NCBI GenBank assembly: GCA_041613315.1
Contig: JBFJHJ010000009.1
Span: 1-64,000, forward strand
Length of the DNA: 64,000 nucleotides
Direction: 5' to 3'
Source: Gemmatimonadales bacterium
GTDB lineage: Bacteria > Gemmatimonadota > Gemmatimonadetes > Gemmatimonadales > GWC2-71-9
This document shows positions 1 to 64,000 of this stretch, in pieces. The first letter of the stretch is position 1; the number at the start of each line of letters is the position of its first letter. Made by a program: the position numbers and the translations under genes. The notes beneath the pieces were generated by a model that saw nothing but the letters and a program-made list of their open reading frames with translations, had not been told where the DNA came from and searched no databases.

Positions 1-1
1 C

Positions 2-364
2 ATGCCGCTGGTGGTGGGGCGCGCCGAAGCGCTGCCGTTTCCCGCCGCGACCTTCGACACGGTGGTGAGTGGGCTGGTGTTCTGCACGGTGCCCGATCCC
101 CGGCGGGGGCTCGCGGAGGTGCGACGGGTGCTCAAGCCGGACGGCTGTCTGCGCATGCTGGAGCACGTGCGATCCACCAACCGCTTCTGGGCCAAGTGGC
201 AGGACATGATCCAACCGGTCCACACGACAATCGCCGGCGGGTGCCACGCGAACCGGGACACCGAGCGCACCGTGGAGGCGGAGGGGTTCGTCATCGAGCC
301 CGAGGGGCGGCGCGCCAGCGGCACGCTGCGGCGCTTCAGCGCGAGGCCCGCACCCGTGACGTGA
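2..364 (+). CDS. Class I SAM-dependent methyltransferase, 5'-truncated by window edge
   Basis: AEALPFPAATFDTVV and LAEVRRVLKPDG are Methyltransf_11-type motifs. Confidence 0.85.
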   Translation: MPLVVGRAEALPFPAATFDTVVSGLVFCTVPDPRRGLAEVRRVLKPDGCLRMLEHVRSTNRFWAKWQDMIQPVHTTIAGGCHANRDTERTVEAEGFVIEPEGRRASGTLRRFSARPAPVT

Positions 365-402
365 GGCGCCCTTGGGGCCCGGACCCGCCGCCGCAACCCC
401 CC

Positions 403-429
403 GAAACTTTCCCGTTCCCCCGCCCGTAA
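403..429 (+). promoter_or_regulatory. Putative ECF-sigma promoter of the ABC exporter operon
   Basis: GAAAC (403-407) N17 CGTAA (425-429), resembling the SigW-type TGAAAC-N16/17-CGTA; 13 nt before the ATG. Confidence 0.45.
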
Positions 430-442
430 GACTCCCAGCACT

Positions 443-1687
443 ATGGACATCCCTCGCGAACCGCGAAAGCGGCGGAAACCCCTGGTCTACGGTGGTGCCG
501 CGCTGGCGGCCGTCGTCCTCGTGACGGCGGCCCTGGCGGGGCTCGAGCCCGCAGCTCCCACCGTGGACCGCCAGAGCGTGTTCACCGACCTGGTGCGGCG
601 CGGGACCATGCTCCGGCAGGTACGGGGGCCCGGCACCCTCGTCCCCGAGCAGATCCGCTGGGTGCCGGCCGTGACGGCCGGACGGGTCGAGCGGAAGCTG
701 GTGCTCCCCGGCACGTCCGTCGAGCCAGGTACGGTGCTTCTCGAGCTCTCCAATCCCGACGTGCGGCTCGAGTTGCTGGAAGCGGAGCGGCAGCTCTCGG
801 CGGCCCGCGCGGAGTTGGCGAGCCTGCGAACGACCCTCGAGACGCAGCGGCTCAACCAAGAGGGGACGGTCGCGACCGTACGCGCCCAGTACCTCGGGGC
901 GAAGCGTACCGCAGCCGCCTCGGCGGAGCTGATGCGCCGCGAACTCATCTCCGCCGCGGAGGCCGAGACCGGGCGGGAGCGGGCGGAGGAACTGGCGATC
1001 CGGCTCCAGGTGGAGGAGAAGCGGCTCGCCATCTACACCGGCGCCGTCGAACCGCAGCTCGCGGTGCAGCGGTCCCAGGTGGAGCACCTGGAGAACATCG
1101 TGCGGTTCCACCGCGACCGTGTGGCCGCGATGCGCGTGGTCGCGGGCACCCGGGGTGTGCTCCAGGACCTCGCGCTCGAGGAAGGGCAGTGGGTGCTCCC
1201 CGGTGAGACGCTCGCCAAGGTAGTGCAGCCCGAGCGCCTGAAAGCGGTCCTCAGGATCCCCGAGACGCAGGCCCGGGACGTGACGCTCGGGCAGCGCGTG
1301 CTGGTGGACACCCGCACCGACACGATCCTGGGTCGGGTGATGCGCATCGATCCGGCGGCGACCGGGGGCACGGTGGGGGTGGACGTGGCGCTCGAGGGGG
1401 CGCTGCCGCCGGGCGCGCGGCCGGACTTGAGCGTGGATGGGACGATCGAGATCGACCGATTGGACGATGCTCTGTACGTGGGCCGACCGGCGTACGGGCA
1501 GGCCAACGCGACGGTGGGGCTGTTCCGTCTCGCGGCCGATGGAAACTCCGCCGAGCGGATCCCCGTACGACTCGGTCGAGGCTCGGTGAACGCCATCGAG
1601 ATCCTGGGCGGGCTGGTGGAAGGGGATGTGGTGATCTTGTCGGACATGTCGCAGTGGGATGGGCACGAGCGGGTGCGGATTCGGTAG
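443..1687 (+). CDS. Periplasmic adaptor (membrane fusion protein, HlyD/MacA family)
   Basis: N-terminal membrane anchor, lipoyl-like halves (GRVERKLVLPG, GQWVLPGETL) around a coiled coil; precedes ABC genes. Confidence 0.9.
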   Translation: MDIPREPRKRRKPLVYGGAALAAVVLVTAALAGLEPAAPTVDRQSVFTDLVRRGTMLRQVRGPGTLVPEQIRWVPAVTAGRVERKLVLPGTSVEPGTVLLELSNPDVRLELLEAERQLSAARAELASLRTTLETQRLNQEGTVATVRAQYLGAKRTAAASAELMRRELISAAEAETGRERAEELAIRLQVEEKRLAIYTGAVEPQLAVQRSQVEHLENIVRFHRDRVAAMRVVAGTRGVLQDLALEEGQWVLPGETLAKVVQPERLKAVLRIPETQARDVTLGQRVLVDTRTDTILGRVMRIDPAATGGTVGVDVALEGALPPGARPDLSVDGTIEIDRLDDALYVGRPAYGQANATVGLFRLAADGNSAERIPVRLGRGSVNAIEILGGLVEGDVVILSDMSQWDGHERVRIR

Positions 1688-1693
1688 CTCGAG

Positions 1694-1799
1694 CCGTTCT
1701 CCGTCATCGGTGGTGTGGCTGTGCGGCCGTACCGCGCGCCGTGGTGCGCGGTTCGACGATACCCGCGTGTTACGGATGACGGACAACGGATGACGGCAA
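1694..1799. repeat. Heptamer tandem repeat (ACGGATG-like) with inverted partner
   Basis: ACGGATG ACGGACA ACGGATG ACGGCAA at 1772-1799; near-complementary CCGTTCTCCGTCATCGG at 1694-1710. Confidence 0.7.
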
Positions 1800-1818
1800 C
1801 GTTCTCAATGGAGCCTCC

Positions 1819-2553
1819 ATGGCATCGACGAATAGCACGCTGATCAAGCTGGAGGGCGTGAAGAAGGTCTTCTATACCGACGAGGTGGAGACGCACGCGT
1901 TGGCGGATGTGCACTTGGAGGTTCGCCAGGGGGAGTATGTGGCGATCGCGGGGCCGTCGGGGTGCGGGAAGACCACGCTGTTGTCGATTCTGGGGTTGCT
2001 GGACACGCCGACGGCGGGGGCGTACACGCTGGCCGGCGAGCCGGTGGCGCAGTTGACGCCGGGGCAGCGAGCGTACGTTCGGAACCGGCAGATCGGGTTC
2101 ATCTTTCAGGCGTTCAACCTGATTGGCGACTTGACGGTGTATGAGAACGTGGAGTTGCCATTGACGTATCGGCGGTTGCCGGGGGCGGAGCGGCGGCGGC
2201 GGGTGGAGGAGGCGCTGGAGCGGGTGGGGATGACGCATCGGACGAAGCACTACCCGTCGCAGTTGTCGGGGGGCCAGCAGCAGCGGGTGGCGGTGGCGCG
2301 GGCGATCGGGGGGGCGCCGGCGATCTTGTTGGCGGACGAGCCGACGGGGAATCTCGATTCGACGAACGGGGAAGCAGTGATGCGACTGTTGGACGAGTTG
2401 CATCGCGACGGCTCGACGATCTGCATGGTGACGCACGACCCGCGCTACGCGGAGCACGCCGCCCGCACCCTCCATCTGTTCGACGGCCAGATCGTTCGAG
2501 ACGAAAACGGCCGCGCGGCAGAGCTCGAGACCCATGGGTTTGCCGTCAGCTGA
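1819..2553 (+). CDS. ABC transporter ATP-binding protein (MacB/LolD-like)
   Basis: Walker A GPSGCGKT, LSGGQQQR signature, ILLADEPTGNLD, H-loop VTHD. Confidence 0.95.
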   Translation: MASTNSTLIKLEGVKKVFYTDEVETHALADVHLEVRQGEYVAIAGPSGCGKTTLLSILGLLDTPTAGAYTLAGEPVAQLTPGQRAYVRNRQIGFIFQAFNLIGDLTVYENVELPLTYRRLPGAERRRRVEEALERVGMTHRTKHYPSQLSGGQQQRVAVARAIGGAPAILLADEPTGNLDSTNGEAVMRLLDELHRDGSTICMVTHDPRYAEHAARTLHLFDGQIVRDENGRAAELETHGFAVS

Positions 2554-2554
2554 A

Positions 2555-2604
2555 CGTCATCCGCCTTGCGTTTCCCGTCGTCCGTACCGATCACGGATGA
2601 CGGA
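2555..2604. repeat. Palindrome built from the same ACGGATG heptamer
   Basis: CGTCATCCG 2555-2563; stem CCGTCGTCCGT (2575-2585) / ACGGATGACGG (2593-2603). Confidence 0.65.
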
Positions 2605-2632
2605 GATCCGATAACACGCGTCGGAGCGCCAC

Positions 2633-5059
2633 ATGGACTCACTGCTCGCCGACCTGAAGTACAGCGTTCGCACTCTGCTCAAGAGCCCCGGATACACCGC
2701 GCTCTCCGTGCTCGCGCTCACTCTCGGCATCGGGCTCACCACGACGATGTTCAGCATCGTGTACGGGGCGCTCTACCGGGGGCTGCCGTTTGCGGAGCCC
2801 GAGCGGATCCTGCACCTGGAGCGCAACAACCTCGCTCAAGACATCCAGAGCATGGGCGTGCCGGTCCACGACTACGTCGACTGGCGGAGCCAGCAGAGCG
2901 CGTTCGAGGACATCGCCGCGTTCTACCAGGGGACGGTGAACATCAGCGGGGCGGAGGGCCGCGCGGAGCGCTTCGACGGCGGGTTCATGACGGCGAACGC
3001 GTTCGACGTGCTGGGCGTGCGCCCGATGTTGGGCCGCAGTTTCCGCGAAGGTGAAGACCGCCCGCAGGCCCCGATGGTGGTGCTGCTCGGCCACACCGTC
3101 TGGCGCGATCGCTATCAGGGCGATCCCAACGCGGTGGGACGGACCATCCGCGCGAACGGCGAGACAGCCGAGATCATCGGCGTGATGCCCGAGGGGTTCA
3201 GATTTCCGATGAACGAGGACCTCTGGGTCCCGATGCGGCAGGATCCGTTGGCGCTCCCCCGCGGCGAGGGGACCCAGTTGGAGGTCTTCGGTCGCCTGAA
3301 GCACGGTGTCTCGACCGACCAGGCGGCCGCGGAGTACGCGACCATCGCGCGGCGTCTCGCGCAGGAATACCCCGAGACCAACGATGGCGTGGGCGTCGTG
3401 CTGCAGCCGTACACCGAAGAGTTCATCGGGCAGGAGCCGATCGCGCTGCTGTGGACCATGCTTGCGGCCGTCTTCCTGGTGCTGCTCATCGCGTGCGCCA
3501 ACGTGGCCAACCTCCTCCTCGCGCGCGCGACCGTTCGGAGCAAGGAGGTCGCGGTGCGCACCGCGCTGGGAGCCTCCCGGTTCCGGGTGGTGCGGCAGTT
3601 TCTCTCCGAGACGCTGGTGCTCTCGGTGATCGGTGGCGCGCTCGGCGTCGGGCTCGCCTGGGTGGGGGTTCGGATGTTCAACAACGCCATCGTGTCCACC
3701 CAGCCCCCGTTCTGGATCGATATCAAGATCGACGCGGTGGCGATCGCCTTCGTCCTGGCCCTGGCGCTCACCGCGACGGTCCTCTCGGGCATCCTCCCGG
3801 CGCTACGGGCGTCCGGCGCAAACGTGCATGAGATCCTCAAGGACGAGTCGCGCGGAACGTCGAGCCTCCGGCTGGGCAAGCTGACCAAGGGGCTGGTCGT
3901 GATGGAGATTGCGCTGTCCTGCGGGCTCCTGGTCGGCGCCGGACTCATGATCAAGAGCGTCGTGCAGCTCCGTACCATCGACCTGGGGTTCGCGACGGAC
4001 GACGTGTTCACGGCTCGTCTCGGGCTGTTTCCGGCCACGTACCCCGACACGGTCAGCCGGCTGCAGTTCTTCGACGAGCTGCGCGGGCGGTTGGGCACCC
4101 TGCCGGGCGTTCGGGGAGCGGCCCTCACCACGAACCTGCCGGGACTGGGCACCGGCCGATGGAGCTTTGCGATCGAGGGGACGCCCTACGCCACCGACCA
4201 GGACTACCCGCGGGCGCGCGTGGCGGTGATCACACCGGGGTTCTTCGAGACGTTCGGTGTCGCGGTCGGCGAGGGGCGCGACTTCGGCGCCCAGGATATC
4301 CGGGGAAGCCTCCCCGTGACGATCGTCAACGCGAGTTTCGCGCGGAAGTTCTTTCCCAACGAGAGCCCGATCGGGCGGCGGATCCGGCAGGGGCGCGCCG
4401 ACAGCCGGCTGCCCTGGCTGACTATCGTCGGCATCGCCCCCGACATGCACATGTACGGCCTCGGCAACGACGAGCGCGACCAGGAGGGATTCTATCTGCC
4501 GCTGGGCCAAGCCGACGCGCAGTTCATCAGTATCGCCGTGCGGGGACCGCGTGACCCGATGGCGCTGGCGCCGATCGTGCGGGATGGGGTGTTCGCGATG
4601 GACAACGATCTGCCGCTGTACTGGGTGCGGACGCTGTCACAAGGCATCGCCGAGAGCACGTGGTTCTACCGGGTCTTCGGCACCCTGTTCATGATCTTCG
4701 GCTTCACCGCGCTGTTCCTGGGTGGCGTGGGTCTCTATGGTGTCATGGCGTTCTCCGTGAGTCGCCGAACGCAGGAGGTCGGCGTGCGCATGGCCCTGGG
4801 CGCCCAGACGGGAGACGTCCTGCGGCTCGTGCTCCGGCAGGGGCTGTTTCAGCTCGGGGTCGGACTGTTCCTCGGCCTCGCCCTGGCCGCCGGGCTGTCG
4901 CACTTGCTTCGGATCATCCTGTTTCAGGTGGAGCCCCGCGACCCGGTGATCTTCGCGACCATCGCCCTGGTGCTGTTTGCGATCGGGATGCTGGCGTCGT
5001 ATTTCCCCGCGCGTCGGGCGACGCGCGTGGACCCGGTGGCGGCGCTACGCTACGAGTAG
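2633..5059 (+). CDS. Duplicated ABC permease (ADOP / MacB_PCD-FtsX x2)
   Basis: DLKYSVRTLLKSPG N-terminus, LIACANVANLLLAR, EVGVRMALGA, C-terminal PARRATRVDPVAALRYE. Confidence 0.95.
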   Translation: MDSLLADLKYSVRTLLKSPGYTALSVLALTLGIGLTTTMFSIVYGALYRGLPFAEPERILHLERNNLAQDIQSMGVPVHDYVDWRSQQSAFEDIAAFYQGTVNISGAEGRAERFDGGFMTANAFDVLGVRPMLGRSFREGEDRPQAPMVVLLGHTVWRDRYQGDPNAVGRTIRANGETAEIIGVMPEGFRFPMNEDLWVPMRQDPLALPRGEGTQLEVFGRLKHGVSTDQAAAEYATIARRLAQEYPETNDGVGVVLQPYTEEFIGQEPIALLWTMLAAVFLVLLIACANVANLLLARATVRSKEVAVRTALGASRFRVVRQFLSETLVLSVIGGALGVGLAWVGVRMFNNAIVSTQPPFWIDIKIDAVAIAFVLALALTATVLSGILPALRASGANVHEILKDESRGTSSLRLGKLTKGLVVMEIALSCGLLVGAGLMIKSVVQLRTIDLGFATDDVFTARLGLFPATYPDTVSRLQFFDELRGRLGTLPGVRGAALTTNLPGLGTGRWSFAIEGTPYATDQDYPRARVAVITPGFFETFGVAVGEGRDFGAQDIRGSLPVTIVNASFARKFFPNESPIGRRIRQGRADSRLPWLTIVGIAPDMHMYGLGNDERDQEGFYLPLGQADAQFISIAVRGPRDPMALAPIVRDGVFAMDNDLPLYWVRTLSQGIAESTWFYRVFGTLFMIFGFTALFLGGVGLYGVMAFSVSRRTQEVGVRMALGAQTGDVLRLVLRQGLFQLGVGLFLGLALAAGLSHLLRIILFQVEPRDPVIFATIALVLFAIGMLASYFPARRATRVDPVAALRYE

Positions 5060-5070
5060 GGCGGACAGAC

Positions 5071-5183
5071 GATAGGGCGGAAAGGCGGAAAGGCGGTAAG
5101 TGGTAAGGTGGCACGACGGTAAGGCAGGAGGTGCGGACCGACCTGCCTTTCCGCCGTACCCGCTTACCGTCTTTCCGCCTATC
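5071..5183. repeat. Long imperfect inverted repeat made of octamers GGCGG(A/T)AA
   Basis: GGCGGAAA GGCGGAAA GGCGGTAA left arm; right arm CCTGCCTTTCCGCC...CTTACCGTCTTTCCGCCTATC. Confidence 0.7.
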
Positions 5184-5190
5184 TTGTGTC

Positions 5191-6180
5191 GTGATCATCG
5201 AGCACCTTCGTGGCGACATCGTCGAATCGCGACACCGCGTCTCGATCGCCGTCGCCGATGCCGACGGCCGGCTCGTCGCCCACGCCGGCGATCCGCACCT
5301 CGTCACATTCATGCGCTCGGCGGCGAAGCCGTTTCAGGCCGTTCCGCTGGTCGCCGACGGTGTCGTGAGTCGCTACGCGATCACCAGCGAAGAGCTCGCG
5401 CTCGCTTGCGCGTCCCATAACTCGGAGCGCCGCCAGGTAGAGGTCGTGCGCCAGTTGCTCAGCCGCGTCGGGTGCGCCGAAGCCGACCTGGCCTGCGGCC
5501 CCCACCAGTCCTTGATGGGTGAACTCGCCTTCGGCGATCACCGCGCCGTCGGTGTCGAGATTGCGCCGCCGTCACCCGTGGCGAGCAACTGCTCGGGCAA
5601 GCACGTAGGCATGCTGGCGCTCGCGCGCCACCACGACTGGACGATCGCGCGCTACCAGATGTCGGGGCATCCGGTGCAACAGCGGGTGAAGGCTGCCCTG
5701 GCGCACTACACGGGCCTGCCCGCAGACGCCATCGGCGAAGGCGTGGACGGCTGTGGGGTCGTCTCGTTTGCCCTCCCCCTTTCCGCGATGGCCCGGGGCG
5801 CCGCGCGGCTCGTTGACCCTGCGGACGAGGTTGCCTGCGCCGTCGTGGATGCCATGCTGACCCACCCGGACCTCGTGGCCGGGTACGGACGTTTCTGCAC
5901 GCAGCTCATGCAGACCTACGCGCACCGCGTGCTGGCGAAAGTGGGAGCGGAGGGCGTCTACGTGGCGGCACTGCGGGACCGGGGCGTCGGCATCGGGCTC
6001 AAGGTCGAAGACGGAAACGGCCGGGCCGCCGTCGTCGCCCTCGCCGGCGTGCTGGAACAGCTGGACGTCGCCCCGCCGCCCTCCACCGCGCTGCCGGCCT
6101 TCGCCTGCCTCGCGCTCACCAACACCCGGCGCGAGCAGGTGGGCGTGATGCGCGCGTCGGGAACGCTCTCGTTCGTTTAG
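5191..6180 (+). CDS. L-asparaginase II (Rhizobium AnsA type)
   Basis: RG..VES.H, RSAAKPFQ, CASH, NCSGKH, DGCG and AKVGAEG motifs; GTG at 5191 preferred over the ORF-track start. Confidence 0.9.
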   Translation: MIIEHLRGDIVESRHRVSIAVADADGRLVAHAGDPHLVTFMRSAAKPFQAVPLVADGVVSRYAITSEELALACASHNSERRQVEVVRQLLSRVGCAEADLACGPHQSLMGELAFGDHRAVGVEIAPPSPVASNCSGKHVGMLALARHHDWTIARYQMSGHPVQQRVKAALAHYTGLPADAIGEGVDGCGVVSFALPLSAMARGAARLVDPADEVACAVVDAMLTHPDLVAGYGRFCTQLMQTYAHRVLAKVGAEGVYVAALRDRGVGIGLKVEDGNGRAAVVALAGVLEQLDVAPPPSTALPAFACLALTNTRREQVGVMRASGTLSFV

Positions 6181-6357
6181 GCCCCTCGGCGCGGCGGATT
6201 GGTGATGCTAAGGAGGGCCGGGAGCGTGATCTTTGCGGTGGTATGACCACACGACACGAGTCGATCGCGACCGGGAGGGACGGCGCCCGACGTCCCGCGG
6301 CGCTCTCAGGCCGTCGGTCGTGACCCGCGCGCCGACCGGACGTTGGCCGCGCACGCC

Positions 6358-7380
6358 ATGACCACGTTCATCGATCAGGTCACGATCCGCGTCACCGCCG
6401 GCACCGGCGGCTCCGGGTGCACGTCGTTCCGCCGGGAAACGTTCGTGCCCAAGGGCGGCCCCGACGGCGGCGACGGCGGGCGGGGCGGCAGCATCTACGT
6501 GCGCGGCGATCCCCACCTGACGACCCTCCTGGACTATCGCTACAAGAACCACTGGAAGGCGGACCGGGGGCAGCACGGCAAGGGCTCCAATCAGACCGGG
6601 AAGTCCGCCGACGACGTGTACCTCCCCGTCCCGCTGGGCACTTCGGTGAAGGATGCCGAGACGGGCGACGTGTTGGGCGAAGTGACGAGAGCCGGCGAGG
6701 TGCTGCTCGTCGCGGGTGGGGGGCGCGGCGGGCGGGGCAACGCCCGCTTCGCCACGCCGACGCATCAGGCGCCCCGCGAGTGGGAGCCCGGCGAAGAAGG
6801 CGAGACGCGCAGCATCGAGCTCGAGCTCAAGCTCATCGCCGACGTCGGACTCGTCGGCCAGCCGAACGCCGGCAAGAGCACGCTGCTGTCCGTGCTCTCG
6901 GCAGCCCGCCCGAAGATCGCCGACTACCCGTTCACGACACTCCAGCCCAATCTGGGCGTCGTGGGATCGGCGGGTGGCCGCTCGTTCGTCCTGGCGGACA
7001 TCCCCGGGCTGATCGAGGGGGCGCATGACGGCAAGGGCCTGGGCGACCGCTTTCTCCGGCATATCGAGCGCACGCGGGTGCTCGCGTACCTCGTGGCGCT
7101 CGACGCGGGCGATCCCGAGACGCAGTATCGCGCGCTCCGTCGGGAGCTCGCGCTCTACGATGCCGCGCTCGCCGCGAAGCCGCACCTGGTGGTGATCACG
7201 AAAACCGACCTCCTCGAGCCGGATGCGCCCGCGCCGTCGGTAGACGCCCCCGATGCCATGGGCGTCGTGGCGATCTCGGCCGTGGCCCAGCGGGGGCTCG
7301 ACCCGCTGACGGCCGCGCTGTGGCGACTGCTCGAGCGGGCAGGGGGCGTGGACGACCCGAAGCCGTCGCCCCTCCCCTGA
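6358..7380 (+). CDS. obgE: GTPase Obg/CgtA
   Basis: FIDQV, Gly-rich [40 protein letters not shown]. Confidence 0.97.
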
Positions 7381-7382
7381 GC

Positions 7383-8474
7383 GTGGCCGACCCCGCGTAC
7401 ATCGCTCTCGCGCTCGTCCCAGGGATCGGTCGAGTGCGGCTCGAGACGCTCCTGTCCGTGTTCGACTCGGCCGAGGACGTGCTCGCCGCACCGCCGGACC
7501 GAGTCGCGGCCGTGCCCGGCATGACGCCGGCCGTCGCGGCCAATGTGGCGCAGGCGTCGCCGGCCCGGGGCGCAGAGATCGTCGAGCGGACCGAGACCTT
7601 GGGCGCGAGCGTGCTGGTGCCCGCCGACCCCGCATTTCCCACCGCCCTCACGACCATTCCAGACGCTCCGACCCTCTTGTTCGCGCGCGGCCAGATCGAT
7701 CTCCTCGTGCGTGATGCCGTCGCGATCGTGGGAAGCCGCTCCCACACGCGCTACGGCGCCGACGCGTGCCGGTTCTTCGCCGCGGGCCTTGCGCGCCGGG
7801 GACTCGCCGTCGTGAGCGGCATGGCGCGGGGCCTCGACGCCGTCGCCCACGCCGCCGCCCTGGACGCGGGAGGCGCCAGCGTGGGCGTGCTCGGCCATGG
7901 CCTGGGCGTGGTGTATCCTCTGTCCAACCACGCGCTGTTCGAGCGGATGGAACGCGACGGCTGCCTCCTCACCGAGTTCCCGCCACACGAGCGCCCCAAG
8001 CCCGGGAGCTTCCCTCGGCGCAACCGCCTCATCAGCGGCCTCGCCCGCCTCACACTCGTGGTGGAGGCGCGTGAGAAATCCGGGGCACTCATAACGGTGG
8101 ACCGCGCGTTGGCGCAGGGCAGGGACGTCCTGGCCGTGCCGGGCCCGATCACGAGTCCGATGTCCGCTGGCTGTAACCGGCTGATCCAGCAGGGGGCCAA
8201 ATCGGCGTTGGGGCTCAGAGACGTGCTCGAGGAGTACGGCCTGGCGGACGATGCCGTCGCCGCCGCGCGGCTCCCCACCGATCTCTTGGAAGCGGAACGG
8301 CGCGTGCTCGACCTGCTCGACACCGATGCGGCCCACGTGGACGACGTCGCCCGGCGTCTCGGCGCGCCGCCCGCGGACGCGCTGGCCGTGCTGACGTCGC
8401 TGGAGATCCGCGGGTTGGTCGTGCAGGAGCCCGGGAAGCGGTTTCGCCGGGTGGTCGAGCTGGTCGCGCGATAG
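7383..8474 (+). CDS. dprA: DNA-processing protein DprA
   Basis: VAIVGSR, VSGMARGLD, FPRRNRLISGL, EAREKSGALIT, C-terminal winged helix; start approximate. Confidence 0.95.
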   Translation: MADPAYIALALVPGIGRVRLETLLSVFDSAEDVLAAPPDRVAAVPGMTPAVAANVAQASPARGAEIVERTETLGASVLVPADPAFPTALTTIPDAPTLLFARGQIDLLVRDAVAIVGSRSHTRYGADACRFFAAGLARRGLAVVSGMARGLDAVAHAAALDAGGASVGVLGHGLGVVYPLSNHALFERMERDGCLLTEFPPHERPKPGSFPRRNRLISGLARLTLVVEAREKSGALITVDRALAQGRDVLAVPGPITSPMSAGCNRLIQQGAKSALGLRDVLEEYGLADDAVAAARLPTDLLEAERRVLDLLDTDAAHVDDVARRLGAPPADALAVLTSLEIRGLVVQEPGKRFRRVVELVAR

Positions 8475-8509
8475 CCGGCGGCTGAAGAATCCCCCTATCT
8501 TTCGCCAAC

Positions 8510-9664
8510 ATGCGCCACCTCTATCTCCACGTCCCGTTCTGTGCGCGCCGCTGCGTCTACTGCGACTTCGCGATCGCGGTCCGCGCGCGCGTTCCCGCCG
8601 ATCAGTTCGTGGCGGCGGTGGGGCGCGAACACGCGACGCGACGTGCCCGCGATCAGTGGGACCGCACGCCGCTGGAAACGCTCTACCTCGGCGGCGGGAC
8701 GCCGTCGCTCCTTCCGGCCCCGCAGGTGGCCGGGCTCGTGGGCGACCTGCTGACGGCGGAGCGGCCAGGCGGCAAGGATCTCGAGGTGACGATCGAGGCG
8801 AATCCGGACGACGTCACACCCGACGCGGCGACCACGTGGGTCCGCGCGGGCGTGAACCGCGTGTCGCTGGGGGTGCAGTCCTTCGACGCAGGTGTGCTGG
8901 CGTGGATGCACCGGACCCACGGACCGGGGGCCGCGGAGTCGGCCGTCGCGCGGCTCCGCGACGCCGGCGCCCGGTCGATCTCGCTCGACCTCATCTTCGC
9001 GCTCCCCGCGCACCTCGGCCGCGACTGGCCGAACGACCTGGAGCGTGCGCTGGCGCTCAACCCCGAGCATCTCTCGGTCTACGGCCTCACGGTCGAGCCA
9101 CGGACCCCCCTCGCACGGTGGGTCGGCGCCGGCAGCGTACGCCCGGCGGACGAGGACCGCTACGCCGACGAGTTCCTGTTGGCCGACCGCGTGCTGCGCG
9201 CGGAGGGGTACGACCACTACGAGGTCTCGAACTACGCGCGGCCCAACCACCGGGCGCGACACAACCGAGCCTACTGGACGGGCCGGGCCTATGCCGGACT
9301 CGGGCCCTCGGCGCACAGCTTCAACGGCGATGCGCGGTCGTGGAACACGGCCCAGTGGGCGGCCTACGAGCGCGCGGTGGCGGAACGCGGGGAGGCGGAA
9401 GAGGGAACGGAACGGCTCACCGAGCGGGACCGCTCGCTGGAGCGGGCCTATCTAGGCCTGCGCACCGCCGAGGGGGTCCGGCGGGACGAGCTGGCGGCCG
9501 GGGTCGAACCGTTGCTCCAACAGGGCGCAGCGCGCGGGTGGCTGGAGTGGGACGGCGAGCGGGTCCGCCTGACCCCGGAGGGGTGGCTGCGGCTGGACGA
9601 GCTGGCGGCCGGGCTCACGGGCGGATATCCTTCCGGCTTGACCACCTCGGCCGATAGTGGCTAA
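8510..9664 (+). CDS. hemW: Radical SAM heme chaperone HemW
   Basis: LYLHVPFCARRCVYCDF, GGGTPS, YEVSNY, HNRAYW; directly upstream of hrcA. Confidence 0.93.
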   Translation: MRHLYLHVPFCARRCVYCDFAIAVRARVPADQFVAAVGREHATRRARDQWDRTPLETLYLGGGTPSLLPAPQVAGLVGDLLTAERPGGKDLEVTIEANPDDVTPDAATTWVRAGVNRVSLGVQSFDAGVLAWMHRTHGPGAAESAVARLRDAGARSISLDLIFALPAHLGRDWPNDLERALALNPEHLSVYGLTVEPRTPLARWVGAGSVRPADEDRYADEFLLADRVLRAEGYDHYEVSNYARPNHRARHNRAYWTGRAYAGLGPSAHSFNGDARSWNTAQWAAYERAVAERGEAEEGTERLTERDRSLERAYLGLRTAEGVRRDELAAGVEPLLQQGAARGWLEWDGERVRLTPEGWLRLDELAAGLTGGYPSGLTTSADSG

Positions 9665-9667
9665 ATT
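9638..9667 (+). promoter_or_regulatory. Putative hrcA promoter overlapping a degenerate CIRCE-like inverted repeat
   Basis: TTGACC-N18-TAAATT; 9-9-9 palindrome TTGACCACC-N9-AGTGGCTAA. Confidence 0.5.
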
Positions 9668-9694
9668 GCTGCAACGGCAGGACTTGGATGGGTT

Positions 9695-10741
9695 ATGCAA
9701 CACAGTCTGACTGACCGCGAGCGCGAGGTGCTGGAAGCCGTCATCCACTCGTACGTGGAGACCGCAGAGCCGGCCGGCTCGCGCACGATCGCGAAGAAGT
9801 TCGATCTTGGGGTGTCCGCGGCGACGATTCGCAACACGATGAGCGACCTCGAGGAGCGGGGGTATCTCTATCATCCCCACACGTCGGCCGGGCGGGTCCC
9901 GACCGATCTGGCGTATCGCGTGTACGTGGACCGCTTGATGGAGCGCGCGCCGCCCACGCCCAGCGAGGACGACGCGCTGCGCCGCGAGCTCCGGCGCGAC
10001 GGCACGGCGATCGAGTCCCTGCTCCAGAAAGCCGCCGAGGTGCTCGGAGTGCTGACCAAGGAGCTTGGCATCGCCGTGGCGCCGTCGTTCGACAACGCGG
10101 TGCTCGAGCGCCTCGAGTTGGTGCAGGCATCCGAGGATCGCATCCTGATGATCCTCGTGCTCACCGGCGGCGCCGCCCGGACGATCTTCGTCGAGGCGTC
10201 GAACGCGTTGCCGCGCGAGGCGCTGGCCAGCGTGGCGCTGGTGCTCAACGAACGACTGAGCCGCCTCTCGCTCCGGGAGATCCGCCAGACGCTCCGCGAG
10301 CGGCTGCGAGATGCGGGGCGGCGTAGCGAGGAGCGGGAGCTGCTCAACATCTTCATCGAGGAGGCGGATCATCTCTTCGACATCGCCGGCCCCGGCGGCG
10401 AATTGATGCTGGGAAGCGCGCAGGCGTTGGTGGACCAACCGGAATTCAGCTCGAGCGAGCGCATGCGGGATCTGCTGGAGATCACCGAGCGCCGTGATGT
10501 GCTGCGCGAAGCGGTCGAGAAGCGGCGGCGTTCCGGGCTCACGGTGAGCATCGGTGGGGAAAACCTCGATCCCAAGCTGTCCCAGTTCACCCTGGTGACC
10601 TCGTTGTACCAGTGCGGGCCGTTCAGCGGCCTGATCGGGGTGATGGGCCCCACGCGCATGTCCTACCAGAAGGTCGTCGCACTGGTGGAGCACACCAGCC
10701 GCCTGATGGGCGAGCTGGGCTCCGGCGGCGGCGACAATTAG
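9695..10741 (+). CDS. hrcA: Heat-inducible transcription repressor HrcA
   Basis: SAATIRNTMSDLE, PHTSAGRVPT, GVMGPTRM. Confidence 0.97.
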   Translation: MQHSLTDREREVLEAVIHSYVETAEPAGSRTIAKKFDLGVSAATIRNTMSDLEERGYLYHPHTSAGRVPTDLAYRVYVDRLMERAPPTPSEDDALRRELRRDGTAIESLLQKAAEVLGVLTKELGIAVAPSFDNAVLERLELVQASEDRILMILVLTGGAARTIFVEASNALPREALASVALVLNERLSRLSLREIRQTLRERLRDAGRRSEERELLNIFIEEADHLFDIAGPGGELMLGSAQALVDQPEFSSSERMRDLLEITERRDVLREAVEKRRRSGLTVSIGGENLDPKLSQFTLVTSLYQCGPFSGLIGVMGPTRMSYQKVVALVEHTSRLMGELGSGGGDN

Positions 10742-10754
10742 TCCGCAGCGTCCC

Positions 10755-11903
10755 GTGGCCCGCGACTACTACGAGGTCCTCGGCGTTCCCCGCGACGCCG
10801 GCGAAGCCGACATCAAGAAGGCCTATCGTCGGCTCGCCATGGACTGTCACCCGGATCGCAACGGCGGAGACCCCACGGCCGAGGAGCGCTTCAAGGAAGC
10901 GACCGAGGCGTATGAAGTGCTGCGGGATCCCGAGAAACGCTCGCGCTACGACCGCTTCGGAATCGCGGGCGTGCGTGGCGCGGCCGCCGGGGGCGGGTTC
11001 TCGGCCTTCGACCTCTCCGAAGCGCTCAGCGTCTTCATGCGGGACTTCGGGGGCCTCGGCGGCTTCGACGCGATCTTCGGCGGCGGACAGCGGGCGCGCC
11101 GGTCCCGGCGGCGCGGCCAGGACCTCCGGGTGACGCTCAAGCTCACCTTGGCGGATGTCGCGCACGGCGTCACCCACAAGATCAAGGTCCAGACCCTGGA
11201 TCCCTGCCCAGCGTGCGCCGGCTCCGGTGCCAAGGCGGGCACCTCGCCCCAGCGGTGTCCCACGTGCGGCGGGGCCGGTGAGGTCCGGCAAGCCACGCGC
11301 TCCCTCTTGGGGCAGTTCATCTCGGTGGCGCCGTGCTCGGCGTGTGACGGGGAGGGGACCGCGATCGGCGAGTTGTGCCCCGAGTGTCGGGGCGACGGCC
11401 GCGTGCGCGCCAGCAAGGTGGTGGACGTCGAGGTGCCGCCAGGCGTGGCCGATCACCATTACATCACGCTGCGCGGTAAAGGGGTGAGTGGTCCGCGCAA
11501 CGGCCCGGCGGGCGATCTGATCGTCGAGTTCGAGATCGAGGAAGACCCCCGCTTCACCCGGCGCGGCGACGAGTTGATCTACGACCTGCCGGTCTCGTTC
11601 AGCCAGGCGGCGCTCGGGGGGGAGTTCACGATCCCCACGCCGTATGGCGACGAGACCGTCCGCATCCCGGGCGGCGTTCAGTCGGGTTCGGTGATCAGCC
11701 TCCGCGGGAAGGGGCTCCCCGGCCTCAACGACGGGCGGCACGGCAGCCTCCACGTCCGGATCCAGGTCTGGACGCCACCGCGGCTCACGCCCGAGCTTCG
11801 CGAGCTGTTCGAGCAGCTGGCCGCCAGCGAGGGTGAGCCGCCGCAGGGCGAGAGCCTGGGCCAGCGGTTCTGGAACAAGGTGAAGGAGACGTTCGGGACG
11901 TGA
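10755..11903 (+). CDS. dnaJ: Chaperone DnaJ
   Basis: J-domain HPD, G/F-rich region, four CxxCxGxG repeats. Confidence 0.97.
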   Translation: MARDYYEVLGVPRDAGEADIKKAYRRLAMDCHPDRNGGDPTAEERFKEATEAYEVLRDPEKRSRYDRFGIAGVRGAAAGGGFSAFDLSEALSVFMRDFGGLGGFDAIFGGGQRARRSRRRGQDLRVTLKLTLADVAHGVTHKIKVQTLDPCPACAGSGAKAGTSPQRCPTCGGAGEVRQATRSLLGQFISVAPCSACDGEGTAIGELCPECRGDGRVRASKVVDVEVPPGVADHHYITLRGKGVSGPRNGPAGDLIVEFEIEEDPRFTRRGDELIYDLPVSFSQAALGGEFTIPTPYGDETVRIPGGVQSGSVISLRGKGLPGLNDGRHGSLHVRIQVWTPPRLTPELRELFEQLAASEGEPPQGESLGQRFWNKVKETFGT

Positions 11904-11907
11904 CCGG

Positions 11908-12246
11908 ATGAGCGAGTGCCTGTTCTGTAAGATCGTTCGCGGCGAGATCCAGGCAACGGTGGTACGGCAAACCGACCGGTTCCTCGCCTTTCGGGACATC
12001 AACCCGCAGGCGCCCACGCACCTGCTGGTGATCCCTAAGGCACATGTCGCGTCGCTCAACGACGCGCGTGACGCGGACCTGGTCGGGAGCCTCGTGCTGT
12101 TCGCCCGGGATGTGGCGGAGGCGGAAGGCCGGGCGGCGACGGGCTACCGCGTGGTGATCAACACCAACGCCGACGGCGGCCAGACCGTATTCCACCTGCA
12201 CGGCCACGTGCTCGGCGGGCGCGCGCTGCAGTGGCCGCCTGGCTAG
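11908..12246 (+). CDS. Histidine triad (HIT) nucleotide-binding protein
   Basis: [24 protein letters not shown]. Confidence 0.95.
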
Positions 12247-12370
12247 TCCGGCGACGCGACCTGGCCAGGCGTGTGCGCGGCCGGCCGCGGCATGGGGCGG
12301 GCCGGCAGGGGTGGCGATAACCCCTGAGAGGCTCTACTTTTCGGCGGTTCCTGATCCTGGCGTGCGGAGT

Positions 12371-12553
12371 ATGGCGGAAGTCATCGTCGCCGAGAACGAG
12401 AACTTCGAACGGGCGCTCAGACGCTTCAAGAAGAAGTGCGAGAAGGCGGGGATACTGTCGGATCTACGCAGACATCGCCACTACGAGAAACCGAGTGAGC
12501 GGCGCAAACGGAAGATGAACGCCGCTCGCCGCAAGCAGAGCCGGTCGAGATAA
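12371..12553 (+). CDS. rpsU: 30S ribosomal protein S21
   Basis: [14 protein letters not shown]...[17 protein letters not shown] before ATG 12371. Confidence 0.95.
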
Positions 12554-12742
12554 GGACGGGATGGTATACTTCCGCTCGGCCGGTCCCCGTCCTCCCGCTC
12601 TCCCACCCGACGCCAACCTCCGAGACCGCAAGACCACGGCCGACGTGCCGGGGAAGCAGTGCGCCCCGGGGCGAGCGGTGTGCCGCGAGGAAGCCCTGGC
12701 CCTCATCGGGGATGACGCCAGGGCCAGCGCCGCCCTCCAGGG

Positions 12743-15097
12743 GTGCCGGTGACCGAGGTCACCCGCACCCCTTCCTCTTCCTCTGCGCCCGCTTCGGCGG
12801 ACGCCGTGACGGAACTGGAGTTTGCACGGGTACTCGAGGTCGTCGCGCGGAGAGCCGTCTCGCCGCTCGGCGCGGACGCCGTGCGGCGGCGGCGCCCCCG
12901 TGCGGCGCTGGAAGAGATCCGGGCGGAGCTTGCCGCGGTGGCCGAGCTGGCGCAGGTCCTCCGTGACGGCGATGGGTTCGCTCCGGAGCCGGTGCCGGAT
13001 CTGCGGGAGACGGTCCGCGCCCTCACGACTGCCGGTAGCGTGCTCGACGGCGAGGTGCTCGTGGAGCTGGCGCAGAGTGTCGGAGCGATGCGGCGCACGG
13101 CGCTCGCGCTCGAAGGCCTGCGTGATGTCGCGCCCCGCGCCGCTGCGCTCGTGGTCGAGCTGCCGTCGAAGGGATTGGAGCGGGCGATTGCCCGCGCCCT
13201 CGAGCCGGACGGCAGCGCCAAAGACGATGCGAGCCCCGAGCTCAGGCGCGCGCGGCGCCGGGTGCGCGAGACCCGGGCCTCGCTGATCCAGCAGCTGGAG
13301 AGCCGCCTGCGCGACCTGAGCGCCGAGACGGATGGCGACGTGCGGGTTCGCAACGGACGATACGTCATTCCCATTCGGCGGGACGCGCGCTCGCGGGTGC
13401 GCGGCATCGTTCACGGCGAATCCAGCTCCGGCGCCACGCTCTTCGTGGAACCGGGGGAGTTGGTGGACGTCGGCAATGCGCTCGCCGAAGCCCAGGCCGA
13501 CGAGGCCCGGGCCGTCCTCGCCGTGCTGCGCGACCTCACCGAGCGGGCCCGTCCGGATGCCGCCCGGATCGCGGCGGGGTGGGCGATGTGCATCGCGGCC
13601 GACGACCTCTACGCCCGGGCGCGCTACGCGCATGACGTCGACGCTGCCGTCCCTCGACTGACGTCGGCGCCGGGCCGGCTCATGATCCGACGGGCCGTGC
13701 ACCCCCTCCTCCGCGACGAGGTCCAGGATGCGGTCCCGTTCGATCTCGTGCTCGACGACGGCGAGACGACGCTCGTCGTGAGCGGACCGAACGCCGGCGG
13801 CAAGACGGTGTTCCTGAAGGCGGTCGGGCTCGTGAGCGCGATGGCGCAGGCCGGGATCGTGCCGCCCGTGGGGCCGGAGACCGAGCTGCCGGTGTTTGGG
13901 AGGATCTTCGTCGATATCGGGGATCATCAGTCGATCGCCGCGAGCCTGTCGACCTACAGCGCGCACCTGCGGGCGCTCAAAGACATTCTGGAGGAGGCCG
14001 ACGACCGCTCGCTGGTGCTGCTCGACGAGCTGGGTGGCGGCACCGATCCGATCGAGGGCGGTGCATTGGCCGGCGCCGTGCTCTTGCGGCTGGCGAGCCG
14101 GCGGGTGACGACCGTCGCGACCACGCACCTCACGCAGCTCAAGGAGCTGGCCGCCCGCGCGGACGGCCTGATCAACGCCTCGCTCGAGTTCGATGCGGAA
14201 ACCTTGGCGCCCACCTACCGGCTCCTGAAGGGGAAACCGGGCCGCTCATACGCGCTCGCGATGGCGCGGCGGCTCGGCCTGCCGCCCGCCGTCCTCGACA
14301 CGGCCGAGGAGTTGACTCCCGAGCAGGTGCGGTCCATGGACGCGATGCTCGCGGAGCTGGAACGCCGGGAAACGGAGCTGACGCGGCGCGAGGCGGGCGT
14401 CGCATCCGCGGGGGCGCGGCTCGATCGCGACGCCGCGGCCACGGCCCGCGACCGGGCCGAGCTGGACGAGCGGCGCGACGCGCTGGACGAACGCGAGCGC
14501 GTGATCGAGCGCACGGGCCGCGAGGCGGCCCGCCGCTTTCTCCTCGCGGCGCGCAAGCGGGTCGAGGAGGCGCTGGGACTCGCTCGCGCGGCCGTCACCG
14601 AAGCGACCGCGAAGGAGGCCCGGCGGCTCGTCGAGGAGGGTGTGCGTCGCGAAGGGGATGCGCTCTCGGAGCTGGAGCGCGTGGCGAAGGCCCAGGGGTG
14701 GAAGATCAAGAAGGGGCGGCGTGAGCCGTCGGCAGGACGAGCCGACTCCCGATCGAGCCCGCGCGGATCGGCCGCTCCGCGGCGCGAGCGCCAGCCGGCT
14801 GGCCCGGCTCACCGCTCACACGGCAGCGATCCAGCGACAGGCGATCACCAGGCGGCGACCGAGATCGATCTCAGAGGGTTGACGGGCGACGAGGCTGAGG
14901 CCGCGATCATCGCGGCGCTCGACGCGGCCGTCGTCGCCGACCTCCCCGTGCTGCGGATCATCCACGGCAAAGGCACCGGGGCCCTGCGCGCCCGCGTCGG
15001 GCAGGTGCTCGAGCGCGACCGCCGCGTCGCGAGCGTCCGGCCCGCGCCGCCACCGGAGGGCGGCACCGGCGTCACCATTGCCGAGCTGAGCGGATGA
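12743..15097 (+). CDS. mutS2: Endonuclease MutS2
   Basis: SGPNAGGKT, IGDHQSI, LLDELGGGTDP, C-terminal Smr domain (IDLRG, IIHGKGTG). Confidence 0.95.
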   Translation: MPVTEVTRTPSSSSAPASADAVTELEFARVLEVVARRAVSPLGADAVRRRRPRAALEEIRAELAAVAELAQVLRDGDGFAPEPVPDLRETVRALTTAGSVLDGEVLVELAQSVGAMRRTALALEGLRDVAPRAAALVVELPSKGLERAIARALEPDGSAKDDASPELRRARRRVRETRASLIQQLESRLRDLSAETDGDVRVRNGRYVIPIRRDARSRVRGIVHGESSSGATLFVEPGELVDVGNALAEAQADEARAVLAVLRDLTERARPDAARIAAGWAMCIAADDLYARARYAHDVDAAVPRLTSAPGRLMIRRAVHPLLRDEVQDAVPFDLVLDDGETTLVVSGPNAGGKTVFLKAVGLVSAMAQAGIVPPVGPETELPVFGRIFVDIGDHQSIAASLSTYSAHLRALKDILEEADDRSLVLLDELGGGTDPIEGGALAGAVLLRLASRRVTTVATTHLTQLKELAARADGLINASLEFDAETLAPTYRLLKGKPGRSYALAMARRLGLPPAVLDTAEELTPEQVRSMDAMLAELERRETELTRREAGVASAGARLDRDAAATARDRAELDERRDALDERERVIERTGREAARRFLLAARKRVEEALGLARAAVTEATAKEARRLVEEGVRREGDALSELERVAKAQGWKIKKGRREPSAGRADSRSSPRGSAAPRRERQPAGPAHRSHGSDPATGDHQAATEIDLRGLTGDEAEAAIIAALDAAVVADLPVLRIIHGKGTGALRARVGQVLERDRRVASVRPAPPPEGGTGVTIAELSG

Positions 15098-16875
15098 CGC
15101 CGATCCCGGACGCGCTGATCGAGCAGGTTCGCGATGCGGCCGACATGGTGGCACTGATCGGCGAGCACGTGGACCTCCGGCGCACCGGCACCGACTATCG
15201 CGGCCCCTGCCCGTTCCACGGCGGCACGCACCGCAACTTCGCCGTGATCCCCAAGAAGCAGATGTTCTATTGCTTCGTCTGCCACGAAGGCGGGGACATC
15301 TTCACGTTCTACATGAAGAAGTTCGGGGTGGAGTACCCTACGGCCGTGCGGGACGTTGCGGCGAAGTCGGGGATCACGATCCCCGAGCGTCCATCCGGCG
15401 GTCCCGATCCACGGGAGCCGCTCTTCTCCGCCGTCGGGGCGGCGCAGGACTGGTACGCCCGGCGGCTGCGGGAGGCGGACGACGCGGCGAAGGCGCGGCA
15501 GTACCTGGCCGGCCGCGGCTTCGACCTGGAGGTGCTCGCGCCTGTGGGGCTGGGGTTCGCCCCGAAAGGCGACGCGTTCCTGGACGGTATGGCGGCCCTC
15601 GGGGTCTCCGTGGAGGTGCTCATCGACGCGGGGCTCGCGGTGCGACGGGAGGATGGAACCGTGCGGCCGCGATTCTGGAATCGGTTGCTCTTTCCCATCC
15701 GGGATCTCCGTGGACGGGTCGTCGGCTTCGGCGGCCGAGTGCTCGACGGCGGCGAGCCCAAGTACCTCAACTCGCCCGACTCGCAGGTGTTTCACAAGCG
15801 CGCGCTGCTGTACAACCTGCATGACGCGAGACATGCGATCCGGAAGGCCGAACGCGCCGTCGTCGTGGAGGGCTACTTCGACGTGCTTCGGCTGGTCGAT
15901 GCGGGGATCGAGGAGGTCGTTGCCCCGCTTGGGACGGCGCTCGCCAGCGAGCAGGCCCAGTTGCTCAAGCGATATACCGCGAACGTCGTGTTGTGTTACG
16001 ACAGCGACGCCGCCGGTCTGCGCGCGAGTTTTCGCGCCGCCGATGAGTTGCTGCGCGCGGGGCTGCGCGTGACGATCGCGACGCCACCCCCCGGCGAGGA
16101 TCCCGACACGCTCGCGCGGGCCGGGGGCGCGGATCAGATCCGGCGGGTGTTGGACGACGCCTTGGACGTACTCGAGCGGAAGTTGCAGTTGCTGGACCGG
16201 AAGGGGTGGCTCGGGACGCTCTCGGGTCGGCGGCGGGCGCTGGATCGGCTGCTCCCGACGCTGCGCGCCGCCACCGACTCGGTGACGCGCGATCTCTACG
16301 TCGGCCGGACGGCCGAAGGCCTTGGCATCTCTCGCGAATCCGTCCGGCACGAGCTCAAGGACGTTCGGCAGCCGCCGGCCGCCGTGGCGGCGGCGGGGTC
16401 CTCGGGCCCCCTGCTGCGCCGCGCGCGGCGCTCGAGCCCCGAGCGCGATCTCCTGCGCGTGATGCTGCGGGAGCCCGCCTGGCGTGGGCGGATCACCGAG
16501 CACCTCCAGAGCATGCCGGCCGGCGAGGAGCCCGAGCGTTCGCTGCTCAGCCTGGTCGGGCAGACCGAGCCGGCGGTGTCCGGCGGCGAAATTCTCGAGC
16601 GGGTGGACGGGGAAGCGCGGACGGTCCTGACCGAGTTGCTGGCCGAACAGTGGGGGACCCTCGACGTCGATGCGATCGTCGACGGTGCCTTGCGCAAGAT
16701 CGAGAGCCGCTCCCTCGAGCAGCGGCTCCGGGCGATCGACCGGCAGCTGCCGGTGGCGTCCGAGCAGGAGAAGCTCGAGCTGGCGCAGGAGAAGGACACC
16801 CTGAGCCGCCACATCGCCAAGCTGAATCCGGGACGCTGGAACGTGATTACGAAGAGGAGGACACGTGCACCCTGA
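15094..16875 (+). CDS. dnaG: DNA primase
   Basis: CPFH...CFVC Zn finger, PKYLNSP, VEGYFD, YDSD TOPRIM. Confidence 0.97.
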   Translation: MTPIPDALIEQVRDAADMVALIGEHVDLRRTGTDYRGPCPFHGGTHRNFAVIPKKQMFYCFVCHEGGDIFTFYMKKFGVEYPTAVRDVAAKSGITIPERPSGGPDPREPLFSAVGAAQDWYARRLREADDAAKARQYLAGRGFDLEVLAPVGLGFAPKGDAFLDGMAALGVSVEVLIDAGLAVRREDGTVRPRFWNRLLFPIRDLRGRVVGFGGRVLDGGEPKYLNSPDSQVFHKRALLYNLHDARHAIRKAERAVVVEGYFDVLRLVDAGIEEVVAPLGTALASEQAQLLKRYTANVVLCYDSDAAGLRASFRAADELLRAGLRVTIATPPPGEDPDTLARAGGADQIRRVLDDALDVLERKLQLLDRKGWLGTLSGRRRALDRLLPTLRAATDSVTRDLYVGRTAEGLGISRESVRHELKDVRQPPAAVAAAGSSGPLLRRARRSSPERDLLRVMLREPAWRGRITEHLQSMPAGEEPERSLLSLVGQTEPAVSGGEILERVDGEARTVLTELLAEQWGTLDVDAIVDGALRKIESRSLEQRLRAIDRQLPVASEQEKLELAQEKDTLSRHIAKLNPGRWNVITKRRTRAP

Positions 16876-17572
16876 CTTACAGGCCCTGTTGGCGCTACAG
16901 GACAAAGACAAGGCCGTACTGGCCATCCTGGACGAGCTGAAGGCGCTCGAGCCCACCATGGCGGCGCTCGATGCCGAGCTCGAACAATTGGAGGCGGCGC
17001 TGGCGGCGGCGCAGACACGCGCACAGGACGCCGACCAGCGCCGGGAAGAATTGGAGGGCAAGATCGAGGGCTACCGGGTGATGCAGGAACGCCGCCGACA
17101 ACGACTCGAGTGGGTGAAGGGCGCGAAGGAGGCCTCCACGCTCATGGCGGAGCTCGACCTTGCGCGCACGGTCATGGCCAAGGAAGAAGCCGAATGGATT
17201 CGGTCGGCTGACCGCGTGCAGGAGGCGTACCACTTGGCCGCGGAGTCAGAGAAGGCGGTGCAGGAGCTGCGGGCCGCGCAGGCACCGCAGCGGGAGGAGC
17301 TCGTGGCGAAACGCGGCGAGCTCGAGGAGCTGCTGGCCGCGGCGCAAGACGAGCGCCGCGCCACGGCGCAGGGCGTGCCGCAGGAGATGCGCGAGCGCTA
17401 CGAGCGGATCCTCACCGGTCGCTCGCCACTTGCGTTGTACCCGCTGCAGAACGGTGCCTGCGGACGGTGCTTCACGGCGGTGCCGCTCCACCGTCGCCAG
17501 AAGATCCAGAACGGAGACGGCGTCGACAGCTGCGAGGCGTGCGGCGTGCTCCTGTACACCGGGACGGGATGA
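16865..17572 (+). CDS. Coiled-coil protein with C4 zinc ribbon (zf-RING_7/CT398-like)
   Basis: LLALQDKD start, long coiled coil, CGRC...CEACG. Confidence 0.88.
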   Translation: MHPDLQALLALQDKDKAVLAILDELKALEPTMAALDAELEQLEAALAAAQTRAQDADQRREELEGKIEGYRVMQERRRQRLEWVKGAKEASTLMAELDLARTVMAKEEAEWIRSADRVQEAYHLAAESEKAVQELRAAQAPQREELVAKRGELEELLAAAQDERRATAQGVPQEMRERYERILTGRSPLALYPLQNGACGRCFTAVPLHRRQKIQNGDGVDSCEACGVLLYTGTG

Positions 17573-19275
17573 CGCTGGCGCTGGGGCGGTGGCGGTTGAC
17601 GGACCCGCCGGACCCGGCGGTGACCGCGGCGCTCGCCAGCGCCCTCCACATCCCACCCACGCTCGCCGCCCTGGTCGCCCAGCGCGGGTACGCTGCCGCT
17701 GACGACGCACGCACCTTCCTGCGTCCCACGCTCGACCAGCTCACCGATCCGTTCGCGTTCCGGGACATGGAGACCGCGGTGCATCTCGTGGGGGAGGCGG
17801 TGCGCGCCGGCACGCGCATTCTGGTGCACGGCGACTACGACGTGGACGGGCAATGTGCCGCGGCGCTCCTCACGCGGGTGCTGCGGGCGGCGGGGGCGGA
17901 CGTCGTGCCGTTCGTCCCGCACCGCGTGCGCGACGGCTACGATTTCGGTCCCGCGGGGTTGGCGGTGGCCCAGGCGCACGGCGTGGGGCTGGTGATCACG
18001 TGCGACTGCGGCACGACCGCGCTCGAAACGGTGGCGGCGGCGCAGGCGGCGGGGATCCGCGTCCTGGTGACCGACCATCACCTGGCCAGCGTGACGGCCC
18101 CGGCCGACGCCATGGTGAATCCTCAGCACCCCGAGTGCGGATCGCCGTCCAAGCAACTCTGCGGGACGGGCGTCGCCTTCAAGTTGGTCCAGGCGCTGAC
18201 GGGTGAGCTTGGGCTACCCGAGAACTTGCCCTACCACTTTCTCGAGCTGGTGGCCCTCGCCACCGTGGCGGACGTGGTGCCCTTGACGGGCGAGAACCGG
18301 GTGCTGGTGCGCTTCGGGCTCAAGGCGCTGGCCACGTCCCGCTGGCCGGGCGTGCGAGCCCTGGTCGAGGCCGCGGGGCTCTCGGACACCGAGTTCCGCG
18401 CGGGTCACGTGGGGTACGTGCTCGCGCCGCGACTCAACGCCACGGGGCGGATCGGCGACGCGATGGACGGTCTACGGCTCCTGCTCACCGACGATCCTGC
18501 GGAGGCCCACCTGCTCGCGCAGCAGCTCGAAGCGCAGAACGCCCAGCGGCAGGCGATGGATGCGGTGATGCTCGAGGAGGCCGTGGAGGATATCGAGCGG
18601 GCCGTGGACCTCGAGCGCGAGTATGGCCTGGTGCTGGCGCGCGACGGATGGCATCCCGGCATCATCGGCCTGGTCGCGTCACGTCTCGTGGAGCGCTACG
18701 CCCGTCCGACGATTCTCGTGGCACTGGTGGGGGACGAAGGGCGGGGATCGGGGAGGAGCATCGCGCGGTTCGACCTGCACGGGGCGCTGGCGGCGTGCGC
18801 ACCGCACCTGGCGCGATTTGGCGGGCACCGCATGGCGGCGGGCTTGACCGTGCACCGGGACCGGTTGGCGGCGTTCCGTGAAGCGTTCAACGAAGTCGCG
18901 CGGTCAGCGCTGACGGTGGACGACCTGGTGCCGACCCAGCGCGTGGACATCGTGTTGTCCGTGGATCAGCTCGACGGCACCCTCGAACGCTTGATGCGGC
19001 ACCTCGAACCGTGCGGGGCGGGCAACCCGGCCCCGGTGCTGGGGATTCGGAGCGCCGCGGGCCGCAACGCCCGAGTGGTGGGCACGAAGCACCTGCGCTT
19101 CACCTTGGAGGACGACAGCGGGCGGATCGCCGCCATCGGGTTCGGCTGGGCGGATCGGGTGCAGGACGACTGGTGGAGCGGACCGCTGGACGTCGCCTTC
19201 CGCCTCGAGCGGGACGAGTGGCGCGGCGTCCACTCGCTCAAAGCCAAGGTCGTGCATCTGCGGCCCACAGGCTGA
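17569..19275 (+). CDS. recJ: ssDNA exonuclease RecJ
   Basis: GDYDVDG, TCDCG, TDHH, TVADVVPL, GSGRS, GGHRMAAG. Confidence 0.97.
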   Translation: MTLALGRWRLTDPPDPAVTAALASALHIPPTLAALVAQRGYAAADDARTFLRPTLDQLTDPFAFRDMETAVHLVGEAVRAGTRILVHGDYDVDGQCAAALLTRVLRAAGADVVPFVPHRVRDGYDFGPAGLAVAQAHGVGLVITCDCGTTALETVAAAQAAGIRVLVTDHHLASVTAPADAMVNPQHPECGSPSKQLCGTGVAFKLVQALTGELGLPENLPYHFLELVALATVADVVPLTGENRVLVRFGLKALATSRWPGVRALVEAAGLSDTEFRAGHVGYVLAPRLNATGRIGDAMDGLRLLLTDDPAEAHLLAQQLEAQNAQRQAMDAVMLEEAVEDIERAVDLEREYGLVLARDGWHPGIIGLVASRLVERYARPTILVALVGDEGRGSGRSIARFDLHGALAACAPHLARFGGHRMAAGLTVHRDRLAAFREAFNEVARSALTVDDLVPTQRVDIVLSVDQLDGTLERLMRHLEPCGAGNPAPVLGIRSAAGRNARVVGTKHLRFTLEDDSGRIAAIGFGWADRVQDDWWSGPLDVAFRLERDEWRGVHSLKAKVVHLRPTG

Positions 19276-19790
19276 TGCGCATCATCGCCGGCGAGTTCCG
19301 CGGCCGCCGGCTGACGCGCTCCGCGGACCCTCGCGTGCGCCCCACCGCTGATCGCGTTCGCGAAGCGTGGTTCAGCATCCTCGTGCCGGCGCTGCCCGGG
19401 ACCCATGTGCTGGACTTGTTCGCCGGTTCCGGCGCGCTGGGTCTCGAGGCGCTGTCGCGGGGCGCTCGGCGGGCGGATTTTGTGGAGCGCTCGCGCCGCT
19501 CCCTCGACGCCATTGCCGCGAACGTGCAGGCGCTGGGCGTCGCCGACCGCGTGACGGTTCACCGCGGTGAGGCGCTGCGCTTCGTGCGTGATCTCGCGCC
19601 GGAGGCCTACGACATCGCCTTCGCCGACCCGCCATACGGAGGGGACGAAGCCGCCCGCCTCGTGGAGCGCTTCCGCGCCCGACCCTTCGCGCGCATTCTT
19701 GGGGTCGAGCATCGCGCCGGCACGTCGCTGGACGGCGACCAGAGTCGGCGCTACGGCGACGTCGCCCTCACATTCTGCTACGCGCCATGA
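19275..19790 (+). CDS. rsmD: 16S rRNA m2G966 methyltransferase
   Basis: [30 protein letters not shown]. Confidence 0.95.
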
Positions 19791-20266
19791 CACGCATCGC
19801 GATCTATCCGGGCTCGTTCGACCCCGTCACACGCGGGCACGAGGACCTGGTGCGTCGAAGCCTCACGTTCGCCGACCGCGTGATCGTGGCGGTCGCCACG
19901 AACTTGAGCAAGGAACCCCTGTTCAGCCTCGAGGAGCGCGTCGCGCTCCTCACCGCCGTGCTCGGCGGCGACCCGCGGGTCGAGGTGGAGCGCTTCGATG
20001 GCCTGCTCGCCGACTTTGCCCGAGAGCGGAAGGCCCACCTCGTGATCCGCGGCCTCCGGGCGGTGAGCGACTTCGACTACGAATCGCAGATGGCGCTGAT
20101 GAACCGCGCGTTGTATCCGGAACTGGAGACGATCTTCCTGGTGCCCGCGCTGGATCTCACCTACCTCAGCTCGAGCTTGGTGCGCGAGGTCGCCCGTCTG
20201 GGCGGCGACGTCGCGGCCTTCGTGCATCCGACGGTGGAGAAAGCGCTGCGGGCGAAGTTCGGCTGA
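19787..20266 (+). CDS. coaD: Pantetheine-phosphate adenylyltransferase
   Basis: [29 protein letters not shown]. Confidence 0.97.
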
Positions 20267-21270
20267 TGCCCTTTCGGTCGTCGCTGCACCGGCGGGCGGC
20301 CGCGCTGCAGCGCCGGGTCGTGCTCGCCGAGGGATGGGACGCGCGGGTGCGCGCGGCGGCGGAGATGCTCGAGCGCCAGGGAATCAGCGCGGTGGAGGTG
20401 CTGGATCGTTCGGCGGCCCGCGACCCGCGCTTGGAGCTGGTGGCGGACGCCCTCGCCGCGCGCCGGCCCGACCAGGTCCGTAGCCGGGCCCAGGCCCGAG
20501 GGCTCGCCGCCGACCCGATCCGGTTCGCCGCCGGACTCGTCGCGCTGGGCGCGGCGGACGCCGCCGTCGCCGGGGCGACCTGCCCGACCGGCGAGGTGCT
20601 GCGCGCCGCCCTCTGGGCGATCGGGCCGGCGGAGGGCATCACCACGGTGAGCAGCGCGTTCTACATGGCGCTGCCCGCTCAGCCCCCCCTGGCTCCCGAG
20701 GGAGAAAGCGCAACTGGAGCCGGGGGAACCGGCGCGCCCGAGGAGCGCGTGCTCACCTTCGCGGACTCGGCGGTGGTCCCCGATCCGACGCCCGACCAGC
20801 TCGCCGAGATCGCCCTGGCGGCGGCGCGTGACCGGCGGCTGATTGTCGGCGATGCGGCGATCGTGGCCTTTCTGTCCTATAGCACCCGCGGGAGCGCCGA
20901 GGGGGCGCGGGTGGACAAAGTGCGGGCGGCCGTGCGGCGGTTTCGGGAGCGCGCGCCGGAGATCACGGCCGACGGCGAGCTTCAGGGCGACGCGGCGCTC
21001 GCGCCCGACGTGGCGGCCCGGAAGGCGCCGGGATCGGCCGTGGCGGGGCGGGCCAACGTGTTGATCTTTCCCGACCTTGACAGTGGGAACATTGCCTACA
21101 AACTGGTGCAGCGGCTGGCCGGCGCGAGCGCCACGGGGCCGATCCTACAGGGGCTTGCGCGCCCCATGGCCGATCTTTCGCGCGGGGCCGTCGCCGAGGA
21201 TATCGTGGACGTCGCGGCGGTCGCGGTCTTGCAGGCGGGGGCGGTCGTCCATCGACTGGAGGAGCGATGA
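20266..21270 (+). CDS. pta: Phosphate acetyltransferase (short PTA/PTB form)
   Basis: [41 protein letters not shown]. Confidence 0.9.
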
Positions 21271-21605
21271 GCTTTACGGTGCGGAAAGACGAGAAGAGCG
21301 GGGTCGTGGTGGTCGCTGTCGACGGCCAGCTGATCGTGGGAAACCGGCACGATCTCAAGCAGAAAGTGCTGGACGCGTTGGAGGCGGGTGACACGAAGTT
21401 CGTCATCGACTTTGCCAACACCGGATACATCGACTCCTCGGGACTCGGTGTGCTCGTCTCGCTGGCCAAGAAGATCCGTGAGGCCGGGGGCGATTTGAAG
21501 CTGGCCGGCCTCAACGACGATCTCCGCACGCTGTTCGAGCTCACGAAACTGGATAGCCTCTTCACGCTCACGCGGTCGGCCGAGGAAGCCGTCGCCACGT
21601 TTTGA
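21267..21605 (+). CDS. STAS anti-sigma-factor antagonist (RsbV/SpoIIAA-like)
   Basis: YIDSSGLG phosphoacceptor motif. Confidence 0.93.
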
Positions 21606-21609
21606 CGGC

Positions 21610-22095
21610 ATGACGGCTCCCCACGCGACGGCGCCGCTGCGCCTGTGTCTGCGCCGGCAGGAACGACCGGCCCCCGGCTCGGGCGAGCGGTGCGTCGCGA
21701 TCTCTCTCCGTGTCCCGACCGAGCTGGATGTAGTCGAAGAGGCGGTCGACCTCGTTGCCCGCCACTGTGTGGCCAGCGGCGTTCCCCCCCGCGCCGCCCG
21801 CTTCACGCTCCGCGTGGTGCTGTGTGAAGCCCTCGCCAACGCTATCGTGTACGGCAACCGACTGGACCCGGCGAAGCGTGTGGACGTGGAAGTCGAGCTG
21901 GCGGGCGGCGCCCTCGCGCTCCACGTGCGGGACGAGGGTGACGGCTTCGACCCGGCCGCCGTGCCCGACCCCACCGGGCCGGAGCATGTCGCGGACGAGC
22001 AGGGGCGCGGGCTGTTCCTCATCCGCCAGCTGGTGGACGAGGTGCGGTTCAACGAACGGGGGAACGCTATCTGCATGATCATGCGCCACGCGTAG
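21610..22095 (+). CDS. Anti-sigma factor / Ser kinase (RsbW-like HATPase)
   Basis: EALANAIVYGN, DEGDGF, GRGLFLI. Confidence 0.9.
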   Translation: MTAPHATAPLRLCLRRQERPAPGSGERCVAISLRVPTELDVVEEAVDLVARHCVASGVPPRAARFTLRVVLCEALANAIVYGNRLDPAKRVDVEVELAGGALALHVRDEGDGFDPAAVPDPTGPEHVADEQGRGLFLIRQLVDEVRFNERGNAICMIMRHA

Positions 22096-22130
22096 ACCGG
22101 CTCGACGCCATCCTCCACTCCCTGGGCGCG

Positions 22131-23672
22131 ATGGCGGGCTGCCGGCTCAGGCTGTGGCGCTACGGCCGGGGGCGCCTGCGGCCGGTGGTGGGGTGTGAGG
22201 GCGTGGTGCCGCCGGCGGTGCTGATCGACGAGGCCGGCCGCGCGAGCCCGGCCCCCGGGCGGCGACGCCTCACCCCGATCACGGGCCTCGACGGCTATTG
22301 GTTCGAGGTCGTGGATCCGGCGCGCGATCCCGAGGAAACCGAGCGCGTCCTGGCCCCGCTCCTGGCGCGCCTCCTCGACACCGAGCGCGACACTCTCCGG
22401 CTCGCCAAGGAGCTGACCTCCCGTTTGGAGGAGATCGAGCTTCTCTACACGATCAGCGAGGCACTGGGCCGCACGATCCGGCTCGAGGAGGCGGCCCAAA
22501 CGATCGTGCGCGAGGTGAGCGCCGTGGTGGGTGCGCGCCGAGCGTCGATCTTCGTGTACGATGAGAGCACGGGGGCCCTCCGGCCGGTCGCCGCGATCGG
22601 GAAGGACGCCTCGCAGCTGAGCGCGGTCCCCAGCGACGATCCCGACTCGATCACCGCGCGCGTGTTTCGCGAGGCGCGGATGATATCGCACGATCCGCGG
22701 GCGCCGGAGGGGGCGCGTCCGAGCGGGGACGTGAGCCGCGGCTACCGGGGGACCGCGTTCCTCTCGGCGCCGATCCTCTATCCGGCGGCCGACGGGTCGC
22801 CGCGGGCGGTCGGGGTCATCAACCTCACCGACCGTCTCGGGGCCGACGCGTTCAGCGGCGGCGAGGGGCGTCTGGTGGGGGCGATTGCCAACCAGATCGG
22901 CGCCGCGATCGAGAACGCGCGCCTCGTGCAGCGCGACGCTGCGCGCCAGCGATTGACGCACGAGCTGGAACTGGCGCACGACCTCCAGCTCAAGCTGCTG
23001 CCGTCGCCGGAGGTGCTGAGCGGCGCCGTCGACGTGGCAGCCCGGTGCGTGCCGGCCGAGACGGTGGGCGGCGACTTCTACCATCTGGTCCAGCTGCCGG
23101 GTGAGCGCGTCGGCGTCATGTTGGGCGATGTCTCCTCACGCGGCTTCCCCGCGGCGCTGATCATGGCGCTCGTGCTGTCCGCCGCCGGCATCCATGCCGA
23201 GGAGGCGGCGTCCCCCGACGGGACGCTGCGGCGATTGCTCGATTCGGTGGAGGACGAGCTGGCCGAGACCGAGATGCACCTCTCCCTCTTCTACGGCGTG
23301 GCGGACCCCGCCGGCAGCCGCCTCCGCTACGCCAATGCGGGCCATCCGCATGCCTTCCGCTTGACGCCGCACGGCGTGGCGGAGCGGCTGGGGGCGACGT
23401 CGCCGCCCCTCGGGCTCAGTGAGCGTACGGCACTCGCGGCCGCCGAGACGCCGTGGGAGCCGGGACGGGACGTGCTGCTCCTCTTCTCGGACGGCCTCAC
23501 CGACGCGCAGCAGGCGTTGGGCGAGGTGTTCGGCGAGGACCGCGTCGTGGCGACCGCCCTCGCGCACCGCACCGAGCCTGCGGCAGCGATCGTGGACGCC
23601 GTGTTCCGCGAGGTCGAGGCGTTCGCTCCGGAGCGAAGCGACGATCGCACGATCCTCGTGCTGCGCACGTAG
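22131..23672 (+). CDS. GAF + PP2C (SpoIIE/RsbU-like) phosphatase
   Basis: GAF region, AHDLQLKLLP, VGGDFY, GDVS, NAGHP, SDGL, DDRT; start uncertain. Confidence 0.9.
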   Translation: MAGCRLRLWRYGRGRLRPVVGCEGVVPPAVLIDEAGRASPAPGRRRLTPITGLDGYWFEVVDPARDPEETERVLAPLLARLLDTERDTLRLAKELTSRLEEIELLYTISEALGRTIRLEEAAQTIVREVSAVVGARRASIFVYDESTGALRPVAAIGKDASQLSAVPSDDPDSITARVFREARMISHDPRAPEGARPSGDVSRGYRGTAFLSAPILYPAADGSPRAVGVINLTDRLGADAFSGGEGRLVGAIANQIGAAIENARLVQRDAARQRLTHELELAHDLQLKLLPSPEVLSGAVDVAARCVPAETVGGDFYHLVQLPGERVGVMLGDVSSRGFPAALIMALVLSAAGIHAEEAASPDGTLRRLLDSVEDELAETEMHLSLFYGVADPAGSRLRYANAGHPHAFRLTPHGVAERLGATSPPLGLSERTALAAAETPWEPGRDVLLLFSDGLTDAQQALGEVFGEDRVVATALAHRTEPAAAIVDAVFREVEAFAPERSDDRTILVLRT

Positions 23673-24499
23673 TGGGCCGTCGCCTCGGTCAGCACTTCCT
23701 CACCGACCCCGCCATCTTGGACCGGATCGTGGACGCCCTCGATCCGGCTCCCGACGACGTCGTGATCGAGATCGGGCCGGGGCACGGGACCCTGACCGCG
23801 CGGCTGGCGCCGCGGGTGGGGCGGGTGATCGCGATCGAAAAGGACCGGCGCCTCGCCGAGCAGCTCGACGATGCGGTGCGCCGCGCGGCGGGCCACGACG
23901 TCGCGCGGCGGGTGTCCGCGGTCGAGGGGGACGCCCTCCGGCTCGATTGGCAGGCGCTCGCGGGCTCACCGACGGGTCCCGCTCGCGGCGCACCGCTCAC
24001 GCCCGTTAAGGTCGTCGGCAACATCCCGTACTACATCACGTCGCCGCTCATCGAGCGGGCCCTGGCGGCGCCCCCGCCCCGTGTCGTCGTTCTGCTGGTG
24101 CAGCGGGAAGTGGCCGAGCGGCTCGCCGCCCAACCCGGCGGCAAGACGTACGGCGCGCTCACCGTGGGAGTTCAAGCCGTCGCGCACGTCGAGCTGCTGT
24201 TCGTGGTGCGCGCCGGCTCGTTCGCGCCGCCGCCGGCCGTCGACTCGGCAGTGGTGCGCTTCAAGCCGCTCGCGACCCCGCTCGTCGGTCCCGAACGCCA
24301 GGCCCAGTTCCGCCGCTTCGTCACCGCCCTGTTCGGCCAGCGACGCAAACAGCTCGTCCGGAGCCTCCGAAGCGTGGCCGGCCTCGAGCGCGACGAAGCG
24401 GCGGCGCTCCTGACCGACACGGAAGTGGACCCCGCATCGCGTCCCGAAGTCCTCTCGCCCCAGGCACTTGTGCGCCTGTTCCTGGCCGTGGCGCGTTGA
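23672..24499 (+). CDS. rsmA: 16S rRNA dimethyladenosine transferase
   Basis: LGQHFL, EIGPGHG, GNIPYYITS, QREVAER. Confidence 0.96.
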   Translation: MGRRLGQHFLTDPAILDRIVDALDPAPDDVVIEIGPGHGTLTARLAPRVGRVIAIEKDRRLAEQLDDAVRRAAGHDVARRVSAVEGDALRLDWQALAGSPTGPARGAPLTPVKVVGNIPYYITSPLIERALAAPPPRVVVLLVQREVAERLAAQPGGKTYGALTVGVQAVAHVELLFVVRAGSFAPPPAVDSAVVRFKPLATPLVGPERQAQFRRFVTALFGQRRKQLVRSLRSVAGLERDEAAALLTDTEVDPASRPEVLSPQALVRLFLAVAR

Positions 24500-24541
24500 C
24501 GGATCTCCCCAGGGCGGTGTAAGTTGTGAAAAATTTCACAA
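24496..24541 (+). promoter_or_regulatory. rex promoter with Rex operator
   Basis: TTGACG-N18-TAAGTT; perfect TTGTGAA-AAAT-TTCACAA at 24524-24541. Confidence 0.9.
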
Positions 24542-24547
24542 TACGCG

Positions 24548-25168
24548 ATGCCCAAGGTTGCCGAGTCCACGATACGGAGGCTGTCCCTGTATCTCCGGTT
24601 CCTCGAGGAGTTCGAGGAGCAGGGGATCGCGACGGTGAGTTCCGAGGCGCTCGCCCAGCGCGGCGCCACGACCTCGGCCCAGGTGCGCAAGGACCTCTCG
24701 TTCTTCGGCTCGTTCGGCAAGCGCGGCCTCGGCTACGCCGTCCCGGCGCTGGTCCGGCGCCTGCGGGATATCCTCGGCCTCGAGCGCGGCTACCGCGTGG
24801 CCGTGATCGGTGCGGGTAAGATGGGGAGCGCGCTCGTGCAGTACCGCGGCTTCACGCAGCGGGGCTTCCGCGTGACGGCGGTGTACGACAACGACCCCGC
24901 CAAGGTCGGCACGCGTTGGAACGGGGTCGAGGTACGCCACGAGCGACACCTCGAGTCGGATTTCGGTGCCCGGCCCGTGGACATCGCCATCATCGCCACG
25001 CCGGCGGCGGCCGCGCAGCCGATGGCGGAACGGCTGATACGGGCCGGCGTCAAGGCGATCCTCAACTTCGCGCCCGTGCCGCTCGCGCTACCGGACGATA
25101 TCGCGGTGAAGGATGTGAACATGGCGCTCGAGCTCGAGACGTTGAGCTACGCGCTTCGCAACCGGTAG
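24548..25168 (+). CDS. rex: Redox-sensing repressor Rex
   Basis: RRLSLYLR, QVRKDLSFFGSFGKRGLGY, GAGKMG, ILNFAP. Confidence 0.97.
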   Translation: MPKVAESTIRRLSLYLRFLEEFEEQGIATVSSEALAQRGATTSAQVRKDLSFFGSFGKRGLGYAVPALVRRLRDILGLERGYRVAVIGAGKMGSALVQYRGFTQRGFRVTAVYDNDPAKVGTRWNGVEVRHERHLESDFGARPVDIAIIATPAAAAQPMAERLIRAGVKAILNFAPVPLALPDDIAVKDVNMALELETLSYALRNR

Positions 25169-25177
25169 ATTGGGGCC

Positions 25178-26410
25178 ATGTCGCCCGTCCACGTGACCTC
25201 GGAGATCGGCCCGTTACGGGCCGTCTTGGTGCATACCCCCGGCAACGAGCTGCTCGCCGTCACGCCAGGCACCCGCGAAGATTATCTCTACACCGACATC
25301 ATCGACGTAGAGTTTGCCCAGCGGGAGCACCGGCGCATGGTGGCCGTGTTGGAGCGCTTCGCGGAGGTGTACGAAGTCGCCGACGTGATCGCCGACGTCA
25401 TGGCCCGCACGGACGTGCGGGAGTTCCTGATCGCGCGGACGACGGATGTCGTGCCGTCCGATGCCCTGGCGCGGCGCCTCGCCGATCTCCCCACCGGCGA
25501 GTTGGTGACCCTGCTGATCGAGGGGGACGCTGAAGAGGGCGGACCGATCGCCAAAGCGCTCAACGAGGTCGGCTACGCGTTGCCACCCGTTCCCAACCTC
25601 TTCTTCACGCGGGACATCGGCATCGTGATCGGGGAGCACGCCGTGATCGGGTCGATGCGGCACGAGGCCCGCTGGAGCGAGGAGCTCCTGATCAAGGCGC
25701 TGTTCCAGTTCCACCCGACGTTCTCCAACGCCGGCATTCTGTACGACGGTGCCGAGGAGCGGCGGCTGACGTATACCCTCGAAGGAGGCGACGTCCACCC
25801 CCTGCGCGAGGATCTGCTCCTGCTCGGATTCAGCTCCCGATCGAGCCCCGCCGCGCTCGACCACCTCTGCAGCGTCCTCTTCGAGCGGACACCTATCAGT
25901 GAGGTCATCGTCGTCGTCATGCCGGGGGAGCGCGCGGCGATTCATCTGGACATGGTCTTCACGCAGGTGGATCGCGAACAATGCGTGATCTACCCGCCGC
26001 ACTTCGTCGGGCCCGAGCGACTGGCCGTGCTGCATCGGCGCAAGGGAACCGCGGGCGTCCGGGAGATGCCCAATTTCTTCGCGGCGCTGCAGGCCGTGCA
26101 CCTTCCGATGGAGCCGGTCCTGTGCGGAGGCGCCCACCGGGGCGTGCAGGAGCGGGAGCAGTGGGCGTCGGCGTGCAACCTCGTGGCGGTGCGGCCGGGC
26201 GTGGCCCTCGCCTACAAACGCAACGACGCGACGCTCCGGGAGCTGGAGGCGGCGGGGTTCGGGATGGTGGACGCGGTGGATTTCCTCACCGGCGACACCA
26301 CGCTCGACGACGACGAGCGGGCCGTGATCCTCGTTGACGGCAGCGAGCTGGTCCGGGGTGGCGGCGGCCCCCGGTGCATGACGCTTCCCCTGATCCGGGA
26401 CGACCCGTGA
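25178..26410 (+). CDS. Arginine deiminase family protein
   Basis: SEIGPL, NLFFTRD, EGGD, IHLD, GGGPRCMT (catalytic Cys). Confidence 0.9.
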   Translation: MSPVHVTSEIGPLRAVLVHTPGNELLAVTPGTREDYLYTDIIDVEFAQREHRRMVAVLERFAEVYEVADVIADVMARTDVREFLIARTTDVVPSDALARRLADLPTGELVTLLIEGDAEEGGPIAKALNEVGYALPPVPNLFFTRDIGIVIGEHAVIGSMRHEARWSEELLIKALFQFHPTFSNAGILYDGAEERRLTYTLEGGDVHPLREDLLLLGFSSRSSPAALDHLCSVLFERTPISEVIVVVMPGERAAIHLDMVFTQVDREQCVIYPPHFVGPERLAVLHRRKGTAGVREMPNFFAALQAVHLPMEPVLCGGAHRGVQEREQWASACNLVAVRPGVALAYKRNDATLRELEAAGFGMVDAVDFLTGDTTLDDDERAVILVDGSELVRGGGGPRCMTLPLIRDDP

Positions 26411-27255
26411 AGCCGGCGGGGGTGGAAGTGGCGCGGCAAGGCACGCTGGTTGATCGCGCGCTGCAGTTTCTGACGGACGCGCCCGCGCCGAGTGCGGTCC
26501 TCGCCCGGGACGTTCTGGGGCTCACGACCGCGTCACGGGCGGTGGCTGAGCGCGTGATCGTAGCACTGCTCGGCAGCCATCCCCGGGTGCGGCGTCTGGG
26601 CGATGGGCGATGGGCGCTGGTCGGAGCCCCGGGTGTCTCGCCCCGACTCGACGCCGTCACCTACGCCGTGGTGGACGTGGAGACGACCGGAAGTCGGGCC
26701 GCGAGCGGCGACCGTATCACCGAGATCGCCGTCGTCGCCGTGGCAGGGGGTCGGATCGAAACGGTGTTCGAGTCCCTCGTGAACCCCGAGCGACCGATCC
26801 CGTCGGCGGTCACCGCCGTCACGCGGATCACGGCAGAGATGGTGCAGGGCCGGCCCCGTTTCGGCGAGGTCGCCGATGAGGTGGTGGCGACGCTGGCAGG
26901 ACGCGTGTTCGTGGGCCACAACGTACGGTTCGATTGGGGGTTTGTCGCATCCGAGGTGGCCCGGACGCGGGATCTGGCCCTCGATGGCCCGCGGCTGTGC
27001 ACGCGCCTCCTGGCGCGTCGCCTGATCCCCGGGCTCCGCTCGCGGAGTCTGGACAGCGTGGCGACGTATTTCGGCGTCGAGATCGAGGCCCGTCACCGCG
27101 CGGGCGGCGACGCTCGGGCCACGGCGCGGATTCTCCAGCGGCTGCTGACCCTCGCGGAGGAGCGGGGTGCGGTCACGCTGGACGATCTCGCGGCGCTGGC
27201 CCGCAAGCGGCGTCGGCACAAGAGCGCGCTCCCTACGCCCATGTCCGAAGCCTGA
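26407..27255 (+). CDS. DEDDh 3'-5' exonuclease (DnaQ-like)
   Basis: VVDVETTG, HNVRFD, HRAGGDA; start approximate. Confidence 0.9.
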   Translation: MKPAGVEVARQGTLVDRALQFLTDAPAPSAVLARDVLGLTTASRAVAERVIVALLGSHPRVRRLGDGRWALVGAPGVSPRLDAVTYAVVDVETTGSRAASGDRITEIAVVAVAGGRIETVFESLVNPERPIPSAVTAVTRITAEMVQGRPRFGEVADEVVATLAGRVFVGHNVRFDWGFVASEVARTRDLALDGPRLCTRLLARRLIPGLRSRSLDSVATYFGVEIEARHRAGGDARATARILQRLLTLAEERGAVTLDDLAALARKRRRHKSALPTPMSEA

Positions 27256-27256
27256 C

Positions 27257-28159
27257 ATGGGGCTGGCCACACCGCTCCGGCTGGGCCGGCTCCGATGCTA
27301 CGTGTTGGACGCCGGGCGCCAGCGCCTCGACGGCGGCGCGATGTTCGGTGTCGTGCCGAAGCCCTTATGGGAGCGCCGGAGCGCTCCTGACGACCGGAAC
27401 CGCATCCTCCTCGGGCTCAACTGCCTGCTGATCGAGCACGACGACGGGCCGGTGCTGGTGGACAACGGGATCGGCAACAAGGAATCCGACAAGTTCCTCG
27501 ACATCTACGGGGTGGAGAACGACGGTCGGCGGGGCCGCACGCGTCTGGAGGACGCGCTGGCGGAGGCGGGCCTGGCGCCGGAGGACGTGCGGTGGGTCGT
27601 GAACACCCACCTCCACTTTGATCATGCGGGTGGCAACACATTCGTGGAGCGGCAGACGCGCCAGCAGCCGGCGGAGCCGCAGCTCGCGTTTCCCCACGCG
27701 ACCTACGTGGTGCAGGGCAAGGAGCTCGAGTTCGCCCGGCACACCAACGAGCGGACGGCGGCGAGCTATCTGCCCCCGAACTTCGAGCCGGTGGCGCGCG
27801 CAGAGCGGTGGCGGCTGGTGCAGGGCGACACGGAGCTCCTCCCGGGCATCCGGCTGTTCCCGACGCCGGGGCACGTTCCCCATCACCAGTCCGTGTTGGT
27901 GACCAGTGGGGGTGAGACGCTGTGCTTTCTCGCCGACCTCGTGCCGACGGCGGCGCATCTGCCGCTCCCCTGGATCATGGGGTATGATCTAGAGCCCCTC
28001 GTCACGCTGGAGACGAAGCGGCGGGTGCTGGGTCAAGCCGAGGCAAACGGGTGGGTCCTGCTCTTCGAGCACGATGCCGAGCGGCCGACGGGGCGGGTCG
28101 TGCGCGAGGGTCGGTCGTTTGGGTATGCGCCGCTTGACACGTTCCCGGGGGGCGCCTAG
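27257..28159 (+). CDS. MBL-fold metallo-hydrolase (YtnP-like)
   Basis: LDGGAMFGVVPK, THLHFDHAGG, GH, D, FEHD. Confidence 0.9.
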   Translation: MGLATPLRLGRLRCYVLDAGRQRLDGGAMFGVVPKPLWERRSAPDDRNRILLGLNCLLIEHDDGPVLVDNGIGNKESDKFLDIYGVENDGRRGRTRLEDALAEAGLAPEDVRWVVNTHLHFDHAGGNTFVERQTRQQPAEPQLAFPHATYVVQGKELEFARHTNERTAASYLPPNFEPVARAERWRLVQGDTELLPGIRLFPTPGHVPHHQSVLVTSGGETLCFLADLVPTAAHLPLPWIMGYDLEPLVTLETKRRVLGQAEANGWVLLFEHDAERPTGRVVREGRSFGYAPLDTFPGGA

Positions 28160-28162
28160 CTT
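28134..28162 (+). promoter_or_regulatory. Sigma70 promoter of infC-rpmI-rplT
   Basis: TTGACA-N17-TAGCTT. Confidence 0.7.
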
Positions 28163-28281
28163 CAGGCAACAACTTGTCAAGTAAGCGCTTCGGCGCTTCA
28201 CCCTCCTGCCCCCGGCCGCACGCCGGGCGAGCGTTCAGGGTTTCCGAGCGTCGAGGGGCGCGCGAGCGTTCCCGCAGGTAC

Positions 28282-28319
28282 GGATCCCGGGAGGCGTGGC
28301 ATCGGGATCCATTTTTTTT
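28282..28319 (+). terminator. Intrinsic terminator/attenuator in the infC leader
   Basis: GGATCCCG/CGGGATCC stem followed by A and T8. Confidence 0.8.
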
Positions 28320-28348
28320 GCGGACCCCAACGGTAAGGAGACGCGTCA

Positions 28349-28885
28349 CTGGCGAATTTCGACGACAAGCAGCAGCAGCGGGTGCGGGTGAACGAACAGA
28401 TCCGCTTGAGTCCGGTGCGCCTGATCGGCGCCGATGGCGAGCAGGTCGGCATCGTGCCGGTGGAAGAGGCGCTCCGGGCCGCGCGCGAGCGAGATCTGGA
28501 TCTCGTCGAGGTGGCCCCGGCGGCCCGCCCCCCCGTGGTCAAGATCATGGATTACGGGAAGTTCCGCTTCGAGCAGGCGAAGGCCGCTCGCGCGGCGCGC
28601 AAGAAGCAACACAACATCCAGGTCAAAGAGGTGAAGTACCGGCCGGGTATCAGCGATCATGACTTCGCGTTCAAGACCCGGCACGCGCGCAACTTCCTGG
28701 AAGAAGGCAACAAGGTGAAGCTGACCATGATGTTTCGCGGTCGGCAGGTCACCCATCCGGAGCTTGGCCAGGATGTGCTGAACCGAGTCTTCGAGGCGGT
28801 GAAGGACGTCGGCAAGATCGAGATCGAGCCGAAGCTCGAGGGCAGGAACATGACGATGGTGCTCGCGCCGAGGAGCGCCGGGTAA
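28349..28885 (+). CDS. infC: Translation initiation factor IF-3 (probable CTG start)
   Basis: RVNEQIR, LDLVEV, PPVVKIMDYGK, FRGRQ; AAGGAG 8 nt before in-frame CTG 28349. Confidence 0.95.
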   Translation: MANFDDKQQQRVRVNEQIRLSPVRLIGADGEQVGIVPVEEALRAARERDLDLVEVAPAARPPVVKIMDYGKFRFEQAKAARAARKKQHNIQVKEVKYRPGISDHDFAFKTRHARNFLEEGNKVKLTMMFRGRQVTHPELGQDVLNRVFEAVKDVGKIEIEPKLEGRNMTMVLAPRSAG

Positions 28886-29015
28886 CCCGGAGGACGGCGT
28901 GACGGGGTGACATCGAGCCCGCCGTGATGCGGTGGGGTGGATGTTGCTGGGCGGGGTTGCCGGGAGTCGTCGCCGTCACGCTGGCGGCGGCGGACTCAGG
29001 AAAGCGGAGCAGATG

Positions 29016-29210
29016 ATGCCCAAGCAGAAGACCAAGCGTGGTGCCGCGAAGCGCTTCAAGCTCACGGGGACGGGCAAGGTGCGGCGGCGTCGCGCATACA
29101 AGAGTCACATTCTGACGAAGAAGCATCCCAAGCGGAAGCGGCGGCTGCGGCAGGCGACTCTCGTGTCGCCGGCGGATAGCCGGCGCATCAAGCGCCTGCT
29201 GGAGACGTAG
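29016..29210 (+). CDS. rpmI: 50S ribosomal protein L35
   Basis: [21 protein letters not shown]...HILTKK. Confidence 0.96.
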
Positions 29211-29218
29211 GAGCGGCC

Positions 29219-29572
29219 ATGCCCAGAGTGAAGAACACCGTCGCCCGCCTCAAGCGGAAGAAGAAGATCCTGAAGGCCGCCAAGGGTGCCCGTGGCGGGC
29301 GCAGCAAGCTCTACAAGACGGCGAAGGAGAACGTCGAGCGCGGGCTCCGCTACGCGTACCGCGACCGGCGCAACCGGAAGCGGGACTTCCGCCGGCTGTG
29401 GATCGTCCGGATCAACGCGGCGGCCCGGCTGCACGAGCTCTCGTACAATCGGTTCATGTCGGGGCTGCGCAAAGCGGGCGTGGAGATCAACCGCAAGATG
29501 CTGGCGGATCTCGCCGTGCACGATCCGGCCGCGTTCGGCGAGCTGGCGGAGGTCGCCAAGAAGAGCCTATAG
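29219..29572 (+). CDS. rplT: 50S ribosomal protein L20
   Basis: [38 protein letters not shown]. Confidence 0.97.
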
Positions 29573-29583
29573 GTCGCCCGGCC

Positions 29584-30609
29584 ATGTCCCGCGGGTCGCT
29601 CGAGCAGCAGCTCGATCAGGTGGAACGGGCGGTCGACCTGGTGTCCGGCGCCGACGCCACGACGCTGGTGGAGTTGCGGACCGCCCACCTCGGGCGGAAG
29701 GCCGGCCAACTCACCGAGATCCTCCGCTCGCTCGCCACGCTGCCGCCCGAAGAGCGGCGTCGCATCGGCGCCCGGGCTAACCAGCTCAAGAACCGGCTCG
29801 AAGAGGCGATCGCGGCCCGGGAGCGCGCCCTCGCCGCCGCCGAAGCGTCCCGGGAGACCCTCGACCCGACGATGCCCGGTCGACAGGTGTGGCGAGGGGC
29901 GATCCATCCGATCACGGCCGTCGTGGACGAGATCTGCGAGATCTTCCGCGAGTTGGGGTTCACGCGCATCACGGGGACAGAGGCGGAGACCGTCGAGTAC
30001 AACTTCACCAAGCTCAACACGTCGCTCGACCACCCCGCCGCGGACATGCAGGACACGTTCTACCTGGGGCCCGGCAACCTGCTGCGGACCCACACCTCAC
30101 CGATGCAGGCACGGACGATGGAGCGGTTCCCGCCCCCCATCCGGATCGTGGTGCCCGGGCAGGTGTATCGCCGTGACGCGTGGGACGCGTCCCACGCGCC
30201 CGTCTTCGAGCAGATCGAAGGCCTCGTGGTCGACGAGGGCGTGAGCTTCGTCGACTTCAAAGCCGCCATCGACTTCTTCGTGAAGCGATTCTTCTCGCCC
30301 GATACCGCCGTCCGGTTCCGGCCGTCCTTCTTCCCGTTCACCGAGCCGTCGGCCGAGGTGGACGTCCAGTGCCAGATCTGCGCAGGCGCGGGCTGTGCGA
30401 CGTGCAAGCAGACGGGGTACCTGGAGATCATGGGTGCCGGGATGGTGGACCCCGCGGTGTTCGACGCGTGCGGCCTCGACAGCGAGCGCTACACCGGCTA
30501 CGCCTTCGGCATGGGCCCGCACCGCATCGCCCTCTTGCGGTACGGGATCCCGCATATCCGGCTCTTGTGGGAGAACGACATGGGCTTCCTGGCGCAGTTC
30601 GCCGACTGA
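29584..30609 (+). CDS. pheS: Phenylalanine-tRNA ligase alpha subunit
   Basis: HPAADMQDTFY, LRTHTSPMQ, FRPSFFPFTEPS, GYAFGMG. Confidence 0.97.
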   Translation: MSRGSLEQQLDQVERAVDLVSGADATTLVELRTAHLGRKAGQLTEILRSLATLPPEERRRIGARANQLKNRLEEAIAARERALAAAEASRETLDPTMPGRQVWRGAIHPITAVVDEICEIFRELGFTRITGTEAETVEYNFTKLNTSLDHPAADMQDTFYLGPGNLLRTHTSPMQARTMERFPPPIRIVVPGQVYRRDAWDASHAPVFEQIEGLVVDEGVSFVDFKAAIDFFVKRFFSPDTAVRFRPSFFPFTEPSAEVDVQCQICAGAGCATCKQTGYLEIMGAGMVDPAVFDACGLDSERYTGYAFGMGPHRIALLRYGIPHIRLLWENDMGFLAQFAD

Positions 30610-30611
30610 CG

Positions 30612-32969
30612 ATGAACGTCTCAGTGAATTGGCTGTCGGCGCTCCTCGGGCGCGAGGTCGATCCGGTCGACGCGGCCCACCGCCTCGCGATGCTCGCCGC
30701 GCCCGTGGACGCGATCGAGCCCCTCCACCGCGACCTGGGGGACGTGATCGTCGGGCTCGTGGAACGCGTCGAGCGGCACCCCAATGCCGATCGCCTCACG
30801 CTGTGCCGCGTGCACAACGGCCGCGACATCGTGGAGGTCGTATGCGGCGCGCCCAACGTCACCGCCGGGACGAAGTATCCGTATGCGCCGGCCGGCGCCG
30901 TCCTGCCGGGAGGACTCAAGCTCACGGAGCGGAAGATCCGCGGCGTCACGTCGCACGGCATGCTCTGTTCGGCCCAGGAGCTGGGCCTGGGGAGCGACCA
31001 CGAAGGGATCATGGAGCTGCGGACCGACGCGGCGCCCGGGACCTCCCTGGTGGACGCCCTGCCGGTGGCCGACACGCGGCTCGAGCTGGATGTGACGCCC
31101 AACCGGCCGGACCTCCTGTGCCACCGCGGCGTCGCCCGAGAGTTGGGCGCGGCGTACGGCGTTCCCGTCCGACTGCCGGCGATCCCCGGCGCGCGCCACG
31201 AGAGTGCCGCCCCGCGGCGGGTCAAGCGTAGCGGCACCGTGGGAGGGATCACCGTCACGATCGACGACGTGGACGGGTGCCCCCGCTATCTCGCGGCCGT
31301 CATCAACGGACTCACGATCGGCCCGTCGCCCGCCTGGCTCGAAGCCCGCCTTCGCAGCGTGGGCGCCCGGCCGATCAACAACGTCGTGGATGCGACCAAC
31401 TACATCCTCTACGAGCTCAACCAGCCGATGCACGCGTTCGACCTGCGGCGTCTGCGGGGTGACGCCATCATCGTTCGGCGGGCACGCGCCGGAGAGCGCA
31501 TCACGACGCTGGATGGCGAGGCTCGGGCGCTGACGCCCGAGATGACGATGATCTGTGACGCGGAGGGCCCGACGGCGATCGCCGGGGTGATGGGTGGAGC
31601 GGCGTCCGAGGTGACCCCTGACACCACCGACGTGCTCCTGGAGTGCGCGTACTTCGATCCCACGCGCATCCGGCACACGCGTAAGGCGCTGAAGATGAGC
31701 ACCGAGGCGTCGTACCGCTTCGAGCGGGGCCTCGACCTCCAGGCGATGAGCGAGGCGGTGCGCCGGGCGGTGGCACTCATCCGGGCGGTCGCCGGCGGTG
31801 AGGAACCGGAGCCGGCTGTCGACGTCTGTCCCGAGCCGCCCCCCACCCAGACGGTGTTCCTCCGCCCGGAGCGGGTCACGCATGTGCTCGGCGTCCCGAT
31901 CGACCGCGAGGAGGTCGAGCGCCACCTCGTCAGCGTGGGGTTCGCCGTGGCGCCCAAGGACGACCGCCTCCACGTCCAGGTCCCGGGCTGGCGCCCCGAT
32001 GTGACGCGCGAGGCCGACCTCATCGAGGAGGTGGCGCGGCTGCGCGGCTTCGACGGCTTCCCCGTCGAGCTCCGGCCGTTCCGGCCGAGCAGCGTGCCGA
32101 ACGATCCCGTCGAGCCCCTCAAAGGGCGGATCCGGCGCGTCCTCACCGCCCTCGGGTTGCATGAGGCGCGGACCAATCCGCTCGTCCGGACGGGGTCGCC
32201 GTCGGCGCAAGCCGTGCTCAACCCGCTGTCCGAGGACGAAGCGTTCCTCCGGGAGGGGCTGCTGCCTGGGCTCGTGGCGTCCGTGGAGCGCAATTGGTCG
32301 GCCCGCGTGCGCGACGTCCGCCTCTTCGAGATTGGCGTGACCTTCCGGGCGCAGGAGTGTGGACGGCTCCCGGTCGAGACGCTCATGGTGGCCGGGCTCG
32401 TCACCGGGGCCCGGACGCCGCCCCACTGGTCGATTCCCGCGGGGGCGCCCGACTACGACGCCTGGGACCTGCGGGGGTTGTTCGGCGAGGCGGCGCAGGT
32501 TGCGTTTCCGTCGGGTCGCGTGTCGGGCGGCGAGGGCGGCTGGGTGGTCCAGGATGCGACCGGTGCCGTTCGGGGTCGGGCCGGGGTTCTGAAGGCCGAC
32601 CGACCCCAGTGGGCGGCCCCGCTCTTCGGGTTCGAGATCGAGGTGGAGGTGGCGGAGCGGCGCACCGCGGCGTACCATCCTCTACCGACCACGCCACCCA
32701 TCGAGCGGGACGTGGCGCTGGTTCTGCCGGACGGCGTCACGGCGGCACGGGTCGAGGCGGTGATGCGTGAGGCGGGCGGCGCGTTGCTGGAACGGGTCAC
32801 GGTCTTCGACGAGTACCGCGCACGGGAGTTGGGAGGCCGGAGCGTCGCGTGGCGCCTCGTATTGCGGGCGCGGGACCGCACGCTTCGTGACGAGGAGGCC
32901 GATCGTACGATCGGCTCGGTCCTGTCGGCGCTCCGGGAGCAACTCGGTGTCGAACGACGACAGGCTTGA
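30612..32969 (+). CDS. pheT: Phenylalanine-tRNA ligase beta subunit
   Basis: HPNADRL, VCGAPN, TPNRPD, INNVVD, ASYRFERG, DLIEEVARL. Confidence 0.97.
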   Translation: MNVSVNWLSALLGREVDPVDAAHRLAMLAAPVDAIEPLHRDLGDVIVGLVERVERHPNADRLTLCRVHNGRDIVEVVCGAPNVTAGTKYPYAPAGAVLPGGLKLTERKIRGVTSHGMLCSAQELGLGSDHEGIMELRTDAAPGTSLVDALPVADTRLELDVTPNRPDLLCHRGVARELGAAYGVPVRLPAIPGARHESAAPRRVKRSGTVGGITVTIDDVDGCPRYLAAVINGLTIGPSPAWLEARLRSVGARPINNVVDATNYILYELNQPMHAFDLRRLRGDAIIVRRARAGERITTLDGEARALTPEMTMICDAEGPTAIAGVMGGAASEVTPDTTDVLLECAYFDPTRIRHTRKALKMSTEASYRFERGLDLQAMSEAVRRAVALIRAVAGGEEPEPAVDVCPEPPPTQTVFLRPERVTHVLGVPIDREEVERHLVSVGFAVAPKDDRLHVQVPGWRPDVTREADLIEEVARLRGFDGFPVELRPFRPSSVPNDPVEPLKGRIRRVLTALGLHEARTNPLVRTGSPSAQAVLNPLSEDEAFLREGLLPGLVASVERNWSARVRDVRLFEIGVTFRAQECGRLPVETLMVAGLVTGARTPPHWSIPAGAPDYDAWDLRGLFGEAAQVAFPSGRVSGGEGGWVVQDATGAVRGRAGVLKADRPQWAAPLFGFEIEVEVAERRTAAYHPLPTTPPIERDVALVLPDGVTAARVEAVMREAGGALLERVTVFDEYRARELGGRSVAWRLVLRARDRTLRDEEADRTIGSVLSALREQLGVERRQA

Positions 32970-33243
32970 TCTCGCCGCGCTCGCGGAGCTGGAGCGGGTG
33001 CTTGCGCACCTGAGCGACGAACTGGCGACCTGGCGGCGGCGCGCGCTCACCGCGGAGGCGCAGCAGGCGGAGCTCGGCATCGACCACGACATCGTCGCCG
33101 CTCGGGAGCGGGTGGTGGAACTCGAGGACGAGAACGCCGAATACGCGCGGCGCCTCGACGGGGCGCGGACCCGCGTCGCCGAGTTGTTGGCGCGGCTCCG
33201 GTTTCTCGAGGAGCAGGTGGCGCTAGAGGAGCCGACCCGATGA
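32947..33243 (+). CDS. Small coiled-coil protein (ZapB-like position)
   Basis: Heptad-rich ~98 aa; overlaps pheT and zapA; GTG start inferred. Confidence 0.65.
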   Translation: MSNDDRLDLAALAELERVLAHLSDELATWRRRALTAEAQQAELGIDHDIVAARERVVELEDENAEYARRLDGARTRVAELLARLRFLEEQVALEEPTR

Positions 33244-33575
33244 CCGACAAGAAGACGGTGGTCAAGGTCACTATTGGCGGCGACGAGTACAGCCTCCGTT
33301 CGGATCGCTCGCCGGAGTACACGCGCGCAGTCGCCGAACACGTGGACCGTGCCCTCAAGGACGTGTTGGCCGTCAGCGCCATCGTGGAGACGCACAAGGC
33401 CGCCATCCTCACCGCCCTGGCGATCACGGATGAGCTCTTTCAGTCACGCCAGGCGCAACGGGAGTTGGCCGACCGGCTCAACCGGCTCGCGGGTGAGCTG
33501 TCCCGTCTCCTTCCTCCGAGCAAGCGGCGGTCGAGCGCAGCGGAAACGTTTGCCTCGTCGCCGGAGGGCGCGTAA
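33240..33575 (+). CDS. zapA: Cell division protein ZapA
   Basis: VKVTIGGDEYSL, AEHVD, AILTALAITDEL; pheT-zapA-rny synteny. Confidence 0.9.
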   Translation: MTDKKTVVKVTIGGDEYSLRSDRSPEYTRAVAEHVDRALKDVLAVSAIVETHKAAILTALAITDELFQSRQAQRELADRLNRLAGELSRLLPPSKRRSSAAETFASSPEGA

Positions 33576-33674
33576 TTTCCGATAGCGCCTAGCGCCACCG
33601 CTGGACAGAGTCTGCGACGATACCTGCGGCGCGCCCTCCTCGCGGAGCCGGTGCCCGCCGCGTGGAGATAGATT

Positions 33675-35258
33675 ATGTCAGCCGATCAGCTGGTACTCGT
33701 GATCGTGGCCGTCCTCGGCGGCGCAGGACTCGCCGGGGCGGTTTTTTTCGTTGTGGGGCGGCGCACCGAGCGGCGCGAGGCGGAGGCGGCCGGACGCGCG
33801 GCGGAGCAAACGGCGGAGCGCCTCCTGGGGCAGGCACGGCGGGATTCGGAATCGGCGAAGGCCGAAGCGATCCTGGCGGCGAAAGAAGAGATCATGCAGG
33901 CGCGGGAGCTGTGGGAGCGGGAGGCAAAGGATCGTCGGGAGGAGATGGACCGCCTGCAGCAACGGCTCGAGCAGCGCGACGCGTTGGTGGAGCGCAAGCT
34001 GAGCACGCTCGAGGAGAATGGTCGCGAACTGGAACAGCGGGAGCAGGCGCTCGCGACCCGAGAGCAGGCGGTGGCCGCGCGCGACGCGGAGCTCGACCAG
34101 CTGATCGCGGAACGCCGTCGGCGCCTCGAGCACACCGCCGGCCTCACGGCGGCCGAGGCGAAGGCCCAACTGGTGCAGGATCTGACCGAGGAGGCGCGCA
34201 GCGAGGCCGCCGCGATCGTGCGCGACATCAAAGAAGAGGCCAAGCGGGCGGCCGATCGCGAGAGCAAGAAGATCCTGGCGTTGGCGATTCAGCGGATGGC
34301 GGCGGAGCAGACCACGGAATCCACGGTCTCGGCCGTCGCCCTCCCCGGCGATGACATGAAGGGGCGGATCATCGGGCGCGAAGGCCGGAACATCCGGGCG
34401 TTCGAGACGGCGACCGGGGTGGACGTGATCATCGACGATACCCCGGACACAGTCGTGATCTCGTGCTTTGAGCCGATTCGGCGCGAGGTGGCCCGGCGGG
34501 CGCTGGAGCAGCTCATCGCCGACGGCCGCATTCATCCGGGCCGGATCGAAGAGGTGGTGGCGAAGGTTCGCGAGGAGCTCGAGCAGCAGCTCACGGAGGT
34601 CGGTGAACAGACGGTCTACGACCTCGGGATCCACGGCATGCATCCCGAGTTGATCAAGCTGGTGGGCCGGATGCGCTTCCGCACGTCGTACGGCCAGAAC
34701 ATGCTTGCCCACTCGAAGGAAGTCGCGTGGCTCGCCGGGATCATGGCGTCGGAGTTGAAGCTCGACGTGCACCTGGCGAAGCGCGGTGCCCTTCTCCACG
34801 ATATCGGGAAGGTCCTCACCCACCAGCACGAGGGCACGCACGTCCAGCTGGGCGTGGAGGTCGCCACGCGCTACGCCGAGCACCCCGTCGTGATCAACGC
34901 GATCGCGGCCCACCACGACGACGTGCCCCACGAATCCCCCATCTCGGTCATCGTGCAGGCCGCCGACGCGGTGAGCGGCGCCCGGCCCGGCGCCCGGCGC
35001 GAGGCGTTCGAGACCTACGTGAAGCGGCTCACCGCGCTGGAGCAGATCGCGACGAGCTACAACGGCGTGGAGAAGGCGTACGCGATTCAGGCCGGCCGGG
35101 AAGTGCGGATTGCCGTTCTCCCCGACAAGATGGACGACGGCAAGGCGGCGGAGCTGTCGGAACAGGTGGCGCGGCGCATCGAGAGCGAACTGCAGTACCC
35201 CGGCCAGATCAAAGTGGTGGTCATTCGCGAGACGCGGGCGGTGGAATTTGCCCGCTAG
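33675..35258 (+). CDS. rny: Ribonuclease Y
   Basis: N-terminal TM, coiled coil, KH (MKGRIIGREGRNIR), HD (LLHDIGK). Confidence 0.97.
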   Translation: MSADQLVLVIVAVLGGAGLAGAVFFVVGRRTERREAEAAGRAAEQTAERLLGQARRDSESAKAEAILAAKEEIMQARELWEREAKDRREEMDRLQQRLEQRDALVERKLSTLEENGRELEQREQALATREQAVAARDAELDQLIAERRRRLEHTAGLTAAEAKAQLVQDLTEEARSEAAAIVRDIKEEAKRAADRESKKILALAIQRMAAEQTTESTVSAVALPGDDMKGRIIGREGRNIRAFETATGVDVIIDDTPDTVVISCFEPIRREVARRALEQLIADGRIHPGRIEEVVAKVREELEQQLTEVGEQTVYDLGIHGMHPELIKLVGRMRFRTSYGQNMLAHSKEVAWLAGIMASELKLDVHLAKRGALLHDIGKVLTHQHEGTHVQLGVEVATRYAEHPVVINAIAAHHDDVPHESPISVIVQAADAVSGARPGARREAFETYVKRLTALEQIATSYNGVEKAYAIQAGREVRIAVLPDKMDDGKAAELSEQVARRIESELQYPGQIKVVVIRETRAVEFAR

Positions 35259-36135
35259 GATCATCAGCGGGACCGAGATCGCGAGCGCCATCCGGGCGGA
35301 GTTGGTGCCCCAGATCGCGGCGCTCAAGCGGAAGGGTATGACCCCCGGTCTCGCCGTGGTGCTGGTGGGCGACGATCCCGCGAGCCGCGTATACGTCCGG
35401 ATGAAGGGACGGGCGTGCACCGACGCGGGGATGCACAGCGAGACCGTCATGCTCGGGGCCGAGACCTCCGAGGTCGAGCTGCTGGAGGTGCTGGACCGCC
35501 TGAACCATGATCCCAAGATCCACGGGATTCTGGTTCAGCTCCCCCTGCCGGACCACATCGACGAGCAACGCGTGCTACAGGCCGTGCGCGTTGGCAAAGA
35601 CGTGGATGGATTCCATCCGGAAAACGTCGGAAAGGTCGCGGTCGGGGATCCCTCGGGGTTTGCGCCGGCGACCCCCTACGGGATCCAGCAGCTGCTCATG
35701 CGCAGCGGCATCGAAACTGTGGGCGCCCATGCGGTGATCGTGGGGCGATCGAACATCGTGGGCCGTCCGATGGCCTCGCTGCTGCTCCAGCGCGGCCGGG
35801 GCGGAGACGCCACGGTCACCGTGTGCCACTCACGGACGCGGCACCTCGCCGAGGTGACGCGCCAGGCCGACATTCTCATCGTGGCCATCGGGCGGGCGCG
35901 GTTCGTGACCGGCGACATGGTCCGACCGGGAGCGGTCGTGATCGACGTCGGGACGAACCGCGTCGAGGATCCGTCGACAAAGAAAGGCTATCGGCTGGTG
36001 GGTGACGTCGACTTCGAGGCGGCGCGGCGCGTCGCGACCGCCATCACGCCCGTGCCCGGCGGGGTGGGCCCGATGACCATCGCCGGGCTCCTTTGCAACA
36101 CCGTGCAGGCCGCGCGTCGGACGCTGGAGGACTGA
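35248..36135 (+). CDS. folD: Methylene-THF dehydrogenase/cyclohydrolase
   Basis: PGLAVVLVG, GILVQLPLP, KDVDGFHP, GRSNIVG, PVPGGVGPMT; TTG start inferred. Confidence 0.96.
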   Translation: MPARIISGTEIASAIRAELVPQIAALKRKGMTPGLAVVLVGDDPASRVYVRMKGRACTDAGMHSETVMLGAETSEVELLEVLDRLNHDPKIHGILVQLPLPDHIDEQRVLQAVRVGKDVDGFHPENVGKVAVGDPSGFAPATPYGIQQLLMRSGIETVGAHAVIVGRSNIVGRPMASLLLQRGRGGDATVTVCHSRTRHLAEVTRQADILIVAIGRARFVTGDMVRPGAVVIDVGTNRVEDPSTKKGYRLVGDVDFEAARRVATAITPVPGGVGPMTIAGLLCNTVQAARRTLED

Positions 36136-36140
36136 GCCTC

Positions 36141-37313
36141 GTGAGCGGCGGACCGAGCCTGTTCGACGCGGCCCCCCCCGCCTCATCGGAGGGAGCGTGG
36201 AGCGTCGCCGACGTGACGCGGCAGGCCCGACGGCTCGTCGAGGCCGGGTTCACGCGCCTCTGGGTCCAGGGCGAAGTGAGCGGCATCAAGGCCTACCGGA
36301 GCGGGCACTGGTATTTCACGCTGCGCGATGCGCAGGCACAGGTGCGGTGTGTCATGTGGCGCACCGACAACCAGCGACTCCCCGGGCCGCCGGACGACGG
36401 CGCGCAGGTGTTCGTCGAGGCGCGCCCCACCGTCTGGGAGGAGCGCGGCGAGTTCCGGCTCACGGTCAAGGAGCTCCTGCCGACCGCCGCCGGGGGGCCG
36501 TGGCAGCTGCAGTTCGAGCGCGCTAAAGCGGCGCTCCAGAAGGACGGTCTCCTCGATGCCGCGCGAAAGCGGCCGCTGCCGCCGTTCCCCGAGCGGATCG
36601 CTTTCGTGACGAGCCTGGACGGCGCCGCGTTCCGGGACGTCGCATCGGTCCTGGAGCGTCGGTGGCCTGGGGTCGAGCTCTGGGTCGTGCCGACGCGCGT
36701 GCAGGGCGACGGCGCGGAGCGGGAGATCTGCTGGGCACTCACGCTGGTGAATCGGCTCCCGGATGTGGACGTGGTGATCGTCGGGCGGGGCGGTGGGTCG
36801 CGCGAGGACCTCTGGGTGTTCAACAGCGAGCGCGTCGCCCGGGCGGTCGCCGCGCTGCGCGTGCCCTCGGTGTCCGCTGTGGGGCACGAGACGGACGTGA
36901 CGCTCACGGACCTGGTCGCGGACGTGCGGGCCGCCACGCCCAGCGCCGCCGCGGAGGCGGTGGTACCGGATCGGAGCGAAGCGCGGGATCGGCTGCAGGC
37001 CGTCGCCCGGCGGATGGCTCGGGGGCTGGCCGGCCGGGCGAGCCTCGGGCGCGAGCGGCTCGAGCGGACGGGTGACCGGCTGCAGGCCGCCGTGGTGGCG
37101 CAGATGGAGCGCCGGGCCGCGCGGCTGGAGCGCCTCGGGCTCCAACTCGATGCCCTGAGCCCGCTGCGCGTGCTGGGGCGCGGGTACGCCGTCGCTCGAG
37201 ACGCAGACAACCGGATCCTCAAACGCGTCGCGCAGTTTCCGCCGGGGCTCCGGTTCCGCCTCACCGTCTCTGACGGTGACGTCGGCGCGCGGGCGGGCGG
37301 AGGCGACGCATGA
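36141..37313 (+). CDS. xseA: Exodeoxyribonuclease VII large subunit
   Basis: SGHWYFTL, RGGGSREDL, SAVGHETD, ATPSAAAE. Confidence 0.96.
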   Translation: MSGGPSLFDAAPPASSEGAWSVADVTRQARRLVEAGFTRLWVQGEVSGIKAYRSGHWYFTLRDAQAQVRCVMWRTDNQRLPGPPDDGAQVFVEARPTVWEERGEFRLTVKELLPTAAGGPWQLQFERAKAALQKDGLLDAARKRPLPPFPERIAFVTSLDGAAFRDVASVLERRWPGVELWVVPTRVQGDGAEREICWALTLVNRLPDVDVVIVGRGGGSREDLWVFNSERVARAVAALRVPSVSAVGHETDVTLTDLVADVRAATPSAAAEAVVPDRSEARDRLQAVARRMARGLAGRASLGRERLERTGDRLQAAVVAQMERRAARLERLGLQLDALSPLRVLGRGYAVARDADNRILKRVAQFPPGLRFRLTVSDGDVGARAGGGDA

Positions 37314-37537
37314 GCCGCTCCAAGCCCTCGTTCCGCACGGAGCTCGACCGCCTCGAGGCCATCGTCCGCGAGCTGGAGGATGCCGACCTCGATCTCGACC
37401 GCGCGCTCGAGCTCTTCCAGGAAGGCGTTACCCGCCTCAAGACCGCGCGCTCGATGCTCCAAGATTCCGAGTTGACCGTGAAGCGGGTGTTGGAGGCTGC
37501 CGACGGGACGATCCGCGCGAGCGACGTCGACGCCTGA
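37310..37537 (+). CDS. xseB: Exodeoxyribonuclease VII small subunit
   Basis: LEAIVRELE...[11 protein letters not shown]. Confidence 0.93.
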
Positions 37538-37580
37538 GCTCGACGCGTTCCTGACCGACACGCGGCGGGCGGTCGGCCAC

Positions 37581-38423
37581 GTGCTCGAGCGCTGGGGCGC
37601 GTGGGCCAGGGCCGAGCTGGGTGAGCCGGTCGGGCAGGCCGTCGCCTATGGTTTCGCGACGTCGGGTAAGCGGCTTCGGCCGGCGCTGGTGGTTGCCGCG
37701 TACCGCGAGCTCGGTGGGGAGGGAGACGTCACCGAGCTCGCCGCCGCCGTCGAGATCGTGCACACCTATTCGCTGGTGCACGACGACCTCCCGTGTATGG
37801 ACGACGACGACGTGCGCCGCGGCCGGCCGACGATCCATCGCCGGTTCGATGTGGCGACTGCGACGGAGGCGGGGTTTCGGATGGTGCCGCTCTCGGCCCG
37901 TGTGCTGGCCGGGGGCGCCCGCCGCCTGGGCCTCCGGCCCCCCACGTTGAGGGCGATCGCACGGGAGCTGTTCCAGGCGGCGGGCGCCGGCGGCATGATT
38001 AGCGGGCAGGTGGCGGACTTGGAGGCAGAAGCCCGCTCCGTGACGGCCACAGACCTCGCCGACATTCACCGCAAGAAGACCGGCGCGCTCATCAGGGCCA
38101 GCGCGGTCGTGGGTGCGCTCGCCGCGGGCGCGGACGGGGCGCGCCTGGAGGCGGTCCGTCACTACGGCAGGGAGATCGGGCTGGCGTTCCAAATCGTGGA
38201 TGACGTCCTCGACACGACGGCGAGCTCCAGCGAGCTGGGGAAGACGGCCGGCAAGGATGCGCGGCAGCGGAAGGCGAGCTTCGTGACGCTGCTGGGCGTC
38301 GACACGGCCCGCGAGACGGCGCAGGGCCACGCGGCGCGCGCCGTGGACCATCTTCGTGCGGCCGGGCTAGATTCCGGCCTGCTGGCGTCCATCGCCCGGC
38401 TCGTCGTCGCGCGGCGATCATGA
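37581..38423 (+). CDS. ispA: Polyprenyl diphosphate synthase (IspA-like); start uncertain
   Basis: [42 protein letters not shown]. Confidence 0.9.
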
Positions 38424-38543
38424 GGGGCCGCCTGGCGACGTGGCGGTCGCGCGGTCGATGGGACGCACCTCGCCGGAACGGGGACGCGATGTCACCATGA
38501 GCGACGCCCGCCTCCACGCGACGCGCTGCGAGTGCCGGCGCCG

Positions 38544-39428
38544 ATGAAGATCGGCGTCATCGGGAACCCGCGGTACGACGCGCTGCAGGGCCTTCTCGCG
38601 CGCCTCGCCGCGCGGGCCCCCGCGCACCGCTTCGACCTGCACTCGGAGCGGGCACTGGAACACCTGTGGCCGGGCACCGTGCGTCCCCTCGCCTCCGCGC
38701 TCGACGCACTCGACCTGCTCGTGACGTTCGGCGGAGACGGGACGCTGCTGCGCGGCGCGCGCCTGCTCGCCGGACGGGCGGCGCCCATCCTCGGTGTAAA
38801 CCTGGGCCGGGTGGGCTTTCTCACGACCGCGACCCCGGAGGATCTGGAGCAGGCGCTCGACGCCGTCGCGCGCGGCAGCTACGAGCTGGAAAGTCGGCGC
38901 ACCCTCGAAGCCCGGCTGCTCGACCGACAGGGCACCGAGCGCGCGGTGGAACCTGCCCTGAACGACGTCGTGGTGCACAAAGCTGGTGTCGCTCGGGTGA
39001 TCAGCGTACGGGTCGCGGTGGACGACGAGGAGATCGGCCGCTACAGCGCGGACGGCATCATCGTCGCCACGCCCACAGGCTCCACGGCGTACTCGCTGAG
39101 CGCCGGGGGACCGATCGTGGTCCCAGGCGTTGACGCATTGGTGATTACGGCGATCTGTCCCCATACCCTCGCGGTGCGCCCCATCGTGGTGCCGGGCGAC
39201 GCGCGTATCACGCTCGAGCTCTTGCCGCCCGGTCTGGAAGACGTGCTTGTCTCGTGCGACGGGCAAGTGGGGACGGTGATCGAGCCCGGCCACCGCGTGG
39301 TCGTCCAGCGCTCGGCGGTCGCCGTGCGTTTGATACGCCTGGGGCGGGAAGGGTTCTTCGCTCGGATGCGACGGAAGCTACAATGGGGAGACTTGACGGA
39401 CCGGGAGCGGCCGAGCGGTGCTGACTGA
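38544..39428 (+). CDS. nadK: NAD kinase
   Basis: GGDGTLL, GVNLGRVGFL, LND, TPTGSTAYSLSAGGP. Confidence 0.96.
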   Translation: MKIGVIGNPRYDALQGLLARLAARAPAHRFDLHSERALEHLWPGTVRPLASALDALDLLVTFGGDGTLLRGARLLAGRAAPILGVNLGRVGFLTTATPEDLEQALDAVARGSYELESRRTLEARLLDRQGTERAVEPALNDVVVHKAGVARVISVRVAVDDEEIGRYSADGIIVATPTGSTAYSLSAGGPIVVPGVDALVITAICPHTLAVRPIVVPGDARITLELLPPGLEDVLVSCDGQVGTVIEPGHRVVVQRSAVAVRLIRLGREGFFARMRRKLQWGDLTDRERPSGAD

Positions 39429-41112
39429 GCTGCGGGTGCGGGACCTCGCCGTGATCGCGGACGTGACCTTGCCGCTCAAGCCGGGACTCAACGTGCTGAC
39501 CGGCGAGACCGGAGCGGGGAAGTCCATGCTGGTGGACGCCCTCTCGCTGCTCTTGGGGGACCGGGCGAGCACCGACCTGGTGCGCCCGGGGACCGCCCGC
39601 GCCGTGGTTGAGGCGGCGTTCGACGTGGCGCGCGTGCCAGGGGTGGAGGCGAAAGCCGACGAGCTGGGCATCGACCTCGAGGACGGTCGTCTGGTCGTGC
39701 GGCGCGAGATCAACGCCGAGGGCCGCAACCGCGCGTGGGCCAACGGCAGCCCCACGACGGTGGGTGCGCTCTCCACGTTGGGACAGCTGCTCGTGGACCT
39801 CCACGGACAGCACGAGACCCAATCGCTGCTCCGCACGGCCGCCCAACGGGATATCCTGGACGCCTTTGGCGACGCGGACACCGAGCGCGCGCGCGTCGCG
39901 GCCGCCTATGACGAGGCGGCACGGCTGCGCCGCGAGGAAGCCGATCTGGTCGCGAGGCGCGACGACGTTCGTCGCCGCGCGGACTACCTCCAGCACGTGG
40001 TGCAGGAGATCGATGGCGCGAAGCCCAAGCCGGGTGAGGACGAGACGCTGGAGGTCGAGGCTCGGCGGCTCTCCAACGTCGAGGAGTTGACGCGTCTCGC
40101 CGAGCGAATGGCGGACCTGCTGGAGGGGGGTGGGGATGGCGATGATGGTGGTGGGGGCGCCGTGGCGATGCTGGCGGCTGTGGCCCGGGCACTGACGCAG
40201 CTTGAGAAGATCGACGACAGTGTGGCCAAGTGGCGGGAGCTCCTCGACTCGGCATCCGCCAACGTCGAGGAGTTGGCCCTGGCCGTCCGTGAGTACACCT
40301 CGGACATCGATCTCGATCCGGACCGGCTCGCCGACGTCGAGCGTCGGCGAGACGTGCTCTACCGGCTGAGGCAGAAGTACGGCCCGACGATCGACGCGGT
40401 GCTCGGGACGGCGGAGGAGGCGCGCCACGAGCTCGACTTGCTCGACACCGCCGATCTCGATCTGGAGAAACTGAGCGCGCGTCGCGCGGCGGCGGATGCG
40501 GCGCTGATCGAGGCGGGCCGGGCGCTGAGCGCGAAGCGGGCGGGCGCGGCGAAGCGCCTAGCAAAGGAGGTGGAGACCCTGCTGCCGGGGCTCGGCATGA
40601 AGGAGGCGCGCGTCTCCGTCGCCCTGGCGCCCCTGGAGGCGGTGAGCACCACCGGCGCCGATCAGGTGACCTTCGTGGTGAAGCCCAATCCCGGGCTCGA
40701 CGCGCGTCCGCTGGCACAGGTCGCGAGCGGCGGCGAGCTCTCACGCCTGATGCTGGCGCTCAAGGTCGTCCTGGCTGCCCACGACCGGGTCCCGTCCGTC
40801 GTGTTCGACGAGGTGGACCAGGGGATCGGTGGTGAGGTGGCCCTGCAGATCGCCGAGGCGCTGTCGCACGTCGGTCAGGCACGGCAGGTCCTGGTGATCA
40901 CGCATCTGCCGCAGATCGCCGCCCGGGCCGCCCATCACCTGAGCGTGGCGAAGCGTCCACGCGGCGGGATTGCGACGGCGGATGTGCGCGTCCTGGCCGG
41001 CGAGGAACGTGTCCAGGAGCTCGCGCGCATGCTGGGCGATCCCACCGATCCCGTGGTCGTGCAACACGCCGCGGAGCTGCTGCGCAAACGAGGGGTGGCG
41101 GCGACGGCGTAA
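39418..41112 (+). CDS. recN: DNA repair protein RecN
   Basis: TGETGAGKS, DLHGQH, ASGGELSR, FDEVDQG, ITHLPQ. Confidence 0.97.
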   Translation: MLTELRVRDLAVIADVTLPLKPGLNVLTGETGAGKSMLVDALSLLLGDRASTDLVRPGTARAVVEAAFDVARVPGVEAKADELGIDLEDGRLVVRREINAEGRNRAWANGSPTTVGALSTLGQLLVDLHGQHETQSLLRTAAQRDILDAFGDADTERARVAAAYDEAARLRREEADLVARRDDVRRRADYLQHVVQEIDGAKPKPGEDETLEVEARRLSNVEELTRLAERMADLLEGGGDGDDGGGGAVAMLAAVARALTQLEKIDDSVAKWRELLDSASANVEELALAVREYTSDIDLDPDRLADVERRRDVLYRLRQKYGPTIDAVLGTAEEARHELDLLDTADLDLEKLSARRAAADAALIEAGRALSAKRAGAAKRLAKEVETLLPGLGMKEARVSVALAPLEAVSTTGADQVTFVVKPNPGLDARPLAQVASGGELSRLMLALKVVLAAHDRVPSVVFDEVDQGIGGEVALQIAEALSHVGQARQVLVITHLPQIAARAAHHLSVAKRPRGGIATADVRVLAGEERVQELARMLGDPTDPVVVQHAAELLRKRGVAATA

Positions 41113-41128
41113 CGATAACACCCGTCCC

Positions 41129-42778
41129 TCACTGTGCCGCTTGTTGTCCCCCCCCGAAGAGCCGATAGAACAGCCGCGCGTAGAAATTGAGCGTCCGCGT
41201 CTTTGGTGTGAGCCCCCCATCTCCCCGGAACGCCGCGCGGTAGTCGATCCCCGCCTCGACGGGGAGCCCGCGCCCGCCGCGTCCCGACGGCGGTCGAAAG
41301 TAGACGCCGCCGCCGAAGCTCAGCATTTGCTGCGCCGTCTCGCGCGCGAGGTCGTCGGGGTTCACGACGACCGTGGCCGGCGCGTCGGGGGCGAGGGCGA
41401 AACGGTCGGATGCTCGGCGGACGTAGTGCCCGGAGAAATAGGCGGTGAACGAGGGGCTCAGCCGGAGGGCCGGAAAGACGCTCAGCTGCATGATGTCGCC
41501 GAGGTTCCGCTCCACGAGGAGTTCGGTTGACGCGGGCGCGATGGGCTGCTCCGGCGCCGTCACGCGGCGGACCAAGCGGTCCGGCAGTTGCAGGGTATAC
41601 GACCCGGCAATCCCGAGGGAGACGACGCTGCCGGGGTCCCAGGCCATCTCGAGACCGAACTCCACGTCCGTCTGCCGGTCGCCACTGCCCAGATCGGTGA
41701 AGTGGTGGGGACGGTCCCGGGTGCCGGTCGGCAAGCGCACGGTGCCCCGAACGACCGTGCGGAACGTGCGACCGCGTGCGAACCCGGCCCGAAGCCCGAC
41801 CTCCATGTCCCCCAGCCGCTGCGTCAGCTTGGCGAAGGCGATCGGCAATGCGTCGTAACCGAACTCCGCCGCCCCGAGCACGCCGTCGATGGTCGAGAGG
41901 GCGGGCCGCCCCCCGGGGAGGGGGAGCGTCGCCGTGAGCGCGCTCGCGCCGAAGTTCTGGAGATCGGTGGAGACCGATTGGATCGCGCCGAGAATCGCCA
42001 GTCCGGCGGTCGACGTCGCCAGTGGGGCGAACGGCGGCAGCGGAAACGCCGCCGCTCCGGAAGACGGAACGCCGGTCAGCGCGATGAGGTCGCTCCGGAT
42101 GCCTCGCGCGCGCGCGACGAGAGCGCGCGCTTGGTCGCACATGGAGCTCGAGGGGCAGCCGAACGCTCCCGCGGCGATCTGCGCCTCGACCGAGGCGGCG
42201 CCGGCTTCCAGCTGCCCCAGCAACAGCTGGATCTGCGCGATCGCCGCGGCATTGCCGGCGAGCGCCGCCGCTTGATTCAATCCGATGTTCGCGGTCGCGG
42301 AATCCACCTGGAGGTCGGCCTGCATGCGGGTCGTCACGATCGGCACCGACACCTGAAAGGTGAGCCAGTCGGCCAGCCCGACGGAGACGTTGAACGGGAA
42401 GTGCCGGATGTCGGCGTCGAGCGTCGTGCGGAAGCGGCCGGCGCTCATCGTGTAGGAGGCATCGGCGATCATCGAGCGCACGGCGAGCTCGGCCGCGGCC
42501 GCGGTGGGAAAGAGGCGCACACCGGCCGAGTCGGCGGAGAGGTCGGTCCCGATCGCCTCGCTCGTCCCGTCGGAAGCAAACCGCTCGTTAAACGACTGAT
42601 AGCGCGGCTCGAAGCTCAGCCGCAGGGCGCCGCGCGGCACCAACCGGGCGTCAACGTACGGCGGCGCGATCTGCGCGCTCGCCGTTGCGGCGGCTGCGGC
42701 GGCCAGGAGGGTGAGGACTGCTGCGGCCCGCCGAACGGGGCTCCGCGCCGACGAGCGGAAACGCGAACGACGGCGCAT
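41129..42778 (-). CDS. Hypothetical exported protein, probable outer-membrane beta-barrel
   Basis: Signal peptide (..ATASA|Q), amphipathic beta-strands, RLPTG and DLGSGD motifs, aromatic-rich C-terminus. Confidence 0.6.
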   Translation of the reverse strand: MRRRSRFRSSARSPVRRAAAVLTLLAAAAAATASAQIAPPYVDARLVPRGALRLSFEPRYQSFNERFASDGTSEAIGTDLSADSAGVRLFPTAAAAELAVRSMIADASYTMSAGRFRTTLDADIRHFPFNVSVGLADWLTFQVSVPIVTTRMQADLQVDSATANIGLNQAAALAGNAAAIAQIQLLLGQLEAGAASVEAQIAAGAFGCPSSSMCDQARALVARARGIRSDLIALTGVPSSGAAAFPLPPFAPLATSTAGLAILGAIQSVSTDLQNFGASALTATLPLPGGRPALSTIDGVLGAAEFGYDALPIAFAKLTQRLGDMEVGLRAGFARGRTFRTVVRGTVRLPTGTRDRPHHFTDLGSGDRQTDVEFGLEMAWDPGSVVSLGIAGSYTLQLPDRLVRRVTAPEQPIAPASTELLVERNLGDIMQLSVFPALRLSPSFTAYFSGHYVRRASDRFALAPDAPATVVVNPDDLARETAQQMLSFGGGVYFRPPSGRGGRGLPVEAGIDYRAAFRGDGGLTPKTRTLNFYARLFYRLFGGGQQAAQ

Positions 42779-42836
42779 GGGGATCGTTCCCGCCGCGTCC
42801 GCCCTGACCGTCCGTTCCGTGCTTACCGCCCCTCCG

Positions 42837-44057
42837 TCACCGCCGCACCCGCTGGAGGGTCAAGCCGTACTCCGCGTTGATCGCGTCGATGACGTGGTCC
42901 GCGACCAGTTGGTGCGTCGCGGCGCTGGGGTGGAACCCGTCCCGGCTGAAGAAGGTCCCGAACGGCGCCGTGACGCTGAGCGACGACGGTGGGACGTTCG
43001 GGAACAACGGGATTTGGCCGGCCTGCCGGAGCGAATCGAGGACCGGGTTGGGATCCAGATACGCCCAACCGTTGTCGGCGGCGGCGGCGGCGATCGTCTG
43101 GTTGTACGACGCGACCGCTCCACCGATCGTGAGCAGCTCGGCGCCCGTCAGGACGGGCGCGTCGTTCACGCAATCAAGCGTGACCGCCGCGCCGCCCGCC
43201 GCGGCCGCGAAGAGCACGCCGAAGCCGTAGCCGAAGGGCACGAGCGTCGTCTCCCCCACGCCGCCGAAGGCCGCGGGCGCGCAGTTGTTGCTCACCGCGA
43301 ACGTCGGCGGCCACCCGGGCGCCATGGACGCCTGCCAGTAGGCGGCTCCGGGGGAGAGGTGGGGAATACTGGTCACGTTGCCGACCCCGATCAGCACGGC
43401 GCCCTGGAGCGGCAGGGCCGCGAGCGCGTCGACCATCGCGTCATACCGGGTGGCGAAGACGTCGGTCGGCGTGACCAGGCCCACGTTACCGCTCAGCGCG
43501 GCTCCGAGGACGTCGTTGTTGCCGATCCATACCGTTGCGAACGTCGGGTCAACGGCCGCCGCGGCCTCGAGTTGCGTGCGGCCGCCCAGGAAGAACGTCG
43601 TTAAGGCATTGGCGCCGCTCGCAGGATCCAAGTTGTTCAGCACGTCGATCACGGCGGCGCCCGGTACGGCGACGTTATTGAGAAACGTGGGCACGGGCGC
43701 CTTGCGGAGGGCGCAAGGCGGGGCGGCGGCACCGCCCACGCGCTCCAGTGTGAAGATGTTCACGATCGGTGGCGGGCATCCGGGTGCGCTCAACAGCGGG
43801 ACGTTGAACTCCGATCCGAGGCTCAGGCCGAAGGCGCCGGCCAGGAACACCGGGTAGGCCTGAAGCTGTGTGCTGTCGTTGATCCCGCCGGACTGGAACC
43901 CGGCCGTGATGCTGTTGCCGATCGCGACGTAGCGGACGAACATGTCGTTCGTGGCGGTGGGCGGCGTGAGCTCGTCGTTGCTGCACGCCCCGAGCAGTGG
44001 GATGGCGGCGGCGAGGCACAGGAGAAGCGCTCGGCTCCGTATCGGGCGACGCGTCAT
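42837..44057 (-). CDS. SGNH/GDSL lipase-like lipoprotein
   Basis: Lipobox LLGAC; GNSITAG, NVAVPG, IGNND, DGFHP; RBS GAGGA before ATG 44057. Confidence 0.88.
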   Translation of the reverse strand: MTRRPIRSRALLLCLAAAIPLLGACSNDELTPPTATNDMFVRYVAIGNSITAGFQSGGINDSTQLQAYPVFLAGAFGLSLGSEFNVPLLSAPGCPPPIVNIFTLERVGGAAAPPCALRKAPVPTFLNNVAVPGAAVIDVLNNLDPASGANALTTFFLGGRTQLEAAAAVDPTFATVWIGNNDVLGAALSGNVGLVTPTDVFATRYDAMVDALAALPLQGAVLIGVGNVTSIPHLSPGAAYWQASMAPGWPPTFAVSNNCAPAAFGGVGETTLVPFGYGFGVLFAAAAGGAAVTLDCVNDAPVLTGAELLTIGGAVASYNQTIAAAAADNGWAYLDPNPVLDSLRQAGQIPLFPNVPPSSLSVTAPFGTFFSRDGFHPSAATHQLVADHVIDAINAEYGLTLQRVRR

Positions 44058-44092
44058 GGCGCGATCCTCAATCGGTCGGTTCGTCGTGCGCA

Positions 44093-45484
44093 TTAGAAGT
44101 GCACGGTGAGCGTGGCGCCCACGAGGTTGGCGTTGAACGAGTAGAGACCGCTGTTGAGGGCCGTCGTCGGCAACTGGCCCGGGAGCGGGTCCCGGACCCG
44201 CCCGCGGCGCTTGTCCTGCCGGATGTATTGATACGCCACGTCGATCGAGAACCGGGGGCTCACGGCGAGGCCGACGCCGCCGGTGAACTCGTTGCGCGCC
44301 GACTCGGGCAGCAGCGGCGTGACCGTCTGGTCCGGCGCCGCCGCCTGATGGTAGAGGTACCCCCCGCGCAACGTCCACCGGTCGTCCGCCGCCCAATCGA
44401 ACCCGACTCGGAACCCCCATGTGTCCTCGTAGTCTTCCCGGATGACCCGGTCCGGTGTCAGTTGATTGGCGAAGTCGATCGTGATCGCTTCGAACACGGA
44501 CCAGTTCATCCACTGCGCGTCGGCCAGGAGCATGAGCGCCGGCGTCGCGTTGACCGCGATCCCCACCTGGAGCTGATCCGGCATCGTGATGCTGGTCGTG
44601 GCGGTGCCGTTTGCGAGCGCGGTGAAGACGCCCGCGCCCTGGAGCACCTGGTCGAGCGTCGTGCCGGCCGGAGCCCCGAACGGGTTGCCGGCCGGTAACA
44701 CGATGCCGGTGGCCACCGCCGCAAACGTGGCGTCGCCCTCATAGTCCAGCGTGACGCGGGTGAGGTAGCGGGCTCCGAGGCTGAAGCGCTCGTTGGGCGT
44801 GAGCAGCACGCCGAAGTGTCCCCCGAAGCCCGTCGCGCCCGTGGCCTTGAGCCGGGCGTTCGCGAAGTCGGTATGGAACGGGATGCCCAGCTGGCCGAGC
44901 GTCGTCCCAAGTGGTGCCGGGGGTGGCGCCGGGAGCTCCCACGCGTCCAGCCGCTGGTTCAACTCGACCGACCCGATCACGATGTCGAAGCCCGCGCCCA
45001 CGGCGATCTTGGGATGTGGCTTCCACGACAGGGTCGGCTGGATGTAGAACGACTGCAGGTCGTTGTCATAGCCGCTGAAGCGCCCCTCGAACGTGGTCGG
45101 CCACCGGGTGCCGAGGCCGTAGGGCACGAAGAGGCCGACGCCCGCCGCCCATTGCGCGTTGATCCCATAAGTCGCGTACACGTGGGGGACGGGAATGAGG
45201 CTGTTGGTGAGGTCGGTGGTCTGACCCGTCAGATCGTCCGTGAAGTCGCCGAAGGCGTCGATCACAGTCAGGCCGGCGCTCACGGTCCAGCCCCCCATGC
45301 CCGCCAGGCCGGCGGGGTTGTACAGCACGGCCGAGCCGTCAGGGCACGGCGCGGCGGTCCCGGTGCCGGCGCGGCCCATCTGGCAGGTGCCGTGCTCGTT
45401 GACGGCAAAGCCCTGCGCGGCGATCGGGGGTGACGTGACGAAGAGCGCCGCGCTGGCGAGGCCCGCGCACAACGGAAGTCGCAT
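44093..45484 (-). CDS. OmpP1/FadL family outer-membrane transporter
   Basis: Signal peptide, MGRAG...YNPAG hatch motif, PYGLGT.W, terminal F. Confidence 0.9.
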   Translation of the reverse strand: MRLPLCAGLASAALFVTSPPIAAQGFAVNEHGTCQMGRAGTGTAAPCPDGSAVLYNPAGLAGMGGWTVSAGLTVIDAFGDFTDDLTGQTTDLTNSLIPVPHVYATYGINAQWAAGVGLFVPYGLGTRWPTTFEGRFSGYDNDLQSFYIQPTLSWKPHPKIAVGAGFDIVIGSVELNQRLDAWELPAPPPAPLGTTLGQLGIPFHTDFANARLKATGATGFGGHFGVLLTPNERFSLGARYLTRVTLDYEGDATFAAVATGIVLPAGNPFGAPAGTTLDQVLQGAGVFTALANGTATTSITMPDQLQVGIAVNATPALMLLADAQWMNWSVFEAITIDFANQLTPDRVIREDYEDTWGFRVGFDWAADDRWTLRGGYLYHQAAAPDQTVTPLLPESARNEFTGGVGLAVSPRFSIDVAYQYIRQDKRRGRVRDPLPGQLPTTALNSGLYSFNANLVGATLTVHF

Positions 45485-45518
45485 GTGATGCTCCGAGCGG
45501 TTGAGGTGCACGTGAGCG

Positions 45519-45548
45519 AGGTTAATCGAAAAGGGGGCGGAAAGTCAA
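45519..45548 (-). promoter_or_regulatory. Putative sigma70 promoter of the fadL module
   Basis: TTGACT-N18-TAACCT on the minus strand. Confidence 0.5.
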
Positions 45549-45559
45549 CGAAACCGGGC

Positions 45560-47344
45560 TCATTCCTGGAGCAGCGCGCGATCGTAGGCTGCGAAGATCT
45601 CCGGCCGGCCGATCAGCCCGATCAGCCGCCCGGCATCGCGCGGATCCACCACCGGAATGTGGTGGCTGCCCCGCATGGCTAGGCGCTGCAGGGCCGTGCG
45701 GAGGGAGTCGTCCGGGGTGACGGTCTCGTACTGCTGGCTGGCCAGGTCCCCCGCCACGACCACGGGTCCCAACCGGTCGGCATCGGTCAGCACGGTCCGC
45801 AAGTCGGCGTAGGTCAACATCCCGACCAGCTTGAGCTCGGCGTTCAACACGGGGAATTCAGTCTGGGGGCTCGTGCCGATCGCCTGGACGATCTGTCTCA
45901 CCGTGGCGCCCTCGCCGATCACGTGGGGATCCTTGTTGAAGGACCCCCCGACCCGGAGTCGCTCCAGGATCGCCGTGTCCCGGCCCAGGTGAATCGTCTC
46001 GCCCCGGCGCACCAGCCATTCGGAGTAGATGGAGTGGGGGTGGATCCGCCGGGCCGTGAGGTAGGCGATCGCGCCGCACAGCATCAGCGGCAAGATGAGG
46101 GCGTAATCGCCGGTCATCTCGAAGACGATCATGATCGCCGTGAGCGGAGCGTGTGTCGCCCCCGCCACGAGTCCCGCCATCCCGACCAGCGCGAACGCCT
46201 CGGGGACGATGGCGAACCCCGGCAACACCGGGGCGGCCAGTGCGGCGACGCCACCCCCCAGCGTGGCGCCGACGAACAGGGCTGGCGTGAAGACACCGCC
46301 CGCCCGGGTCACCGCGAGCGTCGTGGCGGCGGCGATCATCTTGGCGAAGGCGAGCCCCAGGAGAAACGTGCCGCTGCGCGCCCCGATCAGGTCGATCGAC
46401 AGGCTCTCGTGGCCGCGGCCCCAGAGGTCCGCCTTGAACACCACGTCCAGCACGCCCACGATGACGGCCCCCACCACGACGGCCCACACGCCGCCCAGAC
46501 GCTTCAGCGCGTCCTGCACGCGGTAGAAGCTCTTCGTATAGATCACGGCCGCGATCCCGCACACGATCCCCAGGATCGCATAGAACACGAACTCGCTGGG
46601 CGGACCGACGCCGTACTCCGTCGGAATGGCGATGACGGGGGTGTCACCGAATGCACCGCGGGAGATCACGGCGGCGATAACGCTTGCGATGAGGATCGGC
46701 GGGAAGGCGCTCGCGCCAAACGTCCCGATCACCTTCTCGAGCGAGAAAAAGACGCCGGCGATGGGGGCGTTGAACGCCGCGGAGATCCCCGCCGCCGCGC
46801 CGCAGGCCACGAGCAGCCGCAGCCGCTCGGGGCCCGAGCGGAAGAACCGGCCGATCCTCGAGCCCAACGCCGAGCCGGCGACCGCCACCGGGCCTTCCGC
46901 GCCGACCGAGCCGCCGGCACCGATGGCGATGGCCGCGCTCGCGGTCTTGATCGCGACGTGCCAAGCGTTGATCACGCCGCCACGCTTGGCCACGGCCAGC
47001 ATGACGTCCGGGATGTTGTCGCCGTCGGAGTCGCCCGTGCCATGCATGACGAGCAGCCGGGTGAGGGCGAGGCCCGCCAGCACCACGAGGATGATCGCGA
47101 CGCTGCCGAACCCGGTGAAGCGACCGGCGGTCGTGAGGGCCAGCTTCTGGGCCACGTCGATCAGCCGGTAGAACACGATCACGGTGAGGCCCACCGCTAC
47201 ACCGATGACCAGGGCGAACCCTAGGAGGAGCGTGTTCTCGTCGATGCCGAGGCGCGGGAGGCGGCCGACGAAGCCGTCAGCGAAGTCGCTGACGCGGGCG
47301 CTGACGGCACGCTGCCAGGCGCGCAGGCGGGAAAGTTCGGGCAT
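45560..47344 (-). CDS. ClC family anion channel/transporter with CBS pair
   Basis: GAEGP, AAFNAPIAG, GVFTP, APLTAIMIVFEMTG, C-terminal CBS; start could be 47386. Confidence 0.93.
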   Translation of the reverse strand: MPELSRLRAWQRAVSARVSDFADGFVGRLPRLGIDENTLLLGFALVIGVAVGLTVIVFYRLIDVAQKLALTTAGRFTGFGSVAIILVVLAGLALTRLLVMHGTGDSDGDNIPDVMLAVAKRGGVINAWHVAIKTASAAIAIGAGGSVGAEGPVAVAGSALGSRIGRFFRSGPERLRLLVACGAAAGISAAFNAPIAGVFFSLEKVIGTFGASAFPPILIASVIAAVISRGAFGDTPVIAIPTEYGVGPPSEFVFYAILGIVCGIAAVIYTKSFYRVQDALKRLGGVWAVVVGAVIVGVLDVVFKADLWGRGHESLSIDLIGARSGTFLLGLAFAKMIAAATTLAVTRAGGVFTPALFVGATLGGGVAALAAPVLPGFAIVPEAFALVGMAGLVAGATHAPLTAIMIVFEMTGDYALILPLMLCGAIAYLTARRIHPHSIYSEWLVRRGETIHLGRDTAILERLRVGGSFNKDPHVIGEGATVRQIVQAIGTSPQTEFPVLNAELKLVGMLTYADLRTVLTDADRLGPVVVAGDLASQQYETVTPDDSLRTALQRLAMRGSHHIPVVDPRDAGRLIGLIGRPEIFAAYDRALLQE

Positions 47345-47477
47345 CGTCGCAGCAGAAGATACGCGCTGGCGCAAAGGAGTGTCCACGTCCGATCCCCGGC
47401 GGCGACTTCCCCCCGCGGCGGAGCCTGGCCATCTTCCGGGTCCACGACCGACCGATTACGAAACCACGGAGGACTTC

Positions 47478-48125
47478 ATGCGTCTTGGCATCGTCGCGAT
47501 CGCCGCCCTGGTCTTGAGCGCTCCGGGCGCCGCGCAGGAGCAACCGAAGCTCGAGCGGCCCGCCGACTGGAAGGTCCGGTTCGACCGGGCCGGCTCGCCC
47601 GACTCGGCCCTCTACTTCGTCACGATGCCCCCCGGGTGGCACGTGACCACCGGCCCGGCGGCGATCCTGTACAACCCGGCCACCAGCGCCTCTGGCCAGT
47701 ACCGGATCGAAACCACGATCTTCCTGTTCGATCCGGGCCGTCGGCATCGGGAGGCGTACGGGATCTTCTTCGGCGGCCGCCACCTCGAGGGCGACGAGCA
47801 GGCCTACACCTACTTCCTGATCCGGGACACGGCCGAGTTCCTCGTGAAGCGGCGGACGGGCGCGACCACGGCCGACGTGCTCCCCTGGACGGCGACGAGC
47901 GCCATCGTGAAGCATGCCGGAGGGAGCGAGAACGCCAAGAACGTGCTCGCCGTGGAGTGCGGCCCGCGGACGGTGGATTTCTACGTGAACGGCGAGAAGG
48001 TGGCGAGCGTGCCACGCGCGGACGTGGACACCAACGGGATCGTTGGCCTTCGGGTGAACCACAGCCTGAACCTGCACGTGAGCGAACTCAAGGTCGAGAA
48101 GAAGTCCGGAGCCGGCGGCCGCTAA
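47478..48125 (+). CDS. Hypothetical secreted beta-sandwich protein (DUF1080/ConA-like)
   Basis: GGAGG RBS, signal peptide, FYVNGEKV...GIVGL strand pattern. Confidence 0.7.
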   Translation: MRLGIVAIAALVLSAPGAAQEQPKLERPADWKVRFDRAGSPDSALYFVTMPPGWHVTTGPAAILYNPATSASGQYRIETTIFLFDPGRRHREAYGIFFGGRHLEGDEQAYTYFLIRDTAEFLVKRRTGATTADVLPWTATSAIVKHAGGSENAKNVLAVECGPRTVDFYVNGEKVASVPRADVDTNGIVGLRVNHSLNLHVSELKVEKKSGAGGR

Positions 48126-48207
48126 GGCGGAACCGATCACGCGCGCGAGCCGCGGCTCCCGGCGGGACGGGTGCTGCGGCTCCGCGCATGTTCGGGCCGC
48201 GACCGGA

Positions 48208-49203
48208 GTGATGGTGCCACCGCCGTTCCGCGGTCTCATCATCGTGCTGGCGCTCGTGACCGGCATCCTCGTGCTGGTGGGCGCGTGGCACCTGCTCGCG
48301 GAGGCGCGGGGGGAGCGGACGCGGGGCGGAGGACGACGGGACGGCTCGAGCCATGCCGCGACGCTGCTGGAGCGCACCGGCTGGGTGCCCGCGCGGCTGG
48401 CCGAAAGCTCCGGGATCGCGGTGAGCCAGGCCCATCCCGGCGTGCTCTGGTCGCACAACGACGCGGGCGATGAGCCCGTGATCTACGCGATCGACCTGAC
48501 GGGGCGGCCGTTGGCGCGCTTCCGCGTGCGGGGCGCGGTGGCGGTGGACTGGGAAGATCTGGCGCGAGGCCCGTGTCCGGGCGCCGCGAGCGGCGATGGG
48601 GACTGTCTGTACATCGGCGACATCGGAGACAACGAGGCGCGGCGCCGTGCCGTGACGCTCTACGTGGTGCCGGAGCCGGACGCGGCGTCGGTGTCGGCCA
48701 GCGGCGCGAGCGAGGCGGTTGCGATCCGCGCGGTCACCTTCCGCTATCCGGACGGGGCGCACGACGCGGAAGCCCTGGCGGTCACGCCCGAGGGCGCCGT
48801 CCTCATCGTCACCAAGGGGCGCACCGGCCCGATCCAACTCTTCGAGATCGGACGCGAGGCGATCGCGCGGCCGACCGGGAGGACCGACACGGTGACGGCG
48901 CAGTTCCGCGGCACGCTGCCCATCCAACCGGACGCCCGCATCGGACGTTACGTGACGGGGGCGGCGTTTTCGCCCTCGGGGGCGACGCTCGCCGTGCGGA
49001 CCTACACGGAGCTGTTCTTCTTTACGCGCGCTACGGACGGTCGCTACGGACCGGTCGGGTCGCCATGCTTCCTGGGGACGGCGCGGGGGCTGGCCGAGCC
49101 CCAGGGTGAGGCCGTGGACTATCTCGACGACGAAACGCTGGTGATCACGAGCGAGGCGGGACGCGGCGTGCCGGGCCCGATCCATCGGGTGCGTTGCGGG
49201 TGA
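48208..49203 (+). CDS. Hypothetical membrane-anchored beta-propeller (phytase/esterase-like)
   Basis: N-terminal TM; ESSG, HND.G, DWED, IGDIGDN, DAEA and QGEA acidic motifs. Confidence 0.7.
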   Translation: MMVPPPFRGLIIVLALVTGILVLVGAWHLLAEARGERTRGGGRRDGSSHAATLLERTGWVPARLAESSGIAVSQAHPGVLWSHNDAGDEPVIYAIDLTGRPLARFRVRGAVAVDWEDLARGPCPGAASGDGDCLYIGDIGDNEARRRAVTLYVVPEPDAASVSASGASEAVAIRAVTFRYPDGAHDAEALAVTPEGAVLIVTKGRTGPIQLFEIGREAIARPTGRTDTVTAQFRGTLPIQPDARIGRYVTGAAFSPSGATLAVRTYTELFFFTRATDGRYGPVGSPCFLGTARGLAEPQGEAVDYLDDETLVITSEAGRGVPGPIHRVRCG

Positions 49204-49434
49204 TCGGCGAGGCGTCGGGGTCAGCGGCTTGCGGGATGCGCTCGGGCTTGGGTGGCGGCCGGCGATGCCCGTTCCAGCGTGCACCGGCGGCGTCAAGGGT
49301 CCGTCGAGGGAGCGCGGGCACCCCGAGCTTGCTGTGGAAGTCTGGGCGCTGTCTTGTTGAGGGTTGGAAAGCACCATGACGGCGTGGCGACCGCGGCGCG
49401 CGTGGCGCGGTCGGCACCCGATGTGGCGACAACG

Positions 49435-49518
49435 GCCCGGGTGGCGGAATGGGCAGACGCAAGGGACTTAAAATCCCTGGGGGGCAACCCCGTGCGGGTT
49501 CGACTCCCGCCCCGGGCA
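49435..49518 (+). tRNA. tRNA-Leu (anticodon TAA), CCA not encoded
   Basis: Acceptor GCCCGGG/CCCGGGC, anticodon arm AGGGA-CTTAAAA-TCCCT, long variable arm, GGTTCGACTCC T-loop. Confidence 0.96.
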
Positions 49519-49538
49519 CTGGGCGATTGGCCTCGCGG

Positions 49539-49569
49539 CCGGGGGCGCAGTCGGTAGTTGCGCCCCCGG
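49539..49569. terminator. GC hairpin between convergent tRNA and PD40 gene
   Basis: CCGGGGGCGCA / TGCGCCCCCGG stem; no clear U tract. Confidence 0.5.
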
Positions 49570-49581
49570 GTTGCGTTCGGC

Positions 49582-50550
49582 CTACCGCAGCGGCCGGGCT
49601 CTCCAGGCGGGCACCGCATCGAAGATGGGCGTCCCGTCAGGCTGTGTGGTGTTGAAGGTGAGCTGAGTCCTCCCGGTCCCGTCCGCATTGATGACGACGA
49701 TCTCTTCGTCGCCGTCGGCCGTGCTGTGGAATGCGATATGCTTGCCGTCGGGCGACCAGACGGGGTCATCGTCGTCAATGCCGTCATTGAACGTGAGCTG
49801 CGTGACGCCGCTCCCGTCCGCGTTCATGACGAACAGATCGATATCGCCCCCGTCGCGCGTGCTGCTGAACAGGATCCGCTTGCCGTCCGGCGACCAGCCC
49901 GCTCGATCGCCGAAGTCGAGCGCAGGATCGTCGGTCAGCCGGACAACCCCGCTCCCGTCGGCGTTCATGACGTAGATGTCCAAGTTGTCATCACGGAAGC
50001 TGCTGAAGAGAATCTGCTTTCCGTTGGGGGACCAGCCGGTCGGGAAGCCGCCGCCCAGGGTCAGTTGCGTCACGCCGCTCCCGTCAACGTTCATCACGTA
50101 GACTTCGCCGTCACGGCCGAAGGCAATCCGCTGGCCGTTGGGTGACCAGGCGCCTGGGAAGCCATTGTCGATCAGCACCTGCTCCCCACTCCCATCCGCG
50201 TTGATGACGACGACCTGACAGCGGTCAGGAAAGCATCTGCCGAACGCGATCTGTCTACCGTTCGGCGACCAGATGGGATCGAATTCGTGAACATCGTTGT
50301 GCGTCAGCTGGGTGACTTGGCTGCCGTCCGCGTTCATGGCGAAGATCTCGAAGTCGCCGTCGCGGCTGCTGTGGAACGCGATGGCGCCCTTGAGGCCATG
50401 GCCCGGGGCGTGGGTGAACCGGGGTCCGTCGAGTACCGGCGCGAGCCCGGCGTCCCGACACCCGGCGAGTAGGGCCCCGAGGACGACGAGAGGCAGCAGG
50501 GGTAGGACCCCTCTTCCAGGCGATGGCCTGGGATGCAGTGGGTGGTGCAT
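49582..50550 (-). CDS. TolB-like PD40 six-bladed beta-propeller lipoprotein
   Basis: Lipobox LAGC; six (M/I)N(A/V)DG(S/T) repeats with WSP.G..I.F; GGAGG RBS. Confidence 0.88.
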   Translation of the reverse strand: MHHPLHPRPSPGRGVLPLLPLVVLGALLAGCRDAGLAPVLDGPRFTHAPGHGLKGAIAFHSSRDGDFEIFAMNADGSQVTQLTHNDVHEFDPIWSPNGRQIAFGRCFPDRCQVVVINADGSGEQVLIDNGFPGAWSPNGQRIAFGRDGEVYVMNVDGSGVTQLTLGGGFPTGWSPNGKQILFSSFRDDNLDIYVMNADGSGVVRLTDDPALDFGDRAGWSPDGKRILFSSTRDGGDIDLFVMNADGSGVTQLTFNDGIDDDDPVWSPDGKHIAFHSTADGDEEIVVINADGTGRTQLTFNTTQPDGTPIFDAVPAWRARPLR

Positions 50551-50731
50551 GGGTTCCTCCTGGGTCGAGCATGGGGGTTGCCGCACGGCGGCGGCCAGGT
50601 GAGGGAAGCACCCCTGTCGCTGGCGGGCGGTCGGGTTGTCGGAGGGACGTCCAGGAGGGCGTCGATACGGCAGCAGGGCCGTGCTTGGCCAGCGGCGGAA
50701 TGCTCCCTAGAGCCGTCCGCCGAAGCGAATC

Positions 50732-50759
50732 AACGTACACATCGGTGGCATCTTGTCAA
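50732..50759 (-). promoter_or_regulatory. Putative promoter of the PD40 gene
   Basis: TTGACA-N16-TACGTT on the minus strand. Confidence 0.5.
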
Positions 50760-50956
50760 CTGAGGCCGTACCCGGGCTGGCTCGGAGGGCGCGGCCACAT
50801 CGCTTGGTCACAGCCTTGGCGAGCGGGGAACTCCGTCTCGACGCTGATGACCACTTGTACCTGAGTCAGTTGACCATTGGATCGACCGAGCTGGACAGTC
50901 AGTTCCAGGCGGACTTTGTGTTCTCCCTCGGACTGGCGATCGGCCTCGGGCGCTAA
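50753..50956 (+). pseudogene. Probable C-terminal remnant of an outer-membrane beta-barrel gene
   Basis: LRLDADDHLY...QADFVFSLGLAIGL looks like the last two barrel strands; no signal peptide or RBS. Confidence 0.5.
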
Positions 50957-51024
50957 CGCGGAACGGTCGACGGGGTGCGGAACAGTGAGTGAGGTGCGGG
51001 GTTTCTAGCCGTACCTCATTCCGG

Positions 51025-51924
51025 ATGCTCGACGTCGTGCTGGCACACTTCTGGGTCAGGTCGACGGCGCGACTCGCGCTCGCGGTGTCGCTCGTCGTGA
51101 CTCCCGGTGCGGGCGGTGCACAGCAGCCGCCGGCGCCCACCTCGGTGGGCGACCACGCGACGGTGCTGGGCGTGAATGTCGCCCTCGGCGGCGTCACGGC
51201 AGGCGTCTTTCAGCTCTTGCGGGGTGGCTCCTTCGGGAAGGGGTTCCTCGGCGGCAGCCTGGGCGGGGCGGTGGTGTACGCCGGCAAGCGGGTCGCGGGC
51301 CAGCAGTTCGACGGCGCCGGGCTCGTGGGTCGAGAGTTGGCGGCGGTCGGCAATTCGCTGGTCTACAACGCGGCCGAGGGAGGGCCGCTGCTCGAGCGCT
51401 TTATCGTGCCCCTGGGACCCATCCCGGTTCGCCTGCACCTCACCACGACCGGTGGGTTCGGTGTCCGGCCTACGGTGGACCTGGCCTCGGCGGGAGCGAT
51501 AGTGTACGGCCTCGTGGCGCCCGACGTTCGATTGGACATGGGTAGGAGCGTGTCCTCGGGCGCCGCGGTCTTCGTCCGGCCGGCCCGGCTACGGCCGCCG
51601 GGGACGGTGGTGGGAGGGCTTCCGCCGTCCGAGCGCATCGCGACGACAGTGGGGAGTGTCATCTTCCTCACGATCACCGCCGATGGCGACGCGCGCGTGC
51701 TCGCCCACGAGCAGGTTCACGTGCTCCAGTTCGACTTCGTGCTGGCGGCGTGGAGCGACCGCCTGGATGCCGCCATGTGGGACGGCGTCGCGGTCTTCGA
51801 CCGGTACCTCAGACTCAACACGCTGGCGACCGTGTTGGGCGTGGCCAGCCGGACGCTGTTCCTCCCGCAGGACCGAGACGGACTGCCGTGGGAGGTCGAG
51901 GCACGTCGCTTGGCCGGCCGATAG
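51025..51924 (+). CDS. Hypothetical exported/membrane protein with HExxH motif
   Basis: Signal-like N-terminus, Gly-rich hydrophobic segments, AHEQVH...PWEVEA; start uncertain. Confidence 0.65.
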   Translation: MLDVVLAHFWVRSTARLALAVSLVVTPGAGGAQQPPAPTSVGDHATVLGVNVALGGVTAGVFQLLRGGSFGKGFLGGSLGGAVVYAGKRVAGQQFDGAGLVGRELAAVGNSLVYNAAEGGPLLERFIVPLGPIPVRLHLTTTGGFGVRPTVDLASAGAIVYGLVAPDVRLDMGRSVSSGAAVFVRPARLRPPGTVVGGLPPSERIATTVGSVIFLTITADGDARVLAHEQVHVLQFDFVLAAWSDRLDAAMWDGVAVFDRYLRLNTLATVLGVASRTLFLPQDRDGLPWEVEARRLAGR

Positions 51925-51941
51925 GCGGCGCCACGCTCCCG

Positions 51942-52895
51942 ATGGATTTTCGTGAGGTCGTGCCCGAAGCGGAGCGCCGCATTCGGCCGCACGTGCGGGA
52001 GACGCCCCTCGTCCGATCCCCGCCTTTCAACGACGCCACTCGGGCCCGGGTCGCCTTCAAGCTCGAGAACCTCCAGCACACGGGGTCGTTCAAGCTCCGA
52101 GGCGCCGTCCACAAGCTGCTGACGCTCTCGGCCGACCAACGCGCGCGCGGTGTCGTCGCCGCCTCCACCGGAAATCACGGCGCGGCGATCGCGTACGCTG
52201 CGTCCCGCCTGCACACGCCGTGCCGCGTGTTCGTACCCGAGCAGGCGTCGCCCTCCAAGCTCGATGCGATCCGCCGCTCCGGGGCGGTGGTGGAGGTCTA
52301 CGGTATCGACAGCGGTGCGACCGAGACGCACGCGCGCGCCGTGGCCGGGGAGCAAGGGCTGGCGTACGTCTCGCCGTACAACGATCCAGCCGTGGTGGTG
52401 GGGCAGGGGACGATTGGGCTGGAGCTCGCCCGGCAGGCCGACCGAATCGATGTCCTGTACGTCGCGCTGGGTGGTGGCGGGCTCGTCTCGGGCATCGCCG
52501 GGTACCTCCGGACGCTCTGGCCGGGCGTGCGTGTGGTGGCGTGCTCGCCCGAAGCCTCGCCGGTCATGGTCGCGTCGGTTCGGGCCGGGCGGATCCTCGA
52601 GATGGCGTCCCAGCCGACGCTGTCCGATGGCACCGCGGGGGGCATCGAGCCGGATGCGATCACCTTCGATCTCTGCCGGCGCCTGGTGGACGAGTACGTC
52701 CTGGTCTCGGAGACGGAGATCGCGGAGGCGATGCGGCGCTATATGGACGCGCACGACGACGTCATCGAGGGCGCCGCCGGCGTCGCGGTCGCCGGCCTGC
52801 TCAAGACGGCGGACGCCTGTCGTGGGCGGCACGTGGTCGTGGTGATCTGCGGCGGCAACATCGGTCGCGACGTGCTACAGCGCGTGCGCGGATGA
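51942..52895 (+). CDS. PLP-dependent threonine/serine dehydratase (no ACT domain)
   Basis: KLENLQHTGSFKLRGA, STGNHG, GGGGL, CGGN. Confidence 0.93.
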   Translation: MDFREVVPEAERRIRPHVRETPLVRSPPFNDATRARVAFKLENLQHTGSFKLRGAVHKLLTLSADQRARGVVAASTGNHGAAIAYAASRLHTPCRVFVPEQASPSKLDAIRRSGAVVEVYGIDSGATETHARAVAGEQGLAYVSPYNDPAVVVGQGTIGLELARQADRIDVLYVALGGGGLVSGIAGYLRTLWPGVRVVACSPEASPVMVASVRAGRILEMASQPTLSDGTAGGIEPDAITFDLCRRLVDEYVLVSETEIAEAMRRYMDAHDDVIEGAAGVAVAGLLKTADACRGRHVVVVICGGNIGRDVLQRVRG

Positions 52896-52904
52896 GCCGC
52901 CGCC

Positions 52905-53840
52905 CTACGGGCCGTTGTGACGCCCCGGGTCGCCTTCGAGCAGTTCCAGCAGGTCTTTGGCGAAGAGCGACGTGAACTCGATCGCCATCTCGAAATGGTC
53001 TTCGAGGACGTCCAGAAACGGTTCGAGGTCGATGCGGAGCCCGACCACCGGTCCGTCGGCGACGGCGTCATACCACCGGAGTGCGGTGGCCAGCGTTTCG
53101 TGCATCCCGAGCGTCGTCGTCGGGCCGCCGCCAAAGGGGCGCGCCAGCTCGCCCGCCGAACACGAGACCGCGCCGCCCGCGATCAGCAAGAACCACGTGG
53201 CGGGCTCGTCGCGACGCCAGGCGGCCTCGCCCGCGGCGTAGCGCAGCTCCACGACGTGCCGCGCCAACTCCGACAGCGCGTCCACGCTGCTCGAGGGGAA
53301 CGCCGGCGCGCCGCGCAGCGCCAGAAGGCGCTCCACCAGGTTGAGCCGACGCTGGCCGGGCGGTAGCGTGCGCCCTTCCGCCGGTCCCAACCGCTGAGCC
53401 GTCGGCCGCCGCCTGAACTCCCCGAGCAGTCGTTCGGCGAGATAGCGCACGTACTGGAGCAGGATGGGGAAGTGCTGCTCGCAAATGTCGAGCTGCGCCT
53501 CCCAATCCAGCCGGAGCGCCAAGGTATCCGCGTCCGCCCGGGCCTCGATCCCGCGGGCCGCCTGGGCGAGCAGGTGGTGGAATCCCACGGCGTCTCCCGG
53601 TCCCGCCTCTTGCGCGCTCCGGCCGAGTCGCGTGACCGTGACCCGCCCATCGATCACGAGATAGAAGGCCTCCGCAGGCCATTCGGGTCGCAGCAGGTAG
53701 TTGCCGCGCGGGAAGAACTGTTCCTGCGCGTGCTGGGCGATCGTGCCGAGCTGGGTCGGTGTCAGCCGATCGAGCGCCGGCATCGTCCGGAAATGGAGGA
53801 TCCGGTCGAGGGGCCCCACAAAGACGGTGCGTTCAGGCAT
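52905..53840 (-). CDS. Tandem cyclic-nucleotide-binding domain protein
   Basis: Two cNMP-like repeats (FYLVIDGRV...GPGDAVG; FLLIAGGAV...TLG); no HTH; overlaps the upstream transporter gene. Confidence 0.8.
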   Translation of the reverse strand: MPERTVFVGPLDRILHFRTMPALDRLTPTQLGTIAQHAQEQFFPRGNYLLRPEWPAEAFYLVIDGRVTVTRLGRSAQEAGPGDAVGFHHLLAQAARGIEARADADTLALRLDWEAQLDICEQHFPILLQYVRYLAERLLGEFRRRPTAQRLGPAEGRTLPPGQRRLNLVERLLALRGAPAFPSSSVDALSELARHVVELRYAAGEAAWRRDEPATWFLLIAGGAVSCSAGELARPFGGGPTTTLGMHETLATALRWYDAVADGPVVGLRIDLEPFLDVLEDHFEMAIEFTSLFAKDLLELLEGDPGRHNGP

Positions 53841-56616
53841 CGAGCGCGCTCCCGAGAGGCGGGCCGCCGAGCGCGGTGGAGGCGAAGGCTAAGATCTCGG
53901 CGTGATCGTCGGAGAGCGCCAATCGACGGCGGAGGAGGGGCTCCATCCCATCCAACCCCAGCTCGGCAACGTGATATGCGGCCAGACTGCTGAGGGACTC
54001 GGTCGTGCTCCCGACGAGTTCCGCCAGCACCGTCTCGTACGCGTCGAGCTCGACGTCCTCGCCGCCCCGGAGCGCCGCGCCGCGTGGCTCGTAGAGATCG
54101 TCAATCAGCGTCAAGAGCGGTTCCCGCACGGGCGCGAACACCAGGTGTTCGAGTAGCTCGCGGCTGCTCGCCCGCGATTCGCGGCGTGGGCTGTTGAGCC
54201 CGCGATAAATGTGGAGGAAGTCCTCGTTGTCTGCCTCCAGATTGAGGAGGCGGAAGAGGCGCTCCAGGGCATGGTTTTGTTTGTCGCGCAGCAGGAGGAT
54301 CAGCAACTCGTACACGGCGGTGCGCCGTCCCGGGTGCGTCGTGGCACCGTGCTCCATCGCGTGGCGCCAGCGCATGAATCGGAACGCGACGGCCAGCGTC
54401 TGCTTGCTCGCCTGGGCCAGGAGTCCGGTATCGAGGGGCAAGGCGGGCTGCTCCTGTCGGAGACGGCCAAGGGACCGGAGGATCTTGAAGCGAATCATGC
54501 CGTCGGGCTCGTGGAGCAAGTGTTTCACGAGGAGATCGGCCGCGGCCACGGTCGCAAACGTGGCGATCGCGCGGGGCAGGTGCCGGCGGATGCCGTGCGA
54601 GAGGTTGTGATCCTTGAGCCCCGTGCCGAGCCGAGCGAGCGCGGTCGGCCCCAGCGCCGCTAACGTGGTGCGCGCCTCGTCGCGCAGGACGCGTTCCGCC
54701 AGCATGGTGACCAGGACCGGGATGAACGTGGGGCTCCGCACCTCGCGCATCGCGCGCACGGCCTCCAGCCGCACGTCGACTTCGCCACGGGCCGCGAGGG
54801 CACGGAGCGCGCCTTCGAAGACGGCCGCCGGCTGATGGCGCACGGCTTGGGCCAGCGCGAGGCGGGCCTCGGCGGAGCCCTCGCTGACGATGCGTTGCAG
54901 GGCGGCCTCCGCCTGCGCGCGGCCCAGCCAGCCGCCGGCGATGAGCCCTACCAGGGCCGTCGCCCGGACCTCCGCGGCGCGGTCGCGCAGGCCGCCGCGC
55001 AAGCGGCCTTCGTCGGGCGCGAGCACGGACTGGAGTCGCAGACTGCCGGCGCGTATCTGCGGGTTGGGATGGTTCAGGAGCCGATCTACGATCGGCAGGA
55101 CGTCGAGCCGTCCCGAGCGGATGAACAGCTCGAGCGCGTGTACGACGACCGGCGGCGAGGGGTGGTACAGAATGAGCGCCGGGATCACTCGCACTTTCCC
55201 CTGTGCGGTCAGCATGTCCAACGCTGCCATCACCTGACGGTCGTGGGGGGCGTTGAGCGTGCTGAGCAGGGTCTCGAGTGACGCGATGTCCAGCGCCGGG
55301 AACTCGATCCGGGTCTCGGTGATCTCCTCACTCAGCGTCTCGCGGAAGACGTCGAGATAGTGCGTCCGCAGATCGAGGGCGAAGAACAGCCATACCGCCG
55401 CGGTGAGCGAGGCCATCCCGGCAAACACGACCTCCCGGGTGGTGGCCGCGAGGGTGATCAAGATGAGCAACGACGCCAACGCCTGGCCGCCGCGCTGGCC
55501 GAGAACGTCGATGAACGCCTTCACGCGCGCGCGGAGCTCCGGCGCCATGGGCACGAAGAGCAGCTCGGTGCCCGTGCGGTGGAGCGAGTGCCGCAGGCTG
55601 CCGTCCACGCCTTTGAGGAGGAGCACCACCGCGAGGGTGCCCGCGATCACGAAGCCCACCGCGCCGAGGAGCAAGAGTGCCGGCGCGAATGCCACGGCGA
55701 TGTTCACGCCGAGGCGGCGGATCAACCACGCGACGATGAAGACCTGCACCCCCAGGGACAGCACGTTCAGCGTCAGATACACGCTCGCGAAGAATTCGCC
55801 CAGCTCGCCCGGCGCCACCAGCCGCGCCACGGTCATCTTGAACACGAAGTCCACGAGCGTGAACGTCACCGTCGCCAGGAGGACGAGGATCGCCACGCGG
55901 CGCAGGTACGGCCGAGACCAGACGATCTGTCCCACACGGGTCACGTCCCATCTCACCGCGGTGGTCGCACCGGGTTCGGCGGACGGGCCGCCGCTCAAGA
56001 GCCGCGGGCCCCACGACGCCACGAGGAACACGGCGGCGGCGGCGAGCACCACGTACTGCGCCGCAACCAGGCCGGTGAGGAGCCGCGCGATCGCGGAGCC
56101 GACGATCGCCCCCATCACGCTCCCCGACCCGATCACCGCAAAGACCCGCTTGGCTTGCGTCAGCGTGAAGAGACTGCCCAGGACGGTCCAAAAGCGCACC
56201 ACCACCAGCGTCGCGAGCACGCCCGACCAGGTGTAGAGCGCATAGAACACCCAGTCGCCCGCCCAGCCCACGAGCAGCCAGAAGCCGAACGTGATCACCG
56301 CCGACACGATGAGCCAGGCGCTGAGCTCGTGGCGATGCGCGAAGCGCCGCAGGATACGTGGTTGCCGCTCGGTGAGCGCGAGCGCCACGACGGCGATGGC
56401 GAGATAGACCCAGGGGAGTTGCGACGCCGGGAGCCTCGCGAGAAAGAGTGCGTCGCGGGCCGTCTCGAGCAGGGCGTGCCCGGCCATGAACCCGAACAGC
56501 GTGAGAAACGCCCCGAGGGCGTCTCGCCGCTCATCAGGGCGGATCCGGGCGACCGACCCCAAGATCCGTGCCGAGAGCATGTTGACGACGACCGAGTTTC
56601 TTGCCCTGGCGGTCAC
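53833..56616 (-). CDS. NTT/TLC (Npt1/Npt2-like) MFS transporter fused to HEAT repeats
   Basis: LETARDALFL, FW...AKRVFAVIG.G, SLRHSLHR..ELLFVP, KAFID...RGG, about 12 TMs, then HEAT-like helices; start may be 56580. Confidence 0.85.
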   Translation of the reverse strand: MTARARNSVVVNMLSARILGSVARIRPDERRDALGAFLTLFGFMAGHALLETARDALFLARLPASQLPWVYLAIAVVALALTERQPRILRRFAHRHELSAWLIVSAVITFGFWLLVGWAGDWVFYALYTWSGVLATLVVVRFWTVLGSLFTLTQAKRVFAVIGSGSVMGAIVGSAIARLLTGLVAAQYVVLAAAAVFLVASWGPRLLSGGPSAEPGATTAVRWDVTRVGQIVWSRPYLRRVAILVLLATVTFTLVDFVFKMTVARLVAPGELGEFFASVYLTLNVLSLGVQVFIVAWLIRRLGVNIAVAFAPALLLLGAVGFVIAGTLAVVLLLKGVDGSLRHSLHRTGTELLFVPMAPELRARVKAFIDVLGQRGGQALASLLILITLAATTREVVFAGMASLTAAVWLFFALDLRTHYLDVFRETLSEEITETRIEFPALDIASLETLLSTLNAPHDRQVMAALDMLTAQGKVRVIPALILYHPSPPVVVHALELFIRSGRLDVLPIVDRLLNHPNPQIRAGSLRLQSVLAPDEGRLRGGLRDRAAEVRATALVGLIAGGWLGRAQAEAALQRIVSEGSAEARLALAQAVRHQPAAVFEGALRALAARGEVDVRLEAVRAMREVRSPTFIPVLVTMLAERVLRDEARTTLAALGPTALARLGTGLKDHNLSHGIRRHLPRAIATFATVAAADLLVKHLLHEPDGMIRFKILRSLGRLRQEQPALPLDTGLLAQASKQTLAVAFRFMRWRHAMEHGATTHPGRRTAVYELLILLLRDKQNHALERLFRLLNLEADNEDFLHIYRGLNSPRRESRASSRELLEHLVFAPVREPLLTLIDDLYEPRGAALRGGEDVELDAYETVLAELVGSTTESLSSLAAYHVAELGLDGMEPLLRRRLALSDDHAEILAFASTALGGPPLGSALDA

Positions 56617-56847
56617 GGGTTTCCTAACACGTTGGCGGACTTCACGTTATACTTCGTGGCGATCGTCTGATCGCGCTGGTCGCCCGGGCGGGCGCCAGGA
56701 GACACGTTCTTGCACTCTGACAAGATGCCGACCGGGCGGCGCGAAACTGTGATCTTTGCCGATACCTGGAAGTCCAGATTCCTTGTATGTTATCGCCAGA
56801 GGCCGTCCCGGTTTCAGGGGGGGCCCCTTTTTCGTTACGGACGACCA

Positions 56848-59781
56848 ATGCCACGTTTGCTCACGACTGCCTGGGTGGTACTCCTGCTGGCGGCCCCTGC
56901 CATCCGCGCCGCGGCCCAGAGCTTCCCCCCGCCGCTCACCGACGCCGAGATCCGAGAGGTCACGAGCGCCATCGAGGCGATGAAGGCCGACGCCCGGGGG
57001 CCCTACCTCCGGATCCGGTGGTTCTGCAATGACGGGAGCGTCGAGCCCCCCCAGGGCACCCCCTGCCGCGAGCGGGGTGGTGGCGTGCAGTACGCCGAGT
57101 TCAACGAGCGGGCCCGGCGTCTGGCCGAGCTCAATTTCCACGTGGGGACGATTCTCCAGGCCGTCACGTTCGAGGACCTCTTCGACTCGGCGCAGGCCCA
57201 CTATCGCCTGCGCGAGCTCATAGTCGCGAAGTACCTGTTCGACGTGGACGACGGCTGGGCGCTCCGCCAGGCACAATTCTATCGCGGCGCCCGGCAGATC
57301 GAAGACGAAGAGCGGACGGGGCACGCGCTGCTGGAAGGGCTGCTCGGGCGGCCCGAGTGGACCGCCGCGCACTATCTGTTGGCCGTCCGGCTCGTGGCCA
57401 CGATCCCGCACGTGACACTGGGCGGTGACCAGCTCACGTACCGTATTCGGAATCTGGCGACGGAAGCCGCCGAGCTCGACCAGAGCTTCCTGCCAGTGCG
57501 GGTCAAGATCCACTCGTTCCCCTCGCGCGAGGACCTCGAGGCGGTCGAGCGGCATCTCGCCTCCGTGACGGCGCCGGCGGTGCGCGCGAAGCTCACCGAG
57601 TTGCGCGACGAGCTCCGCCGGCAGTACGACCCGCGGCGCAATCTCGAGAGCCTGGCCCAGTACCGGCGGCGGCTGCGGGGTACGCTGGGAGACGAACTGG
57701 CGGCGCTCGAGCGGAGCTTCGCGCAGGGGGACCAGCGGGGTGCGTTCGCGCAGATCGCCGGGCTGGCGCCGAAGATCCGCCAGCTCGTGACCACGGGCCG
57801 CGACGGCCGCGTCAACCTCGTGCTGATGGATCTGGGCCTTGCGCTGCAGGAGCAAGCGTTCCTGCTCGCGCAGGACCTCGTGCGCGAGCCGGGGCCGACG
57901 AGTCGCAGCGAACGCCTGCGGCGGCTCTCGGACTACCTCGCCATCGCCCACGGCGCCGGGTTCCTGTCGGCCCGCGAACGTGACGCGCTGGACCGCGAAA
58001 TCGCGCGGCTGCGGACGGAGGTGCCGCCAACGGCCCTCGAGTACAAGACCGCGCTCGGCTACCTCGGCCGGAGTCTCGACTGGTCGGCGGGGACGGTTCG
58101 GAGCTACTTCGGGCCGGTGATCCAGCGCTACCTGCCGGTGGCGCCCAAGGTCGTGGGATTCCCCGACGCCGTCATGCGCGGCTCGGTGCTGCTGCCCCTC
58201 TCCCAGGCGCTCGACGTCCTGGATACCGACGCCGATCGCGTGCTGGGTGCTTCCCACGAGATCTTCGGGCAGCGGGTCAGCCAGGGGGTCCGTGGACTCA
58301 ACCCTGGAGTCGTCCGCCGCCCGCTGGAGATCCTGGAGCCCGAGCGTGCGCACGCGGCGGTCGAGCCCACGAAAATCTACGTGGTGCCGGCAACGACGCC
58401 CGAGCTCAAACCCGTGGCCGGCGTGCTGACGCTCGATGCCGGCAACCTCCTGTCCCACGTGCAGCTGCTCGCCCGCAACCTCGGCATCCCAAATGCGTCC
58501 GTGTCGTCGTCGCTGCTGCCGGTCCTGCGCTCGGCCCGCGGCACCGAGGTGTTCTACGCCGTCTCGCCACTCGGCCGCGTTTTCCTCAAGCGGCCGGGGG
58601 AGATGACGCCGGAGGACGAAGGGTTGCTCGACGGCGGGCGCGACGTCAAGATCGAGAAGATCCGTCTCGACACCTCGCGGCTCCGGCTTGATCGGACGGC
58701 GCCGCTCCCGCTGTCGGAGCTTCGGGCGGACCTGTCCGGCGTGTACGTCGGGCCGAAGGCGGCGAATCTCGGGCAGCTCGCGGCGTACTTCCCGAGCCGC
58801 GTCTCGCGTGGCGTCGCGCTGCCCTTCGGGATGTTCGTCCGCCACGCGAACCGCCCCTTCGGGTCGGACCGGCCGATGCTCGAGGATTTGGAAGCGGCGT
58901 ACCGCCACGCGGCGGCGATGCGGGCGGCCGGGATGTCCGAGGAGGAGATCGATCGGTACATGTTCCGGGAGCTGGCCCGCGTGCGGAAGGCGATCCTCGA
59001 CCTGCCCTGGCTGCCCGACGTCCGTGACGCGGTCGTCGATGCGGTACGCGTGACGTTCGGTGGCGATCTCTCGGGCGGTGTGTTTGTGCGCAGCGACACC
59101 AATGTCGAGGACCTGCCGCAGTTTTCCGGCGCGGGGCTCAACCTCACCGTCCCCCACCAACGAACGCTCGAAGACGTGCTGGCGTCCATCAAGCGCGTGT
59201 GGACCTCGCCGTTCAGCGAGCGGGCGTATCTGTGGCGCAAGCAGATTCTGGAGGAACAGGGGCGGATCTACCCGTCGGTGCTCCTGCTCGAGAGCGTCCC
59301 GTCGGAGAAGTCGGGCGTGATGATCACGTCGGGCCTCCAGTTCGGCGATTCGGACGATCTGACGATCGCCACCGCCGAAGGCGTGGGTGGCGCGGTGGAA
59401 GGCGAGGAGGCCGAGATGATCGTCGTCGACTCGGCGGGCACGGTGACGCTGCTGTCCCAGGCCAAGGCGCCGGTGCGGCGGGTGCTCGTGGACCGTGGGG
59501 TGGCGACGGTGGTGGGGCGGCTGCCGGACGTCCTGCTGCGCCAGGCGGACATCGCCACGCTGCGGGCGGTGGCGGCCGAATGGCAGGCGCGCTTCGCCCC
59601 GGGCGATGCGTCGCAAGTGTGGGACATCGAATTCGGGTTCGTCGGGGACACGCTATGGCTATTCCAGATTCGACCGTTCGTGCGGTTCCGGAGCAGCGCC
59701 CTCCTGACGCGGTTGCAGGTGCTGGATCGCGACGTCCTGGAGCGAGCGGACCGACGGGTCGCGCTGGTGGAGCGGATCTGA
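56848..59781 (+). CDS. Exported PEP-utilising dikinase-family protein (phospho-His domain + C-terminal PPDK-type ATP-grasp)
   Basis: Signal peptide MPRLLTTAWVVLLLAAPAIRAAA|Q; LLSHVQLLARN; GPKAANL; VRSDTNVEDLPQFSGAGL; WDIEF; FQIRP. Confidence 0.85.
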   Translation: MPRLLTTAWVVLLLAAPAIRAAAQSFPPPLTDAEIREVTSAIEAMKADARGPYLRIRWFCNDGSVEPPQGTPCRERGGGVQYAEFNERARRLAELNFHVGTILQAVTFEDLFDSAQAHYRLRELIVAKYLFDVDDGWALRQAQFYRGARQIEDEERTGHALLEGLLGRPEWTAAHYLLAVRLVATIPHVTLGGDQLTYRIRNLATEAAELDQSFLPVRVKIHSFPSREDLEAVERHLASVTAPAVRAKLTELRDELRRQYDPRRNLESLAQYRRRLRGTLGDELAALERSFAQGDQRGAFAQIAGLAPKIRQLVTTGRDGRVNLVLMDLGLALQEQAFLLAQDLVREPGPTSRSERLRRLSDYLAIAHGAGFLSARERDALDREIARLRTEVPPTALEYKTALGYLGRSLDWSAGTVRSYFGPVIQRYLPVAPKVVGFPDAVMRGSVLLPLSQALDVLDTDADRVLGASHEIFGQRVSQGVRGLNPGVVRRPLEILEPERAHAAVEPTKIYVVPATTPELKPVAGVLTLDAGNLLSHVQLLARNLGIPNASVSSSLLPVLRSARGTEVFYAVSPLGRVFLKRPGEMTPEDEGLLDGGRDVKIEKIRLDTSRLRLDRTAPLPLSELRADLSGVYVGPKAANLGQLAAYFPSRVSRGVALPFGMFVRHANRPFGSDRPMLEDLEAAYRHAAAMRAAGMSEEEIDRYMFRELARVRKAILDLPWLPDVRDAVVDAVRVTFGGDLSGGVFVRSDTNVEDLPQFSGAGLNLTVPHQRTLEDVLASIKRVWTSPFSERAYLWRKQILEEQGRIYPSVLLLESVPSEKSGVMITSGLQFGDSDDLTIATAEGVGGAVEGEEAEMIVVDSAGTVTLLSQAKAPVRRVLVDRGVATVVGRLPDVLLRQADIATLRAVAAEWQARFAPGDASQVWDIEFGFVGDTLWLFQIRPFVRFRSSALLTRLQVLDRDVLERADRRVALVERI

Positions 59782-61073
59782 TGATGGCCTCCCGCGGGAC
59801 GCGCTGGCTCGCGTGTGCGCTGCTCGGGCTCGTGGCCGTGGGCGCCGCCCCGTCGGGGCCGTATCCGTTGGACGGGTACGAGCACACCGGCATCCGCCGG
59901 CTCGAAGCGTTCCGTCTCATGCGGGCCGGACAGATCCGGGGATCGCTGCGGCTCCCCCCCGGAGCGTTGCTGCCCTCGGAGGCGATCCGGCTGCGCATGG
60001 CGGGCTTCGATGAGACCTTCGATATTCTGCCGGACACGCCCAAGGACCCGGAGCTCCAGGCGGCGCTGCTCAGCATCGTGGCCGCGCGGGATACCTCCTA
60101 CCGGGTGGCCCTGCTCGACATCACCGACCCGGCACAGCCGCGGTACGCCGCGGTCCGGGAGAGCGAGGGCTACATCCCCGGCAGCGTCGGGAAGCTCTTG
60201 GTGATGACTGGATTGTTCCACGAGTTGGCCAAGCGTTTCCCCTCGGACATCGCCGCACGGGCGCGGTTGCTCCGCGACACGCGGATCGTGGCGGACCGGT
60301 GGGTGCTGCCCAACAGCCATCAGATCCCGGTCGTGAACGAGGACATGACCGCGGTGACCTACCGCGCCGTGCGCGTTGGGGACGAGTTCACCCTGTGGGA
60401 ATGGGTCGACCACATGATCTCGCCCAGCTCCAACGCCGCCGGTTCGCTGGTGTGGAAACAGGTCATGTTGATGGACGCGTTCGGTACCGCCTATCCACCG
60501 TCGGCGGCGGCGGAGGAGGCGTTTTTCCGCGATACGCGGAAGCCGGAGCTGACCGCCCGGTCCCTTCGGGTCCTGGAGGATCCGCTCCTCGCGCTCGGAC
60601 TCGACACGGCGCAGCTCCGTCTAGGCACGTTCTTCACGCGCACGGCGTCCCGCATCGTTCCCGGCCAGGCGAGCTCGTCGACGCCCCGCGAGCTGGTCCG
60701 CTGGCTCTTGAAGCTGGAGCAGGGGAAGGTCGTGGACCGGTGGAGCAGTCTCGAGATGAAGAGGCTCATGTACTTCACGCGGCGCCGGTACCGCTACGCC
60801 TCATCGCCTGCCCTGGCGGACGCCGCCGTATACTTCAAGTCGGGCTCCCTGTACCAATGCCGCCCGGAGCCCGATTATCAATGCGGGCAATACCGGGGCA
60901 ACGCTACGAACCTCATGCACTCGGTGGCGATCGTCGAGTCACCGGCGTCCGGCGACCGCCAGCGCGTGTATCTGATCTCGATGATGTCGAACGTGCTCAA
61001 GGTGAACTCCGCGGCAGAGCACCTGGAGATCGCGACGCAGATCGAACAGCTGCTCCAGCGGCTGCACCCGTGA
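59781..61073 (+). CDS. Exported serine hydrolase, class A beta-lactamase/PBP fold
   Basis: Signal peptide; SVGK, SSN, KSG; start overlaps the dikinase stop. Confidence 0.85.
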   Translation: MMASRGTRWLACALLGLVAVGAAPSGPYPLDGYEHTGIRRLEAFRLMRAGQIRGSLRLPPGALLPSEAIRLRMAGFDETFDILPDTPKDPELQAALLSIVAARDTSYRVALLDITDPAQPRYAAVRESEGYIPGSVGKLLVMTGLFHELAKRFPSDIAARARLLRDTRIVADRWVLPNSHQIPVVNEDMTAVTYRAVRVGDEFTLWEWVDHMISPSSNAAGSLVWKQVMLMDAFGTAYPPSAAAEEAFFRDTRKPELTARSLRVLEDPLLALGLDTAQLRLGTFFTRTASRIVPGQASSSTPRELVRWLLKLEQGKVVDRWSSLEMKRLMYFTRRRYRYASSPALADAAVYFKSGSLYQCRPEPDYQCGQYRGNATNLMHSVAIVESPASGDRQRVYLISMMSNVLKVNSAAEHLEIATQIEQLLQRLHP

Positions 61074-61116
61074 GTGGGCCGGGGCGATCCGTAACCGCGA
61101 CCGTCAGGACCACGGT

Positions 61117-62094
61117 ATGAGAGGAGTAGACCGCCATATGATGCGATCGGTCGGTGGGCTGCTGATACTATCGGCGTGCGCCGGCGGCTTGATCGGGCTC
61201 CCGCCGGCCGGGCAGGTGGCCGCGCAGAGCGCGGCGAGCCCAACCCTCGTGCTCCCCGCGGCGGACCCGGTGTTGCAGGCGGAGCTCAACCGGGTGCTCG
61301 CCGAGCCGCCGTTCCGGAGCCTCATGGCCCGGAAGCGCCTGTCCGTGGCGCTCGTGGACCTGTCGGATTCGGGCGGGATCCGCTACGCGGCGGTGGACGA
61401 CAACCGCATGCGCTACGCCGCGAGCCTGCCGAAGATCGCCATCATGCTGGGCGTCTTCGACCAGATCGACCGGGGAAAACTCGAGTACACGCCGGAGCTG
61501 CGGGCCAAGATGGAGCTGATGATCCGGCGGTCGGACAACTACGTGTCTACGCAGCTCATTCAGCTGGTCGGGTTCCAGGCCATCGCGAACACGCTCCGGG
61601 ACCCGCGCTATCAGCTGTACGACCGGAGCCGCTCCGGCGGTCTGTGGGTTGGCCGCGACTACGGGGGCGGTCCCGGCCTGTGGCGCCGGGATCCGATCCA
61701 CAAGATCTCGCACGGCGCCACGGCCCGGCAGGTCGCGCGCTACTTCGTGATGCTCGATCAGGGGCGGCTGGTCAGTCCGTGGGCGTCGAGCGAGATGAAG
61801 AGCATCATGGCCCACCCCGAGATTCATCATAAGTTCGTGCTCGGGCTCGACAGCCGGCCCCCGTCGAACATCTTCCGCAAGTCGGGGACGTGGAAGAGCT
61901 GGCACGCCGACGCCGCCCTGGTGGAACGGGACGGCAAGCGCTACGTGGCCGTGGCGCTACTGGAAGCACCGGGCTCCGGGGGGGTGCTGTCGCGCCTCAT
62001 CGTGAGGCTCGATGACCTGATCCATGGGCCCTCGCCGGTGCCGATGGCACCGGCGAACGTGCCGACCGAGGAGCAGCAACCGCCGGCACAGTGA
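61117..62094 (+). CDS. Exported serine hydrolase, class A beta-lactamase/PBP fold
   Basis: Signal peptide; SLPK, SDN, KSG. Confidence 0.88.
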   Translation: MRGVDRHMMRSVGGLLILSACAGGLIGLPPAGQVAAQSAASPTLVLPAADPVLQAELNRVLAEPPFRSLMARKRLSVALVDLSDSGGIRYAAVDDNRMRYAASLPKIAIMLGVFDQIDRGKLEYTPELRAKMELMIRRSDNYVSTQLIQLVGFQAIANTLRDPRYQLYDRSRSGGLWVGRDYGGGPGLWRRDPIHKISHGATARQVARYFVMLDQGRLVSPWASSEMKSIMAHPEIHHKFVLGLDSRPPSNIFRKSGTWKSWHADAALVERDGKRYVAVALLEAPGSGGVLSRLIVRLDDLIHGPSPVPMAPANVPTEEQQPPAQ

Positions 62095-62777
62095 CCGAGC
62101 GGCGCGCGCTCCTCGCCGGCGCCACCGGGCTCGTGGGCGGCTACGGCCTCGACGAGCTCCTCGGCTCGAATCGCTACGCCACCATCACGGCCCTCACGAG
62201 ACGCCCGCTCGAGCGACGCCATCACACATTGCGGGAAGTGACGGCCGACTTCGACCGTCTCGACACCCTCGGCGACCGGCTCGCGGCCGACGACGTGTTC
62301 TGCTGCCTCGGCACCACGATCCGACGGGCCGGATCGCCGGACGCCTTCCGCCGGGTCGATTTCGACTATCCGCTCGCGCTGGCCCGGGCCGCTCGCCTCC
62401 ACGGCACCGTCCAGTTCGTGATCGTGTCGTCGCTGGGCGCGGATCCCGACGCGCGCACCTTCTATCTGCGGGTGAAGGGCGAACTCGAGCGCGCCCTGAG
62501 CGAGGTCGGCATGCGCACGCTCGTCGTCGTCCGGCCCTCCCTTCTCCTGGGCTCGCGGCGCGAATCGCGCCCCGCCGAGGCCGTCGGCAAACTCGTGCTG
62601 TCGGCAGTCGCGCCCCTCTTGGTCGGGCGGCTGGCCCGGTATCGGCCGATCCACGCGCGGGATGTCGCGCGGGCGATGGTGCAGCTCGCGGCGCGTGGCC
62701 TCACCGGTCTTCACACGTTCGAGTCCGACGAGCTGCGCGCGCTCGCCCGGCACACGGGGGCGCCCCCGTCGGGCTAG
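62091..62777 (+). CDS. Atypical SDR NAD(P)-binding protein (YraR/TIP30-like)
   Basis: GATGLVG, CCLGTT, VSSLGA, YLRVK, RPSLLLG. Confidence 0.88.
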   Translation: MTERRALLAGATGLVGGYGLDELLGSNRYATITALTRRPLERRHHTLREVTADFDRLDTLGDRLAADDVFCCLGTTIRRAGSPDAFRRVDFDYPLALARAARLHGTVQFVIVSSLGADPDARTFYLRVKGELERALSEVGMRTLVVVRPSLLLGSRRESRPAEAVGKLVLSAVAPLLVGRLARYRPIHARDVARAMVQLAARGLTGLHTFESDELRALARHTGAPPSG

Positions 62778-62896
62778 GGGCCAGCCCGCGCCCTTCAAAC
62801 CCCCCGGGTCCCTGCGGCATCCTAGTAGCGAGAGAATGGAGCGTCTGCGCATTCCGACCCATCGAGCGCCCGCCGGACCGGCCCGCCGCCCCTGAG

Positions 62897-63412
62897 ATGG
62901 AGCCGCTCGTGCGCCGGGCGCAGGTGGGCGATGCGCACGCCTTCGAGGAGCTGTACCGGCGCTCGGCGGGCCGCGTGTACGCGCTGTGCCTCCGGCTGAC
63001 GGGCGACGCGGTGCGCGCCGAAGAGCTGACGCAGGACGTGTTCGTGCGGTGCTGGGAGCGGCTGCGCTCGTTCCGGGGGGACAGCGCCTTCGCCTCCTGG
63101 CTGCATCGGCTGGCCGTCAACGTGGTGTTGATGGCGGCGCGGTCCGAGCGGCGTCGGGAGCGTCGCGTGACGCCGGCGGGTGATCCCGCCGAGCTCGAGG
63201 GTTCTGGGCACGTGACCGATCCGGGGACGCGGCTCGATCTTGAGGCGGCGATCCGCCGGCTGCCGCCCGGGGCGCGCGAGGTGTTCGTGCTCCATGACGT
63301 GGAGGGGTACGGCCATGCGGAAATCGCCGACGTCGCGGGCATCGCGACCGGCACGTCAAAGGCCCAGCTGCATCGTGCGCGGCGCTTGTTGAGGGAGATG
63401 CTCCAGCGATGA
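62897..63412 (+). CDS. ECF RNA polymerase sigma factor
   Basis: AFEELY, AEELTQDVF, FASWLHRLAVN, HDVEGY, GTSKAQLHRAR. Confidence 0.93.
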   Translation: MEPLVRRAQVGDAHAFEELYRRSAGRVYALCLRLTGDAVRAEELTQDVFVRCWERLRSFRGDSAFASWLHRLAVNVVLMAARSERRRERRVTPAGDPAELEGSGHVTDPGTRLDLEAAIRRLPPGAREVFVLHDVEGYGHAEIADVAGIATGTSKAQLHRARRLLREMLQR

Positions 63413-64000
63413 GCCACGGCGAGATCCGTGAACGGCTCGACGACTACGTGGACGGGTGTCTGACTCCCGAGCGGCAGGCGGTCATCGAGGCGCATCTGGC
63501 CGACTGCGAAGACTGCCGTCGGGAAGTGGATTTCCTGCGGCCCCTTCTGGCGGAGGCACGGACGCTGCCGCCGAGCCTCGAGCCGCCGACGGATCTCTGG
63601 GGGTCCATCCAGCAGCGGATCGGGAGGCGCCGCGTCCGCGACCACACCCTGTGGTCGGTTCGTTACCAGTTGGCGGCCGCCGCCATGGCGCTGCTCTTGC
63701 TCGGATCCCTCCTCACGGTGCTGCTCCTGCGACCTGAACCGGTGAAGGTGATCGCCACGGCCCCCGCCGTGGCCGCCGTGCCGGGCTTCCCCGCCGGCTG
63801 GCGCGAGACCGAAGACAGTTACCGGCGCGCCGCGGCCGATCTGGAAGAAGCGCTGGCCGGGGCGAAGCCACGGCTCGCCCCGGCAACCGTGGCGGTGCTG
63901 GAGCGGAACCTCCGCATTATCGACGACGCCATTGCCGAGGCCCGCGCCGCGCTCGCGGCTGACCCGGCGAACCGGGAGGTGCTCGAGATGTTGGCCGACA
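63409..64000 (+). CDS. Zinc-binding (ZAS/zf-HC2) anti-sigma factor, 3'-truncated by window edge
   Basis: Read directly: MSHGEIRERLDDYVDG...AHLADCEDC, then a TM helix; ATGA overlap with the sigma gene; absent from ORF track because it has no stop. Confidence 0.88.
   Translation, partial: MSHGEIRERLDDYVDGCLTPERQAVIEAHLADCEDCRREVDFLRPLLAEARTLPPSLEPPTDLWGSIQQRIGRRRVRDHTLWSVRYQLAAAAMALLLLGSLLTVLLLRPEPVKVIATAPAVAAVPGFPAGWRETEDSYRRAAADLEEALAGAKPRLAPATVAVLERNLRIIDDAIAEARAALAADPANREVLEMLAD

What the first reader, a model, noticed from the sequence alone, without database searches (positions are those of the whole stretch)
52905..62777. Candidate periplasmic ATP-dependent phosphorylation system: NTT-HEAT transporter + cNMP protein divergent from an exported dikinase + two PBP-like hydrolases
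Seen: two tightly linked operons share a 230-270 bp divergent spacer. The minus strand carries NTT/TLC-like transporter-HEAT then a tandem cNMP protein (8-bp overlap). The plus strand carries a signal-peptide dikinase, two exported SxxK proteins and an SDR (1-bp overlap, 43-bp gap, 4-bp overlap). Known: the periplasm is normally ATP-poor, characterised NTT proteins are nucleotide antiporters, and NTT-HEAT fusions in free-living bacteria are largely uncharacterised. Inference: the transporter could export ATP (importing AMP/ADP) to fuel the dikinase, under cyclic-nucleotide control, acting with the PBP-like enzymes on an envelope glycan or small molecule. I know of no described pathway like this.
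Basis: partly seen in the sequence, partly recalled or inferred. Interest (0 to 1): 0.9.

Follow-up and report, generated by a model that had tools for sequence, protein, structure and literature searches.

The report
Exported dikinase with nucleotide carrier
Four genes that many unrelated bacteria keep or lose together encode an export-tagged, ATP-using phosphate-transfer enzyme, two export-tagged cell-wall-peptidase-like enzymes and a relative of ATP/ADP carriers, which suggests these bacteria feed nucleotides into the periplasm to chemically modify something there, perhaps their cell wall.

Summary
The six ORFs and their junctions are as described. The conserved unit is four genes: an exported His-dikinase (DK) whose 450-aa N-domain matched no solved fold, two PBP-A-like serine enzymes (S1, S2) and an NTT carrier. 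In 201 Flavobacteriaceae genomes, 45 have all four and 155 have none of the four; the one exception has DK cut at a contig end. All 25 of 300 Gammaproteobacteria with DK have an NTT. At least five NTT clades lie beside DK, in many gene orders. The cNMP gene (4 of 101 loci) and the SDR (0 of 101) are not core, so cyclic-nucleotide control is unsupported. Signal-peptide-like leaders are family-wide (197 of 211). ATP export is inferred, not shown. One partner clade keeps the triphosphate lysine (20 of 21), but this window's carrier lacks it. A sister family of exported dikinases travels without NTT (0 of 90 loci). Best reading: NTT-fed periplasmic phosphorylation of a wall substrate, probably peptidoglycan (0.42); nucleotide export in any form about 0.65. 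Not found in print in ten searches. Three earlier notes of this scan saw the same module.

The parts
52905..53840 (-). Tandem cNMP-binding-fold protein (311 aa). A split-off C-terminal partner of this NTT-HEAT clade; lineage-specific, not core; binding cassette degenerate.
   Evidence: Pfam cNMP_binding x2; follows the NTT in L015, L022 and L025 only; alignment
53833..56616 (-). NTT/TLC-family carrier (about 430 aa, 9 hydrophobic segments by a crude scan) fused to HEAT repeats (927 aa from GTG; alternative ATG at 56580). Core gene. Keeps only the E385-equivalent (D256) of the four AtNTT1 marker residues.
   Evidence: Pfam TLC and HEAT_2; TIGR00769 below cut-off; phmmer to AtNTT1 9j3j E 9e-6; module profile to 9j3n E 4e-40 and 9j3j E 5e-33; markers
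56617..56844 (.). Divergent intergenic spacer (228-264 bp); no conserved DNA motif found
56845..59781 (+). Exported dikinase DK (978 aa): signal peptide, novel N-domain, His swivel domain, C-terminal ATP-grasp. The domain order is that of glucan water dikinase. Core gene.
   Evidence: pLDDT 91.6; ATP-grasp matches Rph 5hv1, Z 34.5, rmsd 1.9, 309 aligned
56845..56913 (+). Predicted Sec signal peptide of DK (23 aa, ending Ala-Ala-Ala)
   Evidence: sequence; family-wide heuristic 197 of 211 against 70 of 1055 internal windows
56914..58254 (+). DK N-domain (residues 24-470), mostly helical. Invariant W59, W138, Q151, E155 and H223 and a C61/C74 pair mark the presumed acceptor-binding site. No solved fold matched.
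   Evidence: pLDDT 95.1; best Z 10.5, to generic helical bundles; no E<=0.001
58456..58458 (+). His538, the phospho-accepting histidine (144 of 144)
   Evidence: aligned to the PEP-synthase His motif
58690..59700 (+). ATP-grasp (PPDK_N) domain, residues 616-952; K638, R749, E755, E929, Q941 and R943 invariant
59781..61073 (+). S1: exported beta-lactamase-fold serine enzyme (430 aa) with invariant S135xxK138, S216xN218 and K353SG. Core; almost always directly behind DK.
   Evidence: 95 of 101 DK loci
61117..62094 (+). S2: exported PBP-A-like serine enzyme (325 aa) with invariant S103xxK106, S139xN141 and K255SG, and a hydrophobic residue at the class-A E166 position. Core.
   Evidence: (PBP-A 2j7v E 9e-6); 79 of 101 DK loci
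62091..62777 (+). NAD(P)-binding SDR/epimerase-like gene; co-transcribed here but not part of the conserved module
   Evidence: 0 of 101 DK loci

Best explanation
DK, S1, S2 and the NTT form one periplasmic phosphotransfer system. Step 1 (inferred): the inner-membrane NTT exchanges a cytoplasmic nucleotide (ATP) for the spent one (AMP/ADP). Step 2 (chemistry follows from the dikinase family; residues shown intact): in the periplasm the ATP-grasp domain of DK passes phosphate to His538, which swivels to an acceptor held in the novel N-domain, giving X-O-P + AMP + Pi. Step 3 (inferred, the weakest step): the acceptor is a cell-wall polymer or fragment, most likely a hydroxyl of peptidoglycan, and S1/S2 are DD-peptidase-like enzymes dedicated to the modified wall, as PBP-A is to amidated stems. 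The HEAT and cNMP parts are lineage-specific accessories. Odds by step: four genes act together 0.95; DK is extracytoplasmic and active 0.9; the NTT supplies the nucleotide about 0.65; the acceptor is wall or envelope about 0.55.
For: All-or-none inheritance in 201 Flavobacteriaceae genomes: DK 46; S1, S2 and NTT-HEAT 45 each, the same 45. It persists when the genes are split into DK-S1 and S2-NTT (G240), DK-S1-S2 and NTT alone (G201), or NTT-S1 and S2-NTT-DK (G107). Gammaproteobacteria: 25 of 25 DK genomes have an NTT against 42 of 275 others, and 21 of 25 have it within 11 kb. At least five supported NTT clades, single-domain and HEAT-fused, lie beside DK, so the carrier domain is what is kept. 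The single-domain clade keeps the K527-equivalent (K 20, R 1 of 21) and acidic E245/E385-equivalents (21 of 21 each); K527 is linked to triphosphate transport (PMC4256464, passages). A second exported family with kinase-like motifs also lies near NTTs: 10 of 42 genes within 10 kb, about 0.4 expected. Signal-like leaders and conserved Cys pairs. The closest solved relative of S2 is PBP-A, a DD-peptidase selective for modified muropeptides (PMC11189452 abstract and discussion).
Against: The window's carrier clade has Q at the K527 position (5 of 5) and the Bacteroidota clade T or S (36 of 36); only the E385-equivalent is kept. NTT substrate cannot be predicted from sequence (PMC6995639 passage). 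None of 19 Acidobacteria DK loci has an NTT nearby, although 5 of 5 such genomes have NTTs elsewhere. A sister family of about 635-aa exported dikinases with intact His has no NTT, S1 or S2 in 90 of 90 loci, and no NTT was found in 9 of 10 genomes, so an exported dikinase does not need an NTT. No gene, domain or fold points to the acceptor. Genomes are kin, so tallies overstate independence.
Confidence: 0.42

Rival explanations
1. DK works in the periplasm on ATP that arrives by another route. The NTT only salvages or senses the products (AMP/ADP, or the phosphorylated product), with HEAT/cNMP relaying a signal.
For: K527-equivalent missing in two of the three main module clades; NTT-free sister dikinases; E. 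coli has periplasmic ATP without any translocase (PMC7432876 passages); other NTT-HEAT-cNMP genes sit among His kinases, response regulators and Ser/Thr kinases.
Against: Bare single-domain NTTs with the triphosphate lysine replace the fused form in Gamma-, Delta- and Zetaproteobacteria. An antiporter would do export and salvage in one cycle.
Confidence: 0.2
2. NTT-fed ATP-dependent ligase. DK activates a carboxylate (for example a stem-peptide terminus) as an acyl-phosphate, S1 takes the acyl group on its serine and transfers it to an amine, and S2 edits.
For: DK and S1 are nearly inseparable and often overlap (95 of 101 loci). S1 has an intact acyl-serine triad but is too divergent to match any solved PBP. 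PigC/RedH are dikinase-fold ligases hit at E 4e-14 and 7e-12.
Against: The closest structures (Rph, HpeI, PEP synthase) phosphorylate hydroxyl or enol groups (established knowledge). DK and S1 are separated in G107 and L091. No credible DK-S1 fusion was found.
Confidence: 0.15
3. Periplasmic detoxification cluster: an Rph-like phosphotransferase and beta-lactamase-like enzymes inactivate a natural antibiotic before it enters.
For: The best structural match of the ATP-grasp domain is rifampin phosphotransferase (Z 34.5); S1 and S2 carry the class-A fold; distribution is patchy (2 of 37 genomes in the window's own family).
Against: The N-domain does not match the Rph substrate domain. S2 lacks the E166 base (I/L/M/V in 49 of 49). 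No recurring mobile-element or resistance neighbours were seen.
Confidence: 0.1
4. The system runs backwards: DK makes ATP in the periplasm from AMP and a high-energy donor, and the NTT imports it.
For: Characterised NTTs import ATP (PMC5381601); PEP-synthase-type reactions are reversible (established knowledge).
Against: No periplasmic donor is evident; DK lacks a PEP-binding barrel; the role of two PBP-like enzymes is unexplained.
Confidence: 0.06
5. DK is cytoplasmic or only membrane-anchored facing inward, so no periplasmic ATP is needed.
For: Localisation was predicted with a simple hydrophobicity rule, not SignalP or experiment.
Against: 197 of 211 leaders are signal-like against 70 of 1055 background windows; the C61/C74 pair is present in 143 of 144; mature N-termini start right after Ala-x-Ala.
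Confidence: 0.04

Closest known systems
alpha-Glucan, water dikinase / phosphoglucan, water dikinase (GWD/PWD) together with plastid NTT1
   Same: Domain order acceptor domain - His - C-terminal ATP-grasp (GWD order recalled). An NTT supplies ATP to a compartment that holds a glycan-phosphorylating dikinase (established knowledge).
   Different: GWD His-domain model PF22973 hits only at E 0.047, below cut-off. No carbohydrate-binding module. Bacterial, Sec-type leader, linked to two PBP-like enzymes.
Rifampin phosphotransferase Rph (5hv1), HpeI (9goj), PEP synthase, PigC/RedH
   Same: ATP-grasp fold (Z 34.5 and 25.6) and swivelling phospho-His.
   Different: These are cytoplasmic with an N-terminal ATP-grasp; DK has it C-terminal, with an unrelated acceptor domain. 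All NCBIfam scores are far below cut-off.
NTT/TLC antiporters (AtNTT1 9j3j, 9j3n) and the uncharacterised NTT-HEAT(-cNBD) family of Major et al. 2017 (PMC5381601)
   Same: Family membership by profile (E 4e-40 and 5e-33); NTT-HEAT followed by a separate cNBD gene is described there.
   Different: In the three of four parts read (supplement not read) that paper gives no link to exported enzymes and proposes uptake or cell-to-cell supply. The window's carrier keeps one of four marker residues.
PBP-A (Tll2115) of Thermosynechococcus elongatus, a DD-peptidase selective for amidated muropeptides (PMC11189452)
   Same: Class-A-like fold, intact SxxK/SxN/KTG-type motifs, hydrophobic residue at E166.
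   Different: Only remote similarity for S2 (E 9e-6) and none for S1; PBP-A has no described dikinase or carrier partner.

Membership tests
PEP-utilising His-dikinase superfamily | ATP-grasp nucleotide-binding domain | tested here: met
   PF01326 E 2e-23; Z 34.5 to 5hv1
PEP-utilising His-dikinase superfamily | Swivel domain with phospho-His | tested here: met
   H538 144 of 144, aligned to the PEP-synthase His
PEP synthase / PPDK (as databases label it) | N-terminal ATP-grasp and C-terminal PEP/pyruvate TIM barrel | tested here: not met
   The ATP-grasp is C-terminal (635-947) and the model has no barrel; 79 bits against cut-offs of 598-883
Glucan water dikinase (GWD/PWD) | GWD-type His domain (PF22973) above cut-off | tested here: not met
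   14.3 bits against cut-off 27
Glucan water dikinase (GWD/PWD) | Structural equivalence of the acceptor domain | tested here: inconclusive
   No GWD chain appeared or 66
Glucan water dikinase (GWD/PWD) | Phosphorylates glucan hydroxyls | not testable with these tools
   needs an assay
Rifampin phosphotransferase | Rifampin-binding middle domain and C-terminal His domain | tested here: not met
   Order differs; NF041857 45.7 bits against 999; the match is limited to residues 616-952
NTT/TLC family | PF03219 / homology to solved NTT1 | tested here: met
   37.7 bits against cut-off 21
Canonical ATP/ADP+Pi antiporters | K155, E245, E385, K527 (AtNTT1 numbering, PMC4256464) | tested here: not met
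   Window: Y71, G132, D256, Q378, so 1 of 4; single-domain module clade W, D, E/D, K, so 3 of 4. Positions mapped by eye from the HMMER alignment with a chain offset of 84.
Canonical ATP/ADP+Pi antiporters | Measured nucleotide exchange | not testable with these tools
   needs a transport assay
Acyl-serine PBP/beta-lactamase superfamily (S1, S2) | SxxK, SxN and KTG-type motifs | tested here: met
   Invariant in 52 of 52 S1 and 49 of 49 S2
Class A beta-lactamase | Omega-loop Glu166 | tested here: not met
   S2 position 194, aligned to PBP-A L158, is I/L/M/V in 49 of 49; no invariant Glu there in S1
cAMP/cGMP-binding regulators | Phosphate-binding cassette with Gly-Glu and Arg (motif recalled) | tested here: inconclusive
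   The fold is hit, but the Glu after Gly is absent in both domains in 3 of 3 sequences and the Arg is not invariant in domain 1

The most novel reading that the evidence does not exclude
NTT carriers of free-living diderm bacteria are dedicated ATP exporters that power a hidden class of periplasmic ATP-dependent enzymes. In this module they drive O-phosphorylation of peptidoglycan by a GWD-like dikinase, with two DD-peptidases that read the mark. The same principle recurs with a second, unrelated exported HipA/Fam20C-like kinase beside NTT, Omp85 and phosphatase genes in Acidobacteriota.
Probability: 0.3. Interest if true: 0.95.

Novelty: categorically new. Interest (0 to 1): 0.82.

Why it matters
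How ATP crosses the inner membrane into the periplasm is stated as open, and Gram-negative bacteria are said to lack an ATP/ADP translocase for it (PMC7432876, passages). The function of NTT and NTT-HEAT proteins in free-living bacteria is also open (PMC5381601). This module links both questions to one four-gene unit found in cultured, non-pathogenic Flavobacteriaceae (Formosa, Flagellimonas, Arenibacter), so both become directly testable. It also defines a large dikinase family (at least 4289 proteins; 346 clusters at E<=1e-30, a count that may include other dikinases) with a new acceptor domain. Databases label it PEP synthase and its partners beta-lactamase, which can mislead metabolic and resistance annotation.

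Tried and rejected
1. Single-sequence locus scan found nothing; the alignment scan worked. 2. cNMP control and SDR as core parts: rejected. 3. Further conserved neighbours that might name the substrate: none in 81 + 20 loci. ABC ATPases in 13 loci are heterogeneous; Lon and pyruvate kinase in 4 Gammaproteobacteria loci look like local synteny. 4. Fold of the N-domain: no Foldseek hit at E<=0.001, VIA best Z 10.5 to generic helical bundles, Atlas only unnamed clusters under 0.9. Absence of a match does not prove a new fold. 5. DK-S1 fusions: two singletons (P0456, P0457) are mosaics with missing blocks, likely frameshift or assembly artefacts. 6. Extra domains in long DKs: none. 8. Conserved spacer motif: none among 5 spacers; promoter and terminator counts are near shuffle levels. 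9. The second exported 'kinase' has no PDB match and only 3 of 25 weak HipA_2 hits; its kinase identity rests on motifs and Atlas neighbours at 0.80-0.81, so it is a lead. 10. Fisher tests are not relied on, because genomes are kin. 11. Literature searches returned no description of the module (listings seen; most subscription journals are not in the library).


Full report
OBSERVATION. All six ORFs are present with the stated junctions: cNMP 52905-53840 (-), NTT-HEAT 53833-56616 (-), DK 56845-59781, S1 59781-61073, S2 61117-62094 and SDR 62091-62777 (+). The spacer is 228 or 264 bp depending on the NTT start. GC content matches the flanks. Pfam confirms every label. The closest DK relatives with names are Gemmatimonadota.

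THE DIKINASE. DK has a 23-residue leader ending Ala-Ala-Ala, an N-domain (24-470), a His swivel domain (H538) and a C-terminal ATP-grasp. PEP synthase, PPDK and Rph have the ATP-grasp at the N-terminus; DK's order is that of glucan water dikinase (recalled), but the GWD His model scores below cut-off (14.3 against 27 bits). The AlphaFold model is confident (pLDDT 91.6). Its ATP-grasp superposes on Rph (Z 34.5, rmsd 1.9, 309 residues). The N-domain folded alone (pLDDT 95.1) matched nothing specific. In 144 aligned homologs, H538, K638, R749, E755, E929, Q941 and R943 are invariant, as are W59, W138, Q151, E155 and H223 of the N-domain; C61 and C74 are kept in 143 of 144. The family is large: 4289 of 7999 scored candidates at E<=1e-30, and 346 clusters at 50% identity pass the same threshold (this count may include other dikinases). 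A simple hydrophobicity rule of 211 normal-length leaders signal-like (203 of all 226), against 70 of 1055 internal windows; S1 scores 52 of 52 and S2 44 of 49. This is a heuristic, not SignalP.

THE SERINE ENZYMES. SxxK, SxN and KSG are invariant in 52 S1 and 49 S2 sequences. The only solved relative of S2 is PBP-A (E 9e-6); S1 has none at E<=0.01. The position aligned to PBP-A L158 (class-A E166) is hydrophobic in 49 of 49 S2, so these are not class A beta-lactamases. PBP-A is a DD-carboxy/endopeptidase selective for amidated muropeptides (PMC11189452; abstract and discussion read).

THE MODULE. I examined 101 DK loci: 80 from GTDB genomes, G013 and 20 Gammaproteobacteria. S1 lies in 95, S2 in 79 and an NTT in 67 of 101; among the 54 non-acidobacterial loci of 16 kb or more, NTT 48, S1 52 and S2 49 (the profiles were built from some of these loci). 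The loci span Bacteroidota, Ignavibacteriota, Calditrichota, KSB1, Latescibacterota, Desulfobacterota, Gamma- and Zetaproteobacteria, Acidobacteriota and Gemmatimonadota, in many gene orders. No fifth gene recurs. The SDR occurs in 0 and cNMP in 4 of 101 by tblastn; L091 has a further fused cNMP. The window's divergent layout recurs in 5 of 8 other Gemmatimonadota loci; two end at DK and one uses another NTT downstream. Full-length DK was found in only 1 of 60 relatives searched.

CO-INHERITANCE. In 201 Flavobacteriaceae genomes DK is in 46, and S1, S2 and the 940-aa NTT-HEAT are each in the same 45; the exception, G169, has DK cut at a contig end. Six DK-less genomes carry a different, single-domain NTT. 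DK and NTT are within 10 kb in 40 of 46; where the cluster is broken, the genes remain in new pairings (G201, G240, G107). In 300 Gammaproteobacteria, 25 of 25 DK genomes have an NTT against 42 of 275 others, and 21 of 25 within 11 kb. These tallies include the unpublished genomes G307 (24 of 24 without it) and G530; one genome was not scored. In 151 Acidobacteriota, 8 of 9 genomes with long DK have an NTT at E<=1e-25 and the ninth a weak hit, against a background of 64 of 151 (G618, unpublished, is in that background); 0 of 19 acidobacterial DK loci have one nearby. Kin are not independent, so these are patterns, not probabilities.

THE CARRIER. The module NTT profile hits solved NTT1 carriers at E 4e-40 and 5e-33. 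A tree of 99 NTT domains (quick method, SH-aLRT; long-branch warnings apply to the window's clade) puts DK neighbours in at least five supported clades, HEAT-fused and single-domain. What is kept is therefore the carrier domain, not HEAT or cNMP. Four AtNTT1 residues matter for transport, K527 for triphosphates (PMC4256464 and PMC10654386, passages). Mapped through, the single-domain clade keeps three (D, E/D and K in 21, 21 and 20 of 21). The window's clade keeps only the E385-equivalent and has Q at K527 (5 of 5); the Bacteroidota clade has T or S there (36 of 36). NTT substrates cannot be read from sequence (PMC6995639 passage). Nucleotide exchange is likely by family; ATP export is not shown, and least so for this window's carrier.

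TWO OUTSIDE TESTS. For: single-domain NTTs in three Acidobacteria lie beside an operon of Omp85, a 540-aa signal-peptide protein with kinase-like motifs and a metallophosphoesterase. In 151 Acidobacteriota, 10 of 42 such genes (8 of 29 genomes, seed included) lie within 10 kb of an NTT, about 0.4 expected by a rough estimate, and 24 of 29 genomes have an NTT against 40 of 122 (G618 is among the 29). The kinase label is only a lead. Against: a sister family of about 635-aa dikinases with signal-like leaders, intact His and a different short N-domain has no NTT, S1 or S2 in 90 of 90 loci (47 of them 10 kb or longer), and no NTT was found in 9 of 10 genomes. These are closely related sequences, but they show that an exported dikinase can go without an NTT. 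E. coli holds some periplasmic ATP by an unknown route (PMC7432876, passages).

MECHANISM. Shown: four intact genes inherited as a unit; dikinase and acyl-serine catalytic residues; NTT family membership. Predicted: export of three proteins. Inferred: ATP-out/AMP-in supply (about 0.65), and a wall or envelope acceptor (about 0.55), from the PBP-A relationship and the GWD-like order. The combined best reading is 0.42. Rivals are salvage or sensing (0.2), acyl-activation with S1 as transferase (0.15), antibiotic inactivation (0.1), reverse energy harvest (0.06) and a cytoplasmic DK (0.04).

NOVELTY. Major et al. 2017 (PMC5381601; parts 1-3 of 4 read, supplement not seen) describe NTT-HEAT(-cNBD) as widespread and uncharacterised, with no link to exported enzymes. 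Ten literature searches listed no description of the module. Databases call DK a PEP synthase and S1/S2 serine hydrolase or beta-lactamase. Three earlier notes of this scan report the same module in other genomes. They are not independent support, and they mean this window is a further instance within the scan. The parts belong to known superfamilies; I found no described counterpart of the system. Verdict: real, conserved, undescribed in the literature searched, mechanism partly inferred; interest 0.82.

Noticed in passing
L112:8229-13745, L110:8284-15242, L109:4356-9395 (Acidobacteria): Operon of Omp85, a 540-aa signal-peptide protein with HipA/Fam20C-like kinase motifs (at least 4244 homologs, no Pfam) and a metallophosphoesterase, next to a single-domain NTT; 10 of 42 such genes lie within 10 kb of an NTT. 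It may be a second NTT-fed exported kinase system.
   Followed up: partly
L155:5697-7595, L156-L164, L167-L246: Sister family of about 635-aa dikinases with signal-like leader, intact His and ATP-grasp, and a different N-domain of about 170 aa; no NTT, S1 or S2 nearby (0 of 90). ATP source unexplained.
   Followed up: partly
L165:674-3700 (G595): Divergent long DK (35% identity) with an altered N-domain motif and no S1, S2 or NTT in its 10.5-kb contig; possibly a subfamily with another acceptor.
   Followed up: partly
L071:16617-19118; L136, L141, L146, L149: A second NTT of 720-830 aa (short HEAT, a STAS domain in L071) often sits beside the single-domain NTT in Gammaproteobacteria modules; relatives in Acidobacteria lie next to MscS or Ser/Thr kinase genes.
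   Followed up: partly
L106-L108, L131: NTT-HEAT(+cNMP) genes unlinked to DK lie among His kinases, response regulators or an adenylate/guanylate cyclase, which suggests a signalling branch of the family.
   Followed up: no
L121:7498-9716, L122, L123: In DK-less Flavobacteriaceae a single-domain NTT is coupled to an aldo/keto reductase with a Tat-like leader; a possible NAD(P) supply to an exported redox enzyme.
   Followed up: no
L003 (G048:C88:14037-14960): A relative in the same order has a 965-codon open frame matching only the C-terminal ATP-grasp of DK; possibly another dikinase architecture.
   Followed up: no
window 62900-64000: ECF-sigma-like ORF followed by a zf-HC2 anti-sigma-like gene (63409-) directly downstream; no link to the module was tested beyond absence from DK loci (zf-HC2 query).
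   Followed up: partly
window 42837-45511: FadL/OmpP1-like outer-membrane protein gene followed by an SGNH-like lipoprotein (labels from sequence inspection and recall, not from a call).
   Followed up: no

Follow-up and report, generated by a model that had tools for sequence, protein, structure and literature searches.

The window, that is, the whole 64,000-nucleotide stretch of DNA that was analysed, carries a group of genes which includes DK (56848..59781, forward strand), encoding a phospho-His dikinase of 977 residues with the domain order of the plant glucan, water dikinases (GWD) and PWD, and predicted to be exported. Its reading frame runs from an ATG at 56848 to a TGA at 59781 with zero internal stops. 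Downstream on the same strand lie B1 (59781..61073) and its paralogue B2 (61117..62094), two leader-bearing SxxK enzymes. Upstream and divergent from DK is NTT (53833..56616, reverse strand), an NTT/TLC nucleotide translocase of 927 residues fused to HEAT repeats (Pfam TLC and HEAT_2), whose stop is overlapped by a gene for a protein with tandem cNMP-binding domains (cNBD; 52905..53840, reverse strand; Pfam). One sigma-70-like site, a consensus match only, is present at 56624-56653.

Architecture and predicted export of the dikinase

Profile searches and alignment place an N-terminal domain first in DK, a phospho-His domain second and an ATP-grasp last, all read on the forward strand. A conserved GP-x4-WFCxDG...C...GGxQ segment (56995..57096) holds Cys60 and Cys73, each retained in 48 of 49 diverse homologues and likely joined in a disulfide. 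The presumed acceptor-binding domain (57097..58272), recognised by its conservation and by a weak colinear match to the GWD central domain, has W137, YRGxxQxEDE (145-154), R201, R218-xK[IL]H222, W412 and D440/R444 as conserved positions. The swivelling phospho-His domain (58273..58620, boundaries approximate) carries His537, the CAC codon at 58456, within LLSHVQLLARN, and this residue is invariant in 147/147 aligned homologues; the Pfam family PEP-utilizers matches DK at residues 513-548 (E 0.0014, below the cut-off) and 48/49 family members at E<=1. The ATP-grasp (58747..59685) corresponds to PPDK_N over residues 634-946 (E 2.4e-23, above the Pfam cut-off), and its GPK, RSDTNxED, GAGL, DxE and QxR motifs are invariant or almost so in the homologue alignment. 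No pyruvate-binding TIM-barrel family appeared in the Pfam scan of DK or of its family alignment. The first-pass annotation had read the Cys pair (WFCND...TPCRE), the intact phospho-His motif, the C-terminal ATP-grasp and the absence of a PEP/pyruvate barrel from the sequence, and all of these stand.

A Sec/SPI-like leader is predicted at residues 1-23 (56848..56916), with cleavage before Q24, from the sequence and from family statistics. Leaders were scored by an in-house hydrophobicity rule, not SignalP, which was passed by 194/214 DK family members vs 124/2140 internal windows, and by 241 of 254 DK homologues with plausible full-length starts vs 0/46 leaderless GWD-type controls. Hence the Sec-type signal peptide claimed earlier, for which homologues without one had been named as a possible refutation, is kept across the family. 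Positive charge precedes the hydrophobic stretch in 234 of the 241 leaders (mean net charge +1.46 before it and -0.46 after), and 182 of them have an AxA-like site. Likewise, an even number of cysteines is found in 205/254 mature DK homologues vs 24/46 of the GWD-type controls. Judged from sequence, DK is very probably an exported, active dikinase. That the leader is a membrane anchor, with DK facing the cytoplasm and periplasmic ATP needless, finds some room in the scoring by a simple rule rather than by SignalP or experiment, but is very improbable given the charge pattern and AxA-like sites, the conserved Cys pair with the even-Cys bias, and the leaders on both co-transcribed partners.

Relation to known dikinases

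PEP synthase (TIGR01418), PPDK, rifampin phosphotransferase (RPH; NF041857; PDB 5HV1/5FBS) and PigC/RedH have ATP-grasp and phospho-His domains in common with DK. However, the ATP-grasp stands first in PEP synthase, PPDK and RPH, the RPH order (ATP-grasp, substrate domain, His domain last) being the reverse of that in DK, and DK reaches only 64.6 bits with TIGR01418 (cut-off 739.75) and 45.7 bits with NF041857 (cut-off 999). Domain order and these sub-cut-off scores rule out an identity with PEP synthase, PPDK or RPH, and for the first two the missing C-terminal TIM barrel does so further; the earlier warning that a ‘PEP synthase’ label would be wrong was therefore justified. RPH is among the closest solved relatives of the DK ATP-grasp, and other, different PPDK_N proteins are frequent in DK-positive genomes.

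The order of acceptor domain, His domain and C-terminal ATP-binding domain is shared with GWD1 and PWD of plants and algae (GWD order: PMC13553574), as the first-pass annotation had proposed and Pfam confirms, and so is the SHV His helix. A relationship to GWD beyond domain order is weakly indicated by a central-domain match and by the grouping in an ATP-grasp tree. The DK acceptor domain and the GWD central domain align weakly and colinearly (hhalign E 0.0036, 244 columns), with a score of 31.2 vs 15.4 reversed and 0/40 block shuffles as high. Single-sequence hhalign gave weak matches (E 0.23-0.25), a match to Chara GWD was equalled by 13/500 shuffles, and HMMER with a GWD profile did not discriminate, since 2 forward vs 3 reversed of 149 family sequences scored >=5 bits. 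The central domain of StGWD1 has been solved (PDB 9HA9/9QVI), with E900/E901/R904 as proposed catalytic helpers (PMC13553574), and D440/R444 of DK are positioned like E900/R904. Searches of PDB sequences with DK profiles, N-terminal or full-length, brought up nothing but helical noise where the acceptor domain is concerned and did not recover any GWD entry, 9HA9 included. GWD1_pHisD (PF22973) matched 8/49 DK family members at E<=1 (best 0.0078), this DK itself being unmatched. In the ATP-grasp tree, a quick one with SH-aLRT values and long branches from which an HMM filter had removed most PPDK rows, DK falls with GWD and apart from PEPS, as a separate clade. One row of that tree, ‘other_L176’, seems to be a DK fragment from G154, the genome of L029. 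The ESM Atlas gave, as leads only, one match at 0.84 for DK residues 25-470, and GWD/PWD including GWD1_pHisD clusters at 0.88-0.89 for a DK homologue.

Unlike GWD/PWD, DK has a Sec-type leader and a Cys pair, is encoded with SxxK enzymes, and shows different N-terminal conserved motifs. RSDxNxED comes before the WxS..ERA motif in DK and after it in P0366/P0367; on the GWD side these two contain PF23166, whereas no starch-binding CBM (CBM45-type or CBM20) was among the Pfam matches shown for DK or its family alignment. Taken alone, the enzyme is a variant of the GWD/PWD kind. The plastid enzymes sit across a membrane from an NTT-type carrier, and in this DK and GWD/PWD are alike.

A conserved four-gene module

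DK, B1, B2 and NTT form a conserved four-gene module, which the first-pass annotation had overlooked. Within 6 kb of DK, B1 is present in 78/81 loci, B2 in 59/81 and NTT in 43/81, across many phyla; at the 42 loci with full flanks the counts are 41, 34 and 24, so that NTT is absent from 18. These loci come from an alignment-based scan, a single-protein locus scan having returned nothing. The module occurs in several arrangements, with either an NTT-HEAT of ~940 aa or a single-domain NTT of ~425 aa. DK and B1 are found in the identical 4/151 whole genomes, and DK, B2 and an orthologous NTT (E<1e-100) in the identical 46/201 Flavobacteriaceae-level genomes. The latter three are all duplicated in G314 and are retained, though scattered, in G276, G249 and G312. 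The sole TLC match of G151 is the module's NTT; DK-positive G155 has no TLC match in its genome, and G101 no NTT adjoining DK. NTT homologues are common without DK (68/151 genomes). Named cultured species with the module belong to Arenibacter, Formosa and Flagellimonas. One of 80 DK records (L019) bears the title Acidimicrobiia, a monoderm group, and counts against the periplasmic reading.

The only further recurring neighbour is an ABC-type cluster (7 loci), and the cluster representatives, viewed without a Pfam scan, showed no evident recurrence of glycoside hydrolases or TonB receptors. DK loci gave no plasmid match, and PADLOC 2.0 gave 0 families for DK, B1, B2 and NTT and only weak cNMP-domain matches for the cNBD gene. 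No common exported ATP consumer was seen near 16 other NTT/module regions, on the basis of a scan of 18 of the 150 ORFs called there. The literature searched, with few subscription journals and no supplements, yielded no description of the DK family or of the module.

Pfam assigns both B1 (SVGK, SSN, KSG and a Cys pair) and B2 (SLPK, SDN, KSG) to Beta-lactamase2, and leaders were found on 40/42 B1 and 57/59 B2 proteins tested. The B1 start overlaps the DK stop (TGATG) and lies at -8..+20 nt from it in 59/78 loci. Both carry the SxxK/SxN/K[TS]G triad of class A beta-lactamases and PBP-A: SxxK in 72/74 B1 and 58/58 B2, SxN in 51/74 (a strict pattern; S and N are invariant in the alignment) and 51/58, K[TS]G in 74/74 and 58/58. 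Among solved structures, B2 comes nearest to PBP-A of Thermosynechococcus elongatus (PDB 2J7V/2J9O; a weak match, E 0.005), which is reported to be a DD-peptidase with specificity for amidated muropeptides (PMC11189452). B1 had no PDB match at E<=0.1 and differs from these enzymes in its large insertions; B1 and B2 differ from them in having a dikinase neighbour and no conserved Glu166. The invariant D192 of B2 falls on PBP-A 158 in one alignment and is shifted from it by two residues in another, and the stretch before the B1 TP/E helix has no conserved acid. Two apparent DK-B1 fusions (P0356, P0353) were dropped as Rosetta-stone evidence because their junctions are out-of-frame text.

TLC is matched by NTT at 37.7 bits (Pfam cut-off 21) and AtNTT1 (PDB 9J3J) at E 1.1e-6, and its FW..AN..T..EAK.F-like and SL...E..Y/F.P motifs align with those of NTT/TLC ATP/ADP translocases; no NTT structure paper was found in the literature searched. 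The cNBD gene adjoins the module in only 3/81 loci, all of the upstream-NTT type. The part of the published account that was consulted describes the pairing of NTT-HEAT with cNBD as uncharacterised fusions that may be regulated by cyclic nucleotide, gives free-living bacterial NTTs no known function, states that characterised NTTs all serve uptake, in parasites or organelles, and in that part names no DK- or SxxK-type neighbours (PMC5381601). Unlike AtNTT1-type translocases, the NTT of the module belongs to free-living hosts and is tied to an exported consumer.

Possible functions of the module

By PPDK/GWD chemistry, the ATP-grasp of DK would move the beta-phosphate of ATP onto His537, freeing AMP and Pi, the His domain would then swivel to the N-terminal domain, and D440/R444, matching E900/R904 of StGWD1, would help to pass the phosphate to an acceptor hydroxyl. 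The periplasm is generally regarded as free of ATP, and the NTT of the module suggests a source of ATP for an exported DK. As NTT is co-retained with DK, it is taken to run outward, with ATP going out and AMP/ADP returning, and it probably supplies the nucleotide of DK; a dikinase yields AMP and canonical NTTs exchange ADP, which counts against the coupling. The best guess for the acceptor is an envelope glycan, above all peptidoglycan or muropeptides, at a sugar C6-OH, and a peptidoglycan-derived acceptor is put forward tentatively. B1 and B2 would then resemble DD-peptidases and trim or cleave the stem peptides of the wall so modified. The reading as a whole, with ATP exported by NTT and an envelope glycan, peptidoglycan being the likeliest, phosphorylated by DK, has somewhat less than an even chance. 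Peptidoglycan O-acetylation by PatA/PatB/Ape follows the same logic of a membrane donor carrier, a periplasmic transferase and a periplasmic hydrolase, with unrelated folds and an acetyl instead of a phosphoryl donor.

DK and its partners might instead be an ATP-driven periplasmic ligase, in which DK phosphorylates a carboxylate, such as the stem-peptide C-terminus, the acyl phosphate passes to a Ser acyl-enzyme of B1 and then to an amine, so that cross-links or amides form with no need for a D-Ala-D-Ala donor, and B2 edits by hydrolysis. Translational coupling of DK and B1 and their co-occurrence in 4/4 genomes agree with this, as do the missing acid in B1 and the position of D192 in B2, <=2 residues from the PBP-A 158/class A Glu166 position. 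The register of D192 is, however, ambiguous between the two alignments, the acceptor domain resembles the glucan-side domain of GWD, and the characterised relatives named in that account (GWD, RPH and BsPPS) phosphorylate hydroxyls (PMC13553574), so that a ligase is unlikely.

Periplasmic detoxification, with DK phosphorylating incoming antibiotics or phenolics as RPH and BsPPS do and B1/B2 hydrolysing beta-lactams or esters, would suit the RPH-like ATP-grasp, the Beta-lactamase2 membership and the patchy distribution (4/151 and 46/201 genomes). It is distinctly unlikely, as neither B1 nor B2 has the conserved Glu at the 166 position, plasmid matches are lacking, the acceptor domain has no match to RPH, and a strict co-retention of four genes would be unusual for resistance genes.

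ATP is scarce in the environment, and this tells against an inward NTT that salvages AMP or other nucleotides while DK draws its ATP from lysed cells or hosts, as does the close joint retention of DK and one particular NTT orthologue, which fits a dedicated supply. An inward carrier is about as unlikely as detoxification, even though known NTTs are importers and cyclic-nucleotide regulation of NTT-HEAT-cNBD is possible (PMC5381601), and some DK loci, with at least one genome, have no detectable NTT. Its less likely variant, DK harvesting energy in reverse, would on thermodynamic grounds require a PEP-grade donor.

Less likely again is that DK is a genuine glucan, water dikinase of the periplasm, with glucans resident there or taken up (OPG, cyclic beta-glucan, maltodextrins) as its substrates. 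The GWD/PWD order, weak central-domain homology, tree grouping and Atlas leads speak for it; against it are the lack of a CBM in DK, the occurrence of MdoG in 0/5 and Glycoamylase in 2/5 DK-positive genomes (some incomplete), and sugar-utilisation neighbours that are not evident, and it leaves B1/B2 unexplained.

On the boldest reading, many free-living Gram-negatives may feed periplasmic ATP through an outward NTT to a GWD-related DK, which would add an undescribed phosphate to peptidoglycan, or with B1 make ATP-dependent cross-links, alongside its own PBP-like pair; this is offered as a possibility short of an even chance. Through the module, one particular NTT is linked to an exported enzyme that consumes ATP, and the newness of the module rests on the inferred export of ATP. 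Since the module occurs in cultured species and in 46/201 genomes, the questions of periplasmic ATP and NTT function are directly testable. It is also relevant to how plant GWD/PWD arose and may reveal a new cell-wall modification; if true, the reading would break the rule of an ATP-less periplasm and give the free-living NTT-HEAT carriers their first function.

A leader-bearing dikinase family

The gene at 56848–59781 (+ strand) translates without a stop into a dikinase of 977 aa, termed here DK. Apart from the predicted helicity of the N-terminal region, the features described in the first-pass annotation are all borne out, namely a hydrophobic leader ending at AAA-Q24, the cysteine pair C60 and C73, the phospho-histidine motif LLSHVQLLARN (His537, codon 58456) and a C-terminal ATP-grasp (Pfam PPDK_N, residues 634–946, E 2.4e-23). 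A PEP-utilizers match at 513–548 is sub-threshold, and no pyruvate barrel is found among the Pfam matches, as had been stated. The warning that a 'PEP synthase' label would be wrong also holds, since the NCBIfam PEP synthase model, like those for rifampin phosphotransferase, PigC and RedH, matches the ATP-grasp alone and far below its cut-off. In genome G000 (82.9% complete) DK is the sole PPDK_N match, and neither a canonical PEP synthase nor a PPDK turned up there.

DK matches 213 proteins among 8000 scored candidates, and its family comprises 346 clusters (50% identity) with E<=1e-30. A scan of GTDB contigs with two sequence patterns found at least 587 relatives among the 599 pattern-matched stretches listed, and the best 80 were kept. 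The record titles of these 80 name Gemmatimonadota, Acidobacteriota, Bacteroidota, Desulfobacterota, Calditrichota, KSB1, Latescibacterota and Gamma-, Zeta- and Alphaproteobacteria; one (L019) is titled Acidimicrobiia, a monoderm group. The members are named 'PEP/pyruvate-binding domain-containing protein' or 'phosphoenolpyruvate synthase' in databases, and one (P0340) carries a META domain (PF03724) as a fusion at its C-terminus. H537 does not vary across 147 aligned members, nor do W58, W137, R146, G147, Q150, E154 and H222 of the N-terminal domain, and the ATP-grasp motifs vary little or not at all.

The signal peptides of homologues, proposed earlier as a check, were assessed by our own hydrophobicity rule rather than SignalP. 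The rule was passed by 194 of 214 members versus 124 of 2140 internal windows, and many of the failing members have truncated starts. With plausible full-length starts only, a leader is present in 241 of 254 members versus 0 of 46 leaderless proteins of the glucan, water dikinase (GWD) type. The mean net charge is +1.46 before and −0.46 after the hydrophobic stretch, an AxA-like site occurs in 182 of the 241, and mature chains have an even cysteine count in 205 of 254 members versus 24 of 46 GWD-type controls. DK is real and well conserved, and very probably an exported dikinase with the domain order of GWD and phosphoglucan, water dikinase. It appears to be undescribed: searches of literature mainly outside the subscription journals returned no description of a secreted, periplasmic, exported or extracellular dikinase, nor any account of bacterial GWD or its homologues.

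Relationship to glucan, water dikinases

In PMC13553574, StGWD1 is described as having CBMs followed by a helical central domain and then the His and ATP domains, and its E900 and R904 are proposed to help H992. D440 (33 of 49 members) and R444 (46 of 49) of DK lie at a similar distance from H537. Two GWDs were retrieved, along with GWD relatives at 71 metagenome loci. When a profile of 147 DK domains was aligned to one of 52 central domains of GWDs, the match reached E 0.0036, with a score of 31.2 over 244 colinear columns. It sets RIR..KIH..P..D against RVR..KLH..TPDD and DLGL against DLAL, and D440/R444 fall on the E..R helix of GWD. The reversed profile scored 15.4, and none of 40 block shuffles reached 31.2. 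Against the GWD comparison protein P0366 the DK profile scored above 500 of 500 shuffles, and against Chara GWD it was matched by 13 of 500; single-sequence hhalign gave E 0.23–0.25, and a GWD HMM could not tell forward DK domains from reversed ones. A quick ATP-grasp tree, weakened by long branches, placed DK (98) and GWD (100) in separate clades apart from PEP synthase (98); both clades, along with further secreted-looking proteins, branch from an unresolved fork. The presumed acceptor domain of DK is probably homologous to the GWD central domain. DK is nevertheless not a GWD member, because it lacks the CBM of GWD, its N-terminal motifs are different, and its ATP-grasp motif order departs from that of P0366 and a second GWD comparison protein, P0367.

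Several related proteins were observed. P0361 (1305 aa) and P0362 (1456 aa) are divergent GWD-order dikinases that begin with leader-like sequences and carry long additional N-terminal regions; the motifs of P0361 fall between those of DK and GWD, and in its comparison with P0366 1 of 300 shuffles scored as high. The PPDK_N proteins P0363–P0365 look secreted and bear cadherin, fibronectin-3 and phosphatase N-terminal-type domains; they have no His motif by our pattern and may represent a second exported ATP-grasp family. Many metagenome GWD1-like proteins (P0366; L098–L168) are intron-free, leaderless and about 1030–1190 aa long, and they appear to be cytosolic orthologues of GWD1 from prokaryotes; P0366 carries PF23166 and PF22973 and is 42% identical to Chara GWD.

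A four-gene module

Two leader-bearing SxxK enzymes follow DK, both Beta-lactamase2 in Pfam: B1 (59781–61073), whose start overlaps the DK stop, and B2 (61117–62094). Divergently upstream lie an NTT-HEAT gene (53833–56616; TLC above cut-off, AtNTT1 match E 1.1e-6), encoding a nucleotide translocase (NTT), and next to it a cNMP-domain gene. Elsewhere in the window, inspection by eye suggested a tRNA-Leu-like sequence at about 49440–49530 (from ORF shadows) and, at 42837–45511 (− strand), ORFs for a FadL-like outer-membrane transporter and then an SGNH-like lipoprotein.

Among 81 loci (the best 80 plus the window), B1 accompanies DK in 78, B2 in 59 and NTT in 43; in the 42 with full flanks the counts are 41, 34 and 24. 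For 59 of the 78 B1 genes, the start falls between −8 and +20 nt relative to the stop of DK. The SxxK, SxN and KSG motifs are kept in B1 and B2, which are paralogues (E 2e-12); of the sequences tested, 40 of 42 B1 and 57 of 59 B2 carry leaders. Gene order and strand differ among loci, as does the NTT form (NTT-HEAT or single-domain). Variants in which the NTT is doubled in tandem, or flanked by two copies of B2, occur in L047:11318-14917, L076:11573-14756, L049:4119-7566 and L050:5029-8485. Apparent frameshifts, probably assembly errors, split module genes in L025, L029, L032, L042, L052 and L079. Convergent NTT gene pairs were also seen (L087:6708-12276, L088:1094-8726, L093:7452-11223), and those of L087 and L088 adjoin Ser/Thr protein kinases; an Omp85 gene lies close by in L087 and a type I phosphodiesterase in L088.

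In the window's phylum, one and the same set of 4 out of 151 genomes carries DK and B1. NTT homologues are present in 68 of the 151; those of G105 and G149 are close orthologues, and G101 has only a distant, unlinked one. In the family of Arenibacter G151 (locus L081), DK and B2 are each confined to one set of 46 among 201 genomes, and an orthologous NTT (E<1e-100) is found in precisely this set; 6 further genomes have distant NTT only. All three genes are duplicated in G314, and all persist, though moved apart, in G276, G249 and G312. As kin are not independent, these co-occurrences are no formal test. We estimate chance DK–NTT adjacency at well under 1% per locus, given about one NTT per 3.5-Mb genome. 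DK belongs to a four-gene module including a nucleotide translocase; the same literature searches returned nothing relevant on an NTT or translocase paired with the module partners, and one bioRxiv hit proved to be an abbreviation in a figure legend.

Proposed mechanism and acceptor

By dikinase chemistry, DK would convert ATP to phospho-His537, AMP and Pi, and the phosphate would pass to an acceptor bound by the N-terminal domain, with NTT supplying the nucleotide across the inner membrane. An acyl-phosphate ligation in which DK works together with B1 is unlikely, and detoxification by the module somewhat more so. An inward-running NTT is about as improbable as detoxification. Characterised NTTs serve uptake and NTT-HEAT fusions are uncharacterised, according to PMC5381601, and outward transport is therefore a hypothesis; a neighbouring NTT is also absent from 18 of the 42 full-flank loci, and no TLC match was found in G155. 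The co-retention of NTT with DK, in 43 loci and in exactly the 46 genomes, fits a role in supply. Action on a periplasmic glucan is still more doubtful; MdoG was detected in none of 5 genomes that carry DK, and Glycoamylase in 2 of them. That the leader merely anchors an enzyme facing the cytoplasm is highly improbable.

The closest solved relative of B2 is PBP-A (E 0.005), a DD-carboxy/endopeptidase selective for amidated muropeptides according to PMC11189452. Glu166 is conserved in neither B1 nor B2; D192 of B2 is invariant and near that position, in an ambiguous alignment register (compare PMC3394801). Among periplasmic substrates, peptidoglycan alone would suit a glycan kinase as well as PBP-like enzymes, and it is therefore the favoured candidate for the DK acceptor. 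Taken as a whole, the chain read from these sequences, in which an exported DK supplied by NTT would phosphorylate peptidoglycan, is a serious possibility that falls a little short of probable.
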